Below are positions 1 through 45,093 of a stretch of 45,093 bases of DNA, in pieces (the stretch's first letter is position 1; the number at the start of each line of letters is the position of its first letter). The stretch spans positions 1-45,093 of the forward strand of contig DYFC01000029.1 in the NCBI GenBank assembly GCA_020725385.1, read 5' to 3'. The stretch is from Nitrospira japonica (GTDB lineage: Bacteria; Nitrospirota; Thermodesulfovibrionia; Thermodesulfovibrionales; SM23-35). The notes under the pieces were generated by a model. That model saw only the letters and a program-made list of their open reading frames with translations. It was not told the origin of the DNA and ran no database searches. The position numbers were made by a program, and so were the translations under genes.

Positions 1-31
1 GATGCGATATTGAAGGAATAGGAGGTAGGAA

Positions 32-1549
32 ATGGCAGATAAAGAAAAGAAACGCACAGAAGGTTTGCCAGAGCCGCCGGCAGAGATAGTTGTTGCAGAG
101 ACAAAACCAAAATTTGACTGGAAAAGAGTATTTTTTATCTTATTGGGATTAGGTGTATTTTTTCTTATATATTTTATGCCGCCTTGGCCAGATGCGGTAG
201 ACCCTGTAGGGAAACATTTCACTTTATCCCAACAGGGGAAAGGAGCCATCGCCTTATTTGCAATGGCAGGCATATGGTGGGTATTTGAAGTAGTTCCGAT
301 TGGAGTAACAGGTATAGCAATTGGAGTAATGCAGGCATTATTTTCAATCCGTTCTGCAAAAGATGCATTTAAAGACTTTATGGATCCTTCGGTCATGTTT
401 ATTTTTGCATCAGTTGTAGTAGGTGTTGCATTTACAAAAACAGGATTAACAAAAAGACTTGCATATAAAATGCTTCAGATTGTTGGTGAAAAAACGAGCA
501 TGATTCTACTGGGAGCACTGGTTGTAACAGCAGGACTTGCTCATGTTATGGCACACACTGCTGCAGCCGCAACAGTTTTTCCCATTTTACTTGCAATAAA
601 TGCACTTTATGGAGAAGGTGAAAGGCCAACAAAGTTCGGCAAATCATTGTTTATCGGTATGGCATATGCAGCAGGTGCCGGGAGCGTAATTACATTTCTT
701 GGTTCTGCAAGAGCAGCAGCAGGAGCTGGAATGTTTCAGGAATTTACTGGAAGAACAGTTGGTTTTTTTGAGCTTTCAAAATACGCATTTATAATTGGCT
801 GGGGAATGGTATTTTTAATCTGGTTATACCTGATGGTTTTTCTTAAACCCGAAAAAAGCATAGTGCCGGGGTTAAGAGAAAGAGTTGGAAAACTTTCAAA
901 AGAATTAGGACCTATAACAAGAGATGAGATATTTGTCATTATAACAGTACTTGGAGCAATAGCTGTTATGTCCATGCAGTCATTTGTGCCTACTTTAAAG
1001 TCATTGGACAGAGCTGCAATAATGCTTGTTTCGACATTAATATTCTTCTTATTTAGAGTTCTTACTGTCAAAGAACTTGAAGACATTCCCTGGAATATCA
1101 TTCTTCTTTTCAGCGGTGCAATGAGTATAGGTTTCTGCCTGTGGAAAACAGGAGCAGCACAATGGATGGCTGTCAATTGGCTTGTAATGTTCCAGCACGC
1201 TCACTGGCTTGTTTTTGTTTTAAGCATAGCAACATTTGTACTTATAATGACTAATTTTATTATGAATGTTGCTGCAATTGCTATCTCATTGCCTGTTTCA
1301 TTGGTTATTGCCCCGTATCTTGGAGTTGCACCTGATGTTATTTTCTATTCCTCATTAATGACAGCAGGTATGCCTTTTATTCTTCTGATCGGAGCTGCAC
1401 CAAATGCAATAGCGTATGAATCAAGACAATTTACTACAGGAGAATTCTTCAAGCATGGATTACTATTGAGTGTTTTACTTGTTGCGTTTATAGGATTAGC
1501 AATTTTAACCTTCTGGCCGATGCTTGGAATGCCAATATTACTTAAATAA
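32..1549 (+). CDS. SLC13/DASS family Na+:anion (sulfate/dicarboxylate) symporter
   Basis: 505 aa, many TM helices, 'WWVFEVVP', 'IPWNIILLFSGA' and 'PNAIAY' DASS motifs; GGAGG RBS. Confidence 0.85.
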   Translation: MADKEKKRTEGLPEPPAEIVVAETKPKFDWKRVFFILLGLGVFFLIYFMPPWPDAVDPVGKHFTLSQQGKGAIALFAMAGIWWVFEVVPIGVTGIAIGVMQALFSIRSAKDAFKDFMDPSVMFIFASVVVGVAFTKTGLTKRLAYKMLQIVGEKTSMILLGALVVTAGLAHVMAHTAAAATVFPILLAINALYGEGERPTKFGKSLFIGMAYAAGAGSVITFLGSARAAAGAGMFQEFTGRTVGFFELSKYAFIIGWGMVFLIWLYLMVFLKPEKSIVPGLRERVGKLSKELGPITRDEIFVIITVLGAIAVMSMQSFVPTLKSLDRAAIMLVSTLIFFLFRVLTVKELEDIPWNIILLFSGAMSIGFCLWKTGAAQWMAVNWLVMFQHAHWLVFVLSIATFVLIMTNFIMNVAAIAISLPVSLVIAPYLGVAPDVIFYSSLMTAGMPFILLIGAAPNAIAYESRQFTTGEFFKHGLLLSVLLVAFIGLAILTFWPMLGMPILLK

Positions 1550-1600
1550 TAATCCCTCCTCTCTCCTCCTCTTAGACTAAGGGGAGGCTGAGAGGGGTTA
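1550..1600. repeat. GC-rich nested palindrome (REP-like hairpin, possible attenuator or terminator)
   Basis: TAATCCCTC pairs with GAGGGGTTA; inner CCTCCTCTTA-gac-TAAGGGGAGG; followed by a T-rich tract. Confidence 0.6.
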
Positions 1601-1633
1601 ATTATTTATTTTTTAGAGATAAACGGGGGTTTT

Positions 1634-2122
1634 ATGAAGGCTGAAGATTTAATGATACCTGTTCAGGATTATTTAAAACCCGAACAGACTTTAAAAGAAG
1701 CGGTTAATCTTCTTAAGACAGCAAAAAAGGGCGAAGAAAGAGTAGGCGCAAAGGGACTGCCTGTTCTTGATGAAGCAGGAAAACTCGTGGGAATGCTTTC
1801 TATGAGGGATATTCTCAAGGCAGTACATCCCACATATATGGATATAATGAATCTTGGGAAATTCACATGGGATGGAATGCTTGAAGAAGCTGCAAAGAAA
1901 ATTGCGGATAAAAAAGTTTATACATTGATGTCAAAAGATGTCATAACAGTTAAAGAAGAGTCACCCTTAATGGATGCTGTAGATAATATGATTAAAAATA
2001 ATATAAAAAGATTGCCTGTTGTTGATAACAACGGAAAAGTAACCGGAATGATATATGAGAGAGATTTATTTTTTGCAATCGTAAAATCCATGCTGAATGA
2101 AAATATAGGAGGTGAAAAATGA
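1634..2122 (+). CDS. CBS domain pair protein
   Basis: Two CBS motifs ('LPVLDEAGKLVGMLS', 'LPVVDNNGKVTGMI'). Confidence 0.9.
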   Translation: MKAEDLMIPVQDYLKPEQTLKEAVNLLKTAKKGEERVGAKGLPVLDEAGKLVGMLSMRDILKAVHPTYMDIMNLGKFTWDGMLEEAAKKIADKKVYTLMSKDVITVKEESPLMDAVDNMIKNNIKRLPVVDNNGKVTGMIYERDLFFAIVKSMLNENIGGEK

Positions 2123-3486
2123 CTGAAGAAGTAAAAGCCGCAACCGAGGTTGTCATGGGTACACAGTTTTGGGTAGCTACAGCAATATTTATTCTTGTTT
2201 ACGGATTAATAGTTACTGAGAAAATACATAAGACAATCCTTGCGATTGTAGGAGCTGCAACAATGATTATCCTCAGGATTGTCACTCAGGAAGACGCTTT
2301 CCATAACATAGAACTGGGTGTGGACTGGAATGTTATCTTCCTTCTAATAAGTATGATGATTATTATAAACATTATGAAGCCGACAGGAGTATTTGAATAT
2401 ATTGCAATAAAAAGCGCAAAAATAGCTAAGGGGAAACCTTTTGCTATCATGGCAATATTTTCAACTGTAACAGCAGTAGTATCTGCCTTTCTTGATAATG
2501 TTACAACCGTTTTATTAATAGCTCCAGTTACAATGCTTATTTGTCAAGCTCTTGAACTTGATGTTGTACCATTTTTACTTACTGAAGCAATAGCATCAAA
2601 CATAGGCGGAACTGCAACATTAATTGGAGACCCCCCAAACATTATGATAGCATCAAAAGCTCAACTGGATTTTATGGCATTTATATATCATCTTACACCT
2701 GTTATTATTATATGTCTTATAGTTTATGTCATAACACTTAAGTTTGTTTTTGGTAGAAAGCTGAAAGTAAAAGATGAGTTAAGACAAAGAATAATGGAAA
2801 TGAATGAAAAGGAAGCGATAAAAGACCCTGTTCTACTCAGGAAATCTCTTGTTGTACTTGCCATTACAATTGGAGGATTTATTTTCCACGGGATGCTTCA
2901 TTTTGAACCTGCAACAATCGCTCTTGCAGGAGCTGGTTTGCTTCTTCTTGTTTCAGGAATCAAGGAGCCTCATCATATTTTGGCTGAAGCAGAATGGGCA
3001 ACACTTTTCTTTTTCATTGGTCTTTTTATCATAATAGGTGGAGTTGTAAAGGTCGGTCTCATTAAATGGATGTCTATTAAAGTCCTTGAAATCACGCAAG
3101 GTAACCTTTTTGGAACATCAATGATTATAATGTGGTTTTCTGCTTTTGCTTCAGCTTTTATAGACAATATTCCCTATGTTGCTACCATGAACCCTTTAAT
3201 TATAGATATGGCAAAACAATTGTGGCCCAACGTTACAGGAATAGAACTTCTTCATCACCCAGATCTTATGCCTATTTGGTGGTCTTTAGCCCTTGGCGCA
3301 TGTCTTGGAGGAAACGGAACAGCAATAGGTGCATCGGCTAATGTAGTAGTATGTGGTATGGCAGAAAAAATGGGCAGTCCTATTTCATTTAAAAGATGGA
3401 TGCTTTATGGTATGCCATTAATGATTCAGTCGGTTATTATAACAACAATATACGTTTGGCTCAGATATTATGTCTTGAAAATATAA
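2119..3486 (+). CDS. ArsB/NhaD (IT superfamily) permease
   Basis: 'SAFLDNVTTVLL', 'NIGGTATLIGDPPN', 'LGGNGTAIGASAN'; ATGA overlap with the CBS gene. Confidence 0.85.
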   Translation: MTEEVKAATEVVMGTQFWVATAIFILVYGLIVTEKIHKTILAIVGAATMIILRIVTQEDAFHNIELGVDWNVIFLLISMMIIINIMKPTGVFEYIAIKSAKIAKGKPFAIMAIFSTVTAVVSAFLDNVTTVLLIAPVTMLICQALELDVVPFLLTEAIASNIGGTATLIGDPPNIMIASKAQLDFMAFIYHLTPVIIICLIVYVITLKFVFGRKLKVKDELRQRIMEMNEKEAIKDPVLLRKSLVVLAITIGGFIFHGMLHFEPATIALAGAGLLLLVSGIKEPHHILAEAEWATLFFFIGLFIIIGGVVKVGLIKWMSIKVLEITQGNLFGTSMIIMWFSAFASAFIDNIPYVATMNPLIIDMAKQLWPNVTGIELLHHPDLMPIWWSLALGACLGGNGTAIGASANVVVCGMAEKMGSPISFKRWMLYGMPLMIQSVIITTIYVWLRYYVLKI

Positions 3487-3500
3487 TTCATTTAAATATC

Positions 3501-5441
3501 TTAAGAAAGGGGCAGGGTTGCTGTCAATCTTGTCCCTTTTCCAGTAGAAGAGTCGATTAATAATTTACCATTCAGTAGTGAAATTCTTTCATGCATCCAT
3601 TTCAAACCTGCTGAATTGCCAAGGGCTTTAACTGTTGAATAATCAAAGCCTATGCCTTTATCTTCAATATTTATTAAAAGATTATTAGAATCGGCTTTAA
3701 TTAAAACCATAACTTCATTTGCACAGGAATGCCTTGCTACATTCATTAGAGCTTCTTGAATAATACGGTAAACTGCTGTCTCAATTTCAGGTTTAAAGCG
3801 CATATTCAGACCTTCGTGTGAGAAATTTACTTTTATTTTTGTCTGTGTTTTAAATCTATCAAAATGCCATAAAAGTGCGGGTAAAATACCTTTTTCATCA
3901 AGCATAAAAGGTCTTAAGTCCAGAGACATATTTTTCACTCTTGTAAGTAAATCCTGAACAGCGTTCTGAATATCAGAAAGACACGCTTCATTTTCAACCG
4001 ATTGAGTATTAATCATCATATCAAGCACATGTTTAAGTCCATTTAAGGTCTGCCCTATTCCTTCATGTAATTCACGTGCAATATATTTGCGTTCAGCTTC
4101 CTGAATTTCTATCAAACGATTTGAAAGTGTTTTTAGTCTGTCTGTATATTTACGAAGTTTTTCCTCTGTTCTTTTTCGCTCAAATATTTCATCCTCGAGT
4201 TCTCTTATAACAGCTTCAAGTTGTCTTGTCCTCTGAATAACCCTGTGTTCAAGATCTTTGTTAAGCCTTTTTATCTCTTCCTCAGCCTGCCTTCTTTCGG
4301 TTATGTCCCTTATTACAATAACAGCCCCGGTTATTTTGTCCTGTTCAACTATAGGCGCGCTTGTATATTCAACAGGGAATTTTGTTCCGTCTTTCCTCCA
4401 TACTACTTCATCGGTAATATTAAAAAAAGTTTCGCCTTTTAATAAGGTCATAAGTATAGGACATTCTTCTCTTTCATACGCTGAACCATCAGACTTTGTA
4501 TGTCTTAAAATATAATGCAAATTTCTACCAATAAGTTCTTTTTCTGAATACCCTGTCATTCTTAATAAGGCAGGATTTACAAAAACTGTTTTGCCATTTC
4601 TATCAACTCCGTATATTCCGTCACCAACAGAATCCATAATTGTTTTTAATCTTATAAAATTCTTGGTGTTTGCTTCTTCGATTTCCTTATTTCTCGTAAT
4701 GTCAGTTAAAACTGCAAATGCTCCTGTAAATTCTCCTTTAGAATTAAAAATGGGTCTTGGAGAGAATATTACATAAAAATCACTGCCACCCTTTTTCTTT
4801 CCTTTTATTTCAAATGGGCTGCAAATATTCTTTCGAATTTTATTAAACTCATTTTTAAGAATTTCCTGATTTTCAAAATTGAAAAACTTCAACACAGGAT
4901 TCCCGAGTATTTCATTTCTACTGTATCCGGTTAACTCACAAACTTTATCATTTATAAAAGTTACAATCATATTTTCATTAACAACACCGAGCCCTTCATT
5001 CATTGTCTCGATTAACATTTGATAGCGCTCCATGCTTTTTCTGAGCGCCATTTCTGTTATTTTTATTCTGAGAATAGCCTGAATGCGTGCAATGAGTTCC
5101 GGAGCAGTAATAGGTCTTGTAATATAGCCATCTGCGCCAATTTCAAGGCCTTTTATCTGACTGTTTGATGAAATTTCCATCCCAGAAATGAGAACCACAT
5201 ACGTTCCAAACATTTCAGGGTCTTCTTTTATTTTCTTGCAAAGTTCAAAACCACTGGCATCAGGAAGCATTACATCAAGAAGGACAAGATCAGGACGGAT
5301 TTCTTTAATTTTCCGCAGACACTCATTTCCGGAGCATGCTTCAGTAACTTCATAACCGGCTGATTGCAGGATTGTAGAATTTAACTGTAATAAGTCAACA
5401 TCATCTTCAACACAAAGTATCTTTGCCTTAGGGTTTTCCAT
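3501..5441 (-). CDS. Hybrid REC-PAS-PAS histidine kinase (HisKA_3/NarX-like)
   Basis: N-terminal receiver ('VEDD', 'LLDVMLP'), two PAS domains, H-box 'IARELHE', HATPase 'QEALMNVARHS'. Confidence 0.9.
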   Translation of the reverse strand: MENPKAKILCVEDDVDLLQLNSTILQSAGYEVTEACSGNECLRKIKEIRPDLVLLDVMLPDASGFELCKKIKEDPEMFGTYVVLISGMEISSNSQIKGLEIGADGYITRPITAPELIARIQAILRIKITEMALRKSMERYQMLIETMNEGLGVVNENMIVTFINDKVCELTGYSRNEILGNPVLKFFNFENQEILKNEFNKIRKNICSPFEIKGKKKGGSDFYVIFSPRPIFNSKGEFTGAFAVLTDITRNKEIEEANTKNFIRLKTIMDSVGDGIYGVDRNGKTVFVNPALLRMTGYSEKELIGRNLHYILRHTKSDGSAYEREECPILMTLLKGETFFNITDEVVWRKDGTKFPVEYTSAPIVEQDKITGAVIVIRDITERRQAEEEIKRLNKDLEHRVIQRTRQLEAVIRELEDEIFERKRTEEKLRKYTDRLKTLSNRLIEIQEAERKYIARELHEGIGQTLNGLKHVLDMMINTQSVENEACLSDIQNAVQDLLTRVKNMSLDLRPFMLDEKGILPALLWHFDRFKTQTKIKVNFSHEGLNMRFKPEIETAVYRIIQEALMNVARHSCANEVMVLIKADSNNLLINIEDKGIGFDYSTVKALGNSAGLKWMHERISLLNGKLLIDSSTGKGTRLTATLPLS

Positions 5442-5538
5442 ATAAAGGTAAAAAGGTGGTTTATTAAAATAATTTCAAAAATTATTTTAATATAGTACCA
5501 TATAAATTAAAGAAAACAATAGAGTACAATTAACATTT

Positions 5539-6681
5539 ATGAAATATTTTTTAACAACCGATGCTGTTCTAAAATTTCTCGAAGAACCTTATATTTATAA
5601 TATTAAAAATGACGAACTTTATGAGCTTGATGAAAATTCATTTAAGTTTTTTACAGATTGTTCAACTGAAAACGGTTGTTACTCAGATGATATTGAATTC
5701 ATTAACTATTCTATAACCGAGAATCTATTAACCGAAAAATACATTCCAACGAAAAGACCCCTGTTAAGAAAATCTCCTGTCCCTTCCCTGCGTTATCTTG
5801 AACTTCAGATAACAAACAAATGCAACCTAAGATGTAAACATTGTTTTGTTGAGCAGAAAAATGATGAACTTGATTTAGAACAGATTAAAAAGGTTTTATC
5901 TGAATTTGAACAGATACAGGGCTTAAGAGTAATGATTACAGGTGGCGAACCCTTAATTCATAGTAAATTTATGGAAATAAATGAAATGCTCGCTGATTTC
6001 CGTATTAGAAGGGTACTTTTTACAAATGGCTTGCTAATAAATAAAAAATTATTAGATAAGCTCAATTTTCACGAAATTCAAATCAGTATTGATGGTCTTG
6101 AAAAATCTCATGATGCAATAAGAGGCAGCGGTAATTTTAAGAAAGCTATAAATGCTGTGCAACTTACACATGATTCAGGATATGATGTTTCTGTAGCAAC
6201 AATGATACATCGAAAGAATTTAAAGGATTTTGAAAAAATGAAGGAGATGTTTATTAAAATTGGTGTTAAGGATTGGACAGTTGATATACCTTGCGAAACC
6301 GGAAGATTAAAAGAGAATCCTGATTTTCAGATAAAACCCGATGAAGGCAGTAAATTCCTTTCGTATGGTTATGGAGGCGGATTACATTCAAGTGCCAAAG
6401 GATATGCATGCGGACTTCATCTGATAGCAGTTAATGCAGATGGATATGTGTCTAAATGTAGCTTTTATTCCCATACACCGGCAGGTCATATAAATGAAGG
6501 TCTCGAGACATGCTGGTTAAGAATTAAACCGATTGAACTTAAAAGTCTTAAATGTGACTGCAATTTTCTTGAAATATGCAGGGGAGGATGTAGATACAGA
6601 GCAGAAATTTCTGGAGACCCTTTAGGAAAAGACCCTTACAAATGTTACTATTATAGAAAAAATTCAAGGGCTAAAAGATGA
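5539..6681 (+). CDS. Radical SAM/SPASM protein with PqqD/RRE-like N-terminal extension
   Basis: CNLRCKHC motif, GGEP, SPASM 'C..C..CDC..CRGGC..C'; ~80-aa N-terminus 'YIYNIKNDELYELD'. Confidence 0.85.
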   Translation: MKYFLTTDAVLKFLEEPYIYNIKNDELYELDENSFKFFTDCSTENGCYSDDIEFINYSITENLLTEKYIPTKRPLLRKSPVPSLRYLELQITNKCNLRCKHCFVEQKNDELDLEQIKKVLSEFEQIQGLRVMITGGEPLIHSKFMEINEMLADFRIRRVLFTNGLLINKKLLDKLNFHEIQISIDGLEKSHDAIRGSGNFKKAINAVQLTHDSGYDVSVATMIHRKNLKDFEKMKEMFIKIGVKDWTVDIPCETGRLKENPDFQIKPDEGSKFLSYGYGGGLHSSAKGYACGLHLIAVNADGYVSKCSFYSHTPAGHINEGLETCWLRIKPIELKSLKCDCNFLEICRGGCRYRAEISGDPLGKDPYKCYYYRKNSRAKR

Positions 6682-6698
6682 TGAAACAAGTTCAGCAT
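6678..6698. repeat. Degenerate REP-like palindrome overlapping the radical SAM stop codon
   Basis: ATGaTGAA-ACAAG-TTCAgCAT. Confidence 0.35.
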
Positions 6699-6757
6699 AG
6701 AAATTTTTATGAGTAAATTTTTGAGAAATGTCTGCATTATTCGGGTAAAATAACGTA

Positions 6758-7705
6758 ATGGAGAAAATAAGAATAGGTGTTAGTTCATGTCTTCTCGGGG
6801 AGAAAGTACGCTATGATGGCGGTCATAAACATGACCGGTATATAACCGATACTCTTGGCAACTTTTTTGAATATATTTCTGTATGCCCTGAAGTTGAATG
6901 CGGACTACCGGTACCGAGAGAAGCAATGCACCTAATTGGTGATTATAAATCTCCACGTCTTGTAACAATCAGAACCGGCATTGATCATACTGAAAAAATG
7001 CTCAAATGGATAGAAAAAAAGTTGATCCAGCTTGAGAAAGAGAATTTATGCGGCTTTATATTCAAAAGTAGATCCCCGAGTTCTGGAATTAAAGATGTCA
7101 AAATTTACAGCCCATCCGGTATGCCATCAGGAAAAGGCGCAGGTTTATTTGGAGGTGCATTCATCAAGAACTTTCCAAATATTCCTGTTATTGATGAAGG
7201 CAGACTCCATGATCCTGTTTTAAGAGAGAATTTCATTGAAAGAGTCTTTATCTTTTATAAATGGCAAAAATTATTAAAAGATTCTTATAATTTAAAGGGG
7301 TTGATGGATTTTCATACAAAACATAAACTTTTAATAATGTCCCATAGTCAAAAACATTTAAGTTTACTTGGCAAACTTGTTGCCGGTGCAAAATCAAAAT
7401 ATAAAGATAATCTATTTGCCGAGTACATAAATTTATTAACAGAAGCAATGAAGCTTATTGCGACAGTAAAGAAAAATACAAATGTTTTACAACATATAGC
7501 AGGTTATTTTAAGAACAATCTCCCACACGATGACAAACAGGAATTACTGGATATTATAGATAATTACCACAAAGGTTTTTTACCGTTGATTGTTCCTGTA
7601 ACACTTCTAAACCATTACACAAGGAAATTCAATACTTCTTATCTTAAAGATCAGGCTTATCTCAACCCTCATCCTCTGGAATTGATGTTAAGAAACCACG
7701 TTTAA
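6758..7705 (+). CDS. DUF523 + DUF1722 (YbbK/YbgA) family protein
   Basis: 'GVSSCLLGEKVRYDGGH', 'CPEVECGL', C-terminal 'YLNPHPLELMLRNHV'. Confidence 0.9.
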   Translation: MEKIRIGVSSCLLGEKVRYDGGHKHDRYITDTLGNFFEYISVCPEVECGLPVPREAMHLIGDYKSPRLVTIRTGIDHTEKMLKWIEKKLIQLEKENLCGFIFKSRSPSSGIKDVKIYSPSGMPSGKGAGLFGGAFIKNFPNIPVIDEGRLHDPVLRENFIERVFIFYKWQKLLKDSYNLKGLMDFHTKHKLLIMSHSQKHLSLLGKLVAGAKSKYKDNLFAEYINLLTEAMKLIATVKKNTNVLQHIAGYFKNNLPHDDKQELLDIIDNYHKGFLPLIVPVTLLNHYTRKFNTSYLKDQAYLNPHPLELMLRNHV

Positions 7706-7729
7706 GATGAAAGATTTATTTAAACTTTC

Positions 7730-8890
7730 TTAAATTTTATTTTTTGCAGCTTCTTTTATTAATTCCTGTCCTATAACATTTCTCTGTATCTGATTTGTGC
7801 CTTCGTATATCTGCAATATTTTTGCATCCCTCATCATTTTTTCAACGGGATATTCCCTCATATAGCCCGAACCGCCCATTACCTGTACTGCATTTGTAGT
7901 CACCCTCATTGCCATATCAGTAGCAAATACCTTTGAGATTGCAGATTCCTTAGTAAAATCCTTAGCCCCGCTGTCAACATAGCGGGCAACAGCATAAACC
8001 AGAGCTCTTGCCGCTTCAATTTCAATAGCCATATCTGCAAGCATATGCTGAACAGCCTGAAAACTTATTATAGGATGACCGAACTGAATTCTCTGTCTTG
8101 CAAACTTAAGGGCTTCTTCAAATGCACCCTGTGCAAGCCCTACTCCTTGCGCTCCAACTCCAGCCCTTGCGTTATCGAGAGTTTTCATTGCAATAATAAA
8201 CCCGAGCCCTTCCCTTCCTATTAAATTCTCACGTGGAATTCTGCAATTGTCAAAAATAAGCTCCCTTGTTGAAGATGCTCTGATACCCATTTTCTTCTCT
8301 TTCTTACCAAAAGTGAATCCAGGTGTGCCTTTTTCTACAACAAAAGCCGAAGCACCTCTTGCTCCCTTTGAACGGTCTGTTAAAGCAATAATAGTATATA
8401 TTTCAGCCTCACCACCATTGGTAATCCACTGTTTTGTCCCGTTCAAAATATATTCATTACCATCAAGTTTTGCTGTGGTCTGAATTCCTGCAGCATCACT
8501 GCCGGCATTTGCTTCGGTTAATCCGAAAGCAACAAGTCTTTTCCCGGTTGCTATATCAGGCAGATATTTCTTCTTTTGTTCTTCAGAGCCATATAGTAAT
8601 AAAGGGTATGTCCCGAGTGCGTTTGCAGCATAGCTTGTTGCAACAGCAAGACATGCTCTTGAAAGCTCTTCTACTGCTAAACATAACTCAAGACAACCTT
8701 TGCCGAGTCCACCATATTCCTCTGGTATAAATAATCCAAAAAGGTCTGACTGTGCAAGAACATTCATAATTTCCCACGGGAATTCTTCTTTCTCATCAAG
8801 TTCTGCTCTCACAGGTACGACCTTTTCTTCAGCAATCTGCCTTGCAAGATCTCTAATCATAATCTGTTCTTCATTAAGAAAATAATCCAT
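7730..8890 (-). CDS. Acyl-CoA dehydrogenase (butyryl-CoA dehydrogenase-like)
   Basis: 'FGLTEANAGSD', 'NGTKQWITNG', 'IYEGTNQIQR'; start moved to the ATG at 8890 behind GGAGG. Confidence 0.92.
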   Translation of the reverse strand: MDYFLNEEQIMIRDLARQIAEEKVVPVRAELDEKEEFPWEIMNVLAQSDLFGLFIPEEYGGLGKGCLELCLAVEELSRACLAVATSYAANALGTYPLLLYGSEEQKKKYLPDIATGKRLVAFGLTEANAGSDAAGIQTTAKLDGNEYILNGTKQWITNGGEAEIYTIIALTDRSKGARGASAFVVEKGTPGFTFGKKEKKMGIRASSTRELIFDNCRIPRENLIGREGLGFIIAMKTLDNARAGVGAQGVGLAQGAFEEALKFARQRIQFGHPIISFQAVQHMLADMAIEIEAARALVYAVARYVDSGAKDFTKESAISKVFATDMAMRVTTNAVQVMGGSGYMREYPVEKMMRDAKILQIYEGTNQIQRNVIGQELIKEAAKNKI

Positions 8891-9038
8891 TGTATCCTCC
8901 ATATCATTATTTTCAATATAAAAAATGACTTTCAATTAAAAGGGTATCTAAAATTGTAGCAGAAAATAGCTTTAATTGGAAATGAAGAAATTAACCTGAA
9001 GAAAATTCAGACATTGCAATAAAGCCTTTTAAATGCCG

Positions 9039-9088
9039 GAGATATTGAAATAAACCTGTTCTGACGGCAGGTAAGGATTCAGAATCTC
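9039..9088. repeat. Degenerate nested palindrome (REP-like)
   Basis: GAGATATTGAA...TTCAGAATCTC enclosing ACCTGT...GCAGGT. Confidence 0.4.
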
Positions 9089-9105
9089 AAATTGCATTTT
9101 TCGGG

Positions 9106-9501
9106 TTAATTTGTTTGATTCTGTATTTTGAAAGTATTATCTAATAGTTTAAGTCCTGTTAAAGCAAAGTTATCTTTACGCATTACCCACATAATACGTG
9201 CTCTCAAATCGTCATTTCCATACTTTATTTCAACAATATCGCCAATAGGAAGCATCTCGGATTGATTTATTTTGATAGTAAACCCGTTTTTTGATATATT
9301 TAAAGTTTTGGCTTCAAGATTTTTACCTTTATATATAAAAAAAATGCCGTCTTCCCTTTCTATACGTTTTTCCTTACGTCTATCGGTTCCGAATTTACCG
9401 CTGAACACAATGCCGCAATACGGACAGGGCTTGAATGCCTCTACTGAAGAACTAAAAGAATCTTTATTACATTCAGGACATGTAAGTCTTAAAATCATCA
9501 A
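9106..9501 (-). CDS. Zinc-ribbon + PilZ domain protein
   Basis: CPEC/CPYC pairs, then RxxxR (RKEKR) and NxSxxG (NISKNG) c-di-GMP motifs. Confidence 0.75.
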   Translation of the reverse strand: MMILRLTCPECNKDSFSSSVEAFKPCPYCGIVFSGKFGTDRRKEKRIEREDGIFFIYKGKNLEAKTLNISKNGFTIKINQSEMLPIGDIVEIKYGNDDLRARIMWVMRKDNFALTGLKLLDNTFKIQNQTN

Positions 9502-9692
9502 TCTTTCCTTATAGAAAATAACATAATAAAAGTTACAATTTGCTTTTGCTTTTACGCCAGAGGAGCAATGTATGCATTTTCATGTTAACCATATAAATAC
9601 TAAAATACAAACAGTTTTTCAACTAATCTAAAGGTTGAAAAAAGAAAATAATAGTTTTAATAAAAATTAATACTTTAGTTCTAAAAAGTATT

Positions 9693-10307
9693 TTAGTATT
9701 GGGTTTCCCAGATGCGGTGGGTATATAATGCAAGCTGTAGCCTGTCGGTGACTCCCATTTTTTTATAAATACGGTTACAATGAGATTTTACCGTCTGTTC
9801 CGATATATCGAGTTTCTGTGCAATTTCTTTATTCCTGTAACCATGACATATCAGGTCAACAATTTCCTTTTCTTTTTTTGTAAGAACAACCGGGTTTTCA
9901 ATCCTCGATATATGGGTAATAATATTTTTCACGACACTTCTATCAAGCCAGAGTTCTCCAGAATGTACAACTTTCATTGCATCAACAAGCATTTGAGATG
10001 TTGAATCGGGTGCAAGTAATCCATAAACACCCTTTAAAACAAGTTCGGGTATTTTTCTATCGGATTCAGGAGTCCACGAACTATCACATATAAGAAGAAA
10101 TTTTGTTCTATTATTTAATACCGATTCAGGAAGTGTCCTGAATATTTTGTTATCAACAAGAATTAAATCAGGTTGAAGTTTTAGGATTTCTTCAATATCG
10201 GAGCCTTCATCGAAAATACCTATTATCTCAAAATCATCTTCTTTTCTAAGAAGACGCTTTATGCCTTCACTTAACAGATAACTATGGCAACCGATAACTA
10301 TTTTCAT
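9693..10307 (-). CDS. NarL/LuxR family response regulator with atypical receiver
   Basis: C-terminal 'LTKKEKEIV..GYRNKEIAQKLDISEQTVKSH' LuxR HTH. Confidence 0.9.
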   Translation of the reverse strand: MKIVIGCHSYLLSEGIKRLLRKEDDFEIIGIFDEGSDIEEILKLQPDLILVDNKIFRTLPESVLNNRTKFLLICDSSWTPESDRKIPELVLKGVYGLLAPDSTSQMLVDAMKVVHSGELWLDRSVVKNIITHISRIENPVVLTKKEKEIVDLICHGYRNKEIAQKLDISEQTVKSHCNRIYKKMGVTDRLQLALYTHRIWETQY

Positions 10308-10309
10308 AA

Positions 10310-10681
10310 TTATTCTTCAAAATAAGTTGCTGATGCTGTCTCGGATTCCCAGACTGTCACTCCCGATAAGGTAACATTTTCATTATTAATCTTCTTCTTC
10401 AATGAATCATAAATCCATTTTGCTATATTCTCAGAAGAAGGATTTTTTTCTGTAAAAGGGAAAATATCATTCAAATATGCATGATCAAGAGATGATACCA
10501 CTTCATTGGTCATTCTCTTAAGCTCTCTGAAATCAATTGCAATATCAATTTCATTAAGACGGTCGGCCAAGACATAGACCTGCACTTTCCAGTTATGTCC
10601 GTGCAGATTCTCACATTCACCCTTATATCCCCTCAATTGGTGGGCCGAGGAAAAATGAGTTTCTATCATTAATTCAAACAT
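10310..10681 (-). CDS. queD: 6-carboxytetrahydropterin synthase
   Basis: 'FSSAH', 'CENLHGHNW', 'LDH', 'NPSSEN', 'VWES'. Confidence 0.95.
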   Translation of the reverse strand: MFELMIETHFSSAHQLRGYKGECENLHGHNWKVQVYVLADRLNEIDIAIDFRELKRMTNEVVSSLDHAYLNDIFPFTEKNPSSENIAKWIYDSLKKKINNENVTLSGVTVWESETASATYFEE

Positions 10682-10743
10682 ATGTTTAACTTATCATTTT
10701 TCTTTAAAATAATTCATTGTAGAAATAAGTTTAAGCAACAATT

Positions 10744-11265
10744 TTATATTTTTTTCTTAAAAATAGAGATGTATGGTAAATTCCTATATTTATTGTCATA
10801 ATCAAGCCCGTAGCCAACAACAAATTCATTCGGGATAGTATAACCTATATAGTCAAGCGGGACATCCACAATTCTTCTTTCTCTTTTATCAAGAAAAGCA
10901 CAGATTCTAAGACTCTTCGGGTTTCTTGTAAGAACCCTTTCCCTTATATGATTCAGAGTTACCCCTGTATCTACTATATCTTCAATTAATAATATATGTT
11001 TATCCGACACATCGCCCCGTATATCATAAAAAACCTTTACATCTCCTGTTGTCTGGGTTTTTATATAACTTGTAGCAATAATAAAGTCAACAGTCAATGG
11101 AATTTCAATTTGCCTTACAATATCGGAAAAAAACATAAATGCACCTTTAAGAATACCTACTGCTAATAAGTCTTTCTTTTTGTAATAATCCGAGATGTCT
11201 TTTGCAAGTTCTTTAACCCTGCTTTGTATTTGTTCCGCAGTAAATAAAGGTTTTCCTGTAATCAT
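10744..11265 (-). CDS. hpt: Hypoxanthine phosphoribosyltransferase
   Basis: 'ILKGAFMF', 'LLIEDIVDTGVT', 'FVVGYGLD'. Confidence 0.95.
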   Translation of the reverse strand: MITGKPLFTAEQIQSRVKELAKDISDYYKKKDLLAVGILKGAFMFFSDIVRQIEIPLTVDFIIATSYIKTQTTGDVKVFYDIRGDVSDKHILLIEDIVDTGVTLNHIRERVLTRNPKSLRICAFLDKRERRIVDVPLDYIGYTIPNEFVVGYGLDYDNKYRNLPYISIFKKKI

Positions 11266-11275
11266 AGAATCTCCA

Positions 11276-12247
11276 TTAACTATTTAAAAGTTTTGCAGCT
11301 TCTTTTGCAAAATATGTAAGTATAATATCAGCTCCTGCACGTCTAATTGAAGTTAATATTTCCATCATCATTCGCTTTTCGTCAATCCAGCCAAGTTTTC
11401 CAGCTGCTTTGACAATTGAATATTCTCCACTAACATTATATGCAGCTACAGGCATACTAAAAGTGCGCTTCACTTCAGAAATTATATCAAGGTATGAAAG
11501 AGCAGGTTTTACCATTATTATATCAGCGCCTTCTTCAATATCAAGTTCCACTTCTCTTAAAGCTTCAATTCTATTTGCCGGGTCCATCTGGTATGAACGC
11601 CTATCACCGAATTGAGGGGTAGATTCAGCAGCTTCCCTGAAAGGACCATAAAATGAAGAAGCATATTTTGCTGAATAAGCCATTATCGGAATAGACTCAA
11701 ACCCTTCGGTGTCAAGTAAACTTCTTATAGCCTTTACTCTTCCATCCATCATATCAGATGGTGCAACCATGTCAGCTCCTGCCCTTACATGTGAAAGGGC
11801 TTCTTTTGCGAGAATTTCAAGAGTTAAATCATTATCAACATCACCGTTTTTTATAATACCGCAATGTCCGTGACTGGTATATTCACACATACAAACATCT
11901 GTAATTACATAAAGCTCGGGGACTGCATTTTTAATTGCTTTTATTGCTTTTTGTACCACACCATGTTCATCATATGCGCTTGAACCTTTTTCATCTTTAT
12001 GTTCCGGGATTCCAAAAAGAATGATTGACGGGACACCAAGCCTATATATTTCTCTGGCGTGGTTTATTATTTTATCTACTGATTCTTGATAACAACCTGG
12101 CATGGAAGGTATTTCTTTTCTTATACCTTTACCATAAGTAACAAAAAGTGGATATATAAAGTCATCAGGAGAAAGGCGGGTTTCCCTCACCATTCTCCTG
12201 ATTGTCTCATTCTTGCGAAGTCTTCTAAGCCTTTTTACAGGGAACAT
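11276..12247 (-). CDS. hemB: Porphobilinogen synthase
   Basis: '[14 protein letters not shown]', 'APSDMMDGR', 'MVKPA', 'YNVSGEY'. Confidence 0.97.
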
Positions 12248-12263
12248 TTAATTAAGGGTACAG

Positions 12264-12605
12264 TTAGCTACCACAGCCTGTTCCACAGCCGCCGGCCGAA
12301 CCACATGAACCCGTTGCACAGGAAGAAACTCCACCTGTAAAAAGAAATCCTTCACCCTCTTCACCGACATAATAATCAAGTTCACGGTCAGCAAGAGACG
12401 TCATAGTCTCTTTATCCATAAAAACCTTGAACCCGTTTTTTTCAACAACCTCATCATCAGGCATTTGTGTTTCCTGTAGATTCATCCCGTAGGAAGGCCC
12501 GCAACAACTTTGCCCTGCTATGAAAACTCTGATACCCCACGTTTCTTTGCCTTCATTGGCAAGAATAGCTTTTGCCATTTCAGCAGCTCTGTCCGAAATC
12601 GTCAT
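12264..12605 (-). CDS. HesB/IscA-like Fe-S cluster biogenesis family protein
   Basis: 'TISDRAAE', 'GIRVFIAGQSCCGPSYGM', Cys/Gly-rich C-terminus. Confidence 0.8.
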   Translation of the reverse strand: MTISDRAAEMAKAILANEGKETWGIRVFIAGQSCCGPSYGMNLQETQMPDDEVVEKNGFKVFMDKETMTSLADRELDYYVGEEGEGFLFTGGVSSCATGSCGSAGGCGTGCGS

Positions 12606-12661
12606 TCTAAATTACCTCCAAATATTTAATACTTTAGAATAAAAAATAAATAAATAAAAAA

Positions 12662-13663
12662 TCAAATATGTATTTTATTAAGGTCGTTAAACCTTACCAA
12701 TTCTGAAAAGGGATATAGAGTTGACATTGCCTTTGATACCGCCGGGATGCCTGCTTCTTCAAGGGCTGCGATAGGGTTTAGTCCTCCAACTATTACCATA
12801 CCGGCTTTGTCAACACCAACGGGCATCTCAAGCAAAGGTTGATTAGGATTTCCAACTAAAAGGATTCCTCCTATACCTTTACTTTTAAGATTTTCCTTTA
12901 ACTGTAAAACCTTCTCTAAAGTGACTACCGGAATTTCCCTGAAACTCGCGAGTATTTTCCCGTATTCTGATGTAACTGCACCTCTTACATCGGTCATCCT
13001 GCTTTTTATAAATATCTCCAGCGGGTCAAGAGATGATCCTTCATAACTAATAAGCGCTGTAAAACGTATTGGTTCGGAGTTTATTTGTAATACCCCTCCA
13101 AACCTTGAAGTTACCGGAATTCCTGCTTTCAGGAAAATTCCATTAATTGTGACACTACATACAGTTCCCAATCCTACCATATTCTTTGGAACAGGGAAAT
13201 CACCTATTTTTTCTCCGTTTTTTTTCAAAACAACTTTGTCAGACATGATATATGGCGAGGAAAATACAGGTTTCATAATTTTCAATGCTTCACTTAATTT
13301 CTTTTCAGGAAAACATGATACATTCAATATAATATTACCCTGCCCTGATTCAAGGTCAAGGTCTGTAAGATAAGAAAGTGTCTCTATTTTACTTATTATA
13401 AATCCTACTTTTTCAGAGACACGTGCATTTATTAGTTCTTCCCTACCTTTGGGTGTAATCATTCTACCTTCTTTACCGAATACTTTTGTTAAGCCACGCT
13501 CATCAAGAATTCTCAAATGATACCTGACAGTTCTTTCAGAGATATTAACCCCGTGAAGTTTTAATTGCTTTGATAGTTCCCTTGAACCAATAACTGTATC
13601 ATGCTGTTTGTCAAGAATCTTAAGTATTGAAAGCATTGTTTTATCGGTATCCACCTGTCTCAT
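12662..13663 (-). CDS. nrpR: NrpR-type nitrogen repressor (wHTH + single NRD/DUF128 domain)
   Basis: 'SERTVRYHL', 'GTVCSVTING', 'GSSLDPLEIF', 'GGLNPIAA'. Confidence 0.85.
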   Translation of the reverse strand: MRQVDTDKTMLSILKILDKQHDTVIGSRELSKQLKLHGVNISERTVRYHLRILDERGLTKVFGKEGRMITPKGREELINARVSEKVGFIISKIETLSYLTDLDLESGQGNIILNVSCFPEKKLSEALKIMKPVFSSPYIMSDKVVLKKNGEKIGDFPVPKNMVGLGTVCSVTINGIFLKAGIPVTSRFGGVLQINSEPIRFTALISYEGSSLDPLEIFIKSRMTDVRGAVTSEYGKILASFREIPVVTLEKVLQLKENLKSKGIGGILLVGNPNQPLLEMPVGVDKAGMVIVGGLNPIAALEEAGIPAVSKAMSTLYPFSELVRFNDLNKIHI

Positions 13664-13723
13664 CCTCCCTATGAATAATTAATCTAATGCCTGTTATTTT
13701 AAATTCCTTTATATACAAATTTT

Positions 13724-13752
13724 AAAACAGGGGTGCTTTTACACCCCTGTTT
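13724..13752 (-). terminator. Intrinsic terminator after the glutamate synthase gene
   Basis: AAACAGGGGTG / CACCCCTGTTT 11-bp stem; the minus-strand arm ends in TTTT. Confidence 0.7.
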
Positions 13753-13777
13753 GCACTTTAGTTTTAGATTAATAATC

Positions 13778-15352
13778 TTATTCAGAAAGTATTCTTTCTG
13801 CTTCTTGCATATCTGATTCCATCACATAAGGAATTCCTGTTACTTCAGAAGCTTCTTTTGTTAGTGAAACAAGATCAGACCTATCAAGATAATTGATCGC
13901 AAATTTTCTTGCACCTGCCATAAGCTGCTGAAGACCTAACTGAATTCTATCACAGAATGTAAACATTCCTATAGCACCTAATGGAAGTTTTTTGAAATCC
14001 TTGCCATATTTTGCTTTTAAAGATTCTGCTGATACAAATATTGTTTCAGGAGAATCTCCATATTTTTTGATTTCAGGCGGAAGTTTTTCATCATCAATCC
14101 ATCTCTTTATATTCTTGCCAACCATTGCAGGAATCATTGTAGCTCTACCCATACATACTGCCTTGACAAATGGAGCGCCAAGTGCTATTGCCTTAAATAC
14201 ATGGTCTTCAAGTGAGAAACCACCTGCCATTGCAATATCAGGAACATATTTGCCTTTTGCCTTTAATTCATTGGCGAATTTATATGCAAGGGATTCAAGA
14301 TAAATTGTAGGAATACCCCATTCATTCATCATTCTCCACGGGCTCATTCCTGTTCCACCACCTGCCCCATCTATTGTCAATAAATCAATTTGAGCATCGG
14401 ATGCAAATCTAATTGCTCTTGCAAGGTCTGCAATTCTATATGCACCTGTTTTCAACGACACAAATTTTGCACCAATTTTGCGAAGATATTCAACACTTCT
14501 CAAAAAGCCTTCATACTCAACCATTCCAAGCCTTGAATGTCTCTCAAACTCTTTAAAGGCACCTTCTTTGAATGCTTTCTGTATCACCTTATCTTCCGGA
14601 TCAGGAAGAACAACATAGCCTCTTCTCTTCAGTTCGAGTGCCCTTTCAAGAGTATTTAATTTTACTTCACCGCCAATATTTTTTGCTCCCTGTCCCCATT
14701 TAAGCTCAAGACATTCAACACCGAGCTTTTCAACAGCATATTCAGGAGAGCCAAGTCTTGCATCCTCAACATTTTGTTGAAGAATAATAGCGCCATGTAC
14801 TTCTTTCCAGTCATTAAAAGTTTTTACCCGGCGGGCAAGTTCAGGAGAATTAACAACCTTACCATTTTTTATCTCAGCCTTCGGATCCATTCCAACAACA
14901 TTTTCACCTATTACAACCATAATTCCTGAAATAGCAGCGCCAATTGCAAGCCCTTCCCAGTTATCACGTGCAATATTTGTTGAACCAAGAGCACCTGTAA
15001 ATATAGGGACTTTCAGATTTACCTTGTGTTTATTCCCCAATGATACTTCTGTTGAAACATTTGTAAAAAGAGCTTTATCAGAATCAGCATCCATACCAAC
15101 CGCTCCAACACATGTCCCCATAATATTAAGATGTGAATAATCAACAGGATATTCTTTTGTTGCTCCAGCTGTAACTTTACCAAAAGGCTGTGGATATAGT
15201 ACTTCTCTACCTCTATAAGATGATTTACCTATTTCACATATTCCGGGGCATCCATCAAGACAAACCGAGCATATTCCTGAATATACTGCCGGGTCCTGAA
15301 CTCTATTTTTTGTTCCTGTTGCTGCACTTGCATTTGGTCTTCCATAATTCAT
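13778..15352 (-). CDS. Stand-alone FMN-binding glutamate synthase family protein (GltB2-like)
   Basis: 'ELKWGQGAK', 'IDGAGGGTG', 'KAIALGA'; N-terminal CxxCxxxCxxxC. Confidence 0.88.
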   Translation of the reverse strand: MNYGRPNASAATGTKNRVQDPAVYSGICSVCLDGCPGICEIGKSSYRGREVLYPQPFGKVTAGATKEYPVDYSHLNIMGTCVGAVGMDADSDKALFTNVSTEVSLGNKHKVNLKVPIFTGALGSTNIARDNWEGLAIGAAISGIMVVIGENVVGMDPKAEIKNGKVVNSPELARRVKTFNDWKEVHGAIILQQNVEDARLGSPEYAVEKLGVECLELKWGQGAKNIGGEVKLNTLERALELKRRGYVVLPDPEDKVIQKAFKEGAFKEFERHSRLGMVEYEGFLRSVEYLRKIGAKFVSLKTGAYRIADLARAIRFASDAQIDLLTIDGAGGGTGMSPWRMMNEWGIPTIYLESLAYKFANELKAKGKYVPDIAMAGGFSLEDHVFKAIALGAPFVKAVCMGRATMIPAMVGKNIKRWIDDEKLPPEIKKYGDSPETIFVSAESLKAKYGKDFKKLPLGAIGMFTFCDRIQLGLQQLMAGARKFAINYLDRSDLVSLTKEASEVTGIPYVMESDMQEAERILSE

Positions 15353-15419
15353 ATGTATTTCCTCCTGATAATTAGTATTAATTAATTATTAGACTTTAAT
15401 ATTAAGTATTTTTTAATCA

Positions 15420-15456
15420 TTTTGACAAAAAAAATCCTTTTCGGATTTTGACAAAA
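15420..15456. promoter_or_regulatory. Two TTTTGACAAAA boxes flanking an AAAATCC/GGATTTT inverted repeat
   Basis: Boxes at 15420-15430 and 15446-15456, upstream of the glutamate synthase gene. Confidence 0.4.
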
Positions 15457-15480
15457 GAGATTATGTTCAAAAGACATTTC

Positions 15481-16752
15481 TTATGAACATACTAAAAGCA
15501 ATTCTATTTTATCACCTCCTTCGTTTTTCCATAAAGACGAAACATCATCCTTAAGGCAGAGTATATCACCCTGTTTTAATTTTTCATGCCTTCCGTTCAG
15601 TAAAACTATAACATTCCCCTGAATAACATAAACCAGTCTCTTCCCCCTTTCTTGCTTAATTTTCTTTTCCGATTTCATAAAAGGTTCAATAATAATGAGA
15701 TAGGCATTTATACCGGCATTATTTAAGATTGAAAATGCCTTAAGACCTTCATCTTCGAAGACAGGGAAAGAAAAAATGCGTTCTCTTGTTATCAACCACT
15801 CTGAGTATTCGTTCTTTTCACCCAAAACTGTAGCGGGAGTAACACCAAGTGCTTCACATATTTGCATAAATGAATTAAGTGAAGGACTTATCTGGTTATT
15901 CTCAAGTTGTGAAATGAAGCTCGGTGTAAGGTCAACTTTTTCAGCAAGTTCTTTCTGGTTAATTCCCATTTTCGTACGAATATCTCTTATTCTTGTACCT
16001 ATATCTATAAAAACATCACGTTTTGCAGAAGCAATATAAACTCTTTTCTGACTGTCAACTTCATACTGATGTGGTTTGAAGGCTTCTCTACCAGAGCGTC
16101 CTTCAAGTTTATTTGCTTTTATAAAAAGCTTATCTTTTCTTCTATATAAATCCAGAACAACCTGGGTAACATGTCTGAGGTTTGCTTTGAAAGTCTGACT
16201 ATGAGCTTCTTTCTCAAGAATCCAGTATGCTACTGTTCCTAAGTCATAAAGCAGAGGACATAAATAAGTAAAAAATTTGTAAGTTGAATTTTCATCGCCC
16301 CATAGGTCTTGCATTCCTGTAAGACTATCAAAAATATACCTGGTGCCTGACGGAAGATTATCTTCCATATTATTAAGGATTGAAGTGAATTTATTTATAT
16401 CTCCCGGATTTTCAACCCTAATAACATTAATTTCCGAAGGATTTTCGTAGAACTTAAGGAATGCTTTATCATTTTTCCCCTTACCTGACGTGAAGCAGTC
16501 TACTAAAGTAAAATCTTCTTTTGTTATGATTCCATCAAGTTGCTGAAGGATTGAGTGTGGAGACTTATTGAAACTTATATAAATAACATTTTGTTTTTCT
16601 TCAGTTGACTGCCTTATAAAATGATATTTAAAGATATCAAATACTGTTCCTGATTCTATTTCCCAGACTACATTGTCTCCCACATATAGTGAGTCAATAA
16701 GCCTGTCAAGGTCTCCTATTCCTGAAGATATTTTACCTGCATTCATTGGCAA
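15481..16752 (-). CDS. RecA/KaiC-like domain + XRE HTH + cupin transcriptional regulator
   Basis: 'SSGIGDLDRLI', 'YIFDSLT'; HTH 'NQKELAEKVDLTPSFISQLENNQISPS'; cupin 'YVIQG..LKQGD'. Confidence 0.75.
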   Translation of the reverse strand: MPMNAGKISSGIGDLDRLIDSLYVGDNVVWEIESGTVFDIFKYHFIRQSTEEKQNVIYISFNKSPHSILQQLDGIITKEDFTLVDCFTSGKGKNDKAFLKFYENPSEINVIRVENPGDINKFTSILNNMEDNLPSGTRYIFDSLTGMQDLWGDENSTYKFFTYLCPLLYDLGTVAYWILEKEAHSQTFKANLRHVTQVVLDLYRRKDKLFIKANKLEGRSGREAFKPHQYEVDSQKRVYIASAKRDVFIDIGTRIRDIRTKMGINQKELAEKVDLTPSFISQLENNQISPSLNSFMQICEALGVTPATVLGEKNEYSEWLITRERIFSFPVFEDEGLKAFSILNNAGINAYLIIIEPFMKSEKKIKQERGKRLVYVIQGNVIVLLNGRHEKLKQGDILCLKDDVSSLWKNEGGDKIELLLVCS

Positions 16753-16881
16753 TCGGTTACCTAATAGATTCTTAATTTAAAGTATAGACAAAATAATTGT
16801 CAACCGTAAAATTAAATGCTGGTAAATCATCATAATGGAGATTTAACGGGTATTTTTGTACCGTAAAATAGAAAAACAAAC

Positions 16882-19389
16882 TTACTTTCTACTTAATATG
16901 TTATTTATTTTTTCGAGCAAAATATATGGAAGGAAAGGTTTCATTACTAAATCTACGCCTTCAGAAAGAACTCCTTTTTTATGTGCTATATCATAAGTAT
17001 ATCCGCTTGTAAATAGAGCTTTTATATCAGGCCTTTCTTTCTTTATAAATTCGTACACTTCTTTGCCGTTCTTTTTAGGCATTACAACATCAAGAAGTAG
17101 CAAATCTATTTTATCTCCATTTTCAAAAAACTTTTTTATGGCATCCTCTCCATCAATTGCTTCAATAACTGTATAACCTGCTTCTTTCAAAATTTCAACA
17201 GCAGACATTCTAACTTCTTTATTATCTTCAGCGATAAGAATAGTCCCGATTCCTTTAGTCATTTTATATGATTTATCATTCTCACTCAGTTGTATTTCTT
17301 CAGCCTGCAGAGGCAAGTATATTTTAAAAGTTGTGCCTTTTCCTTTTTCACTATAACAGTTTATAAAACCATTATGCTGCTTTATTATTCCATAAGACAT
17401 TGCAAGGCCAAGACCTGTTCCTTTGCCAACTTCTTTTGTTGTAAAGAAAGGTTCAAATATTCTTGCTTTTGTTTTTTCATCCATGCCTTCGCCAGTGTCA
17501 GAAAAAGTAATTAACGCATATTTGCCAGGTTTTCCATATCCATGCATTTTAATAAAATTATTATCAAGATCAACAACATCGGTTTTAATTGATATAACTC
17601 CAAAATCACTTATTGCATCTCTTGCATTAGATGCAAGATTCATCAGAACTTGTTCAAAATTAACAGTATCTATCATAACAGTAAGCTTCTCATCTAATAA
17701 TTCTGTCTTTAATTCTATTTCCTCACCAACAAGCCTAATCAACAGATTTTTTATGTTCTTAATTACCATATTTACATCAACAAGTTGTGGTTCTATAATC
17801 TTTTTTCTACTGAATGCAAGAAGATTCTTTGTAAGTGAAGCTGCTTTCTCTGAAGCAGTAATAATATTATCTATATATCTACGAGATGGATCATTTTGTG
17901 ATGCTTTCATTAAAAATAGATTTGCATAGCTCATGATTGCAGTTAGAATATTATTAAAATCATGGGCAATACCACCAGCAAGTGTGCCAACAGCTTCCAT
18001 CTTCTGGGCTTGAATAAGCTGTGCTTCAAGTTTTTTACTTTCAGTAATATCTTCATATGATACTACTATTCTTTTATCTTCAAGAGTTGGGCCTATAACA
18101 GCAGCGGTTACTCTGCAAACAATATCCCTGCCACTTTTATGTCTGCATATAAATTCTTCTGAATGCGTTCTATTTTTTTGTAATATAGGATAAAATCTAT
18201 TAGCTATTTCTTCAAATTCTTCGTCGCTCCTGTAAAGAATTCTTGTTTTTTCGCCTATTAACTCCTCAGACTTCCATCCAAATACATTCTCGACTGAATT
18301 ATTAGCAAAGATAATTACTCTATTCTTCAATCCTAAAACAGCATGAGGTATTGCACTTAAAATTGAAGATTCAAGTGCTTCAAGTTCTTTAAGGGCTTTT
18401 TCTGTTCTCATACGTTCTGTAACATCCCTGAAACTCCATACTCTTCCAATAATATCATTACCAATACGCTGAGGCATTGAGTATCTTTCAAAAACTCTTC
18501 CATCTTTAAACTCAATTAAATCAAAACTCTCTTTTTCAGGATTAGCATACAATTCCATAACTTTCTTTATAAAAGAATCAGGATTTTTAAGCTGGGGAAG
18601 AACATAAGATAAAGCTTTTTCATCGCTTCCAGTTGATATAATATGTTCAGGAATTCTCCACATATCTATAAATTTCTTGTTAAAACTTTCAATTTTTCCA
18701 TTTATATCAACAACAAGAATTCCATCTGCAGTTGACTCAAGTGCAGCATTAAGTAAAGAGAATGCCTGTTGCTTTTTATTTATTTCCTGTGAAATGCTTT
18801 CAATCATTTCATTAGTAATTTTTGCGAGTATATTAATAAGTTCAATATTTGAAGTTCCTGTTACTCTTGCGCTTAGGTCACCTTTTATAACTTTATGCAG
18901 AACATCAAAATGTTCGGCAAGTGAAATTGCAAATTCGTGAGATTGCTGAACAATCTCTCCAACATTTTGTGCGGTAAGATTTATTAAATGTTTTAAATCC
19001 CTTATAACTTCAAAATTTGATTCTTCGGAAATTCTGACATCAGGGTCACCCGAAGATATTTTTTTAAGAGCTTCGGTTATTTCTAATAATCCCCGGGATA
19101 ATTCTGTATTCTTATTTTCAAGTTCTGCTTCTCTTTTTTTAAGATTATCTCTGAAATTTTTGTATTCTTTACTGATAGCTTCGAAGAATTCTCCGGGTAT
19201 TTTGTTACTTGAATTTTTCTTAAATACACTACATTCAGGGCAGCATTCAAGTTTATCAACAAGATAGGTCTGGTGTGAATTATTACATTTGGTACCCAAA
19301 ATTAACCAGCATTTATAATCTTTGGAATTATAGGCAGGACATTCTGTTCGTTCGCATTTCAAAAGTTCCCAACAACTTATTTTTTTCAT
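16882..19389 (-). CDS. Hybrid sensor histidine kinase (Cys-rich two-CW-like N-terminus, HAMP-like, PAS-PAS, HisKA, REC)
   Basis: 'CWELLKC..CPAY..CWLILGTKC', 'AGGIAHDFNNIL', 'FEPFFTTKEVGKGTGLGL', C-terminal receiver. Confidence 0.9.
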   Translation of the reverse strand: MKKISCWELLKCERTECPAYNSKDYKCWLILGTKCNNSHQTYLVDKLECCPECSVFKKNSSNKIPGEFFEAISKEYKNFRDNLKKREAELENKNTELSRGLLEITEALKKISSGDPDVRISEESNFEVIRDLKHLINLTAQNVGEIVQQSHEFAISLAEHFDVLHKVIKGDLSARVTGTSNIELINILAKITNEMIESISQEINKKQQAFSLLNAALESTADGILVVDINGKIESFNKKFIDMWRIPEHIISTGSDEKALSYVLPQLKNPDSFIKKVMELYANPEKESFDLIEFKDGRVFERYSMPQRIGNDIIGRVWSFRDVTERMRTEKALKELEALESSILSAIPHAVLGLKNRVIIFANNSVENVFGWKSEELIGEKTRILYRSDEEFEEIANRFYPILQKNRTHSEEFICRHKSGRDIVCRVTAAVIGPTLEDKRIVVSYEDITESKKLEAQLIQAQKMEAVGTLAGGIAHDFNNILTAIMSYANLFLMKASQNDPSRRYIDNIITASEKAASLTKNLLAFSRKKIIEPQLVDVNMVIKNIKNLLIRLVGEEIELKTELLDEKLTVMIDTVNFEQVLMNLASNARDAISDFGVISIKTDVVDLDNNFIKMHGYGKPGKYALITFSDTGEGMDEKTKARIFEPFFTTKEVGKGTGLGLAMSYGIIKQHNGFINCYSEKGKGTTFKIYLPLQAEEIQLSENDKSYKMTKGIGTILIAEDNKEVRMSAVEILKEAGYTVIEAIDGEDAIKKFFENGDKIDLLLLDVVMPKKNGKEVYEFIKKERPDIKALFTSGYTYDIAHKKGVLSEGVDLVMKPFLPYILLEKINNILSRK

Positions 19390-19589
19390 TAATATCCTTT
19401 AACCCGAATAGCAATTATTTTCCATTCTAATTTTATCCTAATATTAATAATCTTTGGCTTCCTGTAGATATAATCAATTTTAATAAATAAAACAATATTA
19501 TGCAAAATTTTTAAAATATAATAATCTGGTGTTATGGAACTATCGACTTTGGATTTTTATTTTTGAAAGCAATGTCTGTAGTATTCGGA

Positions 19590-20384
19590 CTAAATCAATT
19601 TTCTGGCCTGTATATAAGCTGAAAATACCATATGTTCAACACCTTGCCCGAAATTCCAGCTTTTAATTATTTCATCACTCTTTTCTTTACCCCTTATTAC
19701 AATATCAGTAAAGCCAGCTTTATTGAGCAATTTTTTTAGTTCCTCAACCGGAACTGCACCTGTAATTCAGCCACTATAAGCAGCTTCATTCTGTTTTATT
19801 GATTCAGAAAATTCTCCTTTTTTAAGAATGTCTGAAATTGCGATTCTTCCTCCCGGTTTAAGTACCCTGAAGGCTTCATTGAATACAGCCTGTTTATCCA
19901 GGGAGAGATTAATTACACAATTTGAGATAATAACATCAACTGAATTATCTTCCACAGGTAGTTTCTCGATTTCTCCAAGTCTGAAATCAACATTAGTATA
20001 ACCGAGTTTTATTGCATTTTCTTTAGCCCTTTGAACCATTTCGGGTGTCATATCAACACCGATAACATATCCATTTTTACCAACTTTCATCGCTGAAAGA
20101 AAGGCATCAAATCCTGCACCACTACCAAGATCAAGAACAATTTCTCCTTCTTTAAGTTCTGCAATACCAAGTGGATTACCGCATCCAAGCCCAAGATTAG
20201 CTTCACCGAGACCGATTCTTAATTCTTCATCTGAATATCCAAGCATTTTCCCAGCTTCTTTAAGATTAATTGCATTATTATCGGGAGAACAACAGCCTGC
20301 AGATGTTGCACAACATGTGCCCTGCGAAGCAATTTCCGAGTAAGTCTTAATTACAAGTCGTTTTAGTTTAGCTTTATTATCCAT
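19590..20384 (-). CDS. arsM: Arsenite S-adenosylmethionine methyltransferase, predicted selenoprotein (264 aa, UGA=Sec at codon 206)
   Basis: 'GLGCGNP', 'LDLGSGAG', 'SNCVINL'; in-frame TGA at 19767-19769 in 'YSG*ITGA'; frame stays open for 58 aa of ArsM-like tail ('AGFTDI..SAYIQARK') to TAG at 19590. Confidence 0.85.
19738..19755 (-). promoter_or_regulatory. Candidate bacterial SECIS element
   Basis: AGUUCC-GGUUGA-GGAACU hairpin starting 11 nt after the UGA; loop begins with GG. Confidence 0.7.
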
Positions 20385-20457
20385 TGTTTAACCTTCCAAC
20401 CCCTTTAATTGTATTGCAATTCTCTGTATTCTTCTTAACATAGGGTTATCTTATCTC

Positions 20458-20548
20458 TGTCATTCCGCACTTGATGCGGAATCCAGTTTTTTATAGTTTC
20501 CTGCTTTCGTAAGGACAGCGTATAGATTCCTGCATCCACAGGAATGAT
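20458..20548. repeat. Composite palindromic repeat (REP/RPE-like) upstream of arsM
   Basis: TGTCATTCCGCActtgaTGCGGAATCCA ... TAGATTCCTGcatccaCAGGAATGA; the two ends are mutually inverted. Confidence 0.65.
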
Positions 20549-20643
20549 AACAGACAACTTAAGGTTTGATATTCGTTTCATTTCTTCTCTTTTTTGCTGC
20601 ATTATATTCATACGCTATTATAATATTTTCTTAAACACTTGTT

Positions 20644-21042
20644 TCAATATTTGTCCCTTTCAACAACAGGTTTAATGTCGAGCACCGGTGTGCCGTCAAT
20701 CATATCTATACCTCTAACAGAAATTATATTGCCTTGTATCCCTGTTACTTCAACAATAGAAAAACCTATAGCATTCGGTCTTACCGGAGAGCATGTGCTG
20801 AAAACACCCGTTTCTTTCTCTTTATGGGGAGGTTTTTGAATTAGATAACTTGAATTAAATTTCGGACTTTTATGAAAGTGAAATATCACAATTATCTGCT
20901 GACCCTTCTTTATATCTCTAAGCCCTTCCGTGTATTTTCCATCGATAATAATCTCTCCCTCTGCATCCGAGATACTCCAATGTCGTGGAATGTTCTTTTC
21001 TTTAGTTCTGATAAATCCTATTGTTTCAAATTCGATTTTCAT
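20644..21042 (-). CDS. TsaA/TrmO-like SAM-binding beta-barrel protein (short form)
   Basis: 'IGFIRT', 'GVFSTCSPVRPNAIG', 'GIDMIDGTPVLDIKP'. Confidence 0.85.
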   Translation of the reverse strand: MKIEFETIGFIRTKEKNIPRHWSISDAEGEIIIDGKYTEGLRDIKKGQQIIVIFHFHKSPKFNSSYLIQKPPHKEKETGVFSTCSPVRPNAIGFSIVEVTGIQGNIISVRGIDMIDGTPVLDIKPVVERDKY

Positions 21043-21947
21043 GTTTGACGCTGATGGCTATCATCCTCTTCCATATGAATCTGGCAGTAAAGTCCATTTG
21101 TTTCACACTCGGCACATTCGAATTGAAGTATTGTATGTTTAATGTTCATTTCTAATAAAGTATTTTCAATTGTGTTTCTTACCACTGCAACTTCGCTGAG
21201 TTTTTGATCGTGCACCAATATATGAGCTGAAAATGCAACATTTCTGTGTGAAGGAGACCAGAGATGGACATTGTGAATACCTAATACTCCGGGGGTTTCA
21301 GCAATCTTTTTTACTATGTCCTCAATATCAAAACCTTTCGGTGTCATTTCAAGAAAAATAGTGAGCGCTTCTTTGACAACTCTTATTCCACCAAATAAGA
21401 TAATAAATCCAATTATAATACTCGCTATAGGGTCAGCATATGTCCAGCCTGTAAAATAAATTATTAAACCAGACAATATTACTCCGACCGATGATAATGT
21501 ATCACCAAGCACATGCAACCATGCGCTTTTAATGTTCAGGTCAGCATGATTATGCCCTAAAATAAGTGCAATTAGTATATTGCCTGTTAAACCTATCAAG
21601 GCAATAACTATCATTGTAGAAGTCTGTATTTGAAGCGGAGAGAGAAAACGATTGTATGATTCGTAGAATATAAAAATAGCGATTATTATAAGGCTTATCG
21701 CATTTATAACTGCTGCAAGAAGCCCGATTCTCTGATAGCCAAAGGTAGCCCTCCTATCAGATGGCTTTTTACCTATACGCATGGCTATCATGCTCAGCCC
21801 GAGCGCAAAGACATCAGTTAGCATATGTCCTGCATCGCTTAAGAGTGCAAGACTTCTGCTTATTATTCCGCCGATAACCTCGGCGAATAGAATAACAAGC
21901 GTTAGAATAAAACTTAAAGCAAGACGTTTTTCAAGAGGTATTTTCAT
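21039..21947 (-). CDS. Cation diffusion facilitator (CzcD/ZitB-like)
   Basis: 'SLALLSDAGHMLTD', 'AWLHVLGD', 'ADP'. Confidence 0.92.
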   Translation of the reverse strand: MKIPLEKRLALSFILTLVILFAEVIGGIISRSLALLSDAGHMLTDVFALGLSMIAMRIGKKPSDRRATFGYQRIGLLAAVINAISLIIIAIFIFYESYNRFLSPLQIQTSTMIVIALIGLTGNILIALILGHNHADLNIKSAWLHVLGDTLSSVGVILSGLIIYFTGWTYADPIASIIIGFIILFGGIRVVKEALTIFLEMTPKGFDIEDIVKKIAETPGVLGIHNVHLWSPSHRNVAFSAHILVHDQKLSEVAVVRNTIENTLLEMNIKHTILQFECAECETNGLYCQIHMEEDDSHQRQT

Positions 21948-22218
21948 TTTTTATATTTATTATTTCACGGGAAATTGAATCTATATCATATGTAACATAC
22001 TCAGAAATATATTTCTTTTCTTGGCAGTAACTTATTATTTTGTTCATCAAATAAATAAGTTCGTCTTTGAGTGTTGAAACCTCGCCCATGCCATCACAGC
22101 CCTTTTGCCTTTGTTTTGCAATTAAGTAAAGTTCGGCATATTCCTTCACCCTTTCAAATAACTTTGCGAGTTCTAAATCGCTATTTATTAATTGGTTGAT
22201 AGTTCCAAGAAAATTCAT
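21931..22218 (-). CDS. Hypothetical helical protein (95 aa)
   Basis: Tightly packed between the arsG-like and CDF genes; 'KGCDGMGE'. Confidence 0.6.
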   Translation of the reverse strand: MNFLGTINQLINSDLELAKLFERVKEYAELYLIAKQRQKGCDGMGEVSTLKDELIYLMNKIISYCQEKKYISEYVTYDIDSISREIINIKNENTS

Positions 22219-22220
22219 CT

Positions 22221-22904
22221 TTAGAAAATTACGAATACATAAACAAGGACATAATAAATTCCAACCAATATAAAAACTACCCCGGTTATCTTTTTTGTAT
22301 AAAATTCAATTCTTGTAATATTGTAATAGAACTTATTAACATAATTAGTGCTTAATGCAATAAGAAAAGCGAAAACGAGAACAGGCAATCCTGTTCCAAG
22401 TCCATAAATCATGGGTAATATAATGCCCGATTTCGCTTTTAATGCAAGAGGGATTAACCCTCCAAAGAAAAGTGCTGCTGAAACAGGACAAAACGCAAGA
22501 GCAAATAAAATACCCAGTGGTAATGCTCCAATTAATCCTTTCTCCATAAATTTATTTGTGACATTTGCTGAAACAGAAGGTAATGATAATGTCATTCTGA
22601 TAAGGTCAAGCAGAACCATACCTACAAAAATTAAAATAATCCCGAGAAATTTGTTAACGTATCTCTGGAGAAAATCCGAGATAACAGGAATATCTATGAG
22701 AGCCTTTACAATAAGAATTCCAAGAGTAATATATGTGATACTTCTTCCAATGGCGTAGAAAATGCCGGATAAAAAAACAATCTTTTTTTGTGTAATATTT
22801 TGTGAAACAAAAGATATTGCAGCAATATTGGTAGCCAATGGACACGGACTTACTGATGTTAGTATTCCAAGCCAGATAGATGAAGAGATTAATAAAAATT
22901 CCAT
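22221..22904 (-). CDS. CcdA/DsbD-like membrane protein (ArsG family)
   Basis: About 6 TM helices; 'SPCPLATN' and 'AFCPVS' Cys motifs. Confidence 0.8.
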   Translation of the reverse strand: MEFLLISSSIWLGILTSVSPCPLATNIAAISFVSQNITQKKIVFLSGIFYAIGRSITYITLGILIVKALIDIPVISDFLQRYVNKFLGIILIFVGMVLLDLIRMTLSLPSVSANVTNKFMEKGLIGALPLGILFALAFCPVSAALFFGGLIPLALKAKSGIILPMIYGLGTGLPVLVFAFLIALSTNYVNKFYYNITRIEFYTKKITGVVFILVGIYYVLVYVFVIF

Positions 22905-22907
22905 TAT

Positions 22908-23474
22908 TTAAGTTTCCTTTAAGAAATTCTCTACTTCATCCTTAACATATTTAAAAAATTTATTTTTATCCCTGTAATATTTCCAGACATCGGGCAACAC
23001 CTTCCATTTAACTTCTTTATCTTTATTGACAAGAGACAATACAAGCGACCTGGTAAATAATTGATAATCCTGTATAAAGTGCCGGCTTTCAGGGTCCTCA
23101 ACATTTATTGATTTAAATTCAAGTTTCCCTTTTTTTAATTCCTCTGAAAAGAAATATTCAATAGCTTCTTTTGAATATTTTTCAATTGTTCTACAGGTTA
23201 TACACCTATATGTTCCATGAAAATAGTAAGCAATTACATGTAATTTTTCTGATTTAGAAATGTTAGCAGATGAAGAAGGGACTTCTTTCTTTTCAGGTTC
23301 TGTTTTGCTGGATGTTTGAACTTTCTCTAAAGTATTTGAAACTCTATTATTAACTTCTGCAATAGCAGTTGTATTTTCGATTGTCTTAGGAGTAAATTCT
23401 TTATAAATAAGAACAGCAAAACTTAATGCTATAAAAATAAAGAGAAATATTTTGATTATTTTTTTTAAGCTCAC
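22908..23474 (-). CDS. Membrane-anchored thioredoxin-fold protein (ArsF family)
   Basis: N-terminal TM; 'YYFHGTYRCITCRTIE'. Confidence 0.75.
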   Translation of the reverse strand: MSLKKIIKIFLFIFIALSFAVLIYKEFTPKTIENTTAIAEVNNRVSNTLEKVQTSSKTEPEKKEVPSSSANISKSEKLHVIAYYFHGTYRCITCRTIEKYSKEAIEYFFSEELKKGKLEFKSINVEDPESRHFIQDYQLFTRSLVLSLVNKDKEVKWKVLPDVWKYYRDKNKFFKYVKDEVENFLKET

Positions 23475-23531
23475 TTAAAATCTCCTTTTGAAATAAATAG
23501 TTTTAAACTCACCATCACTATTACTTTATGG

Positions 23532-24704
23532 CTAATCTGCTATATAACCAAAAATTAATCCTGAAATTGTTGCCATAATTATTACAAGACTTACAAAAAC
23601 AACTGTTTTTCTTGTTCCCATTGCTCGTCTAATGACAAGCATATTTGGCAGACTCAGAGCAGGTCCTGCAAGAAGTAAAGCCAGAGCGGGTCCTTTACCC
23701 ATTCCTGAACCAATTAATCCTTGAAGAATTGGAACTTCTGTTAAAGTTGCAAAATACATGAATGCGCCTACAAATGAAGAGAAAAAATTAGCAAAAAAGG
23801 AATTCCCGCCAACTAAAGTGCTGATATATTTTGAAGGTATAATACCTTCATATCCTACTCTTCCAAGAAGAAATCCTGCTGCGATTACGCCTCCCAGAAG
23901 AAGTGGCAATATCTGCAAAGCCAATATCCATGACTGCTGTGTCCACTCCCTTAGTTCATCTTTTTTAAACCACTTGATAAGCATTATTGCCAAAGAAATT
24001 GAGAAAAATCCAGTAATCCACCATTTGTAGTGATAGATGAGCCACCAGAGATTATGGCTTTCCTCCGGAGGTCTACCCCAGTTTGCAAAGACAAGAATTG
24101 CAACCATAGAAAAAAAATAAGGAATAGTTTTCTTAAGAGAACGTTCGCCCTGCATATTGCTAAAATCAAATTCCTCTCCAGCATGACGCTCTCTTTCTTC
24201 TTTGATAAAAATAAAATGCATAAGTAAACCAATAACAACACTGAATAAGACCGCTCCAACAGCTCTTGCCAATCCCAATTCCCATCCAAGTATTCTTGCC
24301 GTAAGAATTATTGCAAGCACATTAATGGCAGGGCCTGAATATAAGAATGTAATTGCTGGCCCCAGACCGGCGCCTCTTTGATATATGCCCATAAATAAAG
24401 GAAGGATTGTACATGAGCAGACCGCAAGAATTGAACCCGAAACAGAGGCTACAGTATAAGATAGAAACTTATTTGCCTTTGCACCAAAGTATTTCATAAC
24501 CGAGGCCTGGCTGACAAATACAACAATCGCACCTGCAATAAAAAAAGCAGGCACAAGGCAAAGCAAAACATGCTCTCTTGCATACCACTTTGTCAATGCA
24601 AGCGCTTCATTTACTGCATTGGTAAATCGTGCATTCTCAATAGGAAGAAAATAGCAAACAATAAATACTCCAAGTACAATTAAAAACTTATACCGCTCTT
24701 TCAT
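23532..24704 (-). CDS. arsP: DUF318/ArsP family permease
   Basis: 'LAVCSCTILP', 'FLYSGPAIN', 'MYFATLTEVP', 'AGPALSLP'. Confidence 0.8.
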   Translation of the reverse strand: MKERYKFLIVLGVFIVCYFLPIENARFTNAVNEALALTKWYAREHVLLCLVPAFFIAGAIVVFVSQASVMKYFGAKANKFLSYTVASVSGSILAVCSCTILPLFMGIYQRGAGLGPAITFLYSGPAINVLAIILTARILGWELGLARAVGAVLFSVVIGLLMHFIFIKEERERHAGEEFDFSNMQGERSLKKTIPYFFSMVAILVFANWGRPPEESHNLWWLIYHYKWWITGFFSISLAIMLIKWFKKDELREWTQQSWILALQILPLLLGGVIAAGFLLGRVGYEGIIPSKYISTLVGGNSFFANFFSSFVGAFMYFATLTEVPILQGLIGSGMGKGPALALLLAGPALSLPNMLVIRRAMGTRKTVVFVSLVIIMATISGLIFGYIAD

Positions 24705-25039
24705 TCTTTTCCAATCTTTAATTTGTATTTTTCTAAAAAATAATCAGCCCAGTCAGACTCGTTTCTTTGTATTGCAGCATTGTAAAGAATTTCTGCAGAA
24801 TCCTGTTTGAATTTAGTAACCATTTCTTCTCCCAGATTATACTTTTTAGTTATTTCAGCAACCTTCTCAATATAATTCTCGAGAATTTTATCAAGGTTCT
24901 CAAATGAACAAACATAATTGTTCTCACTGTCATGCATACAACAAAACATTCTTGAAAAAGGCTTTATTTTTATTTGTCGCCTAAGTTCATCAATTTCTTT
25001 TAGTGCGTCCTCTTTTGTTTTTAATAGATTTTCTTTCAT
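24701..25039 (-). CDS. Hypothetical protein with vicinal Cys pair (112 aa)
   Basis: ATGA-coupled to both acr3 and arsP; 'MFCCMHD..YVC'. Confidence 0.65.
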
Positions 25040-26112
25040 AGTGGATTTGCTCCTTTAATTTTGCAGAATTCCGGAGAGTAATATTTTCTCTGGAAATACA
25101 ATGCTACATTCACAAGACCTATTAATACAGGTACTTCAACAAGCGGACCAATAACAGTTGCAAAAGCTGCTCCTGAATTTATACCGAAAACAGCTACAGC
25201 AACAGCAATAGCAAGTTCAAAATCATTGGAAGCTGCTGTAAAACTCAATGTGGCTGATTTCGGATAATCGGCACCGATCTTTTTTGCGATATAAAATGTT
25301 ATTAAAAACATGAAAACAAAATATATGAACATTGGAATAGCAACTCTTAAGACATCAAAAGGAAGTTTGATAATATATTCCCCTTTGAGTGAAAACATTA
25401 CAATTATGGTAAAAAGAAGCGCCACAAGTGTTACAGGACTTATCTTAGGAATAAATTTTTCATGGTACCATTTTTTCCCTTTTGATTTTACAAGCGTAAA
25501 ACGGGTGATTACACCGCCAATAAAAGGTATTCCGAGATAGATAAAAACGCTTTTTGCTATTTCGCCAATTGTAACATCAACAACCGCTCCATGTAATCCA
25601 AGTAAAGGCGGTAGTTTTGTTACAAATATCCATGCATAAACAGAATACGTTAAAACCTGAAATAAAGCATTAAAAGCAACAAGTCCTGCAACATAATCAG
25701 GGTCACCGCAGGCAAGATCATTCCAGACAAGCACCATTGCAATACAACGCGCAAGTCCAACAAGAATTACACCTACCATATAGTCAGGATAATTGTGCAA
25801 AAATATTATTGCCAAAAGAAACATTACAATTGGGCCAACTATCCAGTTTTGAATAAGGCTTACAGAGAGTATCTTATAATTGCTAAATACTCTGGGAAGT
25901 TCTTCGTACCTTACCTTTGCCAGTGGTGGATACATCATTAGGATTAATCCAATTGCAATAGGTATGTTTGTAGTACCAACCTGAAAAATATTCCAGAACT
26001 CTGTAATCTTTGGATAAAAATAACCCGAACCAACACCAATAGCCATTGCAAGAAATATCCATAAAGTAAGAAATCTATCCAGAAAAGATAATCTTTTAAC
26101 CACATCAGCCAT
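25036..26112 (-). CDS. acr3: Acr3 arsenite efflux transporter
   Basis: '[12 protein letters not shown]', 'GLARCIAMV', 'FELAIAVA', 'GPLVEVP'. Confidence 0.95.
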
Positions 26113-26144
26113 TTGAACCTCCGTTACTAAGAATATCCGGTTAT

Positions 26145-26522
26145 CTAACTTTCACAACATAACGCTTCAAGCGTTCGGCATTTGATGCCGGATTTTTGAT
26201 TTTTTACCTTTAAAAATTCTTTTAGTCTAATAATGTCTTCTTTTACAGATTCTTCAGAAATTCTCTCTAATGCTGAAAGTAAAAGAAATCTTCTGAAGAA
26301 ATCAGAATCATCGATCTTGTAATGAACCCATTTGCCCTGTTTTCTATCCTTAATAAGCCCTGCTTCTTTAAGAATAGATAGATGAAAGGAAACCTTTGGT
26401 TGAATCATATTTAAGGCTGTAACTAAATCACAAACGCATAACTCACCATTCTCAAGTAATTTAAGAATTTTCAGACGGGTTACATCCGATAAGGCTTTAA
26501 ATATATTAAGTATCTCATCCAC
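26145..26522 (-). CDS. arsR: ArsR/SmtB family repressor
   Basis: 'FKALSD..RLKIL', 'ELCVCDL', 'VSFHL'; C-terminal 'C..CC'. Confidence 0.92.
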
Positions 26523-26524
26523 AA

Positions 26525-26764
26525 TTAAACCTCTTCTTTGATTAAAGATTTTACTTTTTCAAGAGAAGGTAAAGGTTTTCCGGAATGTTTCAGTTTCCCG
26601 TTAACCATTAATCCCGGAGTTGATTTTGTGTGTTTCATAATTTCAAAAATATCCGTGACTTTTGTGATTGTTGCATCAATACCGAGTTCTGAAACAGCTT
26701 TTTTTGCAAGTTCTTCCATAGCATGACAATTCGGACAACCAGGACCTAATACTTTAATTTCCAT
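26525..26764 (-). CDS. Small redox-active disulfide (thioredoxin-like) protein
   Basis: 'IKVLGPGCPNC', 'TPGLMVNG'; GGAGG RBS. Confidence 0.9.
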   Translation of the reverse strand: MEIKVLGPGCPNCHAMEELAKKAVSELGIDATITKVTDIFEIMKHTKSTPGLMVNGKLKHSGKPLPSLEKVKSLIKEEV

Positions 26765-26936
26765 AAGTACCTCCTAAAAGAAAGACAAATTTTTGAATTA
26801 AAAAATTCCCATAAAATTATTTTGATAAATTAATATTAAAGATATTCTTAATTTGCATTCTTTTTTAGACTATTTATTTAAATATTATTAACAATTGTAG
26901 TTATAATATATGGATGAATTTATATAGTATTGTTTT

Positions 26937-26966
26937 AATATATAAATTAATTTTTATATATGTCAA
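26937..26966 (-). promoter_or_regulatory. Sigma70 promoter of the ars operon with a palindromic operator in the spacer
   Basis: TTGACA-18 nt-TATATT; TATATAAA-ttaatt-TTTATATA at 26939-26960. Confidence 0.55.
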
Positions 26967-27023
26967 GGTCTAAATTAAGAACCGTTGACACAAATCGCAA
27001 CTGCTTAAATTTTAATATTATCG

Positions 27024-27605
27024 CTATTGTTTTACGCTATTGATTTTTCGAGGTGTGATTATCTTTTTATTCATGATAGATTCGAGTTTCGGAAGTAGTG
27101 AATGTTTATCCGCAAGAAGTTTCAGACTTTTTAAATCAGCCTGTTTCATTAATGAAATAATATCTATTTGATCCTGCATACTGAATGGTAGTAGTTTTAG
27201 AAGGATAAGAAATTCGGGAGTGGCAACTTTCACAATTTTGCCGAATATTTTAGTAGGGACAGCTTTCTCAACCGCTTCTAACGCTAGTTCAAATCCTTTT
27301 GAGCTGATAACATCGACCTCCATTTGACCTTCCATAAAAGAAAGTTTTTCCTGTATGGTTGGTTTCCTGCTTCCCTTTTGTACAGCAACTTTTTTATGAA
27401 GTCGTGTTTCTATTAGTGAAGATATATCTTTCCATGTTATTTCAGGAGAAATTACAACAATAAGATCAATGTCTTTAGTAGTTCGAGGTTCAACCCATGC
27501 TGAGAGAGCAAGTCCTCCAATTAATGCATAATCCTTTATTAAGTTTTCTTTTTTTAGTTCGTTAAAAAAAGCAATGGTTTTTTTAAAGGATTGAATGATT
27601 GACAT
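27024..27605 (-). CDS. Pol-beta superfamily nucleotidyltransferase (AbiEii/MenT-like)
   Basis: 'YALIGGLAL', 'PRTTKDIDL', 'ATPEFLILLKL', 'DQIDI'. Confidence 0.75.
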   Translation of the reverse strand: MSIIQSFKKTIAFFNELKKENLIKDYALIGGLALSAWVEPRTTKDIDLIVVISPEITWKDISSLIETRLHKKVAVQKGSRKPTIQEKLSFMEGQMEVDVISSKGFELALEAVEKAVPTKIFGKIVKVATPEFLILLKLLPFSMQDQIDIISLMKQADLKSLKLLADKHSLLPKLESIMNKKIITPRKINSVKQ

Positions 27606-27715
27606 TATTTTTTCTTTATTGCTTTTTTAACAGACTGTTTGAGGATTAGAGAAAGCTCAAGCAGTTCCAGAGCTATTTCAATATTTTTTCCGCTCGGTTT
27701 TTTAATCTTTTTCAT
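27605..27715 (-). CDS. Unannotated 36-aa basic helical peptide, putative partner of the nucleotidyltransferase
   Basis: MKKIKKPSGKNIEIALELLELSLILKQSVKKAIKKK; TAATG stop/start overlap with the NTase. Confidence 0.55.
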   Translation of the reverse strand: MKKIKKPSGKNIEIALELLELSLILKQSVKKAIKKK

Positions 27716-27793
27716 GATTTTATAAAATCGAATAAGAAATTCCTTTTTATCTTCAGGCGTTCTACCAGCTTTTTATGTATATATTGTAACAAT

Positions 27794-28837
27794 TCATGGT
27801 GTAATTTTCACAAGACCCCGTTTTCCAACATCTCCATCAATAACATATTTAAAATTATTAAAATGTTCTATTACCCGTAAATTAGTGAGAAGATGCTCTG
27901 TGATACAGGAAGTTGTAAAAAAAGATTCTTTTGAAGATAAAGAAAGATATAATACAATCTGGTCAGCAATATGTGGATCAAGCGAAGCTTCTGTCAAATA
28001 ATATTCAATAAAATCTTTTGCAGTCTCCTCTCCAACAACCTCGGCTCTTTTACCTTTTTCTCCAATGGAGGAAAAACCTGCAAATGAATTTTCAAACTCT
28101 GAAAAAAGAAAGACAAATGTTCCCTGTCCGGGAGTTGATAGGCTAATTGTATCTATATTATTCGATAAGGTTTGGTCGAAGCTATTTAGATTTTCAACTA
28201 ATTTTTTTACTAAAGCATTTTTTTGTCTTTCACCAATAGATAAAGGAAGATTTCCAACCCCTGAAATACCGGATAATCTTATAATCTTACCTCTTTCCAT
28301 AATATTCAATGGCATTATTTTCTGAGCAGGATATATTGTTGCTCTTATTTTCCCTCCACCTTTTGGATAAAATCCGTAATTTTCAATTTTAACTTCTATG
28401 GTCAATCCTATTATGTCTAAAAATCTTGCGAACACATTTTTTATATAATCGAAACAAGGACTGTATGGGACATGTGTACCGCCTTTAAGAATAATAGAAG
28501 TCTTTGTGTTTGTAAAAACAAGTGCAGGGATAAGTGTTTGTAGAACCAGAGATGTTGAGCCGGCAGTTCCTACATCAAAATAATAATCACCGGATTTTAT
28601 TTCACCGGGTAAAAAGATAAGTTCTGTTGAACCTATAAAATCACCTTTTACTTCTGCTCCGGAAATGAGTTGCGCTGCCTTTACACAGGTTAAATGCTGT
28701 GGCATTAAACCTGGTTTTTTTCTGTTTTTTCTGATATTGAATATTTTGAAAGGTTTCCGAGTTAAACACGAAAGACTTAAGGCTGTTCTTAATATCTGTC
28801 CTCCGCCTTCTCTATAACTACCATCTATTTCAATCAT
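27794..28837 (-). CDS. rtcA: RNA 3'-terminal phosphate cyclase
   Basis: '[16 protein letters not shown]', 'GFYPKGGG', 'DPHIADQ'. Confidence 0.95.
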
Positions 28838-28846
28838 AAAATAGGG

Positions 28847-29194
28847 TTAAACAATTATATTTACAAATAGTCCCTTTTTAAAGTCTCCTTCCGTCACACT
28901 ATCAATAACTTTCAGCCAATTATAGAAACGGAACCGGGAGTAATATCCTGTGATATTTATATCTTCTAAAGAAGGGTGAAATATAAATTCAAACCCTTCT
29001 TCTAAGTTATGCTTGTTATTTGTTTCATTAAGATTATCGGCTTCTAATTTCCGGTGACATGGAAAAAGTTGAGGTAGGTTTGAAACAACAGGAATGGCAT
29101 TCATTTTATTTCTGCCTTTTTCTTTCTGAAAAGGTGAAATAGAATTTAATCCGGTAACAATACTGTTTCCGGAATTTGTCTTATCGATATTCAT
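28847..29194 (-). CDS. Hypothetical protein
   Basis: ORF fills the gap in a co-oriented run; start uncertain. Confidence 0.45.
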   Translation of the reverse strand: MNIDKTNSGNSIVTGLNSISPFQKEKGRNKMNAIPVVSNLPQLFPCHRKLEADNLNETNNKHNLEEGFEFIFHPSLEDINITGYYSRFRFYNWLKVIDSVTEGDFKKGLFVNIIV

Positions 29195-29235
29195 AAATAC
29201 TCATGTCACAGTTCTATTTTGACTATTATACCAGT

Positions 29236-29721
29236 TTATTCAACATATTCTTTTATTATTTGTCCGGGACATACAAATGAAACTCCATGTCTTGCGCTAA
29301 ACATTATAGCTTCTATAATAGGCTGATTTACTTTCTTTTCAGACTGCCATTTGACAATAAAATTCGCTCCCGGGCCGCCTCTTTTATCATATTCTTTAAG
29401 ATAAATATACGTTGACTCCAGAGGCTTTAGAACAAATGGTTTTTTAATATAACTATCTACTAATTTGCCTGCTGTATCATAGTAATCAGCTTTTAATATA
29501 GTTATGCTATTTTTAGGATCTGTATTTCTGAGACTGAGCATTGTTGCAAGTTCAAGCCTTACAGCTTTTGGTGCAGAATATATGTTCGAATAAACAGAAA
29601 CATATACAGTGTTTCCGGAAGAAAGCTCTATATCTGTTTCAGAAAAAGATTGCGAATGTGCTATAAGAACAACAAAAACAGATAGCAACAAAATAACCTT
29701 TGATAAATTCTTAAAATACAT
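29236..29721 (-). CDS. DUF3124 family exported protein
   Basis: Signal peptide; 'VYVSVYSNIY', 'LSLRNTD', 'GGPGANFIVKW'. Confidence 0.85.
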   Translation of the reverse strand: MYFKNLSKVILLLSVFVVLIAHSQSFSETDIELSSGNTVYVSVYSNIYSAPKAVRLELATMLSLRNTDPKNSITILKADYYDTAGKLVDSYIKKPFVLKPLESTYIYLKEYDKRGGPGANFIVKWQSEKKVNQPIIEAIMFSARHGVSFVCPGQIIKEYVE

Positions 29722-29736
29722 TACTTCAACCTCCTT

Positions 29737-30435
29737 TTATATATGATTTATGTTATCATCTTTTTCCTTTTCTTTGAAACTCTTTTCAAGATATTCTTTT
29801 GCAAGATCCTTACCTCCAAGCCCGAAAGCCAGTGAAAGTGCAAAAATAATTCCTCCGAAGATTACTGCAAAAGCTATAATAATTGTCTCTCTACCTATGC
29901 CAAGCTGTTCAAGAGCCATTGTAAATGAAAGAATAATTATTGTTATTTTAACAAGCTTACCAATAAGTCCTGATATTTTTATGCCGGCATTCACACTGGC
30001 AATAAGAACAGCCCTGCCTACAAAATTACTAAGAAAATATCCTATGATTAATATGATTGTTGCAACAAAAATATTCGGGAGATAAAGAATAAATTTTTCA
30101 AGTATTCTGTCAACTGCCGGGATATTTAAAAGGTAAAGGGATAGTATTGAAAAACAAATCAAAATTGTCCAGAATATAAATTTAGAAAGAATAGAAGATA
30201 CAGGACTTTTAAACCCCCATTTCTGTAATAGAACCGCTACCCCTGAACGTTCAAGAGATTTATCTACTTTAAATATATTAAGAATCTTCAATGAAATCAC
30301 TTTTAATATTATGGCTAACAATAGCCCTATAATAAAAACAACAAATGAAGTCAATATCTCCGGTAGAAAAAGTAGCATACGGTCATAAAACTTTTGTAGA
30401 GGCTCGTCAATTATTTTTTCAAGAAAATTGCTCAT
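29737..30435 (-). CDS. TM-helix repeat / MscS-associated (CmpX-like) membrane protein
   Basis: 'YLPNIFVA', 'ALEQLGI', 'ALSLAFGLGGKDLA'. Confidence 0.75.
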   Translation of the reverse strand: MSNFLEKIIDEPLQKFYDRMLLFLPEILTSFVVFIIGLLLAIILKVISLKILNIFKVDKSLERSGVAVLLQKWGFKSPVSSILSKFIFWTILICFSILSLYLLNIPAVDRILEKFILYLPNIFVATIILIIGYFLSNFVGRAVLIASVNAGIKISGLIGKLVKITIIILSFTMALEQLGIGRETIIIAFAVIFGGIIFALSLAFGLGGKDLAKEYLEKSFKEKEKDDNINHI

Positions 30436-30454
30436 CGGTTACCTCCTCTTTTAA

Positions 30455-31696
30455 TTACCATTCATTTATAAGAAAGTCTTTTAATTTTTCATAACATATG
30501 CAAAGCCTTTCAATTTTTTGCTCTACTTCTTCTGAATCATTATTCTCTGTTTCGATAACAAAAGACGCAACTCTACCGAGATAAAGAGGAGTTAGTGATT
30601 TGAGAAGATGTTCCCGTGGTATTATTTTTTTATGGTATGCAGAAGCAAAGCTATATATTATTTCCACCCAGATAGAGTCGGACAAACTAAAAGCATTCTT
30701 TTCCGAAGCTTCAAGTTCTTGCAAAACATTTATAACTTCCCTGCTTAGAAATTCTTTCCAGATATTGCTTAATTCCCTGACTCCAAGCTTGTAATTCGCT
30801 ATCATTCTATCGAGATTAACATTTACAGGTTCAAGCCCGACTGTATAATCAAAGCCAAATGTCGGTACTTTTACAGAACCTTTGATATTTTTCCATAAAT
30901 CGTAATAGGTTTCCATTAAATCAAAAGTTGAACCAACAACCTGAAAAAGCATGGAGCTAAGGTCAGAACCCGGGTCTTTTGGGTCATGAATTTTTGCTCC
31001 AAGAAATGATTGACATATTTTGAAGTTATTGGCAATCGCAGTAGTTGTCATCCATATATCAATACCATATCTTGCCACTTCGGTTTCCCAAACATCTTTT
31101 GTAAGATAAAAACTGGCAAGTTTGCCGGAAAAACCGAAATCTCCGCCAATTGGCTGACGTATCTGCTTACCATAAAGAGCTCTTGTTAAAGGATAAATTA
31201 TACTGTTAGTGATTGTTCCGTCATATTTGTGTCTGTGATAAAGCGGGGATACATAATCAAAATCTCTTTCTATAACAGGTTTAATCAAAAGCTCTACCCA
31301 TTCGGGTGTAATACTTCTGAGATCAGAATCAACAACAGCGCAGGCCTTTGCATTTAATATTTCTGCTATCTCAAATATCATTCTAAATGCACTGCCTTTC
31401 CCCGGAATTCCGTGATATGGAGTTGCTATCTTGAAAAAAGGTGTTGTGCGATGGTGTATCAATATAGACTGTAAATCTTCAATTACAGTATTTTGAACTA
31501 TATCCATTGTACCGTCTGTTGAACCCCCATCTGAATTAATAAGAACAGACTTTTTTTCAGGAAAATATTTGGCGAGCCCTGCCTGGACAGCCTTCACAAC
31601 ATGGCCTATTGTGCGGGAATTATTATAGCTCGGTATTCCTACAATAATATCCGCATTCTTAATTTTATTTATATCATCCCTCAATCTTTCCTGCAT
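30455..31696 (-). CDS. GT-A glycosyltransferase, probable single-step glucosylglycerate synthase (Ggs-like)
   Basis: 'VGIPSYNN', 'DGGSTDG', 'GKGSA', 'DSD', 'RQPIGGDF', 'YGIDIW'; gpgS/gpgP context. Confidence 0.65.
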   Translation of the reverse strand: MQERLRDDINKIKNADIIVGIPSYNNSRTIGHVVKAVQAGLAKYFPEKKSVLINSDGGSTDGTMDIVQNTVIEDLQSILIHHRTTPFFKIATPYHGIPGKGSAFRMIFEIAEILNAKACAVVDSDLRSITPEWVELLIKPVIERDFDYVSPLYHRHKYDGTITNSIIYPLTRALYGKQIRQPIGGDFGFSGKLASFYLTKDVWETEVARYGIDIWMTTTAIANNFKICQSFLGAKIHDPKDPGSDLSSMLFQVVGSTFDLMETYYDLWKNIKGSVKVPTFGFDYTVGLEPVNVNLDRMIANYKLGVRELSNIWKEFLSREVINVLQELEASEKNAFSLSDSIWVEIIYSFASAYHKKIIPREHLLKSLTPLYLGRVASFVIETENNDSEEVEQKIERLCICYEKLKDFLINEW

Positions 31697-31717
31697 TTTA
31701 TTTTCATTTATCCCGGG

Positions 31718-32761
31718 TTACTTCTTCCATTCTTTTTCCTCTCTTAAATAAACTGTTCTGTGAGGGAAAGGTATTTCTATTCCTTCTTCTTTAAATCTTT
31801 TAAATATTCTTTTTCTAAGCTCATGCTGTACAGGATATTGATCCGTGAATTCTCTAACCTGACAGACAAGTGTAAAGTCAAGAGAACTATCACCAAATCC
31901 CGGCACGAACCTGACAGAAGGCCCGGGCTCTGGAAGCAACCCTGTTATTTCTCCAATTGCTTTATTTGCTTCCTCTAAAAGTATTTTTTCGACTTTTTCA
32001 GGGTCCGATGAATAACTAACTCCTACAGGTATGAAAATAGACATTCTTCTTTCCGGCAGATAATAATTTGTAACTATACTCTGGGCAAGACTTTTATTAG
32101 GAATAACAACCATATTGTTCGGAAGCATTCTAATTCTCGTTGTCCGCCATGTTATATCTTCTACATAACCTTCCTGTCCGGTTTCGAGTTTCACAAAATC
32201 ACCTACACGGATAGATTTTTCTACAAGAATATGAATCCCGGCAAAAAGATTTGCTAATGTATCCTGTAGCGCAAGAGCAACCGCAAGTCCCCCAACACCG
32301 AGAGCTGTGAGTAAGGGAGCAATAGAAATACCGAGAGAACTTAGAATAATTAAGAAACCAATAATTATAATTGTACCTTTTAATATTCCATATGCAAGTC
32401 CTGTTGTCGGGATTGGCAGGTTTGATTCACGCACATAAATCTTGAATATTTTCCCTGATATATTTGCTGTCGCAAAAGTTATTGAAAGTATAATAACTAC
32501 ATGGATTATCCTTTTTAGATAAAAAATATACTTGGCAGGAAGTTCTGATAATTCAATTCCAAGATATAAGCCTAAGGCAACACACCATAATAAAGATGGA
32601 GATTTTAAAGAACTTATAATAATATCATCAACTTTAGTATCGGTTTTTTCTGCCCATATATGGATATATTTTAATAGAATACTACGAATAAAGATTGAAA
32701 TAAAAATTATAAAAACAGAAATTCCTACAGGAATTAATATTCTATTATAACTAAAATCCAT
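31718..32761 (-). CDS. mscS: Small-conductance mechanosensitive channel
   Basis: 'GVGGLAVALALQDTLANLFAG', 'GDFV', 'ITWRTT', 'GIEIPFP'. Confidence 0.92.
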   Translation of the reverse strand: MDFSYNRILIPVGISVFIIFISIFIRSILLKYIHIWAEKTDTKVDDIIISSLKSPSLLWCVALGLYLGIELSELPAKYIFYLKRIIHVVIILSITFATANISGKIFKIYVRESNLPIPTTGLAYGILKGTIIIIGFLIILSSLGISIAPLLTALGVGGLAVALALQDTLANLFAGIHILVEKSIRVGDFVKLETGQEGYVEDITWRTTRIRMLPNNMVVIPNKSLAQSIVTNYYLPERRMSIFIPVGVSYSSDPEKVEKILLEEANKAIGEITGLLPEPGPSVRFVPGFGDSSLDFTLVCQVREFTDQYPVQHELRKRIFKRFKEEGIEIPFPHRTVYLREEKEWKK

Positions 32762-32802
32762 AAAACCTCCTGTTTAATCAATATCGGGAATCAATAGTTA
32801 AA

Positions 32803-34011
32803 TTAACTGTTATCTTCTTCCACAGCTTCTTTAATTCTATTTAATATATCAGGAACTGCGGATGTTACTCTATCCCAGCTTGCGATAAGAGGAACACCCA
32901 GGGGGTCTTCATTAATTATTTCAGCAGCTTTCTTTATACCATTTGTAAATGTTTCCACCGAAAGACTTTCTTCATGCCTGTCAAAGAAAAGACCATTAAC
33001 AGCAGCATCATCCTGATACCTTTTGAGCATATCCTGAGCTGTTCTAACATAGGTTGCAACAAGAGTTTTAAAAAACCCATCGGAAAATACAACTCCTTCA
33101 GATGCAAGAGTGCGAAAAAGGGTTTTACAAATATCCACGCACATTTTATGAAGTCCTTTTGAAGCATCTTCAGCAGAAAGTTCCTGATGTTTATGTTCGT
33201 AATTCTCGGCAATATCTACCTGACAGACTCTTCTTGCAGATGTATTCCTGTAAACTTCAGCCAAAACACCAATTTCGAGTCCCCAGTCTCCCGGAATTCT
33301 ATTAACCCTTGCGAGATCAACATCCATAGAGAATTCCCCGGCCAACGGATACCTGAAACTATCAAAAAATACAAGTATCGGAAGATACCCGAGAATTTTC
33401 TGTAAGGACCTAATTAAAGGAGTCACCAGAAGTCTTGTGACTCTTCCATGCAGTCTATCGGTAACCCTGCTGTAAAAACCCTTACAAAAATCATAGTCAA
33501 GACTCGGATTTACAACAGGGTAACAAAGACGCGCCAGCAGTTCCCTGTTGTATGTCACTATGTCGCAATCATGCAAAGCGATACATCTAATATATTGCTC
33601 GGATAGAATATATCCATAAGCCATCCATGCAGACCTGCCCTTTCCTTGTTCACCTATAGGCAGTTCTGCTTCCTGAATTGCATTATATATTGCACTTATC
33701 CTCGGCCCATTGTTCCAGATTATTCTTGTTTTTTGGGGTAGAACTGAAAAAAACTGTTTTGCATGTCTGAATTCATCCTCAGACGCAGGACCGAGTGTTA
33801 CAACTATCTCCTTTAAATATTTTATTTCTCTTATTTCCCTTATAATTCCTTTTAAAGCATCCCCTGCAAGTTCGCTGAAAAGAGATGGAAGAACCAGTGC
33901 AATAGGCCTTTCAGCCGAATACCATGAAATCTCGGATTCTATTTTCTCAAGATTAGTTCTTCCCAATCTATGAAATGTAGCAACAATACCTGTTTGATAA
34001 AAATCTGCCAT
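32803..34011 (-). CDS. gpgS: Glucosyl-3-phosphoglycerate synthase
   Basis: 'MADFYQ.G..ATFH', 'GKGRSAW', 'HDCD', 'GRVTRL', 'YPLAGE', 'DWGLEIG', 'YEHKHQ'. Confidence 0.85.
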   Translation of the reverse strand: MADFYQTGIVATFHRLGRTNLEKIESEISWYSAERPIALVLPSLFSELAGDALKGIIREIREIKYLKEIVVTLGPASEDEFRHAKQFFSVLPQKTRIIWNNGPRISAIYNAIQEAELPIGEQGKGRSAWMAYGYILSEQYIRCIALHDCDIVTYNRELLARLCYPVVNPSLDYDFCKGFYSRVTDRLHGRVTRLLVTPLIRSLQKILGYLPILVFFDSFRYPLAGEFSMDVDLARVNRIPGDWGLEIGVLAEVYRNTSARRVCQVDIAENYEHKHQELSAEDASKGLHKMCVDICKTLFRTLASEGVVFSDGFFKTLVATYVRTAQDMLKRYQDDAAVNGLFFDRHEESLSVETFTNGIKKAAEIINEDPLGVPLIASWDRVTSAVPDILNRIKEAVEEDNS

Positions 34012-34049
34012 AAATGCCTCCCTTCTAAATTATTCGTATTGTCAAAAAT

Positions 34050-34086
34050 AAAAAACCGCTATCCAAAACTATCTTTCAGATAGCGG
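34050..34086 (-). terminator. Leader intrinsic terminator (riboswitch expression platform)
   Basis: CCGCUAUC...GAUAGCGG followed by UUUUUU, ~40 nt before the gpgS ATG. Confidence 0.85.
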
Positions 34087-34140
34087 CCCGACTATCTTTT
34101 TCAACCCTTCAGAAAAATATTTTTCTGAACCCTGTTGAAA
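34078..34140 (-). ncRNA. Probable Na+-I (DUF1646 motif) riboswitch aptamer
   Basis: UUUCAAC-AGGG-[UUCAGAAAAA/UUUUUCUGAA]-GG-GUUGAAA, then AGAUAG-UCGGGCCG-CUAUCU hairpin overlapping the terminator; match to the consensus is from memory. Confidence 0.7.
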
Positions 34141-34392
34141 CATTAGAGCAAAATATCTAATACTAAGTCATCTATTTAAATCAAATATAAAACTCAAAAT
34201 TCTTGAATTCATTATATTATAAAATCAAACTTCAATTTTCTACTCTTGTTTAATTGAATTAAAAATCTCTCAAGTTTTAAAATCAACTTCGATTAAATAT
34301 AAGAGACAGTATATGAGAAGGAGAATTTCGTTAGAATTTTTTATATTATACCATAACCTACTTTTGTTTGTAGAAAATGACATAATAAATAT

Positions 34393-35739
34393 ATGAAAAA
34401 CATTAATGAAATATTTTATACAGCAATAAAAGCTGTGGATCCGTATATTTCCATGAAATCATATACCGGCAAAATAGCCTCTATTTATAAAAATGGAAAA
34501 TTCAGAGAACTGATCGTCATTTGCTTCGGTAAAGCATCATATAGCATGTTTCTGGCTATAATTGAAGATCTCGGCAATCTAATAAATAAGTGTATTGTCA
34601 TAACCAAATATGGCCATTCAGGGGTAAGAGAAAAAGAGATTTCCGGATTAATGAAACCGGGAACTTTTATTTTGTATGAAGCAGGCCACCCTGTACCTGA
34701 TGAAAATGGTTTGGAAGGCACGGAAAAAATAATTGAACTTCTTAAAAATGCCGACAAAAGTACCCTTGTTGTTTGTGCTATTTCAGGAGGAGGTTCGGCA
34801 CTGCTTGTAAGCCCATATAACGGAATATCTTTGAAAGAGAAACAAGCTATTACAGAGTTGCTCTTAAAATCCGGTGCCGAGATTTACGAATTAAATGCTG
34901 TAAGAAAGCATATATCAAAAGTAAAAGGCGGGCGACTTGCAGAGATTGCATATCCGGCTAAAATATTATCTTTTATACTTTCGGATGTTATTGGCGATAG
35001 GCTCGATGTCATTGCTTCAGGTCCAACATCACCGGATGAAACAACTTTTAACGATGCCATGCACATTTTGAAAAAATATAACCTTATTAATAAAGTTCCA
35101 GGAAATGTACTTAAAGTTTTAAGTGAAGGTGCAAAAGGTCTTATACCTGAAACTCCAAAAGAAAGAAATAAAATTTTCAGCAATGTCGAAAACATAATAA
35201 TTGGCAGCAATAAGATAGCTATTGAAGCAGCAAAACAAAAGGCAGAAAAATTAGGTTACAAAACCAAAATAATAACCGATGAGATCAAAGGGGAAGCAAG
35301 AGAAGCGGGAAAGTGGCTTGCTTTAAAAATAAAAGAATATGCAAGGCCGGGGAAAAGCATGGAGATTGACAAATATTCAAAAACAGGCAGGGAATCCCTT
35401 TGCTTTATTTCAGGTGGAGAAACTACAGTAACTGTCAAAGGTAATGGTAAAGGGGGAAGAAATATGGAGCTTGCCCTTGCTTTTGCTATTGAAATTGAAA
35501 ATTTAGATGGAATTACTTTTTTATCGGCAGGAACCGATGGCACGGATGGCCCTACCGATGCAGCAGGCGCTACTGTAAATGGTAACACTGTAAAAAAGGC
35601 AAAGATACTGGGATTGAATCCTGTGGAATATCTGAATAATAATGACTCATACAATTTTTTCAAAAAAACAGGCGATCTTTTCATAACAGGTCCAACAGGA
35701 ACAAATGTTATGGATATCCAGATAATAATAGTAGAATGA
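34393..35739 (+). CDS. Glycerate 2-kinase (MOFRL/GckA family)
   Basis: 'FGKAS', 'AGHPVPD', 'ISGGGSAL', 'GGETTV', 'GTDGTDG', 'TGTNVMD'. Confidence 0.92.
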   Translation: MKNINEIFYTAIKAVDPYISMKSYTGKIASIYKNGKFRELIVICFGKASYSMFLAIIEDLGNLINKCIVITKYGHSGVREKEISGLMKPGTFILYEAGHPVPDENGLEGTEKIIELLKNADKSTLVVCAISGGGSALLVSPYNGISLKEKQAITELLLKSGAEIYELNAVRKHISKVKGGRLAEIAYPAKILSFILSDVIGDRLDVIASGPTSPDETTFNDAMHILKKYNLINKVPGNVLKVLSEGAKGLIPETPKERNKIFSNVENIIIGSNKIAIEAAKQKAEKLGYKTKIITDEIKGEAREAGKWLALKIKEYARPGKSMEIDKYSKTGRESLCFISGGETTVTVKGNGKGGRNMELALAFAIEIENLDGITFLSAGTDGTDGPTDAAGATVNGNTVKKAKILGLNPVEYLNNNDSYNFFKKTGDLFITGPTGTNVMDIQIIIVE

Positions 35740-36554
35740 AAAGGATAATAATCTTCACAGACCTTGACGGAACTTTACTTGATTCAGATACCTATTCTTT
35801 TGAATCTGCATTACCTGCGCTTGATTTTATAAAACAAAAAAACATACCCTTGATTATTTGCTCAAGCAAAACAAGAACCGAGATCGAATTCTACAGAAGA
35901 AAACTCGATAATCAACATCCTTTTATCACTGAAAATGGTGGCGGCATATTTATCCCGGAAAATTATTTTGAATTTGATATTTCAAAAATTGGTTTTAAAC
36001 CTGAAAAAACAAGAAATTATCTGCTTATAAGACTTGGTGCAAAATATACTGATCTTAGAAAAAGCATAATTGAATTAAGAAAAAAAGGTCTAAGAATAAA
36101 AGGCTTTGGTGATATGACTTTTAAAGAAATTGCAGAAATAACCGGGTTAAGTATAGAAGAAGCGAAAATGGCAAAAAAAAGGGACTTCGATGAACCTTTT
36201 ATTTTTTATGGAGATGAAAAAGAGAAAGAAAATCTTTTGAATAATATAAAAAAAATGAATCTTAATATAACAATGGGAAGGTTCTACCATCTCATGGGCA
36301 ATAGTGATAAAGGAAAAGCGGTTTCAATTCTTATAAAATTATACAAGAAAAATTTTTTGGACATAAGTACCATAGCCTTAGGAGATAGCCCAAATGATTT
36401 ACCCATGCTCGAAAAAGTTGATTATCCTGTTGTTGTTAGAAAAACTGATGGCAAATATGATTCAAACATAAAACTACAACATATCATAAAAGCAGATGGA
36501 ATAGGACCCAAAGGATGGAATAATTCTGTCTTGAAAATTCTCAAGTCTTTATAA
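35736..36554 (+). CDS. gpgP: HAD-IIB glucosyl/mannosyl-3-phosphoglycerate phosphatase
   Basis: 'FTDLDGTLL', 'SSKT', 'ENGG', 'DKGKA', 'GDSPND'. Confidence 0.8.
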   Translation: MKRIIIFTDLDGTLLDSDTYSFESALPALDFIKQKNIPLIICSSKTRTEIEFYRRKLDNQHPFITENGGGIFIPENYFEFDISKIGFKPEKTRNYLLIRLGAKYTDLRKSIIELRKKGLRIKGFGDMTFKEIAEITGLSIEEAKMAKKRDFDEPFIFYGDEKEKENLLNNIKKMNLNITMGRFYHLMGNSDKGKAVSILIKLYKKNFLDISTIALGDSPNDLPMLEKVDYPVVVRKTDGKYDSNIKLQHIIKADGIGPKGWNNSVLKILKSL

Positions 36555-36603
36555 TTTCATGAAATTTATAAACCTAAATTAAACTTATTAATTTCTAATT
36601 TAA

Positions 36604-36632
36604 TAGACCTGAAAAATGCATTTTCAGGTCTA
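36604..36632 (+). terminator. 12-bp inverted repeat after gpgP (terminator or operator)
   Basis: TAGACCTGAAAA-atgca-TTTTCAGGTCTA. Confidence 0.55.
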
Positions 36633-36787
36633 AATTTTCCTCTCCTAAATTTTTTATACTTTCAAAAAATTTTGATTCTTACATAAATGAATTCATATTT
36701 TTGTTATTTATTTTATTTGAAGGTTAATTTATAATATAATTTAATTAAAAATTAAACAATCCAAAAATATTAAGGAGAAAAAGTTAT

Positions 36788-39700
36788 ATGCGGGAGGGGA
36801 GCAAGCTTTATTTGAAGAAAAGATATTTACATCCGGTATTAAATACAAACAAAAAATTATTTTTCATTGTTTTGCTTCTATATATATGGTCATTCAGTTC
36901 AATTGCAATAGCTGATCCATACCCGCCATACTGGTCTGGAGGGACAGGCGCATCTATCCATTTCCAGCCGGTATCATGGCCAAATGAGCCTTCCAGCCCT
37001 TCTGATTGCGGTCATACATGTGGTGACTGGAAACCATATACCCGTTTCCAAAGAGAGATGGCTGACCCAAGAATTCAGGACCCTTCAAATGGCGGAACAT
37101 CTCCACAAAACTATGTTAATGTAGCGTCATCATGCATTGATAAAACTCTGCCAAGTATTTATTACTATCTTCACAAAGATCCAGCTGATCCAACAAAAGA
37201 CGTGATTATGTTTCGCTGGCGAGTTGAGCAGATAGCTAATAATTATGCTACAGGACCTTCTGCTGGAAATTATGGTGCAACAGACCCGTGGAGTTCTGCT
37301 CTATGGACAGTTCTTTTTGACGTGGATGGAGATGGATACAGGGATCTTGCTGCGCATCTTGATGGTTCTTCTGGTGCTCCTTCAACATCAATAGACCGTA
37401 TCTTTGGTATCTGGGGAAATATTCCCACACAATCTCTTGATTACTTATCCGATCCTAATATTCATTTAATAGCCCACAATCCGACAGGTTTTGTAGGAAC
37501 GAGCAAATTACTAAACTTCCATGATTCATTATCTCCTGATGAAAGCTGGCCTTCTGGCTCTTCTACAAATTCATGGGATTATGGTACAACTCGCTCAAAG
37601 CTGATAAGTACCAATTCATGTAATGAATATTTTGTTGACTATCAGATACCTGTTGCAATGCTTGATGCAACAGGGTTAGGCGGTCCTCAAATAACAAGAG
37701 ATACGCCGATCTCTATGCTTTTCTGCACTGCAAACAGTCTTAACAACCCTTTTCAAAAAGACTGTGCAATAAATAAAAAATGGGTAGGTGATGCATCAAG
37801 ACCTGCTCCTTTTGGGGATTACTTATCATTCAATGAAACTGCTCCGTATCAGCAACCTATTGTTTCGAGTATAACTGCGACCGCGCCAACAGGATGCCCG
37901 GGGAATTACAGCTTCACTGCAAAAGTGCAGGATACTATTGCTATTGTGAATGGAGTTGCTATAGCAACAGTCAAAGCAGTTGATTTCTACTATTATTATG
38001 ATACTAATGGAAATGGCATTGCAGATGATGGAAATACATGGACATTCGCAGCTTCTGGCACATTGAAACCAGGGTCTTTAAATATATGGACAGCTACATG
38101 GAATGCGACCAGTTTAGCAAAAGGAAAATATCTTATAGGAGTTCAAGCAATTGATTCAGAATATATTGATAACAATAGTAATAATATTTATGATGCAGGA
38201 GATATTTCATTACTCGATGACGGCATGACCCCGACTGAAAATCATAACCGTACATTTTCTTATCTAACCAAATCAGAAGTTGATGCTCTCACTCCCCCAG
38301 CAAATGAAACATGGTTTGCAAACCCAGATATAACAGGCACTCAAATGGCAGTAATCGGAGTTGCTATTAATAATTGCGGGCTCGCGCCAACTATGACAAA
38401 AACCGCAAGCTCAAATAGTGTTATAGCAGGGGATACAGTTGACTTTACCTTAACTATTACAAACCTTCTTAATACCACACTTACTGTAAATGAAATTGTA
38501 GATGTCTTGCCTCCAGGGTTTAATTATGTTAATGGTTCGACTTCAGGTGATTTCGGGACAGCTAATCCATCAATAAACAGTCAGACTTTAACATGGACAT
38601 TAAGTTCTCCAGTAAATATAGATGCAGGAAACAGCGCCTCACTAACTTTTACGGCAAACTCTACTTCAGTTTCAGGAAATTACACAAACAGTGCTTATTC
38701 TGAGACAAGTTTTGGCACAATTGTAAGCAACCCATTCACTATTGGTGTTGATTCAGCACGTTTATCTCTTACCAAGACTCCGGATAAATATCTTGTTGAT
38801 CCCGGTGGAACAATTACATATAGTCTTGCATACTCTAACGATTCCTCGGTTACTATTACAAATGCGAGCATTTCAGATACACTGCCTGCCAATGTAAATT
38901 GTGCAAGCTATTCAGTAAATGGTGGGACTCCGCAATCTTGTTCAGGGCAGAATGTCACAATTCCATTAGGTGATATAGCTGGTGGTGAAAGTGGCAACGT
39001 TACTCTAAATGTAACTGTAACCAGTAATTACAACAGCCCTTCATTATTGAATACTGCCACAATTTCAGGCACAGCGCCTGATGGAAGCACAGTAAGTAAA
39101 ACAGCAACAAGCACTATTGCTGTTAATGTCCCAGTGCCTGCATTTACATTGGTAAAAACAGGACCTGTTCAGGTTGCTCCATCAGGGTCGGTAACATGGA
39201 CTATTACATATAAAAATTATGGAACTGGTTCTGCAAGTGGAGTAACAATTACTGATACCCTTCCTGGCGGATTTACTTACAGCAGTTGCACAGGTGGTAG
39301 CTCTTGCAGCGGAAGTGGAAACAATGTTTCATGGACAATCGGAACAGTAGCAGCAGGAGCATCTGGTTCGGTCACTGTTACAGCGACCGTTGCATCAGCT
39401 CCATTTACTTATGACAATCCAGCAGTAAATAACGCTACTATAACATGGACAGGCAATAGTACTGGAGTATCTGCACAGGCAACAGTTGGAATAACAGGAC
39501 AGGCTTGTAGCGGTGTTTATTATTTTCATAATGGTTTTACTGCCACAACAACACCTCCAACATCCGGAACCGATACAACAACTACTATAAATACATCCGG
39601 AATTTCAATATTGTTTACAGCACCTCCTGCAACGAGCATTATGGTATTGGCAGGTAAAACACTTTCTGTTGATTTTTATATTGATGCAAGAGCAGGCAAT

Positions 39701-42700
39701 ATAACTCTGGCTACTGAACTTCAGGATTATAACCCTAATACGTCAACTTATACAGTTATAGTCAGCGATTCCCGGACACTTTCAAATAATTTCCAGTGGT
39801 TTAACTATACAGTAACAATTCCGGGTGGCACATCGAATCTTGCTGTCGGACATCAGTTGCGCTGGAAATTTACAGGCACATGGACAGGAAATAAAAGTAT
39901 TACATTCTATTACGACGGGCCTCATGATTCACGTTCTTCTTTCTGTGTTACAACTTCACCAGCTAATCTGACAATTTCCAAAATTGTGGATCAGCCTAAC
40001 ATTCCAAGTGGTTCAACACCTACACTTAATTATTTAATAACTTATGCCAATACCGGCGGAACAAGCGCCAATAATGTAAATCTTATTGATACATTGCCAT
40101 CAAATGTTAATTGCTATCGATATTCATCAAACTGCACAAACTGGTCAGACCCTAACACATGTTCGAGCTGGACTTCTTGCAGTGGTAATTCTGTTACATT
40201 GATTTCAAATGGTACAATTTCAGCAGGTGCAACAGGGAATATCTTATTACAGGCAAATGTTCAGTCAGGTGCTTCAGGCACTTTAACTAATACTGCTACA
40301 ATAAGCGGCACGGGGGTTGAAACTAAATCTGCAACAGCAAACACTATAGTCGGCTCTCTTTCAGGTGGTGGTTCTCCAAGCCTTGCTGTTAGTCTTTCAA
40401 CCGATAAAACTACTGCCAATCCCGGTGATACTGTAACTTACACTATCACTGTAGTAAATGTTGGAAGCGGAGATGCAACAGGAGTGGTTGTCTCAGATGC
40501 TTATCCTATACAAGACATAAATGGTAACACTGTCACAGGGTTTTATACTTATGGAACATGCAGCAACAGTTGTACAAATAGCAGTGGCACATTATCGTGG
40601 AATGTAGGAACACTCTCTCCAGGTCAGTCAGTTACTTTTACATATACAATGGTAGTGGGGAATTCTGGCCTACCAGCAGGCGTAACAGTTATTCCTGATG
40701 CTGCTCAGGCTTATGCAGGAAATATTACAGAAGGCTCTCCAGGTAGTTCTACAAATCCAGCTCAAAGCAATCAGGTTAATGTAACACTTAATGGCAATCC
40801 TATATTATCGCTTGTAAAGAATGCGAATCCGTCTAATGATCTAAAACCTGGTGATACAATTACATACACGCTTACAGTTACAAATACAGGTTCAAGTACA
40901 GCAGAAAATGTTGTTGTAACAGATCCAATTCCCACTCATACGAGTTTTAAAGAAATAACCCAAGGCAGCGGATCATTCGATTCAGTGAATAATAGAGTTG
41001 TTTTTAATGTTGGAACATTAACTTCAGGAAGTTCAACGACTCTAATTTTCAGTGTTACTGTTAATGAATTACCTTCAGGAAGTACAACCATTTCAAATAT
41101 TGCAACAGCTACTGCTTCTAATACATCATCTCGCACTGCAAACGCAAGTGCTTTAGCGAGTGCAAGTCCAGCTTTTACTTTAAGCAAAACAGGACCTGAA
41201 CAGGTAGCCTATCCAGCTGCAAAACTCATTGCGAATGTCAATAACAATACTGTGATATTCGTGAGTGACTCAACTCAGTTTACTGAAGGACAATTTATAT
41301 ATTTGAATAGTACAATACTTAAAATTATATCAATCTCTGGGAATGCTATTACTGTTGACATTCCTGTTAGTGCGTCAACAGGTGATGATATTATCCCAGG
41401 AATTACTTATAACATTACATATCAAAATACAGGCAATGCAACCGCAACAGGCGTTACCCTGACCGATACGCTACCAGCTGGATCAATCTTTGTTATGGCA
41501 ACTGACGGAGGCTTGGAAAATAGTGGTGTTGTAACATGGAATCTCGGTAATATCGAACCTGGCATAGGTGGAACAGTTCAGGTTGTGATTATTCCTGGTA
41601 ATACCGGAACTATAATTGACAATGCAAGCATAGATTGCACAAACTGCACTGAACCTGTAAATGCTTCAGTATCAACATTTGTAGGTGGCTTGCGCATATC
41701 AAAGAGAACGACTACTCCAACAACTCCTGCACCCGGAACAGTTACATACATTATAGAAGTTGAAAATACACTTGGTTCAGACGCAAATGATGTAACTATA
41801 ACCGACATTCTGCCTCCGGGATTTACATTTGCATCAACAACATCAATAATTATTGACGGGAACACAGTCTCACCAACCACAAAACCAACAGTTGGTGATA
41901 ATTCTTTAACATGGGCATCTTTTTCAATTCCTGCTGGCAAAAAACTTGTGCTGACTTTTACAGCAGATGTGGCTGAAACTGTTGGACCAGCAACATATCA
42001 GAATGATTCAGGAGCAACTTCAAGCAATACAAGCGTGACTCCTTTTGATCCGTTACTTACAACAGAAGAAGATGTGACAGTGCTTGCTGAAGGCACAGGA
42101 ATTATTGAAGGTTATGTATTCCGGGATAATGACAATAATGGTTTATTTGACCCATCAGTTGATACTCCTTTGCCCGGAGTTAATGTGAATATAACAGATA
42201 GTACTTCTACGCTTTATATTATTGCAACAGATAGTTCCGGATATTTCAAAAGGGTAGTGGCTTCAGGGGAAGCAAATGTTGATATTGAAGATTCAGATAT
42301 TCCTCCGGGATTAGAACTGGGTAACAGCTTTACAGACCCAGAGATAATTACAGTTCCTAACCAAAGTATTGCAACTAAAAATACAGGCTTTGTACCTTCA
42401 AGCATATCAGCCGATCTTTCAATAGTAAAAACTGACGGAGCAGGTGTAACGATTGCAGTACCTGGTGAGGACATAACTTACACAATAACTGTGATGAATA
42501 ATGGACCTGCAAATGTAACAGGAGCGACAGTAAGCGACACATTCCCTGGGATATTGAGCAACATAAGCTGGACGTGTTCAGCATCAGCGGGTTCAAGCTG
42601 TACAGGAACAGGCAATGGTAATATCAGTGATACAGTAAACATATTATCAGGCGGTACATTGACATACATAGTAACAGCAACAGTGAGCGCATCAGCGACA

Positions 42701-43762
42701 GGTTCATTGAGCAATACAGCAACAGTAACAGCACCTGAAGGAACTCCTGATACAGATACAAAAAACAACAGTTCAACTGATACTGACACGCTTGCGCCAA
42801 GAGCCGATCTTTCAATAACAAAGTCAGATAGTATTGATCCTGTAATAGCAGGGAATAATCTGGCTTATACGATAACAGTAAGCAATGCTGGGCCTTCTGA
42901 TGCAGTTAATGTTTTAGTAACAGAAACGCTGCCTTTGGGTGTGACATTAGTTTCAACGGTTGGATGTTCTGAAGACCCGAATGGGGTTCCAACATGTAGT
43001 CTTGGAACAATTACTGCTGGCAATTCCAAACAATACACTGTGAATGTAACAGTTAACTCTGGTACAACCGGAACACTCACAAACAGTGTGAGCGTTACTT
43101 CTGATACATTCGATACTAATACAAACAACAACTCTATATCAGAGAATACAACTGTTAATGCGCCTAATGTTTTTGATCCACCTTCAGGCACTAAGACAGT
43201 TAATGATGCAGGTTATCCTGTACTTGAATGGAGAATGGTTTGGATAAATAATGGGACTGCACCTGCTGAACGCCAGAGGATTATTGACACTATCCCAGCA
43301 AATACTACTTATATAAACGGTAGTCTTAATTGTATTGAAAGGGGAGCTTCAGTAAGGATAAGTTGCTATTATGATTCTATAGGCAAACGTATCATATGGG
43401 AAGGAAATATTGCTCCGGATCCAGGTGCTACAAATGAAACAGATGCATTAAATGAAGTTGTAATTATATTCAGAACAACTGTAGCTGCTGGTATATTAAA
43501 TGTATCTAACCAAGGGTTTGCTTATTGGGATGAAAACGGAGATGGTTCTGTCTCTGATGATCTTAGCAGGGGTCAAATACCTGTCAGCACAGATGATCCT
43601 GCAACAACAAATTCAGGAGATCCTACAGTCTGGAATTATGAAGAACCAATTCCAATCCCGGCTATGAATACACAGGGAGCTTTGATACTTATCATATTTA
43701 TTTTAATCGGAACTGTTTTATATTTAATAATACAAAAAAATGATAATCACAGTAAATTTTAA
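36788..43762 (+). CDS. Large surface protein/adhesin with ~12 DUF11 repeats, SdrD B-like domain and IPTL-CTERM-like anchor
   Basis: Signal peptide; repeated 'K....PG..TYTITVTNTG...A..V.VTD.LP'; 'GYVFRDNDNNG'; C-terminal 'IPAMN'+TM+K. Confidence 0.85.
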   Translation: MREGSKLYLKKRYLHPVLNTNKKLFFIVLLLYIWSFSSIAIADPYPPYWSGGTGASIHFQPVSWPNEPSSPSDCGHTCGDWKPYTRFQREMADPRIQDPSNGGTSPQNYVNVASSCIDKTLPSIYYYLHKDPADPTKDVIMFRWRVEQIANNYATGPSAGNYGATDPWSSALWTVLFDVDGDGYRDLAAHLDGSSGAPSTSIDRIFGIWGNIPTQSLDYLSDPNIHLIAHNPTGFVGTSKLLNFHDSLSPDESWPSGSSTNSWDYGTTRSKLISTNSCNEYFVDYQIPVAMLDATGLGGPQITRDTPISMLFCTANSLNNPFQKDCAINKKWVGDASRPAPFGDYLSFNETAPYQQPIVSSITATAPTGCPGNYSFTAKVQDTIAIVNGVAIATVKAVDFYYYYDTNGNGIADDGNTWTFAASGTLKPGSLNIWTATWNATSLAKGKYLIGVQAIDSEYIDNNSNNIYDAGDISLLDDGMTPTENHNRTFSYLTKSEVDALTPPANETWFANPDITGTQMAVIGVAINNCGLAPTMTKTASSNSVIAGDTVDFTLTITNLLNTTLTVNEIVDVLPPGFNYVNGSTSGDFGTANPSINSQTLTWTLSSPVNIDAGNSASLTFTANSTSVSGNYTNSAYSETSFGTIVSNPFTIGVDSARLSLTKTPDKYLVDPGGTITYSLAYSNDSSVTITNASISDTLPANVNCASYSVNGGTPQSCSGQNVTIPLGDIAGGESGNVTLNVTVTSNYNSPSLLNTATISGTAPDGSTVSKTATSTIAVNVPVPAFTLVKTGPVQVAPSGSVTWTITYKNYGTGSASGVTITDTLPGGFTYSSCTGGSSCSGSGNNVSWTIGTVAAGASGSVTVTATVASAPFTYDNPAVNNATITWTGNSTGVSAQATVGITGQACSGVYYFHNGFTATTTPPTSGTDTTTTINTSGISILFTAPPATSIMVLAGKTLSVDFYIDARAGNITLATELQDYNPNTSTYTVIVSDSRTLSNNFQWFNYTVTIPGGTSNLAVGHQLRWKFTGTWTGNKSITFYYDGPHDSRSSFCVTTSPANLTISKIVDQPNIPSGSTPTLNYLITYANTGGTSANNVNLIDTLPSNVNCYRYSSNCTNWSDPNTCSSWTSCSGNSVTLISNGTISAGATGNILLQANVQSGASGTLTNTATISGTGVETKSATANTIVGSLSGGGSPSLAVSLSTDKTTANPGDTVTYTITVVNVGSGDATGVVVSDAYPIQDINGNTVTGFYTYGTCSNSCTNSSGTLSWNVGTLSPGQSVTFTYTMVVGNSGLPAGVTVIPDAAQAYAGNITEGSPGSSTNPAQSNQVNVTLNGNPILSLVKNANPSNDLKPGDTITYTLTVTNTGSSTAENVVVTDPIPTHTSFKEITQGSGSFDSVNNRVVFNVGTLTSGSSTTLIFSVTVNELPSGSTTISNIATATASNTSSRTANASALASASPAFTLSKTGPEQVAYPAAKLIANVNNNTVIFVSDSTQFTEGQFIYLNSTILKIISISGNAITVDIPVSASTGDDIIPGITYNITYQNTGNATATGVTLTDTLPAGSIFVMATDGGLENSGVVTWNLGNIEPGIGGTVQVVIIPGNTGTIIDNASIDCTNCTEPVNASVSTFVGGLRISKRTTTPTTPAPGTVTYIIEVENTLGSDANDVTITDILPPGFTFASTTSIIIDGNTVSPTTKPTVGDNSLTWASFSIPAGKKLVLTFTADVAETVGPATYQNDSGATSSNTSVTPFDPLLTTEEDVTVLAEGTGIIEGYVFRDNDNNGLFDPSVDTPLPGVNVNITDSTSTLYIIATDSSGYFKRVVASGEANVDIEDSDIPPGLELGNSFTDPEIITVPNQSIATKNTGFVPSSISADLSIVKTDGAGVTIAVPGEDITYTITVMNNGPANVTGATVSDTFPGILSNISWTCSASAGSSCTGTGNGNISDTVNILSGGTLTYIVTATVSASATGSLSNTATVTAPEGTPDTDTKNNSSTDTDTLAPRADLSITKSDSIDPVIAGNNLAYTITVSNAGPSDAVNVLVTETLPLGVTLVSTVGCSEDPNGVPTCSLGTITAGNSKQYTVNVTVNSGTTGTLTNSVSVTSDTFDTNTNNNSISENTTVNAPNVFDPPSGTKTVNDAGYPVLEWRMVWINNGTAPAERQRIIDTIPANTTYINGSLNCIERGASVRISCYYDSIGKRIIWEGNIAPDPGATNETDALNEVVIIFRTTVAAGILNVSNQGFAYWDENGDGSVSDDLSRGQIPVSTDDPATTNSGDPTVWNYEEPIPIPAMNTQGALILIIFILIGTVLYLIIQKNDNHSKF
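42409..42817 (+). repeat. 16-bp exact direct repeat AGCCGATCTTTCAATA bounding one DUF11 module
   Basis: Copies at 42409-42424 and 42802-42817, 393 nt (131 codons) apart. Confidence 0.75.
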
Positions 43763-43780
43763 CAAACAGTGTGTATCGGG

Positions 43781-44122
43781 TTAATGTGCCGGACCGGAAG
43801 AGAGAAGTTTGTCAACCTCTTTTCTTATTACCGAAGCAGGAATACCGCCATGAATTTTTAATACCCCATTTATTAAAATCACAGGAGTAGTCAATGCTCC
43901 CATTCTTAATAATTCTTTTATATCTTCGAACTCTTCATCACCATCGGTAAATAAATCTATATACTCAACATAAACCACCGATGGATAGAAATAATTCATT
44001 TCCTTTGAAAGCTCATCGGAAAGTATCTTATTGGTTCCTATTATTTCCGGAGCATGGTCTTCATCATACAGGATTCCTTCCATTGGATTGTCAAGAATCT
44101 GAATATGAACTCTTTGAAGCAT
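43781..44122 (-). CDS. Hypothetical thioredoxin-like fold protein (DUF1462-like), no Cys
   Basis: 'VEYIDL', 'TPVILING..HGG'; starts just after the panC stop. Confidence 0.55.
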   Translation of the reverse strand: MLQRVHIQILDNPMEGILYDEDHAPEIIGTNKILSDELSKEMNYFYPSVVYVEYIDLFTDGDEEFEDIKELLRMGALTTPVILINGVLKIHGGIPASVIRKEVDKLLSSGPAH

Positions 44123-44127
44123 CAATA

Positions 44128-44988
44128 CTACCTCTCTTCCTTTATATTAATCAGCATATTATCTATTAATCTTGTTTTTCCTATTCTTAGAGCAATAGCG
44201 AGAATCATGTTTTCCTTTGCTGTAGAAAGCTCTTCAAGACTTGAAGTATCATAGATTCCGGCATAATCAATTTCTGAAATTAAAGGCTCTTTGCTTAAAA
44301 AATCGAGCATAAAGTTTTTAACATTTTTTATTTCTATTATACCAGATTTTATTGATTCGCAGGTCTCTTTTAAGCACTTATATATAATTGTAGCTGCCTG
44401 CCTTTGAGCATTGTCGAGGTAAGAATTACGGGAACTCATCGCAAGTCCATCCTTCTCCCGTATTGTTGGACAGACTACAATATCTATATCTATATTTAAA
44501 TCACCCGCCATTTTTGAGACAATAACCGATTGCTGAAAATCTTTCTGCCCAAAATACGCCCTTGTTGGCTTTACTATATTGAATAATTTGGCTACTATAG
44601 TCGTTACACCCCTGAAATGTCCGGGTCTGAAAGCACCGCAAAGTTTTTCGGATAAATTTTCGACATTAATGTAAGTAAGATACCCTTCAGGATACATCGA
44701 GGCTGCATCAGGCAAAAAAAGTATATCCACATTTTCCTTAATCAATTTTTCGGTATCACCCTCGAGATCTCTCGGATAAATATTGTAATCCTCATTCTGT
44801 CCAAACTGGGCGGGATTCACAAAAATGCTTACTACTGTAATTAAATTTTCCTCCCTGGATCTTTTAACAAGGCTTAAATGGCCATCATGGAGTGCACCCA
44901 TTGTCGGAACAAAACCTATTGTTTTTCCACGTAATAAAAAGTCCTTTGAGATATCCTGCATGATTCTCGGGATTCGTATAATCTCCAT
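44128..44988 (-). CDS. panC: Pantoate--beta-alanine ligase
   Basis: 'VPTMGALHDGH', 'RPGHF', 'GQKD', 'AMSSRN', 'RLIDN'; start at 44988 behind GGAGG. Confidence 0.97.
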   Translation of the reverse strand: MEIIRIPRIMQDISKDFLLRGKTIGFVPTMGALHDGHLSLVKRSREENLITVVSIFVNPAQFGQNEDYNIYPRDLEGDTEKLIKENVDILFLPDAASMYPEGYLTYINVENLSEKLCGAFRPGHFRGVTTIVAKLFNIVKPTRAYFGQKDFQQSVIVSKMAGDLNIDIDIVVCPTIREKDGLAMSSRNSYLDNAQRQAATIIYKCLKETCESIKSGIIEIKNVKNFMLDFLSKEPLISEIDYAGIYDTSSLEELSTAKENMILAIALRIGKTRLIDNMLINIKEER

Positions 44989-45093
44989 ATCAACCTCCAT
45001 TTGATATTAACCCAAAAAATGCGGACATTGCTCAAAAATTTATTTAACTCGATGATTTTATATCAAAAGATATTTTTTGGTTATACATAAAAA

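Follow-up and report, generated by a model that had tools for sequence, protein, structure and literature searches.

An arsM gene with an in-frame UGA codon, predicted to be read as selenocysteine, in a genome of Nitrospira japonica

The arsM locus and its product

The window (the whole stretch of DNA analysed, 45,093 nt) carries an arsM gene on its minus strand; the positions of the gene, of its internal features and of its neighbours are presented in Table 1. arsM closes a run of genes on the same strand and is followed by a gene for a PAS histidine kinase. Upstream of it, on the same strand, lies an arsenic/metal cluster which contains arsR, acr3, a permease gene and genes of the ArsF and ArsG families. 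A second small ORF, besides the one listed in Table 1, is found between the ArsG-family transporter and the CDF transporter, and a spacer of 259 nt separates the TrmO-like gene from arsM. The presence of the arsR-acr3-permease-arsF/G-like cluster on the same strand fits an arsenic-detoxification role for arsM.

Table 1. Positions of arsM, its internal features and the neighbouring genes in the window
Feature	Coordinates	Strand	Remarks
Arsenic/metal cluster	22221..26764	minus	Upstream of arsM
ArsE-like thioredoxin-fold gene	26764..26525	minus	NCBIfam MTH895/ArsE, 82.2 bits, over cut-off
arsR	26522..26145	minus	NCBIfam ArsR/SmtB, 101 bits, over cut-off
acr3	26112..25036	minus	NCBIfam, 455.6 bits, over cut-off
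Small ORF	25039..24701	minus	Between acr3 and the permease gene
SaoE/SO_0444-like permease	24704..23532	minus	SaoE 114 bits, SO_0444 108 bits, both below cut-offs
ArsF-family gene	23474..22908	minus	NCBIfam, 115.4 bits, over cut-off
ArsG-family transporter	22904..22221	minus	NCBIfam, 271.5 bits, over cut-off
CDF cation efflux transporter	21947..21039	minus	NCBIfam TIGR01297, 267 bits, over cut-off
TrmO/TsaA-like gene	21042..20644	minus	NCBIfam TIGR00104, 108 bits, over cut-off; directly upstream of arsM
arsM coding sequence	19593..20384	minus	264 codons with TGA as predicted Sec; stop codon TAG 19592..19590
Table-11 ORF of arsM	20384..19767	minus	205 aa; ends at TGA 19769..19767
Cys68 codon (LGCGNP)	20181..20183	minus	Corresponds to CmArsM Cys72 (phmmer alignment)
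Glycine-rich motif DLGSGAG (residues 85-91)	20112..20132	minus	Presumed SAM-binding motif; inside the Methyltransf_31/11/25 matches
Cys156 codon (ISNCV)	19917..19919	minus	Corresponds to CmArsM Cys174 (phmmer against 4fr0/4kw7)
In-frame UGA, codon 206	19767..19769	minus	Predicted Sec; motif AYSG-U-ITGA ('UxxG'); aligned to CmArsM Cys224
SECIS-like hairpin, 6-bp stem	19738..19755	minus	Starts 11 nt after the UGA
Hairpin 5' arm AGUUCC	19755..19750	minus	
Hairpin loop GGUUGA	19749..19744	minus	
Hairpin 3' arm GGAACU	19743..19738	minus	
46-aa ORF	19730..19590	minus	Starts from TTG

The original prediction, made from the letters of the sequence, had described an ORF that stops at a TGA, 58 further codons beyond it and a total length of 264 aa, with truncation to 205 aa if the TGA is not read; translation of the minus strand confirmed this description. 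Under translation table 11 the ORF ends with '...QNEAAYSG' followed by the TGA, and past the TGA the frame runs on through 'ITGAVPVEELKKLLNKAGFTDIVI...SAYIQARKLI' to the TAG stop codon.

Concerning the identity of the protein, the read-through product scores 332.2 bits with the NCBIfam model NF008823 'arsenite methyltransferase' (cut-off 263); the alignment covers residues 3-262 and profile positions 3-267 of 272, and the cut-off is passed only when the TGA is read through. The Pfam domain Methyltransf_31 is matched with E = 1.5e-41, and Methyltransf_11 and Methyltransf_25 also match. These matches include the sequence DLGSGAG, which we take to be the SAM-binding motif of class I methyltransferases; its residues D85, G87, G89 and G91 are invariant in an alignment of 26 sequences (alignment A2). 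The AlphaFold model of the read-through protein, based on 26 aligned sequences, has a mean pLDDT of 85.6 and a pTM of 0.86; in its Cys-rich N-terminal stretch (residues 23-38) the confidence is low. In a Foldseek comparison of the model with the PDB, ranks 1-12 are all ArsM/AS3MT structures, and the solved structures that match best by sequence are those of CrArsM, CmArsM and human AS3MT. The 58 residues which follow the UGA contribute a helix (213-223) and two core strands (225-232 and 253-262) to the model. The gene is, with high probability, one intact arsM encoding a short (264-aa) SAM-dependent arsenite methyltransferase in which the UGA at codon 206 is read as selenocysteine (Sec).

The As-binding residues of CmArsM are Cys72, Cys174 and Cys224, and their equivalents in human AS3MT (hAS3MT) are Cys61, Cys156 and Cys206; replacement of Cys174 or Cys224 (C174A, C224A) abolishes both methylation steps, and that of Cys72 (C72A) the first step only (PMC3877260, available part of the text). 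All three As(III)-ligand positions are present in the arsM protein as C68, C156 and U206, the third being the predicted Sec: in the phmmer alignments, U206 lies opposite Cys224 of CmArsM (4fr0) and the equivalent Cys of CrArsM. The original prediction had placed the UGA at an As(III)-binding Cys and had pointed to a partner Cys in an 'SNCV' motif; both placements agree with the alignments, in which the codon corresponds to CmArsM Cys224 and hAS3MT Cys206 and the partner is C156, and the Cys of 'GCGNP' (C68) is present too. The C156 and C68 columns are at least 90% conserved in alignment A2, and the residue-206 column is invariant in the 26-sequence alignment, where U is written as C.

A reading in which the true codon is TGC or TGT, and the TGA a sequencing or assembly error, has practically no probability, and no observation in its favour was made. 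Contigs of the runs X1, X3 and X4, from three studies, cover codon 19767-19769, and no alternative letter is listed for it; X3 has a depth of 99 and differs from the window at three other places, and one of the three runs may be the source of the window. Because these contigs cover the codon with no other letter, the TGA is no assembly slip, and independently assembled relatives have TGA as well. For positions 19400-20600, the listing of public runs contains no RNA data set.

Conservation of the UGA and the selenocysteine machinery of the genome

A search with the read-through protein in 60 relatives and in the genome of the window gave 30 loci, which were re-examined by tblastn and translation; one of them is cut off before the UGA site. 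In the window, the aligned codon is TGA and lies within the motif AYSG-U-ITG(A/S); the same is true of all 20 full-length orthologous loci, whose identity is 66.7-85.6%. The same codon is TGA in two fragments at contig ends and in two distant paralogues (WSQ-U-IGGA and WAT-U-IGGA), and Cys is found at the site in four homologues (AYIG-C-L(A/S)GA in three of them and GE-C-LAGA in one). One orthologue (L035) has an additional TAA near its 5' end. We also used an even sample of the phylum with 301 genomes, 102 of which have a match at E 1e-45 or better. Exactly one TGA is carried by each of the 15 full-length matches with at least 61% identity (window included), and none is found in the matches at 59% identity or below, save for one at 48%. 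By these matches, the Sec clade, which is essentially one order, is nested among Cys-type homologues, which is the classic Sec/Cys pattern.

The region downstream of the TGA is as well conserved as the region upstream of it: compared with the window protein, 19 orthologues have a mean identity of 73.3% in the part behind the TGA and of 73.7% in the part preceding it. Because the two values are about equal, the tail appears to be translated and constrained. The recurrence of the UGA in relatives, as well as the state of the tail, had been named in the original prediction as points to be checked; the same codon is found in 20/20 full-length orthologous loci, Cys-type homologues exist, and the tail shows no decay. 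Several of the features by which a selenoprotein gene is recognised are found together, namely an in-frame UGA opposite the Cys of homologues, its conservation in orthologues and a conserved coding region downstream. It is on this conservation of codon and tail, and not on the fold of the hairpin described below, that a genuine Sec-type arsM is recognised here, and on that ground it is very probable.

The same data bear on two other readings. Firstly, arsM could be a nonsense pseudogene in which a recent mutation changed TGC or TGT to TGA and left a decaying remnant downstream. The 205-aa ORF that table 11 yields up to the TGA would agree with this, as would the failure to find selD in the draft genome (see below); however, the same TGA in every full-length orthologous locus across family and order, the tail conserved like the body, its opening to the same end and its high-confidence modelling as part of the fold, and the lack of frameshifts and of a neutral substitution pattern in the tails of relatives leave the pseudogene a negligible probability. 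Secondly, translation could stop at the UGA to give a functional 205-aa protein, with the downstream frame forming a separate small gene. A suitable 46-aa ORF does exist (Table 1), but the Cys-type homologues are continuous through the region, conservation extends to the frame and to the junction motif AYSG-U-ITG, and the 205-aa form would be without one As ligand and two core strands; this second reading is hardly credible. A single gene read through the UGA is the reading that we retain.

The genome assembly comprises 2.46 Mb in 71 contigs, with a completeness of 96.6% and a G+C content of 34.7%. It contains selA (628 bits), two selB genes (384 and 358 bits), a tRNA-Sec with the anticodon UCA (72 bits) and prfB, the gene of RF2 (505 bits). 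One in-frame TGA each is also found in fdhA (1512 bits), a second fdh-like gene, nuoB and a UXX-star glutaredoxin-like gene. Concerning the set selABCD, for which the original prediction proposed to search the genome, selA, selB and the tRNA-Sec were found. No match was obtained for selD, the gene of the selenophosphate synthetase required for making Sec-tRNA, in this draft of 71 contigs and 96.6% completeness, where the best matches to TIGR00476 are thiL, hypE and purM; a SelD of the same genus used as tblastn query against the draft returned only thiL (25% identity). Of 40 relatives, 37 have selD, whose matches contain a single TGA wherever they are full-length, and because of this an assembly gap is the likelier cause of its absence from the draft. 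Two relatives with a Sec-type arsM (G005 and G024) gave no selD match either.

Global reassignment of TGA (genetic codes 4 or 25) was considered and rejected: RF2 is present, neighbouring genes stop at TGA and the aligned residue of the homologues is Cys. Four neighbouring genes end in TGA, among them the CDF transporter and TrmO/TsaA-like ORFs.

Looking at the two selB genes separately, one adjoins selA on contig C52, and the other, on contig C15, is 58% identical to it. Directly upstream of the C15 selB lies a Sec-like tRNA whose anticodon is GCA, whose discriminator base is U and whose CCA is encoded. Such an arrangement, selC*/selB*, was put forward by Mukai et al. for Cys recoding, and selB* is reported there from two deltaproteobacterial orders (PMC5389517, available part of the text).

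The UGA could, at least in part, be recoded to Cys or another residue, either because selenophosphate is lacking or through the second SelB and the Sec-like tRNA-Cys. The missing selD and the position of the C15 selB right after a Sec-like tRNA with a GCA anticodon (of the selC*/selB* type described in the available part of PMC5389517) speak for this reading, which we consider unlikely nonetheless. The codons read by the Sec-like tRNA-Cys (GCA) are UGC/UGU and not UGA, the genome has a canonical tRNA-Sec(UCA) as well as an intact selA, and the occurrence of selD, itself TGA-containing, in nearly all the relatives searched for it indicates that the lineage has a functional Sec system; that a whole clade keeps UGA instead of an ordinary Cys codon is accounted for best by Sec. 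A related proposal is a facultative Sec/Cys ArsM, in which the second SelB with the tRNA-Cys(GCA) would deliver Cys at the SECIS-marked UGA, for example by wobble, when Sec-tRNA is scarce. Because of the GCA anticodon this is very unlikely; if it were true, SECIS-bearing mRNAs would be completed with Cys and arsenic methylation would be kept up under selenium shortage. Insertion of Sec at codon 206 remains the preferred reading in what follows.

The hairpin downstream of the UGA

The original prediction had also reported a perfect AGUUCC/GGAACU stem with a GGUUGA loop, starting 11 nt after the UGA and with the loop 17 nt away; stem, loop and distances were all recovered on the sequence. Folding of a 40-nt segment from the UGA onwards gives this hairpin as the minimum free energy (MFE) structure (-8.1 kcal/mol, z = -2.16), and an equally good fold was obtained with 4 of 200 dinucleotide shuffles. 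The criteria of bSECISearch are an apical loop about 16-37 nt from the UGA and a G early in the loop. The geometry of the hairpin agrees with them: the distance from the UGA to the loop is 17 nt, and G stands at loop position 1 or 2, the loop being GGUUGA in the window and CGUGGA in most relatives.

An ungapped alignment of 25 Sec-type sequences (alignment A1) gives 150 cells for the six proposed pairs, and 88% of these are paired; with the 3' arm displaced by 1-3 columns the share is 9-65%. At the second pair of the stem, 20 sequences have G-C, three have A-U and one has G-U, and in one the bases are unpaired. In the covariation control the score was reached by 17 of 500 shuffles, and double changes in more than one sequence are limited to one stem pair. 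The stem has only 5-6 bp and lies within conserved codons (VPVEEL); a shifted stem, GGUCU(C)/(G)AGACC, is found at the same place in one orthologue, which has the residues VSVETL, and in one distant paralogue. The hairpins of relatives, folded alone, are no better than shuffles (L041: z = -0.62, L038: z = +0.59), and in two distant paralogues the MFE fold differs from the proposed hairpin. In Cys-type homologues weak A/U-rich hairpins can form nearby, with z from -0.4 to -1.1. An Rfam search in E-value mode over positions 19300-20750 returned only two sub-threshold chance matches (SNORD65 with 29.9 bits against a gathering score of 41, and the S15 leader with 16.3 bits), and no family accounts for the hairpin or for the upstream spacer of 259 nt. 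The hairpin is probably the SECIS of arsM, and its support is moderate.

Proposed function and comparison with known systems

Based on the bacterial Sec pathway, we infer that SelB with Sec-tRNA-Sec(UCA) would be recruited by the hairpin downstream of the UGA, and that Sec would be inserted at codon 206 in competition with RF2. Sec206 would then take the place of the Cys ligand (CmArsM Cys224, hAS3MT Cys206). Together with Cys156, the equivalent of CmArsM Cys174, it would serve as a ligand of As(III) and MAs(III) during both methylation steps, with Cys68 (CmArsM Cys72) as the third ligand in the first step; the metalloid would presumably have two S and one Se as its ligands. When the UGA is read as a stop, the 205-aa product should be inactive, judging from the model, because part of the fold (one helix and the last two beta-strands) and one As ligand are missing.

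With regard to annotation, any gene caller using table 11 would call arsM a 205-aa fragment or a pseudogene, and the orthologues of the relatives included in the search would fare likewise. Where arsM is surveyed in anaerobic and geothermal metagenomes by way of called proteins, the Sec-type clade will be missed or given a wrong size. The gene adds one more lineage in which Sec is the predicted As(III) ligand and in which arsenic methylation would be tied to selenium supply, and a direct Se-As ligand, as predicted for Sec-type ArsM, is chemistry that deserves enzymological study.

Concerning earlier reports, the original prediction had called the selenoprotein 'hidden', which is true of the ORF call and not of the literature; its own reservation that Sec-type ArsM might already appear in surveys was well placed, with entries in reviews and in the 2008 GOS selenoproteome. 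The available text of the latter (PMC2398784) has 'arsenite S-adenosylmethyltransferase (PRK11873, arsM)' in a table. In the available parts of two reviews, Table 1 of PMC13188914 (2026) contains 'Arsenite methyltransferase' NF008823 with the motif UxxG and one Sec, and Table 1 of PMC9312934 (2022) contains the same selenoprotein family as PRK11873; both give it as 'experimentally verified' and cite Fomenko et al. 2007. According to an AS3MT paper that cites this work (Science 315:387), seen in part, Cys157 and Cys207 of mouse AS3MT are As-binding/activity sites, and the enzyme tested by Fomenko et al. may have been the Cys-type mammalian AS3MT. No enzymology, kinetics or structure of a Sec-type ArsM was found in the full-text literature, most subscription journals lying outside the search, and the available portions of PMC1976440 and PMC5552862 contain nothing on Sec-type ArsM.

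Compared with the known systems, the arsM described here opens no new kind of system and is a further member, from another lineage, of a selenoprotein family that has stood in catalogues from 2007-2008 on. It shares with the catalogued Sec-type NF008823/PRK11873 the family, the UxxG motif (here U-I-T-G), the single Sec and the conserved Cys of homologues; there is no difference of kind, and what is new is the lineage, in which all close relatives in the order are Sec-type. The ArsM-fusion selenoproteins NF041537 (ArsM/AhpD), NF041536 (ArsM/DUF2284) and NF047649 (methyltransferase/UXPK-star) likewise combine a methyltransferase core with a UxxG Sec (the motifs are those given in the available part of PMC13188914). 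Their models match the arsM protein at E ~1e-48 over residues 47-230; however, the scores of 164-168 bits are far under the cut-offs of 460-575, and the arsM protein has no second domain and no second Sec. The fold is the same as that of the Cys-type CmArsM (4fr0, 4fsd, 6cx6), CrArsM (5evj) and human AS3MT (8xt7): Foldseek gives E-values from 3e-19 to 2e-17, query-normalised TM-scores of 0.58-0.65 and identities of 31-35%, and the sequences correspond at the three As(III)-ligand positions and in the SAM motif. The arsM protein differs from these Cys-type enzymes in the predicted Sec at the ligand equivalent to Cys224/Cys206, and from the eukaryotic ArsM/AS3MT also in its length: it has 264 aa and is without their C-terminal domain, whereas their solved chains have 321-387 residues.

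Distribution and motifs of the arsM relatives

A TGA at the site equivalent to Cys224 of CmArsM, with which the predicted Sec206 of ArsM aligns, is also found in two distant ArsM-like paralogues, L048 (contig C34 of relative G053) and L050 (contig C33 of relative G040), which show 38-40% identity (tblastn). The motifs around their TGA sites are WSQ-U-IGGA and WAT-U-IGGA, respectively. The two paralogues may not bind arsenic in the manner of ArsM, because a Gly (ISNGV) replaces the equivalent of Cys174, another As(III)-binding residue. In the same genus, the arsM orthologue L035 (contig C8 of G002) carries the TGA as well. Close to the 5' end its frame is also interrupted and contains a TAA, so that this part is either broken or mis-assembled.

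Genes and spacer around arsM

The genes neighbouring arsM, together with two features of another contig of the same assembly (C15), are presented in the table below. The PAS kinase hybrid starts with a Cys-rich stretch (CWELLKCERTECP...CWLILGTKC...CCPEC), possibly a module that senses metals or redox state. The ArsE-like, ArsF- and ArsG-family genes form an ArsEFG-like module adjoining arsR-acr3. The spacer upstream of arsM contains two short palindromes, GTCATTCCGCACTTGATGCGGAATC and ATTCCTGCATCCACAGGAATGA (window 20455-20550). Their end motif GTCATTCC is found 48 times in the genome and GGAATGAC 61 times, and four more ATTCCTG...CAGGAAT palindromes are located on other contigs; the palindromes look like a small dispersed REP-like element.

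Coordinates of the features in the window and on contig C15
Feature	Position	Position in fetched locus	Strand	Remarks
PAS histidine kinase/response-regulator hybrid, 835 aa	window 16882-19389		-	directly downstream of arsM
ArsF- and ArsG-family genes	window 22221-23474		-	
Permease with CSC motif	window 23532-24704		-	SaoE and SO_0444 efflux models, both below cut-offs
ArsE-like thioredoxin	window 26525-26764			
Second selB copy	C15 21101-22957	L001:1492-3435	-	58% identical to C52 selB
Sec-shaped tRNA	C15 23008-23099	L014:1497-1592	-	Rfam tRNA-Sec, 57.7 bits

Sec machinery and the Sec-shaped tRNA-Cys

In the whole assembly selD was not found, although the genome encodes selA, tRNA-Sec and two copies of selB and has at least five genes with an in-frame TGA. 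There was also no selD match in two relatives, G005 (same genus, 98% complete) and G024. In G012 and G015, selD and a Sec-like tRNA-Cys lie within about 1 kb of each other.

The Sec-shaped tRNA on C15 was typed by ARAGORN as tRNA-Cys with anticodon GCA; its discriminator base is U, and the CCA end is encoded in the gene. The second selB lies directly downstream of it, and no cysS-like gene follows it on C15; the other selB copy is near selA on contig C52. A BLAST search with this tRNA (E <= 1e-6) matched 32 of 60 relatives, part of which could be matches to canonical tRNA-Sec. Among the 11 loci fetched from relatives, ARAGORN confirmed tRNA-Cys(GCA) in eight, and a selB-type gene directly adjoins the tRNA match in five; a sixth, L064, holds only the C-terminal end of selB. 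The tRNA-Cys(GCA) and second selB of C15 have the same layout as the selC*/selB* arrangement of Mukai et al. 2017 (PMC5389517), where selB* is reported from two deltaproteobacterial orders.

Follow-up and report, generated by a model that had tools for sequence, protein, structure and literature searches.

This study identifies the leader RNA of a gpgS operon in a Nitrospirota genome as a member of the nhaA-I riboswitch family, the family that comprises the Li+-I and Na+-II riboswitches. The leader lies within the window, by which we mean the whole 45,093-nucleotide stretch of DNA analysed here, and the same type of RNA recurs in front of gpgS operons in a second phylum. Its aptamer shares nucleotides with an intrinsic terminator, so that the two structures are mutually exclusive. 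From these features we consider it likely that the leader is built as a transcriptional ON switch and that Na+ is its likeliest trigger.

The 381-nt intergenic gap between the starts of the divergent glycerate-kinase gene (34393) and gpgS (34011) contains a structured leader RNA, all of whose structures lie on the minus strand between 34142 and 34044. The aptamer itself (34132..34078, minus strand) consists of a GGGU core, the P1 hairpin, an AGG segment, a linker and the hairpin P2 with its CGGGCC loop. In RNAfold predictions, upper P1 pairs UUCAGAAAA (34129..34121) with UUUUCUGAA (34116..34108), and it is flanked by a G-rich internal loop formed by GGG(U) at 34132..34129 and AGG at 34108..34106. 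The P2 hairpin (34097..34078), seen in both the Rfam alignment and the fold, has AGAUAGU and GCUAUCU as its arms, with U34091 and G34084 as the loop-closing pair. When the aptamer is folded alone, the minimum free energy (MFE) structure contains P1 and P2. The MFE folds also show a lower extension of P1, in which UUUCAAC (34140..34134) pairs with GUUGAAA (34105..34099). This lower stem is present in the sequence but absent from the Rfam model, and we have not adopted it as a part of the aptamer. A comparable stem with at least four pairs is seen in only 5 of 17 members from the window's family, and in L208, the closest diverged orthologous leader, it carries an A-to-C change that is uncompensated.

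A candidate promoter region was located at 34142..34184 on the minus strand by inspection and a consensus scan, which offer three options: TTGATT-N16-TATTAG (34184..34157), ATGACT-N18-TCTAAT (34171..34142), and the best match of the consensus scan, farther upstream at 34374..34345. TCTAAT is also the point at which conservation of the leader with L208 begins. If TCTAAT (34147..34142) is the -10 box, the transcript start may fall inside the lower P1 stem.

The family assignment rests on Infernal searches, conserved nucleotides and covariation. The aptamer matches RF03057 (nhaA-I) with 46.4 bits against a gathering score of 37, covering model positions 1-55 of 55; this is the only match of the whole window to Rfam 15, and RF03057 has exactly one match in the whole assembly (2.46 Mb, 96.6% complete). 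With R1, our custom covariance model, the window aptamer scores 72.3 bits. The conserved GGGU, AGG and GUCGGGCCGC nucleotides are all present in the cmscan alignment, and they are invariant in the 17 family copies except for U or C before CGGG. Compensatory changes occur at 6 of 15 pairs among the 17 family sequences. In a larger alignment of 93 matches, which was fitted to the model and includes 9 antisense partial rows in P1, 12 of 16 scored pairs show changes on both sides, one of the 16 being a C-C pair that was wrongly included; none of 500 shuffles reached this level and slid controls were far lower. The leader thus has what defines nhaA-I RNAs, namely a score above the cut-off over the whole model, P1 and P2 with covariation, and the conserved nucleotides.

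The first-pass annotation had placed the leader in another class, the Na+-I (DUF1646) riboswitches. Our searches do not support this: RF03071, the covariance model of that class, has no match at E<=10 in 33900-34400 (501 nt) and none across the whole 2.46-Mb assembly, whereas RF03057 matches the same bases above its cut-off. The earlier assignment is understandable because the nhaA-I and DUF1646 consensus models are similar and differ in the lower P1 and in the P2 loop (PMC9646797), and the two classes share a two-hairpin layout. Na+-I RNAs resemble the window leader in function as well, as cation-triggered ON switches (White et al. 2022, Nat Chem Biol, PMC9337991) that are sometimes found ahead of osmoprotectant genes such as dapB, ablA and eam (PMC9337991). 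Nevertheless, they are described by a separate model that finds nothing in the window, and we regard a Na+-I riboswitch at this site as having a negligible probability.

The expression platform of the leader is an intrinsic terminator, a hairpin of 16 pairs at 34089..34053 followed by a U-run to 34044 on the minus strand, which was detected by both the fold and the terminator scan. Its 5' arm is made of the P2 loop and the P2 3' arm, and in the MFE structure of the full leader the terminator is present in place of P2. The 111-nt leader has an MFE of -38.5 kcal/mol (z = -5.7), and none of 200 shuffles was equally stable. The scan of 33900-34450 returned one site against 0.1 expected, and this site is the strongest terminator-like structure on either strand within 26500-34450. 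It lies about 30 nt upstream of the gpgS ribosome-binding site, GAAGGGAGG (34024..34016, minus strand). Since no gene ends there, the terminator is best read as an attenuator, and because the 3' half of P2 doubles as the 5' arm of a strong intrinsic terminator, the logic is that of an ON switch. The folds and the terminator scan therefore bear out what the first-pass annotation had read from the sequence, an aptamer overlapping an intrinsic terminator with ON-switch logic; of the structures it had described, upper P1, the G-rich loop, P2 and the terminator are retained, while the lower stem is not.

The mechanism that we propose is as follows. In the absence of ligand, the terminator (34089..34053 with its U-run), as the more stable structure, would form and transcription would halt ahead of gpgS. 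Binding of a monovalent cation to the aptamer, involving the GGGU/AGG core and the CGGGCC loop of P2, would hold P2 in place. With P2 held, the 5' arm of the terminator would be unavailable and RNA polymerase would continue into the operon. The genes switched in this way would be gpgS, mscS, a gene for a Ggs-like GT2 glycosyltransferase, a gene for a mechanosensitive-channel-like membrane protein and the DUF3124 gene, and probably also the 115-aa ORF and rtcA.

All seven of these genes lie on the minus strand behind the leader. The first encodes a gpgS-type glucosyl-3-phosphoglycerate synthase of 402 aa (32803..34011), which matches NCBIfam NF040724 (GpgS_Meth) end to end with an E value of 3e-110 and 369 bits, a score below the equivalog cut-off of 700. 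It is followed after 41 nt by an MscS-type mechanosensitive channel of 347 aa (31718..32761; Pfam PF00924, PF21082 and PF21088) and after a further 21 nt by a GT2 glycosyltransferase of 413 aa (30455..31696; PF00535). The GT2 protein has thousands of relatives with mostly generic names, one of which, 73% identical, is named 'glucosylglycerate synthase' in its source; from this name we tentatively suggest that the protein is a single-step, Ggs-like glucosylglycerate synthase of the pathway described in PMC3736172. Next come a 232-aa membrane protein that carries the TM helix conserved in mechanosensitive channels (29737..30435; PF05552, NF033912; gap 19 nt) and a 161-aa DUF3124 protein (29236..29721; PF11322, E 2e-46; gap 15 nt). 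The 115-aa ORF (28847..29194; gap 41 nt) and the RNA 3'-phosphate cyclase gene rtcA (27794..28837; TIGR03399; gap 9 nt) are probably the distal genes of the switch-controlled operon, and no strong minus-strand terminator is found between the operon core and these two genes. The position of rtcA 9 nt behind the 115-aa ORF is also seen in L208, and rtcA is an odd companion for osmoadaptation genes. A PDB sequence search gave no match for GpgS or for the GT2 protein.

On the other side of the leader, the divergent plus-strand genes encode a glycerate 2-kinase (34393..35739) and beside it an MPGP-family phosphatase (35736..36554), which is probably the GpgP of the two-step route. Both lie outside the switch. 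A single ORF of 2324 aa (36788-43762, plus strand) is found downstream of this pair. The NF040724 and Pfam matches confirm the earlier suggestion that the switch stands ahead of a compatible-solute and MscS operon. To describe the arrangement as a protein-free circuit, as the first-pass annotation did, was an overstatement because the phosphatase gene of the pathway (35736..36554) belongs to the divergent operon and is outside the switch.

Within the window's own family, RF03057 is found in 15 of 57 genomes with 17 copies in total. It was detected in none of 16 genomes from other families of the order and in a single one of 150 additional genomes from the phylum. Sixteen family copies have their downstream sequence complete, and in 15 of these a clear terminator overlaps P2. 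The genes behind these copies are varied. For example, the copy in G002 precedes genes for trehalose-phosphate synthase and phosphatase, the copy in G067 precedes genes for TreT and trehalose-phosphate synthase, and those in G023, G043 and G056 precede genes for NhaD-like CitMHS transporters. In G016 the aptamer is followed by DUF3124 and then by a Na+/H+ exchanger with TrkA domains. Other copies precede CBS, GntR and response-regulator genes (G001 and G024) or SPFH proteins (G071 and G064), and several genes of unknown function follow the remaining ones. Two observations from these loci are recorded here in their own right. The CLC chloride-channel gene that ends the trehalose operon of G002 (L008 1109-2453, minus strand) is split into two overlapping ORFs, which may be a frameshift or an assembly error; and a 906-aa protein encoded behind the G015 copy (L011 2235-4955, plus strand) has a Pfam Anthrax_toxA domain match with an E value of 2e-22. 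DUF3124, which is found in the window (29236-29721, minus strand) and as the first gene after the same type of riboswitch in G016 (L012 7509-8000, minus strand), before the Na+/H+ exchanger, may be a sodium-stress protein.

The gpgS cluster itself is widespread in related lineages, mostly without the switch. Species-representative genomes contain at least 533 relatives of GpgS, and the best 80 loci, whose titles are mostly Nitrospirota or Thermodesulfovibrionales, are 76-84% identical. By tblastn, these best 80 loci have a divergent glyK in 49 cases, gpgP in 42, mscS in 39, GT2 in 19 and the TM protein, after GT2, in 17, while DUF3124 is found in none. A regular expression for the core motif matched upstream of gpgS in none of the 80 loci, one of which has less than 200 nt of upstream sequence, and covariance model R1 likewise found no copy near gpgS in any of them (best 14.8 bits, E 0.38). 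R1 also found none at the 25 other gpgS loci of the window's family, including one locus without its 5' end. gpgS occurs in 24 of the 57 genomes of this family, and the GpgS query had no match in the 5 other genomes of the genus. The switch is therefore absent from all 105 other orthologous gpgS loci surveyed, and because neither the 80 nor the 25 loci carry the element, it appears to have had no ancestral role in gpgS control in this lineage.

The survey of gpgS leaders in relatives suggested by the first-pass annotation thus came out negative at these orthologous loci, although the element is kept in two metagenomic loci, L207 and L208. Both were compared with the window after a metagenome search with a pattern in which the aptamer core was joined to a degenerate GpgS start; four contigs matched this pattern. 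L207 is a near-identical strain with a leader 98.6% identical to that of the window. L208 has diverged, with identities of 96% for GpgS, 86% for MscS, 62% for the 115-aa ORF and 88% for the leader at the nucleotide level, and all seven genes are present in the order seen in the window. In the three-way leader alignment, the stretch that runs from TCTAAT to the end of P2 has a single differing base (1 of 66 nt against L208), and this base is in the lower stem. The upstream flank of L208 is heavily changed and contains a 13-nt indel, and the 3' arm of its terminator is substituted yet retains its pairing. Judged from these alignments, this pattern is the footprint that would be expected of a functional aptamer with its expression platform. 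It also bears on whether the leader has decayed or lacks a regulatory role, acting as a constitutive attenuator or being bound by a protein. The presence of only one copy in the genome would agree with such a reading. However, every position of the model matches, the aptamer region has 1 change in 66 nt against L208 while its flanks diverge, and the terminator pairing has survived substitutions, so we consider it most unlikely that the leader has lost or never had a riboswitch function.

The same association is found again in another phylum, that of a MAG titled 'Deltaproteobacteria bacterium'. Of 151 genomes sampled from this phylum, 14 have the motif, with 20 copies, and in one of its families it occurs in 27 of 55 genomes with 54 copies. 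A terminator follows 16 of the 22 copies in our second set, which consists of the 20 copies of the 151-genome sample and two others, and 39 of the 41 copies analysed from the one family; the 54 copies of that family yield 41 once 5 that the second set already contained, 4 upstream tandem members, 2 that fall at contig ends and 2 that score below the cut-off are set aside. Four of the genomes have the riboswitch in front of gpgS. In G342 it is followed by gpgS (60% identical to the window protein over 402 aa), gpgP and GT2 (69%); in G401 by two small ORFs, gpgS (62%), gpgP and GT2; and in G414 by gpgS (62%) and gpgP. In G249 the order is a 63-aa membrane peptide, GT2 (46%), gpgP and gpgS (59%), with a divergent glycerate kinase. 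The metagenomic loci L206 and L209 are two more riboswitch-led gpgS operons of this other-phylum type. The window GpgS is 76-86% identical to Nitrospirota proteins whose genes have no switch and about 60% identical to the riboswitch-led proteins of the other phylum. Since it is nearer to its switch-less relatives than to its riboswitch-led homologues, the switch and gpgS were probably joined independently in each of the two lineages.

Several further features of the other-phylum loci were noted. Among the 41 copies analysed from the family of G342, the gene most often found behind the riboswitch (12 copies) encodes a Peripla_BP_6 binding protein belonging to an ABC transporter of the branched-chain-amino-acid type (L186, L165, L173, L177, L180, L181, L183, L184, L185, L195, L199 and L200), and such genes are preceded by both U-type and C-type aptamers, as defined below. 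This phylum often has the riboswitch in tandem, with a terminator for each copy, as in L156 (two copies, 156 nt apart), L147/L157, L163, L168, L176 and L187; a published review (PMC9481103) counts Na+-II among the classes not seen in tandem. Several riboswitch copies are immediately followed, in some cases before gpgS, by very small membrane ORFs (63-71 aa) and by a conserved ORF of about 100 aa that starts with MGLFKKKVIKE (L154 1238-1429, minus strand; L148 1564-1767, plus strand; L160 1711-2016, plus strand, and the region of L189).

Which cation the leader senses can be approached through what has been published on this family. According to PMC9646797, nhaA-I RNAs are Li+-I riboswitches that are mostly found ahead of nhaA and probably act at the ribosome-binding site; the KD of their aptamers for Li+ is about 30 mM, and their affinity for Na+ is roughly ten times lower. 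The same paper (White et al. 2022, Sci Rep) describes rare nhaA-I variants with an intrinsic terminator, seen in Deltaproteobacteria only and ahead of genes of unknown function, and names them Na+-II. The one variant tested, from Desulfobulbus propionicus, is activated by Na+ and only weakly by Li+ in single-round transcription, with Na+ binding in the low mM range (PMC9646797). The window leader shares with this type an nhaA-I-type aptamer, a terminator that competes with an aptamer stem and is kept in L208, ON logic and the control of genes other than nhaA. It differs in its host, Nitrospirota as against the published Deltaproteobacteria, a host range that was descriptive and that is exceeded by the 15 of 57 RF03057-bearing genomes in the window's family; in a U as against a C at the probable position 54; and in its recognisable downstream genes, gpgS and mscS, as against the published 'hypothetical' ones. 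Na+ is the presumed ligand of the window leader.

We infer both the ligand and the in vivo direction of the response, and on balance we think it fairly likely that the physiological trigger would be cytoplasmic Na+ under salt stress, a reading that includes a switch that also answers Li+. Na+ is a likely trigger because the regulon includes genes for trehalose synthesis, NhaD-like antiporters and Na+/H+ exchangers. It is further favoured because the terminator architecture matches that of the only variant tested and found to be Na+-responsive, and because the regulon is osmotic and sodium-related in both phyla.

By comparison, a Li+-selective switch of the Li+-I type, through which the operon would be induced by lithium and not by sodium, seems improbable to us. 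As a member of RF03057 (Weinberg et al. 2017, PMC5737381; White et al. 2022), the window aptamer scores above the cut-off of the general nhaA-I model with all conserved nucleotides, and its U before CGGG, at the probable specificity position, is what most Li+-I RNAs have. The preference of Li+-I aptamers for Li+ over Na+ by a factor of about ten would fit this reading too, and the authors of PMC9646797 themselves considered a lithium interpretation for trehalose-6-phosphate synthase, with which nhaA-I RNAs are occasionally associated, besides tandems before cation-transport and osmotic-stress genes. However, members of Li+-I mostly stand before nhaA, with the ribosome-binding site as their probable point of action, whereas the window aptamer has gpgS and not nhaA downstream and acts through a terminator, a platform reported in PMC9646797 only for the Na+-responsive variant group. 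The regulon of glucosylglycerate, trehalose, MscS and Na+/H+ exchangers is osmotic, and lithium is scarce in nature. Moreover, even a weak affinity for Na+ could suffice under osmotic stress; the argument made in PMC9646797 applies to non-stress conditions only.

The nucleotide that closes the P2 loop deserves attention in this context. Position 54 is C in the type specimen but U in the majority of the family, and a C54U mutant showed a response broadened to Li+, Na+ and NH4+ (PMC9646797). The window aptamer has U at its loop-closing position, which is probably the equivalent of that position. This equivalence is suggested because the neighbouring guanines of the loop carry the numbers 52/53 and 56/57 in similarly sized constructs, because the type transcript has its first C at 16, and because the loop-closing U is the only conserved near-loop U that varies to C in our three sets, where a C-G pair closes the loop in 2 of 17, 4 of 22 and 10 of 41 copies. 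Alignment A2 has 67 rows with a U-G closing pair and 14 with C-G. Every gpgS-linked copy that was classified (G000, G342, G401, G414 and G249) is of the U type. A switch that acts like the C54U mutant, as an unselective sensor of monovalent cations or ionic strength (Na+, Li+, NH4+), would fit these U-type loops, including the one in the window; nevertheless, we judge such a broad sensor unlikely. The mapping of the position is tentative, and U- and C-type copies have gene contexts in common, for example the periplasmic binding-protein operons, which is why this nucleotide may not decide specificity here. Within cells, furthermore, a broad sensor would still amount to Na+ sensing, the function that we favour for this leader.

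The switch class, its mechanism and the control of osmoprotectant genes by Na+ riboswitches have already been published, and the leader does not represent a new switch class. What is apparently unreported is the association of a riboswitch with glucosylglycerate and MscS genes. The main texts of PMC9646797 and PMC9337991 contain neither 'glucosylglycerate' nor 'mechanosensitive', their supplementary tables being a place where such associations, or hosts outside Proteobacteria, may be listed, and a literature search at the abstract level returned no paper that ties a riboswitch to glucosylglycerate genes or MscS.

The gpgS-gpgP and ggs glucosylglycerate genes of Persephonella marina and Methanococcoides burtonii were reportedly described by Costa et al. 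in 2006 and 2007 and by Fernandes et al. in 2007. The window resembles these systems in having an M. burtonii-type GpgS, an MPGP-family phosphatase and a probable Ggs at one locus. It differs from them in that the synthases are placed with two mechanosensitive-channel-type genes behind a riboswitch, and its enzymes are predicted from sequence.

Little is understood about how the solute glucosylglycerate is regulated, and these results connect its genes with a defined RNA sensor; the link of the same sensor to MscS-type channels and DUF3124 gives testable functional hints for the unknown genes of the operon. They also add hosts and downstream genes to those known for the Na+-II/Li+-I family, an extension that is well supported and modest, and the U and C variants of the loop-closing position offer a natural pair for working out how these RNAs discriminate Na+ from Li+. 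More tentatively, and at somewhat less than an even chance, we speculate that terminator-type nhaA-I RNAs could serve as master sensors for a salt-stress regulon that is protein-free and widespread outside Proteobacteria, recruited independently in at least two phyla for glucosylglycerate synthesis (gpgS, ggs) and mechanosensitive channels. If this is true, the U-type loop of the classified gpgS-linked copies would be the signature of a working Na+ sensor different from the published C-type specimen, and cytoplasmic Na+ itself would set the production of compatible solutes in these bacteria.
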